Below, one piece after another: positions 1-64,000 of a stretch of 64,000 bases of DNA; position 1 is the first letter of the stretch, and each line of letters starts with the position of its first letter. A model generated the notes under the pieces. It saw nothing but the letters and a program-made list of their open reading frames with translations. It was not told the DNA's origin and searched no databases. This stretch comes from an uncultured Clostridia bacterium. Lineage in GTDB: Bacteria; Bacillota; Clostridia; TANB77; CAG-465. Location of the stretch: positions 37,354 through 101,353 of the forward strand of contig CALXES010000006.1 of the NCBI GenBank assembly GCA_944387385.1, given 5' to 3'. Both the position numbers and the translations under genes were made by a program.

Positions 1-1
1 A

Positions 2-415
2 CAAGCAAAAGTAATAAATTTAGATAATTATGAAAATGACGGACCAGAATTTACAGAGTCATTGGGACTATTAAACGGAATAAAAGAAGAAAATGCTAAG
101 ATAATTGAGGAGCTTACTGCACTTACAGATGAAGCTAAAATAGAGGAAAAAGCTACAGCAGCAGGACTTGAATCTAGATTTGTAGATATGTATAAAGATA
201 TATTATCTCAAATCAAATTAAATGATGGAATTACTTCAATAAAAGAAGCAGATTCAAAATATAGTGCATATAATGATTCTTTAATTGCGGTACTAAATTA
301 TTTAAAAGAAAATAGTACGTCTTGGTTTATTGAAAATGGTACATTAAAATCTAATAGCCAAACATTTATTGATGAATATAATTCAATGGTACAAGAAACT
401 AATATTGAACTTTAG
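2..415 (+). CDS. C-terminal part of a hypothetical protein (5' end lies outside the window)
   Basis: The frame is open from position 2 with no stop before 415. The listed ORF 62..415 is only the part after an internal TTG. A strong terminator follows. No family recognised. Confidence 0.5.
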   Translation, partial: QAKVINLDNYENDGPEFTESLGLLNGIKEENAKIIEELTALTDEAKIEEKATAAGLESRFVDMYKDILSQIKLNDGITSIKEADSKYSAYNDSLIAVLNYLKENSTSWFIENGTLKSNSQTFIDEYNSMVQETNIEL

Positions 416-420
416 TAATA

Positions 421-458
421 AAAATAGCACTGATTAGTATTAATCAGTGCTATTTTTT
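421..458. terminator. Bidirectional rho-independent terminator between convergent genes
   Basis: Perfect 13-bp stem ATAGCACTGATTA / TAATCAGTGCTAT (424-436 / 441-453). It is flanked by an A-run and a T-run. Confidence 0.8.
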
Positions 459-897
459 AAATTATTTTATTAAATATATATGCATCTTCTATATTATCAT
501 AATATTTTTTTCTTTCTGAAATTTTAACAAATCCAAACTTATTGTATAAGGATTGAGCTATAATATTAGATTTTCTTACTTCAAGAAAAATATTTTTAAT
601 CTTTTTTTTATAACAAAATTCTATAATTTTATTAAGTAGTAAAGAAGCAATTCCTTTATTTGTACAATCTTTTTTTACTACAATAGATATAATATCTGCT
701 GTGTCTAGTACGTAAGACATACCAATATATCCAACTATTGTATCATTTAAAATAGCGACTAAATAATATTTAGAAGCTTGACTTAGATCATTTTCAATTA
801 TTTCTTTACTAAGTATTTTTACATTATGGGTCTTTTCTATATCAATGCATTTTTCTATATCTTTTTTTTGCATTTTTCGTATTATAATGTTATTCAT
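457..897 (-). CDS. rimI: Ribosomal-protein-alanine N-acetyltransferase (GNAT)
   Basis: GNAT-like sequence. It overlaps the tsaB stop by 8 nt, in the classic tsaE-tsaB-rimI order. Confidence 0.75.
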   Translation of the reverse strand: MNNIIIRKMQKKDIEKCIDIEKTHNVKILSKEIIENDLSQASKYYLVAILNDTIVGYIGMSYVLDTADIISIVVKKDCTNKGIASLLLNKIIEFCYKKKIKNIFLEVRKSNIIAQSLYNKFGFVKISERKKYYDNIEDAYIFNKII

Positions 898-1588
898 TAT
901 TACTCATTCTTTCTGCTTGAGACTGTCTTGCATACAGTGCATCTAAGCTATATGCATTATATATGTAGTTTTTATGATTTTTAATATCTAAATAGCATGA
1001 AATTAGATCTTCTGTAGTAGGGTAAATATCTATTAGTTTTTCTGAAATAGTATCTAGTTTTTCTTTGAAATTATTTATACAATTTCCAGCAATAATTATG
1101 TCTTTTTCATTTGTTTTAGAAATCACATTATCTATTGTATCGTTGTCTACATCTATTATTTTTTCAAAAGTTATTTTTCCATTTTCATCTTTAGATATTT
1201 TGTTTAATGCATAATATACTCTGTTATTTCTTGCATCAATTAAAGATAAAACTTTTTGTTCTTTGGTATTATATTTTTTGAACGCTACATATCCAATTAG
1301 ATCAATTGAAGAGATAGAAAATATATTTATTTCCTTAACTTGTGCAAATGCCTTGATAGTTGCAAGACCTATACGAATACCAGTAAATGAACCCGGCCCA
1401 TTAATTGTAGCAAGTAAATCTATATTATCTAAATTTATTTTTGCAGTATCTAAAGTCTCATGTATAATTGGCAAAAGTTTTTCTGAGTGAGTTATTTCAT
1501 TAGATATACTTTTAGTGTGAAATTTATTGTTATATAATACACTACAACTTGCAACTTTTGTTGTTGTATCTATTCCTAAAATATTCAT
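890..1588 (-). CDS. tsaB: tRNA t6A37 biosynthesis protein TsaB (YeaZ)
   Basis: N-terminal MNILGIDTTT...NGPGSFTGIRIG is the typical YeaZ/TsaB signature. Confidence 0.85.
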   Translation of the reverse strand: MNILGIDTTTKVASCSVLYNNKFHTKSISNEITHSEKLLPIIHETLDTAKINLDNIDLLATINGPGSFTGIRIGLATIKAFAQVKEINIFSISSIDLIGYVAFKKYNTKEQKVLSLIDARNNRVYYALNKISKDENGKITFEKIIDVDNDTIDNVISKTNEKDIIIAGNCINNFKEKLDTISEKLIDIYPTTEDLISCYLDIKNHKNYIYNAYSLDALYARQSQAERMSNNE

Positions 1589-1589
1589 G

Positions 1590-2072
1590 TTAATTCCTCC
1601 AAATTTTAAATGTTCTAAGTGTTGGATCTTTATCCGATTTAGTTATATTAATATGTATTGTGTTTTGAGGTAGTATATCTTCAATTACTTCGTCACCCCA
1701 TTCAATTATACATGCTCCGTTATAAAAATAATCAGTTCCAACACCTTCTAAGAATTCATTACTGTCTTTTAATCTATAAACGTCAAAGTGGTAAATTGGA
1801 AAGTCCTTTGTATTATATTCGTTTACTATTGTAAATGTTGGACTACATACTTCATCCTCTAAATTAAAATGGCTTGCAAGACCCATTAAAAATACAGTTT
1901 TTCCAGATCCCAGCTCACCATTTAAAGTTATAATTTTTCCAATAGATATATATTTTGCAAATTCTTTTCCAAGTTTTTTTGTATCTTCTTCGCTATGTGA
2001 TATATATTCAAACTCAAAACTTGTTTTTAAATCAAATAATTTTTGTATATTTTTTATGTCTTTTTCTGTCAT
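1590..2072 (-). CDS. tsaE: tRNA t6A37 biosynthesis ATPase TsaE (YjeE)
   Basis: Walker A GELGSGKT plus SPTFTI and YHFDVYRL motifs. Start moved to the ATG at 2072 (SD AGGTGA 5 nt upstream). The track's GTG start lies inside that SD. Confidence 0.85.
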   Translation of the reverse strand: MTEKDIKNIQKLFDLKTSFEFEYISHSEEDTKKLGKEFAKYISIGKIITLNGELGSGKTVFLMGLASHFNLEDEVCSPTFTIVNEYNTKDFPIYHFDVYRLKDSNEFLEGVGTDYFYNGACIIEWGDEVIEDILPQNTIHINITKSDKDPTLRTFKIWRN

Positions 2073-2204
2073 GAAAATCACCTATATAATTATACCAAAA
2101 ATATAGTAAAATAGCAAATAAATTATATAAAGTGAAAAGCACAAAAAATAGTTCTTGCAAAATTGAAAGATAAAATATAAAATATATAAAAAAGGAGAGG
2201 GCAT

Positions 2205-5200
2205 ATGGGAGCAAATAATTGGACAGAAGACCAACTAAAAGCAATTGAAAAAAGAGATTCAAATATACTTGTTAGTGCCTCAGCAGGTAGTGGAAAGACA
2301 GCAGTACTTGTTGAAAGAATAATTGAAAAAGTATTAAACGAATATTTAGATGTAGATAAAATATTAGTTGTTACATTTACTAATGCTGCAGCACAGGAGT
2401 TAAAAGAAAAAATATTAAATGCAATATATAAAGCTTTAGAAGGGCAAAGGGATCCTAAAAAAGTAAATCATTTGAAAAATCAGTTAATTTATATAAATAG
2501 AGCAAATATTACTACAATTGATGCTTTTTGTTTTAAACTTGTAAGAGAGAATTTTAATGTGTTAAATATTGATCCAAATATTAGAATATGTGAAGAATCT
2601 CAAAGTGTATTAATAAAAACAAGAGTACTTGAGGATTTACTTGAAGAAGAATATGAGTCATATGTTGACGAGCAAAATGTATTTGGATTATACAATATAT
2701 TAGAATTATTTAATGGAAAGGATGAAGAGTTACTTGAAAATATTTTAAGAATATATAATTATATACAATCTTTTCCTTATCCATTTAAATGGCTTAAAGA
2801 GCAAATTAACAAATATAATATAGATGAAAATGTTGATTTATACAACACAGATTTTGGAAGAGATATCTATGAAGATATTATATCCGAAATTGAGTTATGT
2901 ATTGAAAAATACGATGATTATTTAAATAAGATAGCTGGAATAGAAGAATTTAATAAATGCTATACAATACTAGATAATGATATACAAATTTTAAAGAAAA
3001 GTATATATATTCAAAACAAATCATGGGATAGGCTTTATGAAAATATATTAGATATAAATTTTCAAAAATTTGTTATAGGTAGAGTAAGTAATGAAGAGCT
3101 AAAAAATGAGATATCTGAGTTTAGAAAAAAAGAAGTAAAAGATGTCATAGATAAAATTAAAAAGAAAATTTATGCTAAAAGTAAGGAAATTTTAGAAGAT
3201 AATAAAATTGCATATAAATATCTAAAGTATTTATATGATTTTTTAGTAAAATATGATAAAAAATTTAAAGAGGAAAAAAAGAATTTAGGTGTCGCTGAAT
3301 TTAACGATATAATGCACTATGCATTAGAATTACTTGTAGATAAGGAAGATAATATTACTGATGTTGCACTTAATTTAAAAGAAAGATTTAAAGAAGTATA
3401 TACAGATGAATATCAAGATACAAGTTATGTTCAAGAGAGAATACTAGATGCTATTTCAAAGGAAAACAATAGGTTTATGGTTGGAGATATAAAGCAAAGT
3501 ATTTATGGATTTAGGCAAGCAAGACCCGATATATTTAATGAAAAATATATTGCTTATCCATTAGATGATGGTGATAGTAAGTCATGTAAAATAATACTAT
3601 CTAAGAACTTTAGAAGTAGAAAAGAGGTAATTGATTCTATAAATTATATTTTTGAAAAAATAATGAGTATGAAAAATGGTCAATGTGACTATTCTGAAGC
3701 AGAGGCTTTAAAATGTGGAAATACTACATATAAGAAAGATGAAAATGCTTCATATAAGACTCAAATTAACATAATAGACTTAAAAGATCAAGAGCCAAGT
3801 ACATTTGAAGGAGAAATTGATGAAGAACAAATAGATGAAGACTTAACATCTACTCAAATTGAGGCAAAATGCATAGCATATAAAATAAAAGAAATAATTT
3901 CAAAAGATAAAGTTACAGATAAAGATGGAACATTAAGAAATGTAAAATTTAGAGATATAGTTATTTTACTTCGTGGAGTAAAAAATAAAGCGGATATTTT
4001 AGAAGAAGAGTTAAAAAGAAATAACATACCGGTTTTTTGTGATACTTCAAGTAGTATTTTTGAAGGGGACGAGGTAAAACTAATATTATCGTTTTTAAAA
4101 ATAATAGATAATCCGTATCAGGACATTTATATGATAAGTATAATGTTTAGTATAATCGGAGGATTTAGTTTAGATGAAATTACTAAAATTAGACTATATG
4201 ATAGCAACTCATATGTATATGATACATTAAATAACATGCTAAATGATGAAGAGTATATAAAAAAAGAATATAAACTCATAGATAAAATTAAAGTTTTTTT
4301 ACAGATTATAAAAGACTATACAAATTATTCTAAAATATATAGTATATCTGATCTTTTAATTAGACTATATAAAGATACAGATATATATTATCAGTTTGCT
4401 CTTGAAGATGACGGAGCAGCTAAAAAAGCAAACTTAGATTATTTAATAGAGCTTGCATCGAGTTTTTATTCTAATGTTGGTAATACATTAAATGCGTATA
4501 TTAAGTATATAGATAACTTGAAAGATAAGCAGGACACATCGACAAGTAGTGCAAAAATAATTGGAGAAAATGAAGATGTAGTAAGGATAATGACAATACA
4601 TAAATCAAAGGGGTTAGAATTTCCAATAGTAATACTTGCAGATATGGCAAAAGGATATAATTTTTCAGACTCAAGAAAACAAAGAGTTGTTTTTCATCAT
4701 AAATATGGAATAGGAATAGATGTGGTAAATCAAGATTTTGGGGTTACATATCCATCTGTTATTAAGCAAGCAATAAGGTCTGTAATAGAAAAAGAAACAA
4801 AATCTGAAGAGTTAAGACTTTTATATGTTGCTCTTACAAGAGCAAAAGAAAAAATATATATGTTTGCTACCACTAAAGATTTTGAGAAAGAATATGTTAT
4901 GCAGACTATAAAGCTAAAAAATGGAAAATTTAATGAAACTCTAATAGCTTCAAACACAAGTTATTATAAAAATTTACTACCAGTTATAAAATATTATAAT
5001 GAATTTGAAGCAGACAAAAAAGATTTAGAAATAAATAAAATAGAAGTTAAATCTAATACAACTGATGAAGAATTAAAAAAATTACTTGTAAGCAAAGAAG
5101 AGGAACAAAAACGTGAATCACTTAATGAGATTTTAAAATCATTATTTAATAAAAATTTGTTAAATACTAAAATTATTGAAAAAATAAGAGAAAATTTAGA

Positions 5201-5891
5201 ATCAGAATATAAATACTATGATGATGCACATTCTCCATCAAGAATCAGCGTAAGTAATTTAAAAAAGACAAAAAATGAAGAAGAAAATGTAATCATAAAA
5301 AGCATTATAAAAGATGAGAACGAAGATAAAAAGGATGAATCTAAAAAAGAGTTTAAAATACCATCTTGTTTAAATGATGAAAATGAGAAATATACAGCTG
5401 TAAGAAAAGGAATATTAATTCATTTTATTTTACAAAATTTAGATTTTAGTATATTAAATACAAAAGAAGAAATAAAAGAATATATAAATAAATTAGAAAT
5501 TAAAAATATTATTAGTAATCAGGATAGTAAGTATATAAGCGTAAGTAAAATATATAATTTTTTAAATTCAAAGATCGGAAAGAATCTAAAAAAAGCAAAA
5601 AAAATATATAGGGAATATGAGTTTATACTTGATAGTGCTAAATATTCAAATAGTCTTATACAGGGAATAATTGACTTATTTTATGTTACGGATGAAAATA
5701 AAGTAATACTTGTTGATTTTAAAACAGATAGGCTATATAATGAGGATGAGTTTATAGATAAGTATAAAATTCAACTAGATATATATAAAGAGGCTATTAA
5801 TACTTTGACTGATTATAAAGTAGATAAGGTATACATATATTCATTTAATCTAAATAAAGAAATTGAAGTTAAGGAGAAAAGCGATGAATAA
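2205..5891 (+). CDS. addA: ATP-dependent helicase/nuclease, AddA type (UvrD-like helicase plus C-terminal RecB-type nuclease)
   Basis: 1228 aa. N-terminal SASAGSGKT Walker A and TDEYQDT motif. C-terminal GIIDLFY...LVDFKTD nuclease motif. SD AAGGAGAGGG upstream. Confidence 0.8.
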   Translation: MGANNWTEDQLKAIEKRDSNILVSASAGSGKTAVLVERIIEKVLNEYLDVDKILVVTFTNAAAQELKEKILNAIYKALEGQRDPKKVNHLKNQLIYINRANITTIDAFCFKLVRENFNVLNIDPNIRICEESQSVLIKTRVLEDLLEEEYESYVDEQNVFGLYNILELFNGKDEELLENILRIYNYIQSFPYPFKWLKEQINKYNIDENVDLYNTDFGRDIYEDIISEIELCIEKYDDYLNKIAGIEEFNKCYTILDNDIQILKKSIYIQNKSWDRLYENILDINFQKFVIGRVSNEELKNEISEFRKKEVKDVIDKIKKKIYAKSKEILEDNKIAYKYLKYLYDFLVKYDKKFKEEKKNLGVAEFNDIMHYALELLVDKEDNITDVALNLKERFKEVYTDEYQDTSYVQERILDAISKENNRFMVGDIKQSIYGFRQARPDIFNEKYIAYPLDDGDSKSCKIILSKNFRSRKEVIDSINYIFEKIMSMKNGQCDYSEAEALKCGNTTYKKDENASYKTQINIIDLKDQEPSTFEGEIDEEQIDEDLTSTQIEAKCIAYKIKEIISKDKVTDKDGTLRNVKFRDIVILLRGVKNKADILEEELKRNNIPVFCDTSSSIFEGDEVKLILSFLKIIDNPYQDIYMISIMFSIIGGFSLDEITKIRLYDSNSYVYDTLNNMLNDEEYIKKEYKLIDKIKVFLQIIKDYTNYSKIYSISDLLIRLYKDTDIYYQFALEDDGAAKKANLDYLIELASSFYSNVGNTLNAYIKYIDNLKDKQDTSTSSAKIIGENEDVVRIMTIHKSKGLEFPIVILADMAKGYNFSDSRKQRVVFHHKYGIGIDVVNQDFGVTYPSVIKQAIRSVIEKETKSEELRLLYVALTRAKEKIYMFATTKDFEKEYVMQTIKLKNGKFNETLIASNTSYYKNLLPVIKYYNEFEADKKDLEINKIEVKSNTTDEELKKLLVSKEEEQKRESLNEILKSLFNKNLLNTKIIEKIRENLESEYKYYDDAHSPSRISVSNLKKTKNEEENVIIKSIIKDENEDKKDESKKEFKIPSCLNDENEKYTAVRKGILIHFILQNLDFSILNTKEEIKEYINKLEIKNIISNQDSKYISVSKIYNFLNSKIGKNLKKAKKIYREYEFILDSAKYSNSLIQGIIDLFYVTDENKVILVDFKTDRLYNEDEFIDKYKIQLDIYKEAINTLTDYKVDKVYIYSFNLNKEIEVKEKSDE

Positions 5892-6738
5892 GTACAGTAA
5901 TGATATAATAGAACATGTAAAATCTGGAGATTTAGAATATTTGCAATTTAAGATATTAAATAGGTATAATGTAAAACACTGTATTACATTAAGAAGAGGT
6001 GGAGTAAGTAAAGGAGAATATGAGAGTTTAAATTTTAGAACTCTTGGAAATGATGATATAAGCAATGTTTTTAAAAATCTAGAAATAATAAAAAAAGAGA
6101 TTGGAATAGAAAATGTTTGTAAAGGAAAACAAGATCATACAGATAAAGTCATTATAATAGATAATAAAAATAAAGATGAATTTTTATTTGAAAATCTAAA
6201 TACTCAAAATGTTGATGGATATGTTGTAAAAGATAAAAATATTGCAACTCTTGTTACAACAGCAGATTGTAATCCAATCATTATATATGATACTAAGAAA
6301 AATGTTGTTGCAAATGTACATGCTGGTTGGAAGGGTGTAATAAATAAAATATATATTAAAGCAATAAATATAATGAAAGAAAATTTTTCAAGTAATCCAA
6401 AGGATTTAATTGTATGTATTGGTCCATCAATTAGAAAATGCTGTTTTACAAGTAAAGAGGAAAATTTTAAAAAAAAGTTTACAAAGTTGTTTGATTATTC
6501 AGATAGATATTTATCATATGAAGAAGATAATGAAACTTTTCACATAGATTTGATTGAAATTTTAAAAACAGAATTAAAAAAATCAAATATCCAAGATGAT
6601 AATATCTATGTTGCAGATATTTGTACAAGATGTAATACTAATGACTTTTTTTCATATAGAGCAGCTGTACAAAATGGAAAAAAAGATTATGCAACAATGG
6701 CGACTATAGTTCAAGTTAGTGAAAATAATGTGAAATAA
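5884..6738 (+). CDS. pgeF: PgeF/YfiH family (DUF152) purine nucleoside phosphorylase / peptidoglycan editing factor
   Basis: TTADCNP...HAGWKG...CIGPSIRKCCF motifs. Start set to the ATG at 5884 (SD AAGGAG 7 nt upstream). It overlaps the addA stop by 8 nt. Confidence 0.8.
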   Translation: MNKYSNDIIEHVKSGDLEYLQFKILNRYNVKHCITLRRGGVSKGEYESLNFRTLGNDDISNVFKNLEIIKKEIGIENVCKGKQDHTDKVIIIDNKNKDEFLFENLNTQNVDGYVVKDKNIATLVTTADCNPIIIYDTKKNVVANVHAGWKGVINKIYIKAINIMKENFSSNPKDLIVCIGPSIRKCCFTSKEENFKKKFTKLFDYSDRYLSYEEDNETFHIDLIEILKTELKKSNIQDDNIYVADICTRCNTNDFFSYRAAVQNGKKDYATMATIVQVSENNVK

Positions 6739-6803
6739 ACGCAAAATATTGACTATGCAATTTTAGTTTGCTATAATTTACAAGTGAAAGAGGAGGTATA
6801 GAT

Positions 6804-7448
6804 ATGCTAAATAAAATGAACTTACCTAATAAGTTAACTATGTTAAGGATAATATTAGTACCTTTATTTATTATATGCTTAAGTATACCTGAGAGCTTCT
6901 TTGAATCTTTTGAAATAGACAATGGAACAACTATTATGGGTTGGGTTGCACTAGTAATTTTTGTTGTTGCAGCTTTAACAGATTGCCTTGATGGAAGAAT
7001 ATCTAGAAGCCAGGGAATTGTAACTAAATTTGGAAAGATTATGGATCCTCTTGCAGATAAATTGCTTGTTTCTGCAGGATTTATAATGCTAACAGGACTT
7101 GGTGTTGTACCAGCATATGTAACAGCAATAGTTATCTTTAGAGATTTCTTTGTTAATGCATTAAGAATGTTTGGTGCAGACAACTCAAAAGATTTAGCTG
7201 CAGGACTAAGTGGTAAAGTAAAAACATTATTTCAAATGTTAGCAATAACTTTAGCGTTAGTTAGCTATATTGTTTCACCAACAGTTTCAATGTTTGCTTT
7301 TATAGAAAGTTCATTAACAATGGATACAATAGAGTTAGTAATAAATGTTGCAATGTCAATAGCAGTTTTAGCAACACTTATTGCGACAATATGGTCTTTT
7401 GTTGATTATTTTGTTAGATTTAAAGAAGATATTGATGTTGAAAATTAA
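6804..7448 (+). CDS. pgsA: CDP-diacylglycerol--glycerol-3-phosphate 3-phosphatidyltransferase
   Basis: CDP-alcohol phosphatidyltransferase motif DCLDGRISRSQGIVTKFGKIMDPLADK. Multiple TM segments. SD GAGGAGG. Confidence 0.8.
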   Translation: MLNKMNLPNKLTMLRIILVPLFIICLSIPESFFESFEIDNGTTIMGWVALVIFVVAALTDCLDGRISRSQGIVTKFGKIMDPLADKLLVSAGFIMLTGLGVVPAYVTAIVIFRDFFVNALRMFGADNSKDLAAGLSGKVKTLFQMLAITLALVSYIVSPTVSMFAFIESSLTMDTIELVINVAMSIAVLATLIATIWSFVDYFVRFKEDIDVEN

Positions 7449-7456
7449 TTATAAGG

Positions 7457-7488
7457 TCTGGTAAATTTAATTTACCAGATTTTTTTTT
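7457..7488 (+). terminator. Rho-independent terminator after pgsA
   Basis: Stem TCTGGTAAA / TTTACCAGA followed by T8. Confidence 0.8.
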
Positions 7489-7629
7489 GTATATTAAAGT
7501 TGTATAATTAGTATAATATGAATATTTAATTTATTGAAAATAATAATTTTTTATAGTAAAATATAGATATAACTTAGCATAGAATAGTTGCTATTCTATG
7601 TTTTCATGCTGTTTTAATGAGGTGTTACA

Positions 7630-9660
7630 ATGAAAGAAGAGCAAATTAATTTTTTTGAAATAGATGAGACTAAAAATAATATAAAAAAAGAAATTGAAAG
7701 ACTTAGAGAAGAAATAGAATATCACAATAGATTATATTATGAACAAGATGAGCCAGAAATATCAGATTATGAATATGATAAGCTTACACAAAGACTTAAG
7801 AAACTTGAAAAAGAACATCCAGAATTTATTGTAAAGAGTTCCCCAACACAAAAAATCGGAGGAAAAACTAAAAATATATTCACACAAGTTGTACATGATG
7901 TTCAAATGCAGAGCTTGCAAGATGTTTTTTCTTTAGAAGAAGTTGAAGAATTTGTAGATAAAGTAAAAGAAGAGTATAAAGAAAAAACTAAATTTTGTGT
8001 TGAAACAAAAATTGATGGATTGTCTGTTTCTTTAGAATATAAGAATGGTGTGCTTGTAAGAGGTTCTACAAGAGGAGACGGATTTGTTGGAGAAGATGTA
8101 ACACCAAATATAAAGATGATAAAAGATGTACCTCAAAGACTTAATACAGATGATACTATAGAAGTAAGAGGAGAAGTATATCTTCCAAGAAAAGAATTTG
8201 AAAAAATAAATGAAGAGCTTATAGCAAATAATAAACAGCAGTTATCTAATCCAAGAAATGCTGCTGCTGGAACTTTAAGACAGTTAGATAGTGAACTTGT
8301 AAAAAATAGAAATTTAAGTATATTTGTATTTAATGTTCAAAAGGGAAAATCTTTTTCTAGTCATTATGAGAGCTTAGAATATTTGCAAAAAGCTGGTATA
8401 AAAACAATAGCTATAAGATATCTTTGCACTACTAAAGAGGAAGTAATAGATGCAATAAAAAAAATTGGTGATATGAGAGATGAATTAGAATATGATATTG
8501 ACGGTGCTGTTGTAAAGGTAGATAATTTACTTATTCGCCAAGAAATGGGACAGACTGTTAAAGTTCCAAAATGGGCTGTTGCATATAAGTATCCTCCTGA
8601 GCAAAAAGAAACAAAAGTATTAGATATTATATTACAAGTTGGAAGAACAGGGCAAGTAACACCAGTAGTTATACTTGAGCCAGTAAGAGTTGCTGGGAGT
8701 GTTATTTCTAAAACAACACTTCATAATTTTGATTTTATGAAAGAAAAAGATATTCGTATTGGTGATACTGTTGTAATACAAAAAGCGGGAGATGTTATTC
8801 CGGAAGTAGATAGAGTATTAAAAGAAAAAAGGGATGGAACTCAAAAAGAATTTGAAGTACCTAAATTATGCCCAGTATGTGGTGAGGAGCTTGAAAAAGA
8901 AGAGAGTGAGGTAGCACTTAGATGTACTAATAGTGAATGTCCAGCTCAAATTTATAGAAGTATAACTCATTTTGTTTCAAGAGATTGTATGGATATATCT
9001 GGAATGGGCGAGGCAATAGTAGATGCTTTAATAGTTAAAAATTTACTTAAAGATGTAGCAGATATTTATTATTTAAAGTTTGAAGATTTTATGTCTCTTG
9101 AGGGATTTAAAGAAAAATCATCTCAAAACTTAGTAAATGCAATTGAAAAAAGTAAGACAAATTCTTTAGATAAATTACTTTTTGGACTTGGAATAAGACA
9201 TATTGGAAAGAAAGCAGCTAAGATTTTATCTGAAAATTTTGAAGATATAAATAAATTAAAGGAAGCATCTATTGATAAGTTAAATAGTTTAGAAGATTTT
9301 GGTAACATTATGGCTGAGTCTGTATATGAATTTTTTAGAAAGCCACAGACAGATATTATTATTGAAAAACTACACGATGCAGGTGTAAACTTAAAGGGTA
9401 ACATTAAGAATAAAGCATCTGAAATTCTTCTAGGAAAAACAATTTGTATAACAGGTTCTTTTGATAATTATTCAAGAAATGATATTGTAGCTATGATAGA
9501 AGATAATTCTGGAAAAGCTTCATCATCTGTATCAAAGAAAACAAGCTTTTTAATTGCTGGAGAGTCTGCTGGTTCAAAACTAAATAAAGCACATGAGCTT
9601 GGTGTAGAAGTTTTATCTATAGATGATTTTATAAAAATGATTAAAGAAGGGAATAAATAA
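7630..9660 (+). CDS. ligA: NAD-dependent DNA ligase
   Basis: 676 aa. Adenylation motif ETKIDGLS, the four-Cys zinc finger CPVCG...CTNSECPAQ, and a C-terminal BRCT-like region. Confidence 0.95.
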   Translation: MKEEQINFFEIDETKNNIKKEIERLREEIEYHNRLYYEQDEPEISDYEYDKLTQRLKKLEKEHPEFIVKSSPTQKIGGKTKNIFTQVVHDVQMQSLQDVFSLEEVEEFVDKVKEEYKEKTKFCVETKIDGLSVSLEYKNGVLVRGSTRGDGFVGEDVTPNIKMIKDVPQRLNTDDTIEVRGEVYLPRKEFEKINEELIANNKQQLSNPRNAAAGTLRQLDSELVKNRNLSIFVFNVQKGKSFSSHYESLEYLQKAGIKTIAIRYLCTTKEEVIDAIKKIGDMRDELEYDIDGAVVKVDNLLIRQEMGQTVKVPKWAVAYKYPPEQKETKVLDIILQVGRTGQVTPVVILEPVRVAGSVISKTTLHNFDFMKEKDIRIGDTVVIQKAGDVIPEVDRVLKEKRDGTQKEFEVPKLCPVCGEELEKEESEVALRCTNSECPAQIYRSITHFVSRDCMDISGMGEAIVDALIVKNLLKDVADIYYLKFEDFMSLEGFKEKSSQNLVNAIEKSKTNSLDKLLFGLGIRHIGKKAAKILSENFEDINKLKEASIDKLNSLEDFGNIMAESVYEFFRKPQTDIIIEKLHDAGVNLKGNIKNKASEILLGKTICITGSFDNYSRNDIVAMIEDNSGKASSSVSKKTSFLIAGESAGSKLNKAHELGVEVLSIDDFIKMIKEGNK

Positions 9661-12600
9661 TGAATCCACTAATTAAAACTTTAGCAAACAGTAGTAATTA
9701 TACATCATTAATTAGAGAAATTACAAAAAAAGATAAAAATAGATTAAGTATATCTGGCCTTACTGATAGCAGTAAGGCTTGGATGGTTTATGGTATAACT
9801 CAAAATACAAATAGAAACTCCATTGTTGTATGTAGTAACGTTTTTCAAGCAAATAAAATTATTCAAGATTTAAAGTTTTTATCAAGTGAAATTGAAATAA
9901 TATATTTACCTGCACGTCAAGTTCAATACTATGATATTGATGCAGAAAGTAAAGATATTTCAAATCAAAGAATGTATGCAATTGAAAAAATACTTAGTGG
10001 AAGTAAAAATATTGTTGTTACTACTATTGATTCTTTACTTGTTAAAATGTTTCCTAATTCAAGATATAAAGGTGAAGATTTTAGCATAAAAGTAGGAGAC
10101 ACAATATCAATAAATGAAGTGGTTAAAAAGCTATCTAAATTTGGATTTGAAAGAACAGAAAATGTAGAAGGAAAAGGACAGTTTGCAGTACGTGGCGGAA
10201 TAATAGATGTATTTTGTATAAATAATGATTTTCCATTTAGAATAGAGTTTTTTGGTGATGAAGTAGATAGTATTAGAACATTTGATACAATTACACAAAG
10301 AAGTATTGATACTGTAAAGAAAATAGATATGTCTCAAGTATCTGAAAACTATGTAACCAAGGAAAAAGTAGATGCTGTAATATCTGAGCTTAATAAATTT
10401 TGTGATGAAGGCAGAATTAGTGAAGAACTAAAAGGAAATATTAGAGAAGATATAGAAAAAATAAAAAATGGTTCTTTAGATAATTTAATAGATAAGTACT
10501 TTAATTTATTAGTTAAAAGACCTGAGAATTTGTTAGATTATTTAGATGAATATAATATTTTTATAGATGAACCTACAAAATGCAAAGATAAAGCAAATAG
10601 TATTGGATATGAAAATACAGAAACTATAAAAGTATTAGCACAAAGAGAGTATATTTATATGCCTTTTGTAAATACATATTTATCTTTTGAAGAAATAGAG
10701 ACTAGAATTGAAAATATGATGAGTATATATCTTGAAAGAATAAATATAGATAAGTTAGTACAAAGAAATAGGATAGTATATAATTTTAGCATTAAAGAAG
10801 CTAATTTTTACAAAAGCTCACTTGAAGTTTTAAATTTAGACATTCAAAGAGCAAGGGAAAAAGCTATTCTCTTAGTTTTTCCAACAGATACAAGATATAT
10901 GCAAGTAAAGAATTATTTACTAGATAATCGTATAAAAATAGAAGAAGTGAGTAATATTTTTGCTCTTGATGAACTTGAAAATGGAAAAGTATATATAACA
11001 AAAGGAATTGTATCGGGAGGATTTTATTCAGATGAGTTTGAAATACTTGTTATTGCAGAACCTGTAAGTGGTCTTTCTACCACAACTAAAAGAATAAAAA
11101 AGACAAGTGTTGGTCAGAAAATAAATACATATGCAGATCTTCAAGAAGGAGATTATGTTGTACATGAAAATCATGGTATAGGCATATATCGTGGAGTTGA
11201 AACAATAAGAGTACAAGATGTTCAAAAAGATTATATAAAGATTGAATATGCAAATAGAGGGATGCTTTATGTTCCAATTGCACAACTTGATTGTGTTGGA
11301 AAGTATGTTTGTGATGATGATGCAAAACCAAAGATAAATTCATTAGGTGGAAAAGAATGGGATAAAACAAAGAGTAAAGTAAAAACTCATGTAAAAGAGA
11401 TAGCAAAAGAACTTATGCTCTTATATGCAAAAAGAGAAAAAATGAAAGGCTTTGCTTTTGAAAAAGACACACCTTGGCAAAAAGAATTTGAAGATTCTTT
11501 TGAGTATGAACTTACAAGAGATCAAAAAACTGCTTTAGAGGAAATAAAAGAAGATATGGAAAGTGATAAACCGATGGATAGACTTCTTTGTGGAGATGTT
11601 GGATATGGAAAAACAGAGCTTGCACTTCGTGCTGCTTTTAAAGCTGTCATGAGTAGTAAGCAGGTTGCATATCTTGTTCCTACTACTGTTCTTGCACTTC
11701 AGCAGTATAGAACTTTTGAAAGCAGAATGAAAGACTTTGGAGTAAGAGTCGAGTTTTTAAGTAGATTTAAAACAAAAAAAGAACAGACAGATATATTAAA
11801 AGATTTAGTAGACGGAAAAATAGATATAATTGTCGGAACTCATAGAATATTATCTAAAGATGTGTTTTTTAAAGATTTAGGTTTACTTATAATTGATGAG
11901 GAGCATAGATTTGGAGTAAAAGACAAGGAAGCAATAAAAGTATTAAAAGAAACAGTAGATGTATTATCTATGACAGCAACTCCAATACCTAGAACGCTAC
12001 ATATGTCAATGATCGGAATTAGAGGAATGAGTACTTTAAGTGAACCACCAATGGAAAGACTTCCTGTACATACATATGTATTAGAGTATAATGATAATGT
12101 AATTAAAGAAGCAATTGAAAAAGAACTTTCCAGAGATGGTCAAGTTATATATTTAAATAATAGGGTAAATAAATTAGATGAAATAGTTGGTCATTTAAGA
12201 AATTTAGTACCAGAGGCAAGAATAGGTGTAGCACATGGTCAAATGCCACCAGATATTGTTGAAGATGTAATGTTAAGGTTTATTACACATGACATAGATA
12301 TTATTGTTTGTACAACAATACTTGAATCTGGAATAGATGTTCAAAATGCAAATACATTAATTGTTGAAGATTCAGATACTTTAGGGCTTGCACAGCTTTA
12401 TCAGATAAGAGGAAGAGTTGGTAGATCAAATAGATTAGCATATGCGTATATAACTTATCCGGCAGATAAGTCATTATCTGAAGTGTCTCAAAAAAGATTA
12501 AAAGCCATAAAAGATTTTACTGAATTTGGAAGTGGATTTAAGATTGCTTTAAGAGATCTAGAAATAAGAGGAGCAGGAAATTTGCTTGGTAGAGAGCAAC

Positions 12601-13082
12601 ATGGACATATGGCAAAAGTAGGTTACGAATTATATTTGGCACTACTTGAAAAAGCAATTAGAGAAGAAAAAGAAGGTAAAGATGCAGTTGCCAAAGAAGA
12701 AGTATATAAAGAAGTTAAAATGGATATTAATGTATCAGCATATATTAGTGATATGTATATAAAAGATCCTATTCAAAAAATCGATATGTATCAAAAAATA
12801 TCTGATATAAAAAATGAGGAAGAATCTATGGAAGTTGTAGATGAGCTACTTGATAGATTTGGAGATATTCCTAAAGAAACAGAGAATTTAATAAAAATTG
12901 TCGAAATAAGAAATAAAGCTAGAAAGCTTGGAATTACTAGGATTTTAGCTACAGAAAAGATGATTAAATTTGAGCCTATGAATTTAAAAATCACGTTGAC
13001 AAATGATTTTAATAATGATATACTTATCCGTGTACAGTTAGAGATTAGTAAATTAGAAAATACTATAAAGGAAAAGGGGTAA
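9660..13082 (+). CDS. mfd: Transcription-repair coupling factor
   Basis: 1140 aa. Superfamily-2 helicase motifs GDVGYGKTE, DEEHRFG and QLYQIRGRVGRS. Its ATG overlaps the ligA stop (TAATG). Confidence 0.95.
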   Translation: MNPLIKTLANSSNYTSLIREITKKDKNRLSISGLTDSSKAWMVYGITQNTNRNSIVVCSNVFQANKIIQDLKFLSSEIEIIYLPARQVQYYDIDAESKDISNQRMYAIEKILSGSKNIVVTTIDSLLVKMFPNSRYKGEDFSIKVGDTISINEVVKKLSKFGFERTENVEGKGQFAVRGGIIDVFCINNDFPFRIEFFGDEVDSIRTFDTITQRSIDTVKKIDMSQVSENYVTKEKVDAVISELNKFCDEGRISEELKGNIREDIEKIKNGSLDNLIDKYFNLLVKRPENLLDYLDEYNIFIDEPTKCKDKANSIGYENTETIKVLAQREYIYMPFVNTYLSFEEIETRIENMMSIYLERINIDKLVQRNRIVYNFSIKEANFYKSSLEVLNLDIQRAREKAILLVFPTDTRYMQVKNYLLDNRIKIEEVSNIFALDELENGKVYITKGIVSGGFYSDEFEILVIAEPVSGLSTTTKRIKKTSVGQKINTYADLQEGDYVVHENHGIGIYRGVETIRVQDVQKDYIKIEYANRGMLYVPIAQLDCVGKYVCDDDAKPKINSLGGKEWDKTKSKVKTHVKEIAKELMLLYAKREKMKGFAFEKDTPWQKEFEDSFEYELTRDQKTALEEIKEDMESDKPMDRLLCGDVGYGKTELALRAAFKAVMSSKQVAYLVPTTVLALQQYRTFESRMKDFGVRVEFLSRFKTKKEQTDILKDLVDGKIDIIVGTHRILSKDVFFKDLGLLIIDEEHRFGVKDKEAIKVLKETVDVLSMTATPIPRTLHMSMIGIRGMSTLSEPPMERLPVHTYVLEYNDNVIKEAIEKELSRDGQVIYLNNRVNKLDEIVGHLRNLVPEARIGVAHGQMPPDIVEDVMLRFITHDIDIIVCTTILESGIDVQNANTLIVEDSDTLGLAQLYQIRGRVGRSNRLAYAYITYPADKSLSEVSQKRLKAIKDFTEFGSGFKIALRDLEIRGAGNLLGREQHGHMAKVGYELYLALLEKAIREEKEGKDAVAKEEVYKEVKMDINVSAYISDMYIKDPIQKIDMYQKISDIKNEEESMEVVDELLDRFGDIPKETENLIKIVEIRNKARKLGITRILATEKMIKFEPMNLKITLTNDFNNDILIRVQLEISKLENTIKEKG

Positions 13083-13086
13083 AAAT

Positions 13087-14217
13087 ATGAACAGTAAAAC
13101 AAGAAATTTAAAAGCTGGAAGTGAAAATGGTGTAATTATTGCAATACTTGCTATTTTATTAATTATAGTTGTTGCTATAGTGGGAATAGTTGTAGCAAAA
13201 GATAATGCTGCAGTTGCTACTTTTGATGGAGGCAAAGTTACAAAGAAAGAATATCAAGTATACTATGAAATGTTTGCATCATATTTACAATCTTATGGCT
13301 ATGACTCAGAATCAATTCCAGAGGAGATATTAATGAAGGCAGCTTCTGATAAAATGATTTTAACTGATGCAGAAGCAGCAGGAGTTGAATTATCAGATGA
13401 GGATAAACAAGAAATTGATGATATATTTAGTGATGAAGAATATCTAAATTATTTTAAACAACATTATACTTTTAGTATAGATTCATTAAAACAAATATAT
13501 TATAATGATTATTTAATTCAAGCATACATTGAAAAACTTGCAGCAGAAGCTGATGATGCTACAATTGAGGAATATATTAAATCAAATTCTACTGATGGTG
13601 AAGAAGTAGATATGAATGAATATGATACATCACATATTTTATTCTCATTTACAAAGGATGATGGAACAACAATGAGTGATGATGAGAAGGCAACATTAAA
13701 AGCTGAGGCAGAAGAAGTGCTTCAAAAAGCTTTAAATGGTGAAGACTTTGCAAGTCTTGCACAAGAGTATTCAGATGATACTACAGCAAGTCAAGGTGGA
13801 CAATATATAATGTATGATGATGGTTATACAGTATCACAATATACTGATACAGTTAAAAAAATGAATGTTGGAGAAGTTTATGGTGATCTAGTAGAAACTA
13901 CATATGGATATCATATTATAAAACTTAATGCTAAAACAGAAAATGGTAGATTAGCAAACGAGACTGAAAGAACAGCATATGCGAATACTCTTTTTGATAA
14001 TATAATTGAAGAGAAAAACTTACAATATGATGAAGAAGAGTTTAAAAAGTTTGTAAATTCAATTGATCCAAATGTATATGCAGAAGATGAAGAAACTGAC
14101 ACAACAACAGATGGTACAACAACTGATGACACAACAGATACATCTACTGATTCATCAACAGATACTTCAACAGATACTTCAACAGATACATCTACTGATA
14201 CAACAACAGCAGAATAG
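13087..14217 (+). CDS. PrsA/SurA-like peptidyl-prolyl isomerase (parvulin) with N-terminal membrane anchor and an acidic Thr/Ser/Asp-rich tail
   Basis: N-terminal TM segment, parvulin core SHILF...GYHIIK, and a C-terminal TDTS repeat tail. Confidence 0.7.
   Translation: MNSKTRNLKAGSENGVIIAILAILLIIVVAIVGIVVAKDNAAVATFDGGKVTKKEYQVYYEMFASYLQSYGYDSESIPEEILMKAASDKMILTDAEAAGVELSDEDKQEIDDIFSDEEYLNYFKQHYTFSIDSLKQIYYNDYLIQAYIEKLAAEADDATIEEYIKSNSTDGEEVDMNEYDTSHILFSFTKDDGTTMSDDEKATLKAEAEEVLQKALNGEDFASLAQEYSDDTTASQGGQYIMYDDGYTVSQYTDTVKKMNVGEVYGDLVETTYGYHIIKLNAKTENGRLANETERTAYANTLFDNIIEEKNLQYDEEEFKKFVNSIDPNVYAEDEETDTTTDGTTTDDTTDTSTDSSTDTSTDTSTDTSTDTTTAE
14134..14199 (+). repeat. In-frame 12-nt tandem repeat (ACA GAT ACT TCA and variants, about 5.5 copies) encoding (T/S)DTS
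   Basis: Read directly from the sequence. It encodes TDTSTDSSTDTSTDTSTDTSTD at the 3' end of the PrsA-like gene. Confidence 0.9.
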
Positions 14218-14225
14218 GAGATAAT

Positions 14226-15041
14226 ATGGATACAATTTTTAGTAAATCTAACTCAAATGTAAAATTAGTTAGAAGTTTAAATGAAAAGAAATTTAGAATT
14301 AAAAATAAAGCTTTTTATTTAGAAGGAATTAAAGTTGTAAATGAAATATTAGATAAAGATAAAGCGATAGACATTATGTTTATCGCTTATTCTAAATCTA
14401 TACTAGAAAATCTTAATGGTGGAAAAGACCTTTTAAATAGAATAGAAAATTTGAAGAAAATAAAGGTATTAAGTTTCGAAGAGAGTATTTTTAAATATAT
14501 GACTGATACCATAACACCGCAAGGAGTTTTGGCAGTAATAAAAATTCCTGAGTATGATATTTTAGAAGAATTAAAAAATAATAACAAGAATATTGTTATA
14601 TTAGATAGAGTTCAAGATTTAGGAAATATGGGGACAATTATAAGAAGCTGTAATGCTTTTGATATAGATATAGTCTTATGTACAAAAGATACAGCAGACA
14701 TATATTCACCTAAGGCGCTTAGGTCTACAATGGGAGGTATATTAAATACTAAAATTATATATTTAGACGATCTAAGTGTTATAGATTATCTAAAAAAATG
14801 TGGATATATAATTGTATCTACTAGTCTTCAAGCAAACGATTTTTTAGAAAATATTGATCTAAAAAAAAGATATGCTTTTGTTATGGGAAATGAAGCAAAT
14901 GGAGTAACAGAGGAATTATTATCCAAATCAGATATGTTTGTTAAAATTCCGATGACAGATAAAATTGAGTCATTAAATGTTGGAGTTGCAACTTCAATTA
15001 TACTATATGAACAATATAAAAATAAAAGTAAAAACATCTAG
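14226..15041 (+). CDS. TrmH/SpoU-family RNA 2'-O-methyltransferase
   Basis: SpoU motifs LDRVQDLGNMGTIIRS, GNEANGV and ESLNVGVATSIILYE. Confidence 0.8.
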   Translation: MDTIFSKSNSNVKLVRSLNEKKFRIKNKAFYLEGIKVVNEILDKDKAIDIMFIAYSKSILENLNGGKDLLNRIENLKKIKVLSFEESIFKYMTDTITPQGVLAVIKIPEYDILEELKNNNKNIVILDRVQDLGNMGTIIRSCNAFDIDIVLCTKDTADIYSPKALRSTMGGILNTKIIYLDDLSVIDYLKKCGYIIVSTSLQANDFLENIDLKKRYAFVMGNEANGVTEELLSKSDMFVKIPMTDKIESLNVGVATSIILYEQYKNKSKNI

Positions 15042-15060
15042 AAGTTTTCTAGATGTTTTT
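15031..15060. terminator. Bidirectional terminator
   Basis: Perfect 13-bp stem AAAACATCTAGAA / TTCTAGATGTTTT. It overlaps the stop codon and sits between convergent genes. Confidence 0.8.
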
Positions 15061-15065
15061 GATTT

Positions 15066-15281
15066 TTAGGAATGACTCATTTCTTCTTCATTTATTGGTT
15101 TGTATAAAGCTATTGCTCCTATACCACAAATACCTACTAAAACGAAGATAATTCTACTTAACATACTAGTCATTCCACCAAAGATAGAACCGATTAGGTC
15201 TACTTTGAATAACCCTAGTATTCCCCAGTTTAAGGCACCTATTATTACTAGGGTAAGCAATATGTTGTATAAAGTTTTCAT
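15066..15281 (-). CDS. DUF378-family small membrane protein
   Basis: 71 aa with two TM helices. LVIIGALNWGLLG-type motif (IIGALNWGILGLF). SD AGGAGG. Confidence 0.75.
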   Translation of the reverse strand: MKTLYNILLTLVIIGALNWGILGLFKVDLIGSIFGGMTSMLSRIIFVLVGICGIGAIALYKPINEEEMSHS

Positions 15282-15347
15282 AAATACCTCCTGACAAAAT
15301 TATTTTGTCAGAAATAGTTTGTGTAAATTTATGTATTATATTACAAA

Positions 15348-15665
15348 TTAGAATATATTTTGCAATATTTCAAATAATTTAAAAGAATATTTTATATTTT
15401 CATTGTTAGATTTATCGTTATGATTTAAGTTATTTATTCCTGGAATAATTGTGTTTAAGTTAGATAGATTATTTATATTTTCTTTATTAGGGAGCATTGA
15501 CGAGAATATTATGAAAATATAGATATAAACAAATATATTTTTTTTAATCAATTTATTATTTAAAGTTTCCCTGAATTTTTCTTTAATTTTTCTCAATATA
15601 ATCACCATTAATATGATGTGTAAATAAAAAAAAATTACTATAAAAATAAATTCTAATAATGTCAA
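15348..15665 (-). CDS. Doubtful small membrane protein (two hydrophobic segments, Asn-rich tail)
   Basis: A 105-codon open frame is unexpected in such AT-rich, stop-rich DNA. However, it has a TTG start, no Shine-Dalgarno at either the TTG or the first internal ATG, and an A9/T9 run inside. Confidence 0.3.
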   Translation of the reverse strand: MTLLEFIFIVIFFYLHIILMVIILRKIKEKFRETLNNKLIKKNIFVYIYIFIIFSSMLPNKENINNLSNLNTIIPGINNLNHNDKSNNENIKYSFKLFEILQNIF

Positions 15666-15730
15666 TGAATATAATAAAACAAAATTTTTAATAAAAATAA
15701 TTTAAAATAATAACCAGAGGTGTGGTGGTT

Positions 15731-16162
15731 ATGAAAATTATAAAGGTATGTAGTTTTGTTGCAAACTATACACATTCGTGTATAGTTGCTAATAATTTTA
15801 TATCTAAAGAATTTGATAAAGCAAAGGTGATATATATAAATGAAAACAGCGAAAAAGAAAAATTAAAGAAAATTGTAAATAAGTATTTTAAAAACATTAA
15901 CAAAAAGATAATATATATGGAATGGCTAAATGAGGAAATTGTAAATGACTATGTAAATGAAAATATTGTACTTGTAGTAAATGGTAGTGAAAGCTTTATA
16001 TCAAAGGTAAATGAATATATGTGTTTTATTCAAAATGAGATTTTAGTTATTAATTGTTATAATATAATGGACATAAAATCTAATATTGCAGATATTATAT
16101 CTAGTCATGATTATTACTTAAATAGTGATGGAATTCAAATACGAAAGGATAAAACTTGTTAA
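15731..16162 (+). CDS. Hypothetical protein, no family recognised
   Basis: ATG at 15731 preceded by SD AGAGGTG. 143 aa with no motif recognised. Confidence 0.5.
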   Translation: MKIIKVCSFVANYTHSCIVANNFISKEFDKAKVIYINENSEKEKLKKIVNKYFKNINKKIIYMEWLNEEIVNDYVNENIVLVVNGSESFISKVNEYMCFIQNEILVINCYNIMDIKSNIADIISSHDYYLNSDGIQIRKDKTC

Positions 16163-16206
16163 ATATATAAATATAATATATAATTAATACATAAGGCGGT
16201 GATTAT

Positions 16207-16938
16207 ATGAAATCATTGTTTAAAGGTATTAAAGGAATAATTATATTAATATTTTTAATTATACTTTTTGTTGTAGGATATTTTGTATATGATGGATATA
16301 AGCTGTATAAGAGTGTTATAGAAGAAATTAGTATTGAAGACAAAATAGATCAGATACAAAGTAATGAAGAATATATAAGTATAGATCAAATAAGTAAAGA
16401 TTATCTTAACGCTGTTATTGCTGTTGAAGATAAAAGATTTAATGAGCATTTTGGTATTGATATTTATTCAATTGGAAGAGCTTTACTAAATAATATAGAA
16501 AATAAGAAGATTATTGGAGGAGGAAGTACAATAACTCAACAACTTGCTAAAAATATGTATTTTGATCAGAAAAAGAGACTTACAAGAAAAGTAGCAGAGC
16601 TATTTGTTGTATTTAACTTGGAAGAAAATTATTCGAAAGAGGAAATTTTAGAGTTATATGTAAATGTAATATACTTTGGCGATGGTTATTATGGAATTAA
16701 AGAGGCAAGTAATGGATATTTTGATAAAGAACCAAGTGAACTTGACTTAAATGAGGCTACGCTTCTTGCAGGAATTCCAAACGCACCAAGTGTATATCAG
16801 CTTAGCAACAATTCTGAATATACTTATCAAAGACAAATAATAGTTATAAATGCAATGGTTGATTGTGGATATTTAGATGAGGAGATTGCAAATAATTTAA
16901 TAAATGAAATTAAAGAAAGTAAGGGATATATGAAGTGA
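16207..16938 (+). CDS. Monofunctional peptidoglycan glycosyltransferase (GT51)
   Basis: N-terminal TM segment, AVEDKRFNEHFGID and GGSTITQQLAKN motifs. No transpeptidase domain (243 aa). Confidence 0.85.
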   Translation: MKSLFKGIKGIIILIFLIILFVVGYFVYDGYKLYKSVIEEISIEDKIDQIQSNEEYISIDQISKDYLNAVIAVEDKRFNEHFGIDIYSIGRALLNNIENKKIIGGGSTITQQLAKNMYFDQKKRLTRKVAELFVVFNLEENYSKEEILELYVNVIYFGDGYYGIKEASNGYFDKEPSELDLNEATLLAGIPNAPSVYQLSNNSEYTYQRQIIVINAMVDCGYLDEEIANNLINEIKESKGYMK

Positions 16939-16952
16939 ACCCTTACTTTTTT
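16919..16952 (+). terminator. Rho-independent terminator overlapping the stop codon
   Basis: Stem GTAAGGG / CCCTTAC followed by T6. Confidence 0.6.
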
Positions 16953-16999
16953 CTTTACATATGTGTTAAAATATATATAGTTTAAAAGGAGAAGAATTT

Positions 17000-17611
17000 A
17001 TGAATATTTATTTAGTAAGACATGGAGATGATGATGAAAGATATAGAGGAGGATGGAGCGAGCTTCCACTTGTTGAAGCTGGAATAGATAAAGCTAAAAA
17101 GTTAGGAGAATATTTATCAAGTGAGAAAAATTATGAGATAAAAGTAGACAGAATTATATCAAGTGATTTAAAAAGGGCAAAAATGACAGCAGATATAATA
17201 AATGAAAAGCTAAATGTAAGTATTTTATACGATAAGAGACTAAGAGAAAATAATAATGGGGCGCTTGCTGGAATGTTAAATGAAGAGGCTATAAAAAAAT
17301 ATCCTCATGCATTTTTTTCAACTCTAAAATATAATGAGAGATTTCCAGATGGAGAATCGCCTAAAGAATTTTTTCATAGAATTAGAAAAGATTTTTTTGA
17401 TATTATAAAAGAAAATAAGGATGTGGAAAATTTAATGATTGTTACTCATGCTGGTGTAATAGGAATAGTATGGCATATTTTAAATAAGAAGAGATGGTCA
17501 AATAAAAGAAAAGCTTTAAAACTTCCTAAGACTTCAATAACAAAGATTGTAATTGATGAGAATAGAAAAGAAATATGTTATATTGGAAATATTCCACATC
17601 TGGAAAATTAG
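17000..17611 (+). CDS. Histidine phosphatase family protein (phosphoglycerate mutase-like)
   Basis: N-terminal LVRHG catalytic motif and a downstream TH(A)G motif. Confidence 0.75.
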   Translation: MNIYLVRHGDDDERYRGGWSELPLVEAGIDKAKKLGEYLSSEKNYEIKVDRIISSDLKRAKMTADIINEKLNVSILYDKRLRENNNGALAGMLNEEAIKKYPHAFFSTLKYNERFPDGESPKEFFHRIRKDFFDIIKENKDVENLMIVTHAGVIGIVWHILNKKRWSNKRKALKLPKTSITKIVIDENRKEICYIGNIPHLEN

Positions 17612-17684
17612 ATAAAAGCATGATATTTAATGTGGAAAATTTACATAAGTTGTGATATAATATTAATGTTTATGGAGGATAAAA

Positions 17685-18548
17685 ATGAGTACAGAAGAAT
17701 TATATACATATATACTTACAGTATTTGAAGGAAAAAGTTTTGAAAATTTAATTTTAAGCAAAAGAAATACTGAGTTTAAAGAGTCATTTGAAAATGATTA
17801 CAGAGAGAAAATCATTAATGCTATGAATACAGATGAATATACAAAAGTGATGGATAAGTTATCCAAAAGCTTTTTAACTAACCTTGCCAAGGGAACAAAT
17901 GGTAAGAAATTTACAAAAGAAGATTGTAATAAAATACTAGAAATATATCATAAATTAATAGAAAATATTTCTGACTTTGATAAAAACTATGAAAGAATAG
18001 CTTTAGAACACTTTACAGAAGTAAGAAATTTTATAAATGAATTTACTTCAAGAGAAGAAAATGGAATGTCAAAATCTTCATATTCACCAGAATTTATTTT
18101 AAAAATTTTAGATGTAAAAGATGATGAACTTAAAGGAAAATCATTAGACATAGGATGCGGAAAAAATGGTGAACTTGTAAAATATTTAGCTTCAAAAGGA
18201 GTACAATCTTTTGGAATAGATATGGAATGTGAAGATAGTGATAGTTTAGAACAAGAAGATTGGCTTATTAAAGATTATCCTGAAAATACATATGATTTGA
18301 TTACATCAAATTTAACTTTTACAAAATACTTTAATGATGCAAATTCGGAAGAGCAAAATGATGAGGAGTGTATAGAGTATGCTCAAAGCTATATGAAAAT
18401 ACTTAATTCATTAAAAGTAGGAGGAAAATGGCATTATGTTCCTTCAGTTACTTTTATTGAAGAACTATTGCCAGAAGATAAATTTGAAGTAACAAATAGC
18501 TTTATTAATGACAATATAATGAGAACAGTAATAAAAAGAATAAAATAA
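17685..18548 (+). CDS. Hypothetical protein with C-terminal class I SAM-methyltransferase-like domain
   Basis: Motif I LDIGCGKNG, then DLITSN and LKVGGKW. The N-terminal ~140 aa are unrecognised. Confidence 0.55.
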   Translation: MSTEELYTYILTVFEGKSFENLILSKRNTEFKESFENDYREKIINAMNTDEYTKVMDKLSKSFLTNLAKGTNGKKFTKEDCNKILEIYHKLIENISDFDKNYERIALEHFTEVRNFINEFTSREENGMSKSSYSPEFILKILDVKDDELKGKSLDIGCGKNGELVKYLASKGVQSFGIDMECEDSDSLEQEDWLIKDYPENTYDLITSNLTFTKYFNDANSEEQNDEECIEYAQSYMKILNSLKVGGKWHYVPSVTFIEELLPEDKFEVTNSFINDNIMRTVIKRIK

Positions 18549-18556
18549 ATAAATTG

Positions 18557-18587
18557 CACTTATAATTTAAAATTATAAGTGTATTTT
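18557..18587 (+). terminator. Rho-independent terminator
   Basis: Perfect 11-bp stem CACTTATAATT / AATTATAAGTG followed by a T-rich tail. Confidence 0.7.
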
Positions 18588-18594
18588 ATTAAAA

Positions 18595-18608
18595 CGCACA
18601 TTTGTTCT
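18595..18608 (+). promoter_or_regulatory. Possible LexA (Cheo-type) box upstream of uvrA
   Basis: CGCACATTTGTTCT matches the Firmicute consensus CGAACRNRYGTTYC at 11 of 14 positions. It lies 8 nt upstream of a putative -35 (TTGTAA, 18616) and an extended -10 (TGATATAAT, 18637-18645). Confidence 0.3.
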
Positions 18609-18669
18609 CAAAAATGTTGTAAAATAGATTATGCTATGATATAATACATATGGTTTTGAAGGTGAGAAA

Positions 18670-21513
18670 ATGAATGATAAATTAATAATAAAAGGAGCAA
18701 AAGAGAATAATTTAAAAAATGTTAATCTTGAGATACCAAGAGATAAACTAGTTGTATTTACAGGTCTTTCTGGTTCTGGTAAATCATCTTTAGCATTTGA
18801 TACTATATATGCAGAGGGTCAAAGAAGATACGTAGAGTCTTTGTCTTCTTATGCAAGACAATTTTTAGGTATAATGGAAAAGCCAAATGTCGAATCCATT
18901 GAAGGTCTTTCTCCTGCAATATCTATAGACCAAAAAACTACATCTAAAAATCCACGTTCAACAGTTGGAACTGTAACAGAGATATATGATTATTTAAGAT
19001 TATTATATGCAAGGGTAGGGGTTCCTCACTGTCCAAAATGTGGTAAAAGGATTAAAAAGCAGACTGTTGATGAGATAGTAGATAAAATTCTTGAATACGA
19101 AGAAGGAACAAAAATATTAGTAATGACACCTGTAATTCGTGGTAGAAAAGGTGAGCATCAAAAGGTTTTAGAAAGGGTATTAAAAGATGGATATATACGT
19201 GCAAGAATTGATGGAGAGACATATGATCTTTCCGAGGAGATTCCATCTTTGGATAAGCAAAAAAAGCATAATATAGAAATAGTAATAGATAGATTAGTAG
19301 TAAGAGATGATATCAGAAAAAGACTTGCAGATTCAGTTGAGCTTGCACTAAAATATGCAGAGAATTTAGTTATAATTTCAAATTTAAATGATGGAACAGA
19401 GCAAGTGTTTTCTCAAAATTATGCTTGTGTTGATTGTGGTATAAGCTTAGAGGAATTGACTCCTAGAATGTTTTCTTTTAATAGTCCGTTTGGTGCATGC
19501 CCTTATTGTACAGGACTTGGAGAAATTCTAAGAATAGATCCAGAAAAGATAATTCCAAATAAAGAAAAGAGATTGTCAGACTATGGATGCATTAAGGGAT
19601 GGACTGGAGCTGGAAGTATAGTTGATGGTATAAGTAGAATGTATATTGAGGGACTATGTAAACATTATAATATAAATCCAGATTCTAAATTAAAAGATTT
19701 ACCGGATAGCTTTATGCAAGTTTTATTATATGGTAGCAATGGAGAAAAAATTAAGTTCTCACATAATGGTAAATCATTTCAAAGGGATTTTGAGGATGAA
19801 TTTGAGGGTGTTGTAAATACTTTACAAAGAAGATTTAATGAGACTAAATCCCAAGGAATGAAAACTTTTTATGAAGGGTTTATGTCTAGTTCTCATTGTG
19901 ACTATTGTAATGGAGCAAGATTAAAGAAAGAGTCTTTAGCAGTTACTATTGGAAGACTTAATATACATGAGCTTTGTAATAGAAATGTAGTAGATATAAA
20001 AAATTATATAAATAAAGAGTATGAAAGAATGAGTCAGAAAGATAGAATGGTTGCAGAACAAATTGTAAAGGAACTAAATTATAGGCTACAATTTTTAATA
20101 GATGTTGGACTTAGTTATTTAACTTTATCACGAAGCGCTGGAACACTATCTGGTGGAGAGTCACAAAGAATTAGACTTGCAACTCAAATAGGATCAGGTC
20201 TTACAGGTGTATTATATATATTAGATGAGCCAAGCATTGGATTGCATCAAAAAGACAATGAAAAACTTTTAAACTCATTAAAGAAAATGAGAGATCTTGG
20301 AAATACATTAATTGTAGTTGAGCATGATGAAGATACAATGAAAGAAGCAGACTATATAGTAGATATTGGACCAGGAGCTGGTGTACATGGAGGAAATGTG
20401 GTATTTGCTGGAAAACCTAAAGATATTTTAAATTGTGAAGAGTCTATTACTGGAAAGTATTTAAGTGGAAAGCTTAAAATTCCTGTACCAAAGGAAAGAA
20501 GAAAAACTAAAGTTGGATACCTTGAAGTAAAGGGTGCAAAAGAGCATAATTTAAAAGATATAGATGTGAAAATTCCTGTTGGAGTGTTTAACTGTGTTAC
20601 AGGAGTATCAGGTTCAGGAAAATCTACACTTGTAAATGAGATAATATGCAAAACTATGGAAAGAGACTTAAATAGAGCCTATACTAGACCAGGTAAATAT
20701 AAAAAGATAAAAGGACTTGAGTTTTTTGATAAAGTTATAAATATAGATCAATCTCCTATAGGAAGAACACCAAGATCAAATCCAGCAACATACACTGGAA
20801 TGTTTGATGCGATAAGAGACATTTTTGCTGGTACAAATGAAGCAAAACTTAGAGGGTATGCAAAAGGTAGATTTAGTTTTAATATTCCAGGTGGAAGATG
20901 TGAGGCTTGTTCAGGAGATGGAATAATAAAAATAGAGATGAATTTTTTACCAGATGTTTATGTTCCATGTGAAGTATGTAAAGGAAAGAGATATTCAAGA
21001 GAGACATTAGAGGTAAAATATAAAGGAAAGAGTATTAGTGATGTATTAGATATGACTGTTGAAGAAGGACTTGAATTTTTCAAAAATATACCTACAATAA
21101 AAAATAAGCTGCAAACTTTGATGGATGTTGGACTTGGATATATAAAAATAGGACAGCCTTCAACAACACTTTCAGGAGGAGAAGCTCAAAGAATAAAACT
21201 TGCAACAGAACTATCAAAACGTTCAACAGGAAAGACAATGTATATTTTAGATGAACCAACAACAGGTCTTCATATGGCTGATGTACATAAGCTTATAGAT
21301 ATTTTACAAAGACTTGTGGATGGAGGAAATACATTACTTGTAATTGAGCATAATTTAGATGTTATTAAAAGTGCAGACTATATAGTAGATTTAGGACCAG
21401 AAGGTGGAGATAATGGAGGAACAATAGTGGCTCAAGGAACTCCTGAACAACTCGCCAAAGTTAAAGAAAGCTATACAGGTGAATTTTTAAGAAAAATATT
21501 AAATAAAAAATAG
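18670..21513 (+). CDS. uvrA: Excinuclease ABC subunit A
   Basis: 947 aa. Duplicated ABC ATPase modules ([23 protein letters not shown] twice) and zinc-finger CxxC pairs. Confidence 0.97.
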
Positions 21514-21514
21514 G

Positions 21515-21543
21515 AAAAGTGGAAGACTTTGTCTTCCACTTTT
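21515..21543. terminator. Bidirectional terminator between uvrA and the minus-strand micro-ORFs
   Basis: Perfect 13-bp stem AAAAGTGGAAGAC / GTCTTCCACTTTT. Confidence 0.85.
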
Positions 21544-21558
21544 ATGTATTATGTGCAA

Positions 21559-21717
21559 TTAGCAACAACAGCAACAAAGAACGATTATGATAAGTATTAT
21601 CCAAATACAGCAACAGTTTCCGCCTCCGAATAATCCATTACCACCAAATCCGCAATTACCGCATCCGTTACATCCGCAACCTCCGCAGTTATTACATCCG
21701 CATCTTTCATCCATCAT
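21559..21717 (-). CDS. 52-aa Cys/Gly-rich micro-protein with hydrophobic C-terminal segment (architecture resembles the YjcZ / tiny-TM family)
   Basis: Hand translation gives MMDERCGCNNCGGCGCNGCGNCGFGGNGLFGGGNCCCIWIILIIIVLCCCCC. SD GAGAGGTG lies 8 nt upstream of the ATG and the terminator 21515-21543 is downstream. Not in the ORF track because it is under 60 aa. Confidence 0.65.
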   Translation of the reverse strand: MMDERCGCNNCGGCGCNGCGNCGFGGNGLFGGGNCCCIWIILIIIVLCCCCC

Positions 21718-21750
21718 CTAAATTCACCTCTCTTTGTTATATATAAACTT

Positions 21751-21882
21751 CTAATTACTTTGAAAAAAAGTATCGAAGTTTAATGGTGTAGATGAATTCT
21801 TTTCTTGACATATAAAATACAGAATAATAAGTATAAGTACTAGGACTATTAGCCATACTAGATTATCACTATCTATGCACAT
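21751..21882 (-). CDS. 43-aa single-TM micro-protein
   Basis: Hand translation gives MCIDSDNLVWLIVLVLILIILYFICQEKNSSTPLNFDTFFQSN. SD AAGGAG lies 8 nt upstream. It ends 33 nt before the Cys/Gly-rich ORF, so the two are probably co-transcribed. Confidence 0.5.
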   Translation of the reverse strand: MCIDSDNLVWLIVLVLILIILYFICQEKNSSTPLNFDTFFQSN

Positions 21883-22052
21883 ACATTTCACTCCTTTGTT
21901 TGTTGAGCTTTACTCAACTTAATATACTATATTCTAAATATATTTTTTTGTTACAAAATAAAAATACAAAAATATAAAAGATACAATTAGTTCTTGAATA
22001 ATTATGTTACGTTATGATATAATCAAAACGGATTAAAAAAGGTGGAATAAGT

Positions 22053-23408
22053 TTGAAAAAGAATGATGAAATTGAATTAGATATCATAGATAACGGTATA
22101 AACTTAGAGGGAATTGCAAGAGAAGATAATAAAGTTATATTTGTACCAGGTGCAATTAAAGGAGAAAAAGTGTTAGTTAAAATTATAAAGGAGAATTCTT
22201 CATATTGCATAGGAAAAATAGAAAATATAATAAAAAAGAGTAAAGATAGGCAAGAGCCTTTTTGTAGTGTATATAAAAGATGTGGAGGGTGTTCGGGACA
22301 GCACATAAGTTACCAAAGGCAATTAGAAATAAAAAGAGAGATAGTAAAAAATACATTGTCAAAGCAAAAAGTAGAGTATAAATCTTTAGATAATGTTATT
22401 GGTATGGGTATACCTTTAAATTACAGAAATAAGGCTCAGTATCCTGTAAGAAAAACAGTTGATGGTAAAAGTAAAATAGGATTTTATGCTAAAAGAAGTC
22501 ATGTCATTGTAGAAAATGAAGAATGTCTTATACAAAATGAAGAAATAGATAAACTATCTAAAGAAATATTTAAAATACTTCTTTTAAAGGGATTTAGTGG
22601 ATATGATGAGCAAACAGGAAATGGAGACATAAGACATATACTAATTCGTAGAGGATATCATACTTCAGAAATTATGGTTGTAATTGTTGTAAATAATAAA
22701 GATATTTTTGAAGATGTAAGAATGGAAGAGATTGTAAATATTCTAAAAGATAATGATTCAATAAAAACTATAGTTTTAAATTTAAATTCATCAAAGACAA
22801 ATGAGATACTTGGAAAAGATGAAAAAATAATTTATGGGAATGGATATATTACAGATTATATTGGAAAATATAGGTATTATATTAGCTCAAAATCTTTTTT
22901 CCAAGTAAATACAATACAAGCAGAAGTACTATATAACATTTTAAAAGAAAAGTTAAAATTAAAGGGAAATGAAATTCTTTTTGATTTGTACAGTGGTGTT
23001 GGATCAATAGGAATATTTTTAAGTGATAGTGTAAAACTTGTCTATGGTATAGAGATTGAAAATCAAGCAGTAGAAATGGCAAATATGAATTTAAAATTAA
23101 ATGATATTAATAATGCTGAGTATATTGCAGGAAGTGTAGAAGATAAAATTGTTGAATTTGAAAACAGAAATATTAAACCAGATGTAATAGTTGTAGATCC
23201 ACCTAGAAAAGGTTTGGATTTAGAAAGTATTGATTATATTATTAAATTTAGACCTAAAAAAATTGGATATGTTAGCTGTAATCCTGCAACTTTTGCAAGA
23301 GATTTAAAATTACTTAGTCAATATTATGCAGTTGATACTATTACACCAGTTGATTTGTTTCCAAACAGTGAGCACATAGAATGTGTTACAGTACTTAATC
23401 TTAAATAG
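22053..23408 (+). CDS. rlmD: 23S rRNA (uracil-C5)-methyltransferase RlmD/RumA family
   Basis: TRAM-like N-terminus, Fe-S cysteines (CSVYKRCGGCSGQH), a SAM motif, and a C-terminal catalytic SCNP. TTG start with SD AAGGTGGA. Confidence 0.85.
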   Translation: MKKNDEIELDIIDNGINLEGIAREDNKVIFVPGAIKGEKVLVKIIKENSSYCIGKIENIIKKSKDRQEPFCSVYKRCGGCSGQHISYQRQLEIKREIVKNTLSKQKVEYKSLDNVIGMGIPLNYRNKAQYPVRKTVDGKSKIGFYAKRSHVIVENEECLIQNEEIDKLSKEIFKILLLKGFSGYDEQTGNGDIRHILIRRGYHTSEIMVVIVVNNKDIFEDVRMEEIVNILKDNDSIKTIVLNLNSSKTNEILGKDEKIIYGNGYITDYIGKYRYYISSKSFFQVNTIQAEVLYNILKEKLKLKGNEILFDLYSGVGSIGIFLSDSVKLVYGIEIENQAVEMANMNLKLNDINNAEYIAGSVEDKIVEFENRNIKPDVIVVDPPRKGLDLESIDYIIKFRPKKIGYVSCNPATFARDLKLLSQYYAVDTITPVDLFPNSEHIECVTVLNLK

Positions 23409-23428
23409 TATTTAGAAAGGAAATTATT

Positions 23429-23944
23429 ATGATAATTTTGATTGCAGGTGCATCTCATACTGGAAAAACATTACTTGCTCAAAGGCTACTAGAGAAATAT
23501 AATTATCCGTATTTATCCATAGATCATTTAAAGATGGGACTTATTAGAAGTAAAAATACCAATTTAACCCCAGATGATAGTGATGAAAAATTAACTAAAT
23601 ATTTATGGCCTATAGTAAGAGAAATAATTAAGACTAATATAGAGAATGATCAAAATTTAATAGTTGAAGGATGCTATATTCCTTTTAATTATAAAGAAGA
23701 TTTTAAGGGAGAATATTTAGACAAAATTAAATATGTTTGCTTAATTATGACTAATAAATACATAGATGAACATTATAATGATATAGTAAAGTTTGAAAAT
23801 AGAATAGAAAAGCGATTATATAAAGCAGATATTAGCATGAAAAAGTTAAAAGAAGAAAATGAAAATAATTTAAAAATGTGTAAAAAATATAATAATGAGT
23901 ATATATTAATAAATGAAAAATATGATGTGGATTTTAAAATATAG
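23429..23944 (+). CDS. P-loop kinase-like protein (AAA/2-phosphoglycerate-kinase-like)
   Basis: Walker A AGASHTGKT at the N-terminus. 171 aa. Confidence 0.5.
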   Translation: MIILIAGASHTGKTLLAQRLLEKYNYPYLSIDHLKMGLIRSKNTNLTPDDSDEKLTKYLWPIVREIIKTNIENDQNLIVEGCYIPFNYKEDFKGEYLDKIKYVCLIMTNKYIDEHYNDIVKFENRIEKRLYKADISMKKLKEENENNLKMCKKYNNEYILINEKYDVDFKI

Positions 23945-23958
23945 TTTAGGAGGATATA

Positions 23959-24378
23959 ATGGAATACAGAAGATTTAATAATACAATTGTTTGTAGAATT
24001 GATAGAGGTGAAGAAATACTTGAAAAAATAAAAGAGATTGCATTAAAAGAAAAAATAAAGCTAGCAAATATTAATGCACTTGGTGCAACTAATGAATTTA
24101 CTGTTGGGGTTTTTAAAACAGATGAGAAAAAATACTATTCAAATGAATTTAGAGGAGACTTTGAAATTGTTTCTCTTACTGGAACAATTAATACTATGAA
24201 TGGAGAATTTTATACTCATATTCATATGAGTGCAGGCAATGAAAAAGGTGAGGTTTTTGGTGGACATTTAAATAGAGCAATTGTTAGTGCTACATGTGAA
24301 ATGGTAATAAATATAATAGATGGAGTAGTAGACAGAGAGTTTAATGATGAAATAGGATTAAATTTATTTAAATTTTAG
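23959..24378 (+). CDS. PPC (DUF296) domain protein
   Basis: 139 aa. The pattern ...ALGA...GTI......H.H......G...GGHL is typical of PCC/DUF296 domains. Confidence 0.6.
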   Translation: MEYRRFNNTIVCRIDRGEEILEKIKEIALKEKIKLANINALGATNEFTVGVFKTDEKKYYSNEFRGDFEIVSLTGTINTMNGEFYTHIHMSAGNEKGEVFGGHLNRAIVSATCEMVINIIDGVVDREFNDEIGLNLFKF

Positions 24379-24407
24379 TAAAAATAGTGATTGTTTTGAA
24401 TTTAATT

Positions 24408-24442
24408 AAAAGTAAGTAATTAGTTGCTAATTACTTACTTTT
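24408..24442 (+). terminator. Rho-independent terminator (15-bp stem)
   Basis: AAAAGTAAGTAATTA / TAATTACTTACTTTT with loop GTTGC. Confidence 0.75.
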
Positions 24443-24478
24443 ATGTTATTATACGAATATCAATATATGGGAGGGAAA

Positions 24479-25963
24479 ATGTCTTTAATAAGTGTAAAAA
24501 ATTTAACTTTTAGATACGATGGAAGTATAGATAATGTATTTGAAAATGTTTCTTTCAATATAGATACTGAATGGAAACTTGGTCTTATTGGGAAAAATGG
24601 AAAGGGCAAAACAACATTTTTAAAATTATTACTTGGTAAATATGAGTATAATGGTAGTATTTCAAAAAATGTAGATTTTGATTATTTTCCATTTGAGGTG
24701 GAAAATAAAAATAGAATGGCAATTGAAATTGTAAATGAAATTGCTCCTAGTGTAGAAGATTGGGAAATAATAAAAGAAATAAATTTAGTAAATGCAGATA
24801 GTAGTATATTATATAGAAATTTTAATGTTTTAAGTGGTGGAGAGCAAGTAAAAATACTTTTAATTAGTCTTTTTTTAAAAGGTAGTAATTTTTTACTTAT
24901 TGATGAACCTACTAATCATTTAGATAATGAGACAAGAAATAACTTAGCTAATTATTTAAAAAATAAATCTGGATTTATTTTAGTATCACATGATAGAAAA
25001 TTTTTAGATAAAGTAGTTGATCATATAATTTGTATAAATAATACAAATATTGATATTCAAAAAGGAAATTTTTCTACATGGAAAGAAAATAAAGATAGAC
25101 AGGACAACTTTGAAATAATGCAAAATGAAAAGTTAAAAAAAGATATAACAAGGCTTGAAAATGCAGCAAGAAGTACTTCAATTTGGTCTGATAAGGTAGA
25201 AAAGTCTAAATATAAGACTATTGATTCAGAAGCAAGTATTGATAGAGGATATGTTGGTCACCAGTCTGCAAAAATGATGAAAAGATCTAAAGTTTTAGAA
25301 AAAAGAATCGAAAAAGCAATAGATGAAAAATCTTTATTACTTAATAATATAGATAGAAATGATTCACTTAAAATTATTCCTTTGGAATCTAGAAAAAATC
25401 CAGTAGTTTTAGCAGATAATTTCCAGATAAAATATAACGATAAAGCTATTTTTAACAAGATATCTTTTGAAGTAAATAATGGAGATAGACTTGCAATAAC
25501 TGGAAAAAATGGAATTGGAAAATCTAGCATTTTAAAATTAATCTTAGGTGAGAGAATAGAATATAATGGCTTATTTAAAACCATAAATGAATTAAAAATA
25601 TCATATGTTTCTCAAAGTACAGAAAATTTAAAGGGAACAGTTAAAGAATATGCTAAGGAAACTCATGTTGATGAAGGCATTTTTAGAGCAATGTTATCTA
25701 AAATGGGAATATCAAATATAGAGTTAGAAAAAGATATGAATAATATGAGTGAAGGTCAAAAAAAGAAAATATTAATTGCAAGAAGTATATCAGAACAAGC
25801 AAATCTTTATGTGTGGGATGAGCCATTAAATTATATAGATATATTAACAAGAGAACAAATAGAAGAAGCAATACTTAAATATTGTCCTACACTTATTTTT
25901 GTAGAACATGATGAGACTTTTGTTGAAAACATTGCAACAAAAATTATACATTTAGAGAGATAA
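24479..25963 (+). CDS. ABC-F ATPase, Lsa-like (candidate ribosomal protection protein)
   Basis: Two ABC ATPase domains with no TM segment, joined by a charged linker. The N-terminal half resembles my recollection of Lsa-family ABC-F proteins (WKLGLIG.NG.GKTT, LSGGE, LIDEPTNHLD, ILVSHDR.F.D.VVDHI). Start set to the ATG at 24479 with SD GGGAGGG. Confidence 0.7.
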   Translation: MSLISVKNLTFRYDGSIDNVFENVSFNIDTEWKLGLIGKNGKGKTTFLKLLLGKYEYNGSISKNVDFDYFPFEVENKNRMAIEIVNEIAPSVEDWEIIKEINLVNADSSILYRNFNVLSGGEQVKILLISLFLKGSNFLLIDEPTNHLDNETRNNLANYLKNKSGFILVSHDRKFLDKVVDHIICINNTNIDIQKGNFSTWKENKDRQDNFEIMQNEKLKKDITRLENAARSTSIWSDKVEKSKYKTIDSEASIDRGYVGHQSAKMMKRSKVLEKRIEKAIDEKSLLLNNIDRNDSLKIIPLESRKNPVVLADNFQIKYNDKAIFNKISFEVNNGDRLAITGKNGIGKSSILKLILGERIEYNGLFKTINELKISYVSQSTENLKGTVKEYAKETHVDEGIFRAMLSKMGISNIELEKDMNNMSEGQKKKILIARSISEQANLYVWDEPLNYIDILTREQIEEAILKYCPTLIFVEHDETFVENIATKIIHLER

Positions 25964-25981
25964 GGCTTTGGAGGAAATAAT

Positions 25982-26395
25982 ATGAAAAAATTAAATGTTA
26001 TTATTGTATATGATAAAGATGAAAGTAAAATATTAATGTGTAAAAGAGAAAAAGAACCATATAAGGGTATGTTTAACTTAGTTGGAGGAAAAGTAGAAGA
26101 AAATGAAAATGAGCTTCATGCTGCATATAGAGAGTTAGAAGAAGAGACAGGAATAACAGCCAAGGATATTAATCTTGTAAACGTAATGAATTTTGAATAT
26201 AAGATGTCAGATATTGAACTTGAATTATACGCTGGAAAATTAAATAAAGATGTAGAAGTTGTAGAAGAGGTAAATAAATTATACTGGATGGATAGTAAAG
26301 AAAATTTCTTTGACTTGGAAAAATTTGCTGGTGAAGGTAACATTGGTCATATGTTAAAACAAGTGGAACTATATAAAAGCAAAATTTTTATATAA
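25982..26395 (+). CDS. NUDIX hydrolase
   Basis: Nudix box GGKVEENENELHAAYRELEEETGI. Confidence 0.85.
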   Translation: MKKLNVIIVYDKDESKILMCKREKEPYKGMFNLVGGKVEENENELHAAYRELEEETGITAKDINLVNVMNFEYKMSDIELELYAGKLNKDVEVVEEVNKLYWMDSKENFFDLEKFAGEGNIGHMLKQVELYKSKIFI

Positions 26396-26427
26396 AAAGG
26401 GTGGAATTTTAATTCTAGCCTTTTTTT
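26396..26427 (+). terminator. Probable rho-independent terminator
   Basis: Imperfect stem GGGTGGAATT / AATTCTAGCC followed by T7. Confidence 0.55.
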
Positions 26428-26457
26428 GCGCTTAAAACCGTGATATAATTCGTAATT

Positions 26458-26522
26458 GCAACCAATAATTTACAAAATACAACTAAAAATTGGTAGAACG
26501 CAACCGATAGAATTGGTATAAT
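26458..26522 (+). promoter_or_regulatory. Putative promoter with repeated GCAACCrAT / AATTGGTA motifs (candidate operator of the downstream XRE protein)
   Basis: GCAACCAAT (26458) and GCAACCGAT (26500). AATTGGTA at 26488 and 26511. ACCGAT-aga-ATTGGT is an imperfect dyad abutting the extended -10 TGGTATAAT (26514-26522). Confidence 0.4.
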
Positions 26523-26548
26523 TTCATTGTAAAAGGAGGAATTTATGT

Positions 26549-28096
26549 ATGAAATTACCAGATAATTTAAAAAGGATTAGAAAAGAAAACAATTTATCTC
26601 AAGAACAGCTTGCAGAAAAATTAGGTGTATCTAGACAGGCAGTTTCAAAATGGGAATCAGGACAAAGCTATCCAGAAATGGATAAAGTATTAAATATTTG
26701 TAAGCTATTTAATTATAATATAGATGAATTACTTAATGAGAATGTTAAAGAAGTAAGAGAAGAGACTCAATCAAAAAAGAATTTAGATAAATTTGTAAAA
26801 GACTTTTTTAATTATATTACTAAGACAGCAGATATGTTTGCTAGCATGAAATTTAAGCAAAGAGTAAAGTGCATTATAGAGCAAATTATAACTGCTTTGG
26901 TTATTGTAATAATTGTAAGTATAATTGGAGCGATAGGGGGATCTATTTTTGAAAGCTTATTTGGATGGATTAATAATAATGTATATTCAGTACTTAGAAG
27001 TATAGTTTCTTCAATTTATTTAATATTTAGTCTAGTATTAGGAATTGTTGTTTTACTACATATATTTAAGGTAAGATATTTAGATTACTATGATATTATT
27101 GTAGAAAAAGAAGAGGAAAAAAATAATGAAGCAAATGATGATGTTGAAAAATCAAATAATGATATACAAAGTGCAAAACTAATTTTAGATAATAAAAGAG
27201 AAAAGATAATAATAAGAGATCCTAAGCATAGCGAATCTAAATTTTTGACTGCAATTGTTAAGCTTATTATGATTGGAATAAAAGCATTTGTTGGCTTTTG
27301 CACTTTGATGTTTGTATTTTCACTTGTGTGTTTAATAATAGCTCTTGTATGTAGTTTTATGTTTATAAAGACTGGAATAATTTTTGTTGGAGCTTTAATT
27401 GGAATTTTGGCGGCAATTCTTGCAAATGTTATTATAATAGAGTTAGTATATAATTTTATAGTAAATAGAAAAACATCTAAAACTAGAATAGGGATATGTT
27501 TTCTTTCAGCTATTATAGGAGTAGGCCTTGGAATTGGACTTGTACTTGTTGGTGTAAAAGATTTTAATTATATAGAAACAATAGATGAAGCAACAGCCAA
27601 GAAAACTACTGTAGAGTTTAATATGGAAGACAATACTATGATAGATACATATCAAGATATTGAATTTATAGAAGAAGATAGAGATAATATATTAATAGAA
27701 GTTGAACACTCAGAGTATTTTGAGCCAAGAATTAGAAAAACAAACAACGTAATTTCTGTATATAATTATCAAACTGATTCATCAGGATTTGAATTGATTC
27801 GTCAAAATATAGATGATATAAATAATAAACAGATTATTAATTATTATTCTACAAAAGTATATGTACATGCATCAAAGGAAAATATTGAAAAACTTGAGCA
27901 AAATAGTAGTGAGAGAGCAAGAAAGTATAGAGAATATGAGCAGAGAATATCAGATTTAGAAGATGAAATTACAGAACTTGAAGATACAATAAATAATAAT
28001 GAAGAAAAAATAACAGAACTTGAAAATACAATAGATGAAAAAGATAGTCAAATAGAGTCATTAGAAGATACAATAAACGAATATAGATCTATCTAA
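26549..28096 (+). CDS. Membrane-anchored XRE-family HTH protein with C-terminal coiled-coil
   Basis: N-terminal HTH LSQEQLAEKLGVSRQAVSKWESG, several TM segments, and a C-terminal heptad-like acidic repeat (ISDLEDEITELEDTINNNEEKITELENTIDEKDSQIESLEDTINEY). Confidence 0.75.
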   Translation: MKLPDNLKRIRKENNLSQEQLAEKLGVSRQAVSKWESGQSYPEMDKVLNICKLFNYNIDELLNENVKEVREETQSKKNLDKFVKDFFNYITKTADMFASMKFKQRVKCIIEQIITALVIVIIVSIIGAIGGSIFESLFGWINNNVYSVLRSIVSSIYLIFSLVLGIVVLLHIFKVRYLDYYDIIVEKEEEKNNEANDDVEKSNNDIQSAKLILDNKREKIIIRDPKHSESKFLTAIVKLIMIGIKAFVGFCTLMFVFSLVCLIIALVCSFMFIKTGIIFVGALIGILAAILANVIIIELVYNFIVNRKTSKTRIGICFLSAIIGVGLGIGLVLVGVKDFNYIETIDEATAKKTTVEFNMEDNTMIDTYQDIEFIEEDRDNILIEVEHSEYFEPRIRKTNNVISVYNYQTDSSGFELIRQNIDDINNKQIINYYSTKVYVHASKENIEKLEQNSSERARKYREYEQRISDLEDEITELEDTINNNEEKITELENTIDEKDSQIESLEDTINEYRSI

Positions 28097-28102
28097 ATAA
28101 TT

Positions 28103-28134
28103 AAAGAGTGAATAATTTTTTATTCACTCTTTTT
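28103..28134 (+). terminator. Rho-independent terminator
   Basis: Perfect 12-bp stem AAAGAGTGAATA / TATTCACTCTTT plus a T-run. Confidence 0.8.
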
Positions 28135-28138
28135 GCTA

Positions 28139-28167
28139 TTGACAAATACCCCTAAGGGGTATATAAT
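28139..28167 (+). promoter_or_regulatory. csoR-copZA promoter (TTGACA-17-TATAAT) with CsoR-type operator in the spacer
   Basis: -35 TTGACA at 28139-28144 and -10 TATAAT at 28162-28167. The GC-rich dyad ATACCCC-TAA-GGGGTAT at 28146-28162 lies between them. Confidence 0.8.
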
Positions 28168-28184
28168 CTTGGTGGTGGTGAGTT

Positions 28185-28487
28185 ATGGAAAACAAAAAAT
28201 GTAATAATTGTATAAAACATACTTATAGAACAGAAGAAGAGAAAAAAAATATAAATAGAAGGCTAAATATTATTGAAGGGCAGATAAAAGGAATAAAACA
28301 GATGATAGATGATGATAGATATTGTGATGATATTTTGACTCAGTTATTAGCTGTAAATAAAGCCTTAGAAAGCTTGGAAAATAATATATTAGAAAATCAC
28401 ATTAAAACTTGTATTACTAAGGAATTAAAAGCTGGAAATGATGATATAATACAAGAAGTGATGAGCTTAGTTAAAAGATTAAGATAA
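28185..28487 (+). CDS. csoR: Copper-sensing repressor CsoR
   Basis: 100 aa. RLNIIEGQIKGI motif and conserved Cys/His/Cys positions (C46, H72, C76). Confidence 0.85.
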   Translation: MENKKCNNCIKHTYRTEEEKKNINRRLNIIEGQIKGIKQMIDDDRYCDDILTQLLAVNKALESLENNILENHIKTCITKELKAGNDDIIQEVMSLVKRLR

Positions 28488-28506
28488 AATTTAGGAGGTA
28501 ATTGTT

Positions 28507-28713
28507 ATGAATAAAGTAGAACTTAAAATTGAAGGAATGCATTGTACAGGATGCTCAAGTAGATTAGAGAAGGTATTAAATAACTTAGATGGAGTAAAAG
28601 CACAAGTTAGCTTTGAAGATAAAAAAGCAATAGTAGAATATGATGATACAAAAACATCATTAGATGATATTAAAGAGGCAATTGGTGACGCTGGTTTTGA
28701 ATATAAGGAGTAG
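28507..28713 (+). CDS. copZ: Copper chaperone CopZ (HMA domain)
   Basis: 68 aa with the GMHCTGC metal-binding motif. Confidence 0.85.
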   Translation: MNKVELKIEGMHCTGCSSRLEKVLNNLDGVKAQVSFEDKKAIVEYDDTKTSLDDIKEAIGDAGFEYKE

Positions 28714-28718
28714 ATATT

Positions 28719-30923
28719 TTGAAAAAGGTATTATTAAAAATAGGAGGAATGACTTGTAGTGCTTGTTCTTCAGGTCTAGAAAAATATTTAAATAAACAAG
28801 ATGGGGTAACAGCATCAGTAAATTTAGTTATGAATAATGCTGCAATCGAATATGATGATGAAAAATTATCAATAGATGATATAGAAAAATTTATATCTAA
28901 AGCAGGATTTGAAAGTCTTGGAATAGATAAATTTGAAAAAGAAGAAAAGAGAAAAGCAAACGAGAAATATAAATTAATAGTACTTGCTATTCTTGCTGTT
29001 ATTACGTTGTATGTTTCTATGTCACATATGGTGGGACTACCACAAATACCATTTTTAGATATGTCAGAATGTCCATTAAACTATGCCATTTCTTTATTTA
29101 TTCTTGCATGTATAGTAATGTTTATTGGAAGAGATATTTTAAAAAATGGAATTAAAAACTTAATACATTTAACGCCAAATATGGATACTCTAGTTACAAT
29201 AGGAGTATTTGCAAGTATGGCTTATAGTATTTATTCTACGTACATGATTTTTAGTGGAGATAATACCTATACATCAAAATTATATTTTGAATCTGTAGCT
29301 ATAATTATTGCATTCATTAAAATTGGTAAATACATTGAAGGTAGAAATAAAGATAAAACAAAAGAAGCTTTACAAGAGCTAATGTCAATTACACCTAATC
29401 TTGCAATAGTACTAAGAAATGGAAAAGAAAAAACAGTAACTCTTGATGAAATAAAAAAGGGGGATATTGTTGTTTGTAAACCTGGGCAAAAGATAGCAGT
29501 AGATGGTACAGTAACAGATGGAACAACTCATATAGATGAGTCTTTTATAACAGGAGAAAGTGTACCTGTAAAAAGGGAAAAAGGAGATAAAGTAATAGCT
29601 GGAAGTATTAATTATGAAGGAGCCATTTATTATGAAGCAGAAAAAATTGGAAAAGAATCAACAGTTTCAGAAATTGTAAGAATGGTTGCAGAAGCAACTA
29701 ATACCAAAGCTCCTATTTCAAGAATTGCAGATAAAATTAGTGGTATTTTTGTACCAGTTGTAATAGCTCTTGCAGTTATTTGTTTTATTGCTTGGCTTGT
29801 AATATCTAAAGATATAGCTACTGCAATAAATACTTTTGTAAGTATCTTAGTTGTTGCATGTCCTTGCAGTTTAGGTCTTGCTACACCTCTTGCAATAGTT
29901 ATTGCATCAGGAGAGTGTACAAAACGAGGACTTCTTGTAAAATCAAGTGAAGCATTAGAAAATGCACATAAAGTAAAAACAATTGTATTAGATAAAACTG
30001 GGACAATTACAAAAGGAAAACTTACTGTTTCAAAAATATTTAATTATAGTGATTTAAAAGATAAAGAAATATTGAAAGTTATAGCAAGTATTGAAAAAAA
30101 GTCAGAGCATCCTATTGCAAGAGCAATTGTAAATGAGGCAGAAGAAAAAAATATTGAGCTTTTAGAAATTAGTGACTTTAAAGCAATACCAGGATTTGGT
30201 GTATATGCAAAAATAAATAATGATAAGTTTTATATAGGAAATAAAAAGCTAATGGATGACAATAATATTAAAGCTAATGTAGAAAATGATTTAGATTCTC
30301 TTATTACTCAAGGAAATAGTGTTCTTTTTGTTTCAAAAAATGGAGAATTAATTGCTTTGATTGGAGTAAAAGATGTTATAAAGGAAAATGTAAAAGAAGT
30401 GATTTCCAAAATTAAAGAAAAAAATATTAATGTTATAATGCTTACAGGAGATAACGAAAAGACAGCACAGGTAATAGCAAATGAAGTAGGAATAGAAAAT
30501 GTAAGAGCTAATGTCTTGCCGTCTGAGAAAGCACAAATTATAAAAGAGCTAAAAAAAGATGGACTTGTTATGATGTGTGGAGACGGAATAAATGATAGTG
30601 TAAGCTTAGTTACAGCAGATATTGGTGTATCAGTTTCTACTGGAACAGATATTGCAATGGATAGTAGTAATGTTGTAATTATGAATGATAATTTAGATAG
30701 AATTAATGATTTGATTATTATAAGTAAAAAGACTATAATAAATATTAAAGAAAATCTATTTTGGGCATTTATATATAATATATGTATGATACCAGTTGCT
30801 ATGGGATTATTAAGTCCATTTGGAATAACAATGAATCCAATGTTTGGAGCACTTGCTATGACACTTAGTAGCATAACAGTTGTATTAAATGCACTTAGAC
30901 TAAAAAATATTAAAATAAAATGA
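28719..30923 (+). CDS. copA: Copper-translocating P1B-type ATPase
   Basis: N-terminal GMTCSACS HMA domain, CPC in the TM region, DKTGTIT phosphorylation site and GDGINDS hinge. TTG start with SD AAGGAG. Confidence 0.9.
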   Translation: MKKVLLKIGGMTCSACSSGLEKYLNKQDGVTASVNLVMNNAAIEYDDEKLSIDDIEKFISKAGFESLGIDKFEKEEKRKANEKYKLIVLAILAVITLYVSMSHMVGLPQIPFLDMSECPLNYAISLFILACIVMFIGRDILKNGIKNLIHLTPNMDTLVTIGVFASMAYSIYSTYMIFSGDNTYTSKLYFESVAIIIAFIKIGKYIEGRNKDKTKEALQELMSITPNLAIVLRNGKEKTVTLDEIKKGDIVVCKPGQKIAVDGTVTDGTTHIDESFITGESVPVKREKGDKVIAGSINYEGAIYYEAEKIGKESTVSEIVRMVAEATNTKAPISRIADKISGIFVPVVIALAVICFIAWLVISKDIATAINTFVSILVVACPCSLGLATPLAIVIASGECTKRGLLVKSSEALENAHKVKTIVLDKTGTITKGKLTVSKIFNYSDLKDKEILKVIASIEKKSEHPIARAIVNEAEEKNIELLEISDFKAIPGFGVYAKINNDKFYIGNKKLMDDNNIKANVENDLDSLITQGNSVLFVSKNGELIALIGVKDVIKENVKEVISKIKEKNINVIMLTGDNEKTAQVIANEVGIENVRANVLPSEKAQIIKELKKDGLVMMCGDGINDSVSLVTADIGVSVSTGTDIAMDSSNVVIMNDNLDRINDLIIISKKTIINIKENLFWAFIYNICMIPVAMGLLSPFGITMNPMFGALAMTLSSITVVLNALRLKNIKIK

Positions 30924-30939
30924 TTGGAGGAAATAGTAA

Positions 30940-31518
30940 ATGAGTATTACAAGAGAGGAAGCTTTAAAATTATTAAAAGAATATAATAGTGAACCATTTC
31001 ACTTAAGACATGGACTTACAGTAGAAGGTGTAATGAGATATTTTGCTAGAGATTTAGGATATGGTAACGAAGAAGAAAAGTGGGGAATAGTAGGACTATT
31101 ACATGATTTAGATTTTGAAAAGTATCCAGAAGAGCATTGTATAAAATCTCAAGAAATAATGAGAGAAAATGGAATAGATGAAGATATAATTCATGCAACA
31201 GCGAGTCATGGATATAATTTAACAGTAGATATTAAACCTGAACATGAGATGGAAAAGGTACTTTATGCAGTAGACGAACTTACAGGTCTAATAGGCGCTG
31301 CAGTTCTTATGAGACCTTCAAAGAGTTCTAAAGATTTAGAGCTTAAATCAATGAAGAAAAAGTTTAAAGATAAAAGATTTGCTGCAGGCTGTTCAAGAGA
31401 TGTTATAGCTACAGGCGCAGAGATGCTTGGATGGAGCTTAGATGATTTAATGGATAAAACAATACTTGCAATGAGAGATTGTGAAGATAAAGTAAATGAA
31501 GAAATGGGAGAAAATTAA
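30940..31518 (+). CDS. HD-domain phosphohydrolase-like protein
   Basis: H..(LLHDLD) HD motif. 192 aa. Confidence 0.65.
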   Translation: MSITREEALKLLKEYNSEPFHLRHGLTVEGVMRYFARDLGYGNEEEKWGIVGLLHDLDFEKYPEEHCIKSQEIMRENGIDEDIIHATASHGYNLTVDIKPEHEMEKVLYAVDELTGLIGAAVLMRPSKSSKDLELKSMKKKFKDKRFAAGCSRDVIATGAEMLGWSLDDLMDKTILAMRDCEDKVNEEMGEN

Positions 31519-32207
31519 TGGAGAGTGAGTTTTCTAGAGAAGAACTTTTAATAGGAAAACAAAATGTAGATAAATTACATTTAAAAAAAGTTGCTATATT
31601 TGGAGTAGGTGGAGTTGGATCTTTTGTTGTTGAGGGACTTGCAAGGGCCGGAATTGGAAATTTTATTTTAATAGATAATGATATAGTAGACATTACTAAT
31701 TTAAATAGACAGCTTCATGCACTTCATAGTACAATTGGAAAATATAAAGTAGATTTAATGAAAGAAAGAATTTTAGATATAAATCCTAGGGCCAGAGTTG
31801 AAGTATATAGAGAATTTTATGAATCAAATGAAAAAAATAAAATCTTAGACTCTAGTGTTAATTATATAGTTGATGCAATAGACTCTGTAAAATCTAAAAT
31901 TAATCTTGCAAAGGATGCACAAGAATTAAACATTCCAATAATTTCTTCAATGGGAACTGGAAACAAACTTGACCCTACTAAATTTGAAATATCAGATATT
32001 AGTAAGACAAGTGTTTGTCCACTTGCAAGAGTTATGAGAAAAGAGCTAAAAAAGATTGGAATAAAAAAATATAAAGTGTTATATTCTAGAGAAGATCCAA
32101 TAAAGTCAGATGAAAAAAATCCTGGTAGTATTTCTTTTGTACCATCTGTTGCTGGGCTTATTATATCAGGAGAAGTCATTAAAGATATTATTAAAATGGG
32201 AGAATAA
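31518..32207 (+). CDS. tcdA: tRNA threonylcarbamoyladenosine dehydratase (ThiF/E1-like)
   Basis: GVGGVGS nucleotide-binding loop followed by IDNDIVDITNLNRQ. Its ATG overlaps the previous stop (TAATG). Confidence 0.75.
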   Translation: MESEFSREELLIGKQNVDKLHLKKVAIFGVGGVGSFVVEGLARAGIGNFILIDNDIVDITNLNRQLHALHSTIGKYKVDLMKERILDINPRARVEVYREFYESNEKNKILDSSVNYIVDAIDSVKSKINLAKDAQELNIPIISSMGTGNKLDPTKFEISDISKTSVCPLARVMRKELKKIGIKKYKVLYSREDPIKSDEKNPGSISFVPSVAGLIISGEVIKDIIKMGE

Positions 32208-32208
32208 A

Positions 32209-33063
32209 ATGGAAGAAAGATATAAAGACATAGAAAATAGTATTACATCAACATTTAGAAAAAATATATGGCTTAAGTTTGTTCAAGGGATAAAAGAGTT
32301 TGAAATGATAAAAGATGGAGATAAAATTGCTGTATGTATTTCAGGAGGAAAGGACTCAATGTTGCTTGCAAAATGCATGCAAGAGATAAAAAGACATCGA
32401 CAAATGGAATTTGAGCTAGTATTTATAGTTATGGATCCAGGATACAATGAGATAAATAGACAAAAAATAATAGATAATGCAAAATTACTTAATATACCTA
32501 TAACAATATTTAATAGTAATATTTTTCAAGTTGTAGAAAAAATTGATGATCATCCATGCTATTTATGTGCAAGAATGAGAAGAGGTCATTTATATAAAAA
32601 GGCAAGAGAACTAGGGTGCAATAAAATTGCCCTTGGACATCATTTTGACGATGTAGTCGAGACAATACTTATGGGAATGCTATATGGTGCTCAAATGCAG
32701 ACAATGATGCCAAAGCTTCATAGTACTTTTCATGAAGGGATGGAGCTTATACGACCGCTTTATTATGTTAAAGAGGCAGATATTATTGCATGGAAAGATT
32801 ATAATAAATTAGAATTTATACAATGTGCATGTAAGATAACAGAAAAGTATACAAATCCAGGAAATAATGAAGCAGCATCAAAAAGAGAAGAAATGAAGAA
32901 TCTGTTAAAACAATTGCGAAGCGTATATGATAAAGTGGATATGAACATATATAATAGTACAAAAAATGTTAATTTAAATACAATAATTTCGTATGTTAAA
33001 GATGGAAAAGTACATCACTTTTTGGATGATTATGATAGAAAAAATGAAGATAAGGATGTGTGA
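32209..33063 (+). CDS. ttcA: PP-loop ATPase of the TtcA (tRNA 2-thiolation) family
   Basis: PP-loop CISGGKDS, and Cys pairs CYLC and CAC. Start set to the ATG at 32209, because the track's upstream extension overlaps tcdA. Confidence 0.65.
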   Translation: MEERYKDIENSITSTFRKNIWLKFVQGIKEFEMIKDGDKIAVCISGGKDSMLLAKCMQEIKRHRQMEFELVFIVMDPGYNEINRQKIIDNAKLLNIPITIFNSNIFQVVEKIDDHPCYLCARMRRGHLYKKARELGCNKIALGHHFDDVVETILMGMLYGAQMQTMMPKLHSTFHEGMELIRPLYYVKEADIIAWKDYNKLEFIQCACKITEKYTNPGNNEAASKREEMKNLLKQLRSVYDKVDMNIYNSTKNVNLNTIISYVKDGKVHHFLDDYDRKNEDKDV

Positions 33064-33067
33064 TAAG

Positions 33068-33547
33068 ATGATTATAGAGTATGAAGATAAGTATATTGAA
33101 GAAGTAAGAGATTTACTTGTAGAACTTGAAGAGTATATTGTAAGTATAGATAAAGATGAGCTTGATATTGTTGGAGAGGACTATAGAGAAAAATATATAG
33201 TAAACTTATTAAATGAAGTAAATGAAAACAATGGAAAAATTTATTTAGATATTGAGGATAATAGAGTAGTGGGAATGATTGCAGGAGCAATCAGAAAATA
33301 TTCAGAAGAGGACAGATTAGATTATAAATGTCCTAAAGCTGGTGTAGTACTTGAGCTTGTAACCACACAAAAAGAAAGATCTAAAGGAATAGGAAGAAAG
33401 CTTTTAAATAAAATCGAGGAATATTTTAAAACACTTGATTGTGAGTATGTGTATATTGACGTTTTTGCATATAATGAGAACGCGAAAAGATTTTATGAAA
33501 AAAGCGATTACCATGCAAGAATGCATACATATATTAAAAAAATATAA
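33068..33547 (+). CDS. GNAT family N-acetyltransferase
   Basis: Acetyl-CoA motif QKERSKGIGRKLLNKI. Start set to the ATG at 33068, just after the ttcA-like stop. Confidence 0.7.
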   Translation: MIIEYEDKYIEEVRDLLVELEEYIVSIDKDELDIVGEDYREKYIVNLLNEVNENNGKIYLDIEDNRVVGMIAGAIRKYSEEDRLDYKCPKAGVVLELVTTQKERSKGIGRKLLNKIEEYFKTLDCEYVYIDVFAYNENAKRFYEKSDYHARMHTYIKKI

Positions 33548-33552
33548 AAAAT

Positions 33553-33591
33553 AAAAACATAAAAAAGCGTTTTAAACTTTTTTATGTTTTT
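33553..33591. terminator. Bidirectional terminator between convergent GNAT and htpG genes
   Basis: Perfect 15-bp AT-rich stem AAAAACATAAAAAAG / CTTTTTTATGTTTTT. Confidence 0.7.
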
Positions 33592-33597
33592 ATTATA

Positions 33598-35481
33598 TTA
33601 TTTTGCCATTATATCACAAATTAAATTAGAAATTTCAGTAGGATTTTCTACACTCATTCCTTCAATAAGTCTAGCTTGTGAATAAAGTATTTTAGTATAA
33701 TCTTTTAGTTTTTCTTTATCTTCTGTATATAATTCTTTTAGTTTGTTTGCAATTGGATGATCGTCATTTATTTCAAGTACTTTTTGTGCTTTTACATTTT
33801 GATCTGTAGGCATTGCATTAATTACTTTTTCCATTTCAAGTGATATTGCACCTTCACTAGTAAGACATACTGGATGATTTTTTAGTCTATGTGTAAATCT
33901 AACAAGTTGAACTTCATCATTTAATGCATTTTTCATTGCATCTAACATCTCTTTATTTTCTTCATTTTCTTTTTTTAGTTTTTCTTTTTCTTCTTCAGAA
34001 TCTAAATCTAATTCATTTGTACATATATTAGTGAATTTTTTATCATTATAGTTTGATAAAGAATGTACAACAAATTCATCTATATTTTCTGTTAAATATA
34101 GTATTTCATATCCTTTTTCTTTAACTTTTTCAACTTGTGGTAGCATATCTATTTTATCTAATGTTTCACCACAAGCGTAATATATTTCTTTTTGTTCTTC
34201 CTTCATTCTTTCTACATATTCTTTTAAAGTAGTAAGTTTTTTATCGTTAGAAGAGTAGAACATTAAAAGATCTTTTAATTTATCTTTATCCATTCCATAA
34301 TTGTCGTATGCACCATATTTAAGCTGTGTGCCGAAATTATTAAATAATTTAATGTATTCATCTCTTTGATCATTTAACATTTTTGTAAGCTCAGAATTAA
34401 TTTTCTTTTCAATATTTTTAGCAAGAGTTTTTAATTGTCTATCATGTTGTAGCATCTCTCTTGAAATATTTAAAGATAAATCTGGACTATCAACTAAGCC
34501 TTTAACAAAACTAAAGTAATCTGGAAGTAGTTCCTCACATTTTTCCATTATTAATACTCCGTTAGAATATAATTGTAATCCTTTTTCGTATTGTTTAGTG
34601 TAAAAGTCATATGGTAGATGTGAAGGAATAAATAGTAATGCATTATAGCTAAAAGTACCTTCAGCTTGAGTGTGAATAACTTTTTGAGGCTTACTAAAAT
34701 CTGAAAATTTAGAAGTATAGAAAGAATCATATTCTTCTTGTTTTATTTCAGACTTTTTCTTTTTCCAAAGTGGAATCATACTATTCAATGTCTCAGTTTC
34801 TTTTACTTTTTCATATTCGTTTTTAGTTCCTTCTTTTAATTTTTCATGCTCAACATCCATAAGAATTGGATAACGAATATAGTCTGAATATTTTTTAACT
34901 AGATTTTTAATAACAAATTCCTCTAAATATTTGCTATATTTTTCATCCTCAGTATCTTCTTTTATTTTTAATATTATTTTTGTACCTATTTCATCTTTTT
35001 CTGTAGGTTCTATTGTATATCCTTCAACACCAGTTGAATGCCATTTATATGCTTGTTCATCATCTAGTGATTTAGATATTACTGTTACATCATTACTTAC
35101 CATAAAGCAAGAATAAAAACCAACACCAAATTGTCCAATTATATCAACATCATCTTGCTTTTCTTGTGCTTCTTTAAATGCAAGAGAACCACTTTTTGCA
35201 ATTGTTCCTAGGTTATTTTCTAGTTCTTCTTTGTTCATTCCACAACCATTATCTTCAATTATAAGTAGCTTATTTTCCTTATCTATAGATATTTTAATAT
35301 TTAATTTATCTTTATCTATAGTTTCTTTTTTTTGTGTCATAGAATTGTAGTAACGTTTGTCTAATGCGTCACTTGCATTAGAAATTAATTCTCTTAAAAA
35401 TATTTCTTTATTTGTATAAATAGAGTTAATCATTAAGTCTAATAGTCTTTTTGACTCAGCTTTAAATTGTTTTTCTCTCAT
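33598..35481 (-). CDS. htpG: Molecular chaperone HtpG (Hsp90)
   Basis: N-terminal [12 protein letters not shown] and GQFGVGFYS motifs. Start set to the ATG at 35481 (SD AAGGAG 9 nt upstream). Confidence 0.95.
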
Positions 35482-35508
35482 TAAAAACATCTCCTTTTAC
35501 AATTAGTA

Positions 35509-35551
35509 ATTATATACCCGCTAGTTAGCAGTGTCAAGTTAAGAGTGCTAA
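35509..35551 (-). promoter_or_regulatory. htpG promoter (TTGACA-17-TATAAT on the minus strand) overlapped by CIRCE element 1
   Basis: CIRCE 1 is TTAGCAGTG-N9-GAGTGCTAA at 35525-35551. On the minus strand, the -35 at 35537-35532 lies inside the CIRCE spacer and the -10 is at 35514-35509. Confidence 0.8.
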
Positions 35552-35564
35552 TTTTTTAAAATTT

Positions 35565-35607
35565 TTAGCACTCTAATATTGAAAGTGCTAAAATAACGTG
35601 ATATAAT
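35565..35607 (+). promoter_or_regulatory. clpB promoter (TTGAAA-17-TATAAT) overlapped by CIRCE element 2
   Basis: CIRCE 2 is TTAGCACTC-N9-AAGTGCTAA at 35565-35591. The -35 TTGAAA is at 35579-35584 and the -10 TATAAT at 35602-35607. Confidence 0.8.
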
Positions 35608-35666
35608 ATATGTTGCGTAAAAAAGTAATTTATGTATTATCTAAAATAAAAAAAGGAGGGATAATT

Positions 35667-38258
35667 ATGAATGCACAAAATTTTACACAAAAATCAATTG
35701 AAGCTATTAATGATGCTCAGTCAATTGCTACAGAAAATCAAAATCCACAAATAGAATTAGAGCATATATTACTTGCACTTTTAGAGCAAGAAAATAGCTT
35801 AATAAAAGAACTAATGAAGAAAATGGGAATTGCTGATACATTACAAGATGATATAGAAAGAAGAGTTAAAAGTATGCCAAAAGTTACAGGTGGTGCAAGA
35901 CCAAGTAATGGCATATATGTGTCTCAAGATGTTGATTTTGTTCTTCAAAGTGCTCAAAGCATTGCAAAAAGAATGAAAGATGAATATGTATCTGTTGAAC
36001 ATATTATGCTTGCAATTATAGATAAAGCTACTGGAGAGTTAAAAGAGATATTTAAAAAATATAATATTACCAAAACTGGATTTTTGAAAGTACTATCTAG
36101 TGTTAGAGGAAATACAAGAGTTACAACAGATAATCCAGAGGAGACATATGATGCATTAAAAAAATATGGTCAGAATTTAGTTGAACTTGCACGAAATCAA
36201 AAACTTGATCCTGTAATTGGTAGAGATAATGAGATTAGAAATGTAATTAGAATATTATCAAGAAAGACTAAAAACAATCCTTGTTTGATTGGAGAGCCAG
36301 GTGTTGGTAAAACAGCAATTGCAGAAGGACTTGCTTTACGTATTGTAAGAGGAGACGTTCCTGATGGCCTTAAAGATTCAACAATATTTTCGCTAGATAT
36401 GGGACTTCTTGTTGCTGGTGCTAAGTATAGAGGAGAATTTGAAGAAAGGTTAAAAGCTGTACTTCAAGAAATAAAAAAGAGTGAAGGAAAAATAATATTA
36501 TTTATAGATGAAATACATACTATAGTAGGTGCTGGAAAAACTGATGGTGCAATGGATGCTGGAAATATATTAAAGCCAATGCTTGCAAGAGGAGAACTAC
36601 ATTGTATAGGTGCAACAACTCTAAATGAATATAGAAAATATATAGAAAAGGATCAAGCTCTTGAAAGACGTTTTCAACCCGTAATGGTTGATGAGCCAAC
36701 TGTAGAAGATACTATTACAATACTTAGAGGATTAAAAGAAAGATATGAAGTATATCATGGTGTTAAAATTTCAGATAGTAGTCTTATTGCTGCAGCTACT
36801 TTATCTAATAGGTATATTACAGATAGATTTTTGCCAGATAAAGCAATAGACTTAGTAGATGAAGCTTGTGCAATGATAAAAACAGAAATGGAATCAATGC
36901 CTATAGAACTTGATGAAATTTCAAGAAAGATAATGCAGCTTGAAATAGAAGAAACTGCTTTAAGTAAAGAAAAAGATGAAATGTCAAAAAAGAGGCTTTC
37001 AAATATATCTAAAGAAAAAGCAGAATTAAAATCTAAATTTGATGGAATGAAGGCAAAATGGGAAAATGAGAAAGAAGCAATTGTTAAAGTTCAAAAATTG
37101 CGTGAAGAGATTGAGAGTGTAAATGCACAAATAGAAAAGGCAGAAAGAAATTATGAATTAAACAAAGCTGCTGAACTTAAGTATGGCAAGTTGCCAAAAT
37201 TACAACAAGAATTAAAAATTGAAGAAGAGTTATCAGAAAAGAGTAAAGAAGATGGACTATTAAGAAACAAAGTTACTGATGATGAAATTGCAAAAATTGT
37301 ATCTAGATGGACTGGAATACCTGTTGCAAAATTAATGGAAGGTGAAAGAGAGAAAATACTTCATTTAGGAGAATTGCTACACAAAAGAGTAATAGGTCAA
37401 GATGAGGCAGTTGAAAAAGTATCTGAGGCAATTATGCGTTCTAGAGCAGGAATTGGAGATCCTCGTAAACCAATAGGTTCATTTCTTTTCCTAGGTCCTA
37501 CTGGTGTTGGTAAAACAGAACTTGCAAAGTCTCTTGCAGAGTGTCTTTTTGATGATGAGCATAATATGGTAAGAATAGATATGTCCGAATATATGGAAAA
37601 ATATTCTGTTTCAAGATTAATTGGTGCACCTCCAGGATATGTAGGATATGAAGAAGGTGGTCAATTAACAGAGGCTGTAAGAAGAAAACCATATTCTGTA
37701 GTATTATTTGATGAAATAGAAAAGGCACATCCAGACGTATTTAATATATTGCTTCAAGTTTTAGATGATGGAAGAATAACTGATTCACAAGGAAGAACAG
37801 TAGATTTTAAAAATACTATAATTATACTTACATCTAATTTAGGATCAGAGTATATACTTGAAGGAATAGAAAAAGATGGAACTATATCTCAAGATGCAAA
37901 AGATAAAGTTAATATGCTTCTTAAAAAGAGTTTTAGACCAGAATTTTTAAATCGTTTAGATGAAATAGTATTTTATAAACCACTTATGAAACAAGAGGTA
38001 AGTAAAATATTAGAATTACTTATTAAAGACCTTGAGAAGAGACTAGAAGATAAAAGAATTACTATAGAATTAACTCAAAGTGCAAAGGATTATTTAATAG
38101 ATAATGGATATGATGAAGTTTATGGTGCAAGACCTTTAAAAAGATTTGTTCAGAAAAAATTAGAGACTTTAATGGCAAAAGAAATATTAAAAGAAAAAAT
38201 CTTGCCAGATTCTAAAGTTGAAATAGATTATAATGGTGATGAGCTTATTGTTAAATAA
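35667..38258 (+). CDS. clpB: ATP-dependent chaperone ClpB
   Basis: Two AAA+ modules ([17 protein letters not shown]) with a long middle coiled-coil. Start set to the ATG at 35667 (SD AAGGAGGG). Confidence 0.95.
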
Positions 38259-38264
38259 TTAAAG

Positions 38265-38298
38265 AACTTACTAGACTTTTAGTTTAGTAAGTTTTTTT
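38265..38298 (+). terminator. Rho-independent terminator
   Basis: Stem AACTTACTA / TAGTAAGTT followed by T7. Confidence 0.7.
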
Positions 38299-38351
38299 AT
38301 ATTTTTTGGTTTTATTCATAAAATATTATTATATAGTAAATAGGAGAAAAT

Positions 38352-39200
38352 ATGAGTTTAAAAGAGTATTTAAAAAGTAAATATAATATATTAAACAAGA
38401 TATTAAAAAGTATAAGTGATAGTAGAATTGGAGAATATTCTGCTCAATGCTCATATTATACAATTTTATCTTTTATTCCATTTGTAATATTACTTTTGAC
38501 ATTAATACAATATACTGGAATAAATCAGGATACATTATTTAATGTAATAGCAAGAGTTATTCCATCTAATATGAATGATATTATAATTAAAATTATACAA
38601 GAAGTATATTCAAAATCAATTGGTACTATTTCTATATCAATAATATTTACTATTTGGTCGGCAGGAAAAGGTCTTTATGCTTTAAGCATGGGATTTCAGT
38701 CTATATATAAGACTAGTGAAGATGAAAATATAAATTATTTTTCTTTAAGACTAAGAGCTGTTATAAGTACATTAATTTTTATTGTATTATTAATAGGAGG
38801 ACTTATATTATTAGTATTTAGTAATAGCTTATTGTCGTTTTTACAAAATAAATGTGGTTTTTTTAAAGAATTAAGTTTTATCTCAGAATTTGGAGCAAAG
38901 ATTATATTCTTAATTGCTACTATAATTATATTTGATTTTATATATAAATTTATGCCAAAACATAGGGTCAGTTTCAAAAGTCAAATATATGGAGCAATTT
39001 TTGGTGCAATAGCTTTAAATATAGTATCTTTAGTTTTTGCAAAGTATTTAGATATATTTAAAAATTTTTCTATTACTTATGGAAGTTTAACAACACTTAT
39101 GCTAATAATGATGTGGACATATTCTTGTTTTTATACAATATTACTTGGAGCTAAATTAAATAAAATTATGAGCTATAAAAGAAAAATATCTAATGAATAG
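38352..39200 (+). CDS. YihY/BrkB-family membrane protein
   Basis: Polytopic membrane protein with the conserved N-terminal region AQCSYYTILSFIPF. Confidence 0.7.
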   Translation: MSLKEYLKSKYNILNKILKSISDSRIGEYSAQCSYYTILSFIPFVILLLTLIQYTGINQDTLFNVIARVIPSNMNDIIIKIIQEVYSKSIGTISISIIFTIWSAGKGLYALSMGFQSIYKTSEDENINYFSLRLRAVISTLIFIVLLIGGLILLVFSNSLLSFLQNKCGFFKELSFISEFGAKIIFLIATIIIFDFIYKFMPKHRVSFKSQIYGAIFGAIALNIVSLVFAKYLDIFKNFSITYGSLTTLMLIMMWTYSCFYTILLGAKLNKIMSYKRKISNE

Positions 39201-39248
39201 TGATTTTATTTTTTTATTGTGATAAAATATAACTTAGAGGGATAATAT

Positions 39249-39806
39249 ATGACAGAAAAAGAGAAAATGTTAAAAGGAGAGCTATATAATGCAAATTATG
39301 ATAAAGAACTTATTAAAGAAAGACAAAATATAAAAGATTTGTGCTTTAAATATAATATGGTAAATCCTTTAAATTTTGAAAAGAGAATAAAAATTTTAAA
39401 AAAAATTATAGGTAAGATTAAAGGTGATTTTTTTATAGAACAACCTTTTACTTGTGATTATGGATATAATATAGAAATTGGAAATAATTTTTATAGTAAT
39501 CATAATTTAGTTATATTAGATGCAGGTACTGTAAAGATTGGAGATAATGTCTTTATTGGACCAAATTGTGGTATATATACTTCAGGTCATCCACTTGAAA
39601 AAGATAAAAGAAATAAAGGACTTGAATATGCACATAAAATTATAATAGGAAATGATGTTTGGATTGGTGGAAATGTTGCTATATTGCCTGGAGTTACTAT
39701 AGGAGACAATGTTGTAATTGGAGCAGGAACTGTTGTAAATAAAAATGTACCAGATAATGTAGTAATTGCTGGAAATCCATTTAAGATAATAAAAGAGCTA
39801 AATTAG
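39249..39806 (+). CDS. Maltose/galactoside O-acetyltransferase (left-handed beta-helix)
   Basis: N-terminal Mac domain (MLKGELYNANYDKEL) and hexapeptide repeats. Confidence 0.8.
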   Translation: MTEKEKMLKGELYNANYDKELIKERQNIKDLCFKYNMVNPLNFEKRIKILKKIIGKIKGDFFIEQPFTCDYGYNIEIGNNFYSNHNLVILDAGTVKIGDNVFIGPNCGIYTSGHPLEKDKRNKGLEYAHKIIIGNDVWIGGNVAILPGVTIGDNVVIGAGTVVNKNVPDNVVIAGNPFKIIKELN

Positions 39807-39820
39807 AAAGGTAGAAAATT

Positions 39821-40357
39821 ATGAAAATAATAGTAATTTCAGATATACATGGATCTTTATATTATATAAGAAAAATAAAAGATATTATTGATAGAAGTAA
39901 TGTAGATAAAATAATACTACTTGGAGATTTGTATTACCATGGACCAAGAAATCCTTTAACTGAGGAATACAATCCACAGGAAGTAGCAAATGTTTTAAAT
40001 AATTATAAAGATAAAATACTATGTATAAGAGGAAATTGTGATGCACAAGTAGACGAGATGATTTCTGATTTTAGATTTAGTGATAATATAAGATTAGAAA
40101 TTAATAAAAAAAGATTTTTCTTTACACATGGACATAAATATAATGAAAACAATTTGCCTGAAAATATAGATGTAATTGTTTATGGACATTTTCATACTGG
40201 ATTTATAAAAAAGATAGGAGATATTATTTGTGTAAATTCCGGTTCAATCTCTCTGCCTAAAAATAATACACCTAATAGCTACTTGATTATTGATAATGAA
40301 TATATTAATCTTATAGATTTAGATGAACATGTAATAGATAAAATAAAATTTAATTAA
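39821..40357 (+). CDS. YfcE/MJ0936-family phosphodiesterase
   Basis: Metallophosphoesterase motifs SDIHG, GDL, GNCD and GH.H. Confidence 0.75.
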   Translation: MKIIVISDIHGSLYYIRKIKDIIDRSNVDKIILLGDLYYHGPRNPLTEEYNPQEVANVLNNYKDKILCIRGNCDAQVDEMISDFRFSDNIRLEINKKRFFFTHGHKYNENNLPENIDVIVYGHFHTGFIKKIGDIICVNSGSISLPKNNTPNSYLIIDNEYINLIDLDEHVIDKIKFN

Positions 40358-40370
40358 AAAGAGGGAAAAA

Positions 40371-41552
40371 ATGATTGCAATAATGCTTTTACCAATATAT
40401 ATTTTGCTAAATGCTTTTATGTACATAAGTTTAAGTCATTGGCTAGATTCTTGTGGACATTTTTTTAAATATAAAATTACTAAAAAAATACTTTTAGTGT
40501 TACAATTTTTTTTATCTAGTTGCTTGCTTATAGCATTTTTGCTTCCTAGTGGTAATATTAGAAGAATTTTTCAGTTTATAGGAAACTATTGGCTTGGAAT
40601 TATGATATATTCCTTAATGGTAAATGTTTTTTTAGTAGCTTTATGGTTTATTTTATGGAAGATAAAAAGATTTAAAAATAAAAAGATAGACAAACAAAAA
40701 CTTCATTTTATCTTTGGAATAATAGGACTATTAATTACTTTAATTATTAGTACATATGGTATTGTTAATTCAAGAATAATTCATAATACAGAATATGATG
40801 TTATTATAAATAAAGAGGCTAAAAATTTGGATAGCTTAAAACTAGTAATGGTAGCAGATTTACATTTAGGATATAATATAAATGCTTCTCATATAAAAAA
40901 TATGACACAGAAAATAAACAGTCAAAATCCTGATATAGTAATTTTTGCTGGTGATATTTTTGATAATGAATTTGACGCAATATATAATCCAGATGAAATT
41001 TCAGAATTATTTAAAAGTATAGATTCTAAATATGGGGTATATGCTGTTTATGGAAACCATGATGTAAATGAGAAAATTCTTGCAGGTTTTACTTTTGCAC
41101 AGGAGAATAAGACTAGTGACAGTAGAATGGATAAACTTTTATCTGATTCAAATATAAAATTGTTAGATGATGAATTTGTTTTAATTGATGATAGTTTTTA
41201 TATTTACGGAAGACCAGATTATAGTAAAAGTACTAAGACTAGAAAAATGCCAAATGATATAGTATCAAATTTGGATAAATCAAAGCCAATTATAGTTGTA
41301 GATCATCAACCACGAGAGTTAGAAGAACTTGCAAAAAGTGGAGTGGATTTAGATTTATCAGGTCATACACATGATGGACAAATTTTTCCAATAAATTTGT
41401 TAGTAAACTTTTATTTTAAAAATAAATATGGTATAAAAGAGTTTGGTGATATGACAAGTATTGTGACAAGTGGTGTTGGAGTTTATGGTCCAAACATGAG
41501 AGTTGGTACTATAGCAGAGATTACAACAATAAATTTGAAATTTAATAAATAG
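40371..41552 (+). CDS. Membrane-anchored metallophosphoesterase
   Basis: N-terminal TM helices followed by ADLHLG, GDIFD, GNHD and GHTH motifs. Confidence 0.75.
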   Translation: MIAIMLLPIYILLNAFMYISLSHWLDSCGHFFKYKITKKILLVLQFFLSSCLLIAFLLPSGNIRRIFQFIGNYWLGIMIYSLMVNVFLVALWFILWKIKRFKNKKIDKQKLHFIFGIIGLLITLIISTYGIVNSRIIHNTEYDVIINKEAKNLDSLKLVMVADLHLGYNINASHIKNMTQKINSQNPDIVIFAGDIFDNEFDAIYNPDEISELFKSIDSKYGVYAVYGNHDVNEKILAGFTFAQENKTSDSRMDKLLSDSNIKLLDDEFVLIDDSFYIYGRPDYSKSTKTRKMPNDIVSNLDKSKPIIVVDHQPRELEELAKSGVDLDLSGHTHDGQIFPINLLVNFYFKNKYGIKEFGDMTSIVTSGVGVYGPNMRVGTIAEITTINLKFNK

Positions 41553-41585
41553 TTATAAAAAATAGTAGTTATTTTGCAATTTCTA

Positions 41586-41616
41586 TTGACTTAGAGTAAC
41601 TCTAATATGATATAAA
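41586..41616 (+). promoter_or_regulatory. MerR-type promoter candidate (19-nt spacer with internal dyad)
   Basis: TTGACT (41586-41591), then a 19-nt spacer, then TATAAA (41611-41616). The dyad TTAGAGT-A-ACTCTAA lies at 41591-41605. Confidence 0.5.
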
Positions 41617-41642
41617 TAACTTTATAAGAAGGAGATTATAGT

Positions 41643-42524
41643 ATGGAAAAATCAAAAGTTTATTTTATAAAAGAGATAACTCCAGAAAATATTATTAAGG
41701 CATATGAAGCTTTAGGGATAAAACTTCCTGGAAAAGTAGCAGTAAAAATGCACTCTGGTGAAAAAGGAAATAAGAATTACTTAAGACCGGATTTTGTAAA
41801 AGATGTAATTAATTATGTAAAAGGAACTGTTGTAGAGTGCAATACTGCATATGAGGGAGCAAGAAACTCTACACAAAAACATAAAGAATTAATCAAAGAG
41901 CATGAATGGGATAAATATTTTTCATTTGATTTACTTGATGAAGAAGGTCCTGATATGGAATTAGATATTCCTAATGGACTAGTGCTTAAGAAAAATTATG
42001 TTGGAAAAGATTTAAAAGAATATGACTCACTATTAGTTTTATCACATTTTAAAGGTCATGCAATGGGTGGATATGGAGGAGCTTTAAAACAGCTTTCTAT
42101 AGGATGTGCTTCTTCTGCAGGAAAGACATTAATTCATACTGCTGGAGCAACAGATGATCAAAGAGAATTATTTAATAATTTACCAGAACAAGATAGGTTT
42201 TTAGAAGCAATGGCAGATGCGGCTTCAAGTGTAGTAAATTATTTTAAAGGAAATGCGGCATATATTAATGTTATGAAAAATATATCTGTTGATTGTGATT
42301 GTGACTGTAATGCTAAAGCACCATGTATGAAAGATATCGGTATACTTGCAAGTACAGATCCAATTGCAGTAGATCAAGCATGCCTTGATTTAGTATATAA
42401 CTCAGATGATCCTGGAAGAGATGAACTAATAGAAAGAATTGAATCAAGACATGGTGTTCATACTATAGAAGCAGCTTCAAAACTTGGATTTGGCTCAAGG
42501 GACTATGAGTTAATCAATATATAA
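41643..42524 (+). CDS. DUF362-domain protein (putative Fe-S binding)
   Basis: 293 aa with the cysteine cluster VDCDCDCNAKAPC. Overall resemblance to DUF362 proteins is from memory. Confidence 0.6.
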   Translation: MEKSKVYFIKEITPENIIKAYEALGIKLPGKVAVKMHSGEKGNKNYLRPDFVKDVINYVKGTVVECNTAYEGARNSTQKHKELIKEHEWDKYFSFDLLDEEGPDMELDIPNGLVLKKNYVGKDLKEYDSLLVLSHFKGHAMGGYGGALKQLSIGCASSAGKTLIHTAGATDDQRELFNNLPEQDRFLEAMADAASSVVNYFKGNAAYINVMKNISVDCDCDCNAKAPCMKDIGILASTDPIAVDQACLDLVYNSDDPGRDELIERIESRHGVHTIEAASKLGFGSRDYELINI

Positions 42525-42547
42525 TATATAATATATAATAAAAAAAT

Positions 42548-42574
42548 AAAGACTTGCTTTGCAAGTCTTTATTT
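42548..42574 (+). terminator. Rho-independent terminator
   Basis: Stem AAAGACTTGC / GCAAGTCTTT followed by a T-rich tail. Confidence 0.75.
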
Positions 42575-42606
42575 GATATTATTAATAATATTGAAGGTGA
42601 GTAAAA

Positions 42607-43140
42607 ATGAAAGATTTAGGAACAAAGACTTTAGAGACAAAAAGACTTATTTTAAGAAGATTTAAAAAAGAGGACGCAGAAGAAATATATAATGGATTTA
42701 TAAATCAAAAAGATTTTTTATACTATGCAAATAAGGAAAAAAGAACGTTACAAGAAGAAAAGGAGTCATTAGAAAGAATAGATGAAAAGTATAATCAAAG
42801 ACATTATTATAACTGGCTAATTACTTTAAAAGATACAAAACAAATTATTGGAAGAATTTTTTTAGTAGTTGAAGAGTTTAATGAATGTGTAGAATCAAAC
42901 TATGTAATTGATGATAGATTTTCTAAAATGGGATATATGACAGAAGCATTAAAAGAAGTAATTAGATTTTGCTTTGAGGAGTTAGAAGTAAATAGATTTC
43001 AGTCTTGTTGTGTAATAGAAAATAAAGCTTCAAAAAGAGTAATGCAAAAATGTAATATGACTGAGGAAGGAATAATTAGAAAATATATAAAGCTAAAAGA
43101 TGGATATCATGATATGTATATGTTTTCTATTGTGAAATAA
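42607..43140 (+). CDS. GNAT acetyltransferase (RimJ/RimL-like)
   Basis: LETKRLILRRFKKEDAEEIY is the typical N-terminus of RimL-type GNATs. Confidence 0.7.
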   Translation: MKDLGTKTLETKRLILRRFKKEDAEEIYNGFINQKDFLYYANKEKRTLQEEKESLERIDEKYNQRHYYNWLITLKDTKQIIGRIFLVVEEFNECVESNYVIDDRFSKMGYMTEALKEVIRFCFEELEVNRFQSCCVIENKASKRVMQKCNMTEEGIIRKYIKLKDGYHDMYMFSIVK

Positions 43141-43145
43141 TAGAT

Positions 43146-43454
43146 ATGTATTATGTATATATAATTAGGTGTAAGGATAATTCGTTATATACTGGTATAA
43201 CAAATAATTTAAAAAGAAGAGTAAAAGAGCATATTACAAAGAGCAAAAAGTGTGCAAAATATACTAAAAATCATATAGCAATGAATTTGGAAGCATATTG
43301 GATTACAGAAGATAGAAGACTTGCCTCAAAACTTGAGTATCAGATAAAAAAGCTTACTAAGAATGAAAAAGAGGAAATTATTGTAAACAAGGAAAAATTT
43401 AATGAATATTTATCTTTAAAAGTAGATATTACAAAATATACTAAAATAATGTAA
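43146..43454 (+). CDS. GIY-YIG nuclease-family small protein
   Basis: YVYIIRC...LYTGITNNLKRRVKEH motif. 102 aa. Confidence 0.8.
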   Translation: MYYVYIIRCKDNSLYTGITNNLKRRVKEHITKSKKCAKYTKNHIAMNLEAYWITEDRRLASKLEYQIKKLTKNEKEEIIVNKEKFNEYLSLKVDITKYTKIM

Positions 43455-43518
43455 AAATATATATTGCTTGAGATATTTAGTTATGATAAAATTTAATGTT
43501 AGAAAGAAGGTATTAAAG

Positions 43519-43941
43519 GTGAACGAATTTATATTTGAAAGAAAAATAAATTATTACGAAACAGATAGAATGGGAGTTGTTCATCATTCTAATTATATAA
43601 GATTTCTAGAGGAGGCAAGATGTGCTTTACTTGAAAAAATAGGAATACCTTTTTCATATTTAGAAGAAAATGGTATAACAATACCTGTCCTTGGTGTAAA
43701 TGTTGATTACAAATATCATGTAACATTTGATGATATAATTGAAATTCATGTATTTACTAAGGAGTTTAATGGTGTAAGACTTACAATGGGATATAATGTT
43801 AAAGACAAGAAAAATGGTAATATTGTATTAAAAGGTGAAACTAAACATTGTTTTACAGATAGAAATTTAAGACCTATCAATTTAAAAAAGTATAATTTAG
43901 AAATATATAATAAATTTAATAATTTAAAAGAAGAGGAGTAA
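43519..43941 (+). CDS. Acyl-CoA thioesterase (4HBT/YbgC-like hotdog fold)
   Basis: YYETDRMGVVHHSNY motif. Start is uncertain: I chose the GTG at 43519 (SD GAAGG 8 nt upstream), while the track's TTG at 43468 has no SD. Confidence 0.7.
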   Translation: MNEFIFERKINYYETDRMGVVHHSNYIRFLEEARCALLEKIGIPFSYLEENGITIPVLGVNVDYKYHVTFDDIIEIHVFTKEFNGVRLTMGYNVKDKKNGNIVLKGETKHCFTDRNLRPINLKKYNLEIYNKFNNLKEEE

Positions 43942-43945
43942 TAGT

Positions 43946-44467
43946 ATGGATTTTTTAGAGCTAGCTAAAGAAAGATATTCATGTAGAAGTTTTAAAGATA
44001 AAAAGATAGAAAAAGAAAAAATTTTAAAAATACTTGAAGCAGCAAGAGTTGCACCTACTGCTGTTAATTTTCAACCTCAAAGAATATTAGTTTTAGATTC
44101 AAAAGAAAAAATAGAAAATCTAAGTAAATGTACTCCGTATGGTTGGGGTGCACCACTAGTATTTATAATTTGTTATGATAAAGATGTGTCATGGAAGAGA
44201 AAATATGATTTAAAAGATGAAGGAATTGTTGACGCAAGTATTGTAACTACTCATATGATGTTTGAAGCATATAGCTTAGGACTTGGAAGTACTTGGGTGG
44301 GTGCTTTTGATCCTATGAAAATAAGAGAAGTGTATAATATTCCCAAAAATTATGAAATTGTCTCAATTTTACCAGTAGGATATCCATCAGAGGAATCAAG
44401 ACCAAGTGATATGCATAATAAAAGAAATGAAATAGATTCCTTTACATTTTACAATGAAATAAAATAG
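43946..44467 (+). CDS. Nitroreductase family protein
   Basis: RYSCRSF...APTAVNFQPQR motif. Confidence 0.8.
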   Translation: MDFLELAKERYSCRSFKDKKIEKEKILKILEAARVAPTAVNFQPQRILVLDSKEKIENLSKCTPYGWGAPLVFIICYDKDVSWKRKYDLKDEGIVDASIVTTHMMFEAYSLGLGSTWVGAFDPMKIREVYNIPKNYEIVSILPVGYPSEESRPSDMHNKRNEIDSFTFYNEIK

Positions 44468-44529
44468 ATAGATGATTTTATGAAAGAAGATATTGGATAA
44501 ATAATATATAATTGTAATATTTTAGAAAG

Positions 44530-44557
44530 AATAATCAATTTTTTTGATTATTTTTTT
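44530..44557 (+). terminator. Weak AT-rich terminator
   Basis: Stem AATAATCAA / TTGATTATT followed by T7. Confidence 0.45.
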
Positions 44558-44565
44558 CTTTTTTG

Positions 44566-44620
44566 TTGACAATTGAATACATATTCAACTATAATATAAG
44601 TATAGATGAATAAACATTCA
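44566..44620 (+). promoter_or_regulatory. Promoter with two ArsR/SmtB-type operators
   Basis: -35 TTGACA at 44566-44571 and -10 TATAAT at 44590-44595. The dyad TTGAATA-CA-TATTCAA (44573-44588) lies in the spacer. A second dyad TGAAT-AAAC-ATTCA (44607-44620) lies in the leader. Confidence 0.7.
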
Positions 44621-44647
44621 ACAATAATAGTATAGGAGGGATAATAA

Positions 44648-45010
44648 ATGTCAAAGAATGAGTTTATTTGTGATTGTAATATAATTCATGAAGAAGTCGT
44701 AAAAGATACTTTAGATAAAATGCCAAGTCAAGATATGTTTAATAGGCTTGCAGATTTTTTTAAAATATTAGGAGATACAACAAGAGCTAAAATATTATTT
44801 GCATTAGATCAAAATGAGATGTGTGTATGCGACATTGCAAATGTCCTTTCAATGAGTAAATCTTCTATATCACATCAGCTTGGAACACTTAGAAGGTCTG
44901 GTATTGTTAGATGTAGAAAAGAAGGAAAAGAGGTATATTATACATTAGATGATGATCATGTAAAAGGACTATTTGAACTTGGTATAGAACATATAGAGCA
45001 TAAAATTTAA
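44648..45010 (+). CDS. ArsR/SmtB-family metalloregulator (CadC-like)
   Basis: HTH with the EMCVCDIANVL motif, plus extra N-terminal cysteines (CDC). Confidence 0.8.
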   Translation: MSKNEFICDCNIIHEEVVKDTLDKMPSQDMFNRLADFFKILGDTTRAKILFALDQNEMCVCDIANVLSMSKSSISHQLGTLRRSGIVRCRKEGKEVYYTLDDDHVKGLFELGIEHIEHKI

Positions 45011-45029
45011 GTTAATGGAGGTAATTATT

Positions 45030-45245
45030 ATGAAGAAGAAATTTAAATTAATTGGACTTGATTGTGCAAACTGTGCAGCACAACTAGAAAATGCTATTTC
45101 AAAGATGGATGGAATAGAGAGTGCATCAGTTAACTTTATGACTGGAAAATTAGTTATAGAATGTGCTGATGATGAAGATATTATAAAAAGAGTAAAAAAA
45201 ATGATAAAAAAAGAAGAACCGGATGTAGAGGTAAAAGAGGTATAG
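45030..45245 (+). CDS. Stand-alone heavy-metal-associated (HMA) domain protein
   Basis: GLDCANCA metal-binding motif. Start set to the ATG at 45030 (SD GGAGG). Confidence 0.7.
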   Translation: MKKKFKLIGLDCANCAAQLENAISKMDGIESASVNFMTGKLVIECADDEDIIKRVKKMIKKEEPDVEVKEV

Positions 45246-45254
45246 GAGGATTAT

Positions 45255-47105
45255 ATGAAGAAAAGAGGAATAAAAATTGTAGTCTCATTTATACTCTTTA
45301 TGTTAGCTATTATTTTTAATTTTAATAATGATTGGATTAATAAAGGTTTATATATTATTTCATATTTAATAGTTGGATTTGAAATAATTAAAAAAGCTAT
45401 AAGAAATATATTTAGAGGAAAAGTTTTTGATGAAAACTTTTTAATGACAGTTGCAACAATTGGTGCATTTGGAATAGGAGAGTTTCCAGAAGCTGTTGCA
45501 GTTATGCTATTTTATCAAGTAGGAGAACTATTTCAAAGCTATGCTGTAGATAAATCAAGAAAATCTATTTCTAGCTTAATGGATATTAGACCAGATTATG
45601 CAAATATTGAAAGAGATGGGAAAGTAGAAAGAGTTGATCCAGATGAGGTGAATGTTGGAGATATAATTATAATAAAACCAGGTGAAAAAGTTCCACTTGA
45701 CGGAATTATAATGGAAGGAAAATCTAGTCTTGACACTAAGGCCTTAACAGGAGAATCTTTGCCAAAAGATGTAGAAGAAGGAGAAGAAGTTTTAAGTGGA
45801 TGTATTAATTTAAATGGTGTTTTAAGAGTGCAGATTACTAAAGAATTTGAAGAGTCTACAGTTAGCAAAATACTTGATTTAGTGGAAAATGCAAGTAGCA
45901 AAAAATCTAAATCAGAAAATTTTATTACAAAGTTTGCAACATATTATACACCAATAGTTGTTTTAATTGCTTTAGTACTTGCAATAGTTCCACCACTTAT
46001 AATAGATGGAGCTATGTTTTCAGATTGGATATATAGAGCATTATCGTTTCTTGTAGTATCTTGTCCTTGTGCACTTGTAATTTCTATTCCACTTAGCTTT
46101 TTTGGTGGAATAGGTGCAGCGTCAAAAATAGGAGTACTAATTAAAGGTAGTAACTATTTAGAAGCAATATCAAATGCAGAAATAGTTGTTTTTGATAAAA
46201 CTGGAACACTTACCGAAGGGAAATTTGAAGTTCAGGAAGTATCTTCTATAGACATGAGTAAAGAAGAATTATTAAAATATGCAGCATATGCAGAAAATTA
46301 TTCAAATCATCCAATCTCAATATCTGTTAAGATGGCATACGGAAAAGAAATAGATAAATCAAAAATTGAATCAACCCAGGAGTTATCTGGACTGGGAATA
46401 GTTGCTAGAGTCTTAGATAAAGAAGTTTTTGTTGGTAATGACAAACTTATGAAGGAAAAAGAGATTGAATATACTAAGTGTGATGAGGTAGGGACTATAT
46501 TATATGTTGCAGTCGATGGAAAATATGTTGGGTATATACTGATAGCAGATAGAATAAAACGTGACTCATATAATGCAATAAAAGGTTTAAAAAAGAATGG
46601 AATAAAGAAAACTGTTATGCTTACAGGAGATAAGAGAAATGTTGGAGAGACTGTAGCAAAAAAACTCGGACTAGATAAAGTCTATGCTGAGCTTTTGCCG
46701 GATGGAAAAGTAAAAAGAGTAGAAAAGCTTTTAAAAGAAAAAAGTGATAATGGAAAATTAGTATTTGTAGGAGATGGAATAAATGATGCACCTGTTTTAG
46801 CTTTATCAGATATAGGTATTGCAATGGGTGCTTTAGGATCAGATGCTGCAATAGAAGCTGCAGATGTTGTAATTATGACAGATGAGCCATCTAAAATTGT
46901 AAACGCTATACAGTTATCTAAAAGAACAATGAATATTGTTAAACAGAATATATTCTTTGCAATAGGAGTTAAAATACTAGTGCTTATTTTAAGTGCTCTA
47001 GGAATTTCAACTATGTGGGAAGCAGTATTTGCAGATGTTGGTGTATCCGTTATAGCAATAATTAATTCACTTAGAGTTTTAAATGTAAAAAATATATCTA
47101 AATAA
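45255..47105 (+). CDS. cadA: Cd/Zn/Co-type P1B ATPase lacking a fused HMA domain
   Basis: CPC motif in the TM region, DKTGTLT and GDGINDAP. The protein starts directly with TM helices. Confidence 0.85.
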   Translation: MKKRGIKIVVSFILFMLAIIFNFNNDWINKGLYIISYLIVGFEIIKKAIRNIFRGKVFDENFLMTVATIGAFGIGEFPEAVAVMLFYQVGELFQSYAVDKSRKSISSLMDIRPDYANIERDGKVERVDPDEVNVGDIIIIKPGEKVPLDGIIMEGKSSLDTKALTGESLPKDVEEGEEVLSGCINLNGVLRVQITKEFEESTVSKILDLVENASSKKSKSENFITKFATYYTPIVVLIALVLAIVPPLIIDGAMFSDWIYRALSFLVVSCPCALVISIPLSFFGGIGAASKIGVLIKGSNYLEAISNAEIVVFDKTGTLTEGKFEVQEVSSIDMSKEELLKYAAYAENYSNHPISISVKMAYGKEIDKSKIESTQELSGLGIVARVLDKEVFVGNDKLMKEKEIEYTKCDEVGTILYVAVDGKYVGYILIADRIKRDSYNAIKGLKKNGIKKTVMLTGDKRNVGETVAKKLGLDKVYAELLPDGKVKRVEKLLKEKSDNGKLVFVGDGINDAPVLALSDIGIAMGALGSDAAIEAADVVIMTDEPSKIVNAIQLSKRTMNIVKQNIFFAIGVKILVLILSALGISTMWEAVFADVGVSVIAIINSLRVLNVKNISK

Positions 47106-47108
47106 ATA

Positions 47109-47151
47109 AAAACCTTAAATGCTACTAAAAAATAGTATTTAAGGTTTTTTT
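47109..47151 (+). terminator. Rho-independent terminator
   Basis: 12-bp stem AAAACCTTAAAT / ATTTAAGGTTTT plus a T-run. Confidence 0.8.
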
Positions 47152-47157
47152 CTAAAC

Positions 47158-47171
47158 TTACAAAAATGTAA
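47158..47171 (+). promoter_or_regulatory. BceR-type response-regulator box, copy 3
   Basis: TTACAAAAATGTAA is identical to the box at 56854. It lies 44 nt upstream of an extended -10 (TGTATAAT, 47214-47221), with only a weak -35. Confidence 0.55.
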
Positions 47172-47243
47172 TATAAAATTAGTATAAATCACTACTCAAA
47201 ACATGTTACATATTGTATAATATTGTCGAAGGATGGAAGGTTT

Positions 47244-47888
47244 ATGACTAAGAAAAATTTATTAAAAGAATTAAACAGTATATTTTGGATTTTTGTAATA
47301 GGAAGTATATTAGGATTTATTTTTGAAACTATTTTAGTACTATTTCAAAAAGGATACATTGAATCAAGATCAGGATTATTATATGGCCCTTTTACTCCAG
47401 TATATGGTATAGGTGGAATTATTTATTATATAGCTTTTAAATTTATAAGGACAAAGGATATAGGAAAGGTATTTTTAATTACAATGATTCTTGGTGGAGT
47501 AACAGAATACATTGCTTCGTATATTCAGGAAAAATTATATGGAACAATATCATGGGATTATTCTTATCTTAAAATTAATTTTAATGGAAGAACTAGTCTT
47601 CTTCATTGTTCATACTGGGGGATTGCTGGAGTTTTGTATGTTATGTACATTGGACCATTAATTGAAAAACTAAAAGAGAGGATAGATACAAAAAGGAGTT
47701 TAAAAATTATTACAAGCATTTTTGCAATTTTTATGTTTTTTAACATTACGCTATCTTGTCTTGCAGCAGATAGACAAACAGAAAGAAGAAATAACGTAGC
47801 TCCTGAAAATGTAATTGATACTTTTTTAGATAATGTTTATCCAGATGAATTTATGGATAAAGTATATTCAAATAAAAAGGTAGTTTAA
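47244..47888 (+). CDS. Polytopic membrane protein (resembles the 'putative ABC-transporter type IV' / PF06541 family)
   Basis: Several TM helices and the motif GLLYGPFTPVYGIGG. Start set to the ATG at 47244. Confidence 0.6.
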   Translation: MTKKNLLKELNSIFWIFVIGSILGFIFETILVLFQKGYIESRSGLLYGPFTPVYGIGGIIYYIAFKFIRTKDIGKVFLITMILGGVTEYIASYIQEKLYGTISWDYSYLKINFNGRTSLLHCSYWGIAGVLYVMYIGPLIEKLKERIDTKRSLKIITSIFAIFMFFNITLSCLAADRQTERRNNVAPENVIDTFLDNVYPDEFMDKVYSNKKVV

Positions 47889-47914
47889 TTTTAATAATTA
47901 AAGAAGGTAAAAAA

Positions 47915-64000: not shown

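Follow-up and report, generated by a model that had tools for sequence, protein, structure and literature searches.

Organization of the uvrA-rlmD intergenic region

The window, meaning the whole 64,000-nucleotide stretch of DNA that was analysed, contains a 540-nt gap between uvrA and rlmD, the identities of these flanking genes (UvrA and RlmD) being backed by NCBIfam. The first-pass annotation had described in this gap two minus-strand open reading frames of fewer than 60 amino acids, and when these were read from the window sequence, both the coordinates and the translations of ORF A (21882-21751, 43 aa) and ORF B (21717-21559, 52 aa) matched that description. The Shine-Dalgarno (SD) sequences preceding ORF A (AAGGAG) and ORF B (GAGAGGTG) were found where they had been placed (Table 1), as was the spacing of 33 nt between the ORF A stop and the ORF B start. 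We took the ATG at 21882, which is conserved in relatives, as the start of ORF A; an alternative GTG at 21891 abuts the SD.

Table 1. Predicted features of the ORF A-ORF B locus, given in window positions and in the order of minus-strand transcription
Feature	Position	Strand	Remarks
-35 element GTAACA	21949..21954	-	contains the 'AC' typical of sigma-K promoters
-10 element AATATAGTA	21925..21933	-	mother-cell sigma type CATAnnnTA, with C replaced by A
Leader hairpin GUUGAGU-AAA-GCUCAAC	21902..21918	-	near the predicted mRNA 5' end; from the MFE fold of the whole transcript
ORF A Shine-Dalgarno AAGGAG	21891..21896	-	8 nt before the ATG; kept in all orthologous loci
ORF A, 43-aa predicted single-pass membrane peptide	21751..21882	-	based on orthologues and hydropathy
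ORF B Shine-Dalgarno GAGAGGTG	21725..21732	-	AAAGGAGG or AAAGGAGT in family members elsewhere
ORF B head, codons 1-34	21616..21717	-	MMDERCGC, a variable-length Cys/Gly/Asn repeat, NGLFGGGN
ORF B tail anchor, codons 35-52	21562..21615	-	CCC-IWIILIIIVL-CCCCC; near-invariant in the close clade; core of the wider family
ORF B stop codon	21559..21561	-	from the sequence
Bidirectional intrinsic terminator	21515..21543	both	13-bp stem with T-runs on both strands; common to the convergent uvrA

The strong bidirectional terminator that had been reported to end the pair was recovered as well, and an equivalent hairpin sits 3' of ORF B in all relatives. The region contained three terminator-like sites, compared with 0.2 expected from shuffled sequences. 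An Rfam scan of the locus returned sub-threshold matches only, and these were due to the terminator. At the other end of the predicted transcript, a leader hairpin in the same place but of different sequence was predicted in 7/8 of the leaders that were folded singly. The leader hairpins vary in length between relatives.

Conservation of the two reading frames

About 10 related genomes contain the pair, two of them in a different neighbourhood. L001-L007, L010, L031 and L018-L021 all preserve both frames in the same order, together with the SDs and the terminator. In L018-L021 the pair lies between different flanking genes, and in L007 an inserted gene separates it from rlmD. Conservation of both frames and of their adjacency had been proposed as a check on the initial description of the locus, and these comparisons are consistent with two genuine, co-transcribed micro-ORFs.

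The differences among orthologues were distributed as would be expected of translated sequence. For ORF B we counted 421 synonymous and 178 non-synonymous codon differences, which fell on codon positions 1, 2 and 3 in numbers of 192, 125 and 512. ORF A was less constrained (261 synonymous vs 322 non-synonymous), with an excess at the third position that nevertheless remained (279, 128 and 374). This codon-level signature indicates purifying selection, and taken together, the comparative data show ORF A and ORF B to be real, conserved coding sequences.

A 44-aa antisense ORF (21587-21721, plus strand) was also considered and was rejected as a real gene. No stop interrupts it in any relative, but only because the Cys, Gly, Ile and Asn codons of ORF B yield none in that register, and its start codon is not conserved. 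As the third codon positions of the two frames coincide, the third-position excess alone cannot choose between them; ORF B was preferred because of its SD, its start codon and the conservation of the protein at the level of the family.

Composition and predicted structure of the peptides

The reported count of 15 Cys and 13 Gly among the 52 residues of ORF B was exact, giving a Cys content of 29%, compared with 1.0% in six long genes of the window. The GC-rich patch that had been described over ORF B was likewise confirmed, with GC reaching 0.49 over the head in 90-nt windows vs 0.27 for the whole window. The head contains a 24-nt tandem repeat (2.3 copies), and orthologues range from 46 to 54 aa in length through in-frame insertions and deletions in this part. 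AlphaFold2 predicted a helix at residues 35-51 (pLDDT about 83) and disorder in the head (pLDDT <50), in agreement with the layout first suggested for this peptide, namely a head rich in Gly and Cys with a very short hydrophobic helix at the C-terminus. The tail has a Kyte-Doolittle score of 3.26. Only 10 hydrophobic residues lie between the Cys runs, and ORF B would span a membrane only with these Cys collars included in the helix.

ORF A has an acidic N-terminus, a helix (LVWLIVLVLILIILYFI) and then a tail (NSSTPLNFDTFF), and its best 17-aa Kyte-Doolittle window scores 3.44. Orthologues were found in L001-L007, L010 and L031, with a more divergent one in L018, so that outside the window's clade and one sister lineage ORF B occurs without ORF A. 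ORF A-like peptides were sought beside distant members of the ORF B family, and none were found. The paired upstream membrane peptide to which the first-pass annotation drew attention is thus real in the window's clade, but the pairing does not extend to the whole family, whose genes elsewhere are monocistronic or arranged as tandem paralogues.

A family of ORF B-like peptides in Clostridia

Single-sequence searches detected little that resembles these peptides: a query of 1.84 billion representative proteins gave one match only, a 5.8-billion word-indexed set gave no homologues, and the exact sequences of both were absent from a 15-billion protein collection. Of the 427 pattern matches to the ORF B alignment in a metagenome scan, tblastn confirmed 0, probably because of low complexity. 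Neither ORF B nor a YjcZ-like control gave tblastn hits among plasmids, owing to low-complexity filtering, and a literature search with the core motif strings found no papers. Profile searches, in contrast to this impression of an isolated oddity, placed ORF B in a broad unnamed family of at least 79 Clostridia peptides of 30-95 aa (48 proteins at E<=10 in one round, then 79 at E<=0.1), all of them unnamed or 'hypothetical'. One family member has been misleadingly named 'chorion class high-cysteine HCB protein 13'.

The family has in common the core G-F-G-G-N-x-C-[IL]-W-I-I-L-I-I-I-V-L-C-C-C-C, and all members found came from Clostridia genomes or gut metagenomes. One of them, P0101, appears in as many as 558 blocks of the collection of assemblies, and genes of the P0101 or P0032 type are present in gut Lachnospiraceae and Oscillospiraceae. 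Tandem paralogues occur at L041, and some members are two-helix fusions (P0004 and P0032, for example). No Pfam or NCBIfam model matched ORF B or the relatives that were scanned. ORF B thus belongs to a broad, uncurated family of predicted peptides, defined by the helix C-[IL]-W-I-I-L-I-I-I-V-L, by the Cys runs that form its collars and by a Gly/Asn/Cys low-complexity head.

A conserved promoter motif upstream of ORF B family genes

In every lineage checked, the motif AC-N15-17-[C/A]ATAnnnT lies 49-102 nt before the first start codon of the operon. Its form in the window is AC-N16-AATATAGTA, and in other lineages AC-N15-17-CATAnnAT, with the -10 regions CATATTAT, CATACTAT, CATAGGAT, CATACGAT, CATAAGAT, CATAGTAT, CATAGAAT and CATAAAAT. 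At all family loci the -35 region reads GTAAC or G[GT]AAC (ATCAC or GCAC in some) and is located 16-17 nt before the -10. Within the clade of the window, a 17-nt block, GAATATAGTATATTAAG, is identical across L001-L007, L010 and L031.

The motif was found in 15/15 of the loci first examined, where the chance of its occurrence per locus was 0.016-0.22 in shuffles and 0.01-0.28 in natural 150-nt windows from the same loci. Once the motif had been fixed, it was found in 8/8 of the lineages examined (post-definition lineages L026, L027, L029, L032-34, L035, L038, L039 and L041), for which the joint chance is roughly 1e-8. In promoters recognized by sigma-K, an AC at -35 is separated by about 16-17 nt from a CATAnnnT(A) at -10 (PMC3789822; PMC517825), and the sigma-K promoters of C. 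difficile have this 'AC' at -35 (PMC3789822). As an AC -35 and a CATAnnnT(A)-type -10 are present both at the window locus and in the other lineages, the promoter shared by the ORF B family genes is, as predicted from these elements, of the sigma-K type.

Proposed role of the operon and competing explanations

The reading that we favour, and which we put forward tentatively at a little less than an even chance, is that the locus is a late mother-cell operon that makes a tail-anchored, thiol-rich peptide of the spore envelope. The predicted minus-strand operon would consist, in order, of a sigma-K-like promoter, a 5' hairpin, ORF A, ORF B and a strong terminator, with strong putative ribosome-binding sites before both frames, and its transcription would take place in the mother cell, at a late stage of sporulation. 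ORF B would then be tail-anchored in a membrane derived from the mother cell, most plausibly the outer forespore membrane, with its head and the 10 Cys that this contains facing the assembling coat. Its thiols might form disulfides with each other or with Cys-rich proteins of the coat or exosporium, or might bind metal, and ORF B would thereby anchor or cross-link the spore envelope close to the membrane. ORF A could be a clade-specific single-pass partner, and we would guess that its conserved NSS..NFDTFF tail contacts or positions ORF B. The promoter gives indirect support to the spore-related role among those first suggested for these peptides. Against the proposal, no recognisable sporulation genes were present in the 64-kb window. 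Elsewhere in the family, one gene lies directly upstream of spoIIIAA-AE (L026) and another is placed after yabP-yqfD-phoH (L038).

A vegetative function is the strongest competitor to this proposal, and we consider it unlikely. ORF B would in that case be a membrane-tethered thiol or metal buffer, functionally analogous to eukaryotic CYSTM proteins or to a metallothionein and expressed from a sigma-A-like promoter, that chelates Cu, Zn or Cd or quenches oxidants and electrophiles at the cytoplasmic membrane. The CxC and CxxC spacings in its head are suggestive of such a role, and its extreme C-terminal Cys-patch helix fits the description of CYSTM (PMC2804304). A sigma-70 scan reads the window promoter as GTAACA-17-TATAGT (9/12 positions matched), and the -10 in the window's clade starts with AATA rather than CATA, the same bases forming a moderate candidate for a sigma-A promoter. 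Promoters of sigma-K and sigma-A have a similar geometry. In the GC-rich lineages, however, the -35 sequences (GGAACC, GCACC and ATCACC) are a poor fit to TTGACA, and the bases that are conserved are the CATA and AC of mother-cell promoters. Two heavy-metal P-type ATPases are encoded elsewhere in the window, but at distances of 7 and 24 kb from the pair, with which they show no synteny in relatives, and no metal-sensing regulator or operator adjoins any of the loci. Relatives of ORF B showed faint Pfam similarity to metallothionein family 11 (E=0.084) and WBP-1 (E=0.039), both because of shared composition; no CYSTM or metallothionein model was matched significantly, the sole match to the metallothionein models being that of one relative to Metallothio_11 (13.5 bits vs a cut-off of 27).

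Improbable, to a clearly greater degree, is that the products are membrane-perturbing hydrophobic peptides resembling holins or type I toxins, for example as an aid to mother-cell lysis at the end of sporulation, in which case the two peptides would form an effector-modulator pair. Both products are shorter than 55 aa and have one strongly hydrophobic helix each, which is the size typical of type I toxins (PMC10730256), and a late mother-cell promoter would suit the timing of lysis. This explanation nevertheless accounts for neither the extreme, conserved Cys load nor the Gly/Asn/Cys head, and most family members are without ORF A. The genes are stable among housekeeping genes, with no mobile or addiction-module context, and no conserved antisense promoter or antisense RNA and no Rfam match were found.

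We regard as very improbable the possibility that ORF B is the precursor of a ribosomally synthesized product (RiPP), whether a thiazole/oxazole-modified microcin of the streptolysin S, microcin B17 or heterocycloanthracin type or another Cys-modified peptide, with its maturases encoded remotely. Cores rich in Cys and Gly and poly-Cys runs are typical of the McbA, SagA, ClosA and heterocycloanthracin precursors, some of which are encoded far from their maturases. The Cys/Gly-rich sequence and poly-Cys runs of ORF B do recall SagA, McbA and heterocycloanthracin, and the in-frame variation in repeat number resembles strain-variable CXX repeats. Against this, the Cys/Gly-rich part is N-terminal, beginning at residue 6, and the C-terminus is an I/L/V helix, where such precursors have an N-terminal leader and a C-terminal core rich in Cys, Ser and Thr; the most conserved part is this hydrophobic helix rather than a leader, and there is no leader-cleavage motif. 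Neither in the window nor at about 12 independent family loci was a YcaO, SagB-type dehydrogenase, radical SAM or lanthionine enzyme or a dedicated exporter adjacent, and the scanned ORFs of the 64-kb window and about 12 locus flanks contained no cyclodehydratase (YcaO with its E1-like partner) or dehydrogenase. In each lineage, moreover, the genes keep the same position among core genes, and a bacteriocin gene would not usually have a promoter of the sporulation type.

Hardly credible at all is the notion of chance ORFs in an AT-rich intergenic spacer that make no product: while the exact sequences are missing from the 15-billion-protein collection, no curated family is matched and out-of-frame translations in this 27% GC window are sometimes locally Cys-rich, the frames, SDs, starts and stops are conserved where RlmD identity is 68-93%, the pair is conserved also in a lineage with other flanking genes, insertions and deletions leave the reading frame intact, synonymous differences are in excess, and the peptide core is retained in GC-rich organisms that use quite different codons, making this explanation, as far as the comparative data go, already refuted.

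The late mother-cell operon could be one instance of something broader, although we consider it unlikely that the whole of the following extension holds. ORF B and its relatives would constitute a widespread and so far unrecognised class of 'cysteine-collar' tail-anchored micropeptides of spore-forming Clostridia, a bacterial counterpart of CYSTM, which sigma-K would install in the outer forespore membrane. There they would give the membrane a thiol-dense, metal-binding or even S-acylated surface, on which the coat or exosporium would be nucleated or to which it would be covalently tethered. In the window's clade this would be a two-peptide system, with ORF A as the dedicated partner.

Implications

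The absence of the pair from a collection of 15 billion proteins and the lack of a Pfam or NCBIfam model for its family illustrate how systematically small proteins are missed. The spore envelopes of gut Clostridia are poorly known, few Bacillus coat proteins are conserved in these organisms, and their transmission is driven by spores. If the link to sporulation is true, the ORF B family would add a new membrane-anchored and extremely thiol-rich part to these envelopes. The conserved promoter motif could aid the prediction of late mother-cell genes in uncultured Clostridia. Whatever its function, ORF B offers a clean bacterial Cys-collared tail anchor for studies of insertion, cross-linking, metallation and acylation.

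Comparison with known systems

The initial comparison of ORF B was with YjcZ of Bacillus and Clostridium (TIGR01732, 'tiny_TM_bacill'), and it held for the architecture and, probably, for the regulation, but not for membership in the family. Proteins of the YjcZ type are shorter than 60 aa and have a Gly-rich head and one very hydrophobic I/L/V helix, an arrangement that recurs in the 52 aa of ORF B, with 13 Gly in the head and the helix at 35-51. Both families have paralogues, sometimes in tandem, and yjcZ of B. subtilis is a member of the sigma-K regulon (PMC517825), just as the ORF B family has predicted sigma-K-type promoters. The TIGR01732 model (26 positions, cut-off 21.35 bits) nevertheless matched neither ORF B nor any of 12 relatives (two orthologues and 10 wider-family members) at E<=10. 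Two YjcZ-like control sequences scored 53.1 and 43.6 bits in the same run (E=1.8e-14 and 1.7e-11), and therefore the model was present and sensitive. The earlier suggestion that ORF B goes beyond this family was upheld by these searches. Its helix, C-I-W-I-I-L-I-I-I-V-L-CCCC, differs from that of the control sequences (GFALIVVLFILLIIVG), its Cys content of 29% and the Cys collars that flank the helix on both sides are unlike YjcZ, and in the window's clade it is accompanied by a second peptide, ORF A. We infer that ORF B is analogous to YjcZ and is not a member of its family.

CYSTM is a tail-anchored Cys-rich transmembrane module of eukaryotes, described by Venancio and Aravind, in which a C-terminal transmembrane helix contains 5-6 Cys, 3-4 of them consecutive, followed by an acidic residue, and which has been proposed to act in chelation or redox reactions at the membrane (PMC2804304). 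Like CYSTM proteins, ORF B is small, with a low-complexity N-terminal region (cytoplasmic in CYSTM) and a Cys-patch helix at the extreme C-terminus. However, the Cys of CYSTM lie within the helix, whereas the patches of ORF B (CCC and CCCCC) flank a Cys-free I/L core; ORF B also ends in CCCCC without an acidic residue, although some relatives end in ...CCCND or ...CCCDDKC. CYSTM has been described from eukaryotes only, unlike the ORF B family from Clostridia and gut metagenomes, and neither ORF B nor any of 10 relatives matched the Pfam CYSTM model (PF12734) at E<=10. The resemblance is probably one of convergence rather than homology.

Cys-rich proteins build the outer spore layers of clostridia and Bacillus through disulfide cross-linking (PMC6101409), and ORF B shares its richness in Cys with CdeC and CdeM of C. 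difficile and with CotY, CotZ and ExsY of Bacillus, which are made late in the mother cell and are disulfide cross-linked. CdeM has N/G/C low-complexity repeats as well (NGNNGGNNNNC; PMC6101409), in which it resembles the ORF B head. Unlike ORF B, for which a membrane helix is predicted, these five are soluble, self-assembling proteins of 160-405 aa with about 9% Cys, and ORF B has no detectable sequence similarity to any of them.

In size and proposed setting, ORF B has parallels in SpoVM and CmpA of B. subtilis, mother-cell peptides of 26-37 aa whose site of action is the outer forespore membrane, where they anchor or check the assembly of the coat (PMC10730256). These peptides are sigma-E-dependent and not Cys-rich, have no sequence similarity to ORF B, and in the case of SpoVM form an amphipathic surface helix, unlike the transmembrane tail anchor predicted for ORF B. 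ORF B is nevertheless, like both of them, a tiny peptide that we propose to be a product of the mother cell.

Conservation of the ORF A-ORF B pair

We re-derived both peptides from the minus strand of 21400-22100 and the ORF listing, and the coordinates and translations that the first-pass annotation had given for ORF A and ORF B, two micro-ORFs (43 and 52 aa) in the 540-nt gap between uvrA and rlmD, were reproduced exactly. NCBIfam identified the neighbours as UvrA and RlmD. The sequence AAGGAG lies 8 nt 5' of the ORF A ATG and GAGAGGTG lies 5' of the ORF B ATG, with 33 nt separating the two ORFs. Composition analysis confirmed the count of 15 Cys and 13 Gly in ORF B (29% Cys, versus 1.0% across six long genes from the window), and the reported GC-rich patch corresponds to a local GC of up to 0.49 over the ORF B head in a window of 27% GC. 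The strong bidirectional terminator was found as described. The finding is real and its description was accurate. TGC encodes 8 of the 15 Cys of ORF B, versus 9 of 55 in the six long genes.

Features of the window and of other family loci (L-numbered contigs)
Feature	Sequence	Position	Strand	Description
ORF A	window	21882-21751	-	product MCIDSDNLVWLIVLVLILIILYFICQEKNSSTPLNFDTFFQSN
ORF B	window	21717-21559	-	product MMDERCGCNNCGGCGCNGCGNCGFGGNGLFGGGNCCCIWIILIIIVLCCCCC
Terminator	window	21515-21543		13-bp stem, T-runs on both strands
Tandem repeat	window	21648-21702		in ORF B head; 24-nt unit, 2.3 copies, rich in TGCGGA units
Leader hairpin	window	21918-21902		just 3' of predicted transcription start
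Antisense ORF	window	21587-21721	+	44 aa, Pro/Gln-rich (MISIIQIQQQFPPPNNPLPP...)
HTH protein	window	26549-28096	+	515 aa; N-terminal Xre/RstR-like HTH domain (residues 1-70)
Heavy-metal P-type ATPase	window	28719-30923	+	7 kb from Cys-rich peptide
Heavy-metal P-type ATPase	window	45255-47105	+	24 kb from Cys-rich peptide
ORF, no Pfam match	window	15722-16162		no NCBIfam match
ORF, no Pfam match	window	17685-18548		no NCBIfam match
ORF, no Pfam match	window	23429-23944		no NCBIfam match
ORF, no Pfam match	window	30940-31518
ORF, no Pfam match	window	51131-51652	-
ORF, no Pfam match	window	51776-52330	-
Inserted segment	L019	787-930		N run and tRNA-like segment
Tandem paralogues	L041 (also L042)	2873-3129		MCGNNCSAGDNSCLWIIILIILISCCCGN and P0079
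Family gene and ferredoxin-domain gene	L027/L028	2931-3362		same strand
Family gene and ferredoxin-domain gene	L035 (example of L035-L037)	2754-3518		same strand
Leader hairpin	L032-L034	about 2430-2460		between predicted -10 box and SD
Leader hairpin	L035	about 2440-2480		between predicted -10 box and SD
Leader hairpin	L039	about 2955-2975		between predicted -10 box and SD

Searching GTDB species representatives with RlmD yielded relatives with 68-93% identical RlmD, all of them uncultured Clostridia or Clostridiaceae MAGs of animal-gut origin. In L001-L006 and L010 both ORFs keep their position and orientation, with identical SDs and an equivalent terminator, and both are present in L031 (a JGI metagenome). 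In L007 the pair and the matching upstream block are kept, and an inserted gene separates the pair from rlmD. The sole match among 1.84 billion representative proteins led to a more distant ORF B version on four short metagenome contigs (L018-L021), where the flanking genes differ and an ORF A homologue lies directly 5' of ORF B, as in the window. The conservation check suggested in the first-pass annotation thus showed both frames and their adjacency to be kept in relatives, even between other flanking genes, and ORF A and ORF B therefore behave as a unit. In L019, the segment spliced into the gene 3' of the pair is probably a scaffolding chimera.

ORF B orthologues retain MMDERCGC and NGLFGGGNCCCIWIILIIIVLCCCC, and their Cys/Gly repeat, which is a 24-nt tandem repeat in the DNA, varies by in-frame indels only (46-54 aa in total), suggesting replication slippage. 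Their codon differences are 421 synonymous and 178 non-synonymous (192, 125 and 512 at codon positions 1, 2 and 3), and those of ORF A are 261 and 322 (279, 128 and 374). ORF A is the looser of the two, with conservation of the helix, the NSS motif and the NFDTFF tail. We regard it as almost certain that both are genes.

The frame opposite ORF B is open in every relative, because of the codons that ORF B uses for Cys, Gly, Ile and Asn; the third codon positions of ORF B are also those of the antisense frame. As its start codon is not conserved, it was ruled out as a gene.

Promoter and leader

A 17-nt non-coding block, GAATATAGTATATTAAG, does not vary within the close clade, with GTAAC at a fixed distance 5' of it, and distant GC-rich lineages carry G[GT]AAC-N16/17-CATAnnATG at equivalent positions. 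Defined as AC-N15-17-[C/A]ATAnnnT, this motif lay 49-102 nt 5' of the start codon in each of an initial 15 loci, the chance per locus being 0.016-0.22 from shuffles and 0.01-0.28 from natural 150-nt windows taken from those loci. In lineages inspected once the definition was fixed, the motif was found in 8 of 8 (L026, L027, L029, L032-34, L035, L038, L039 and L041; joint chance about 1e-8), in L041 5' of the first of two tandem family genes. Saujet et al. described a common -10 element in sigma-E and sigma-K promoters of C. difficile (canonical CATATTAT; CATATAAT), and Eichenberger et al. an equivalent two-block structure in B. subtilis (PMC517825). Taken with this literature, the conserved motif thus marks the family promoters as of predicted sigma-K type. 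The -10 element of the window's clade begins AATA, and a simple sigma-70 scan also accepts GTAACA-17-TATAGT (9/12 positions), the regional site count not being above that of shuffles. Dependence on a mother-cell sigma factor appears moderately probable from the promoter sequences.

Hairpins of differing sequence occupy a place equivalent to that of the window's leader hairpin in 7 of 8 leaders folded, consistent with a 5' stabiliser of the kind found in Firmicute mRNAs. Since short hairpins also occur in distant members (e.g., GCGATTGAGAAATCGC and AGTGATAGAAATATCACT), a leader hairpin may be a general feature of family transcripts.

The wider ORF B family

ORF B had no match at E<=10 in Pfam or NCBIfam, and ten family members gave nothing significant there. 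An A1 profile of seven orthologues retrieved 48 proteins at E<=10, and an A3 profile of 26 sequences retrieved 79 at E<=0.1, showing that ORF B does not stand alone. The peptides (30-95 aa) have in common the core G-F-G-G-(N)-x-C-[IL]-W-I-I-L-I-I-I-V-L-C-C-C-C, often followed by a second Gly/Asn/Cys tail, and some (P0004, P0010, P0032, P0038, P0039, P0041, P0048 and P0082) are two-helix tandem fusions with an MSDL[TS]AT start. Their source names suggest MAGs of Oscillospiraceae and Lachnospiraceae, and P0101 alone appears in 558 blocks of the assembly collection. None of the proteins has a name beyond 'hypothetical', except one fusion from a Lachnospiraceae MAG, which NCBI names 'chorion class high-cysteine HCB protein 13', evidently a wrong, composition-driven name. 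AlphaFold2, with a 29-sequence alignment, predicted ORF B residues 35-51 to be helical (pLDDT about 83) and the head to be disordered. Assignment of ORF B to this family is highly probable; the family is uncurated and fairly widespread in Clostridia, and consists of extremely Cys-rich, predicted tail-anchored micropeptides.

Family genes lie among unrelated housekeeping genes at sites that differ from lineage to lineage, such as uvrA/rlmD in the window, mutL/groEL in L032-34 and nusG-like/ruvA in L029. One is directly 5' of spoIIIAA-AE (L026) and another follows yabP-yqfD-phoH (L038); within the 64-kb window there is no recognisable sporulation gene. ORF A is restricted to the window's clade and the L018 lineage, and elsewhere the family gene is monocistronic, apart from the tandem paralogues of L041, which have one sigma-K-type promoter. 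In two unrelated lineages (L027/L028 and L035-L037) a 4Fe-4S ferredoxin-domain gene lies directly downstream, followed in L027 by a pyridine-nucleotide disulfide oxidoreductase gene; this may reflect either chance or a link through redox chemistry.

The window also has two heavy-metal P-type ATPases, one of the CopA (copper) type that carries a CopZ-like domain at its N-terminus and the other of the Cd/Zn type, and no linkage of such genes to the pair was seen in relatives. The HTH domain is the only recognised part of the 515-aa protein, and no NCBIfam model matches the other 440 or so residues. Six window ORFs of 146-287 aa lacked a Pfam match (three were also scanned against NCBIfam), two of them closely flanking the uvrA-rlmD region.

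Proposed role and comparison with known families

The two ORFs form one conserved bicistronic unit, whose translation signals and terminator are strong. Of its products, ORF B combines a Cys/Gly/Asn head with a C-terminal helix collared by Cys, and it comes from a widespread family whose genes have a mother-cell-type promoter in common. We propose that the unit would be transcribed late in the mother cell, and that the ORF B product would be tail-anchored in a membrane of mother-cell origin, for which the outer forespore membrane is the most plausible candidate. The ORF B thiols might then form disulfide or metal cross-links to Cys-rich outer spore layers, by analogy with CdeC, CdeM, CotY, CotZ and ExsY (PMC6101409) and with SpoVM and similar small coat organisers that associate with membranes (PMC10730256). 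The N-terminus of ORF A is acidic and its helix is followed by a Lys, and our guess at its probable orientation places the conserved tail in the cytoplasm beside the ORF B head. A structural role of ORF B in the spore envelope, drawn from these analogies, is a tentative suggestion.

Among known families, metallothioneins resemble ORF B only in CxC spacing. TOMM-type RiPP precursors have a composition in common with it but not its layout or genomic context: genes for YcaO, radical SAM or lanthionine enzymes, or for a dedicated exporter, were found neither next to the family gene at any locus examined nor among the scanned window ORFs. The CYSTM peptides, known from eukaryotes only, are strikingly similar in architecture, their helix at the extreme C-terminus bearing a Cys patch, but their Cys placement differs and their model is not matched (PMC2804304). 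The likeness to YjcZ (TIGR01732) proposed in the first-pass annotation stands for architecture and, because yjcZ belongs to the sigma-K regulon (PMC517825), for the kind of regulation predicted from the promoter. It does not extend to membership, as ORF B failed the TIGR01732 model outright whereas two YjcZ-like control sequences composed for the comparison passed, in keeping with the earlier view that ORF B goes beyond that family. The paired genes of L041/L042 recall YjcZ-type peptides, which are known to occur as tandem paralogues. ORF B would work like YjcZ without belonging to its model family and, in its predicted role, would join the small sporulation-associated membrane peptides and the Cys-rich spore proteins, with ORF A as an extra dedicated partner peptide in the window's clade.
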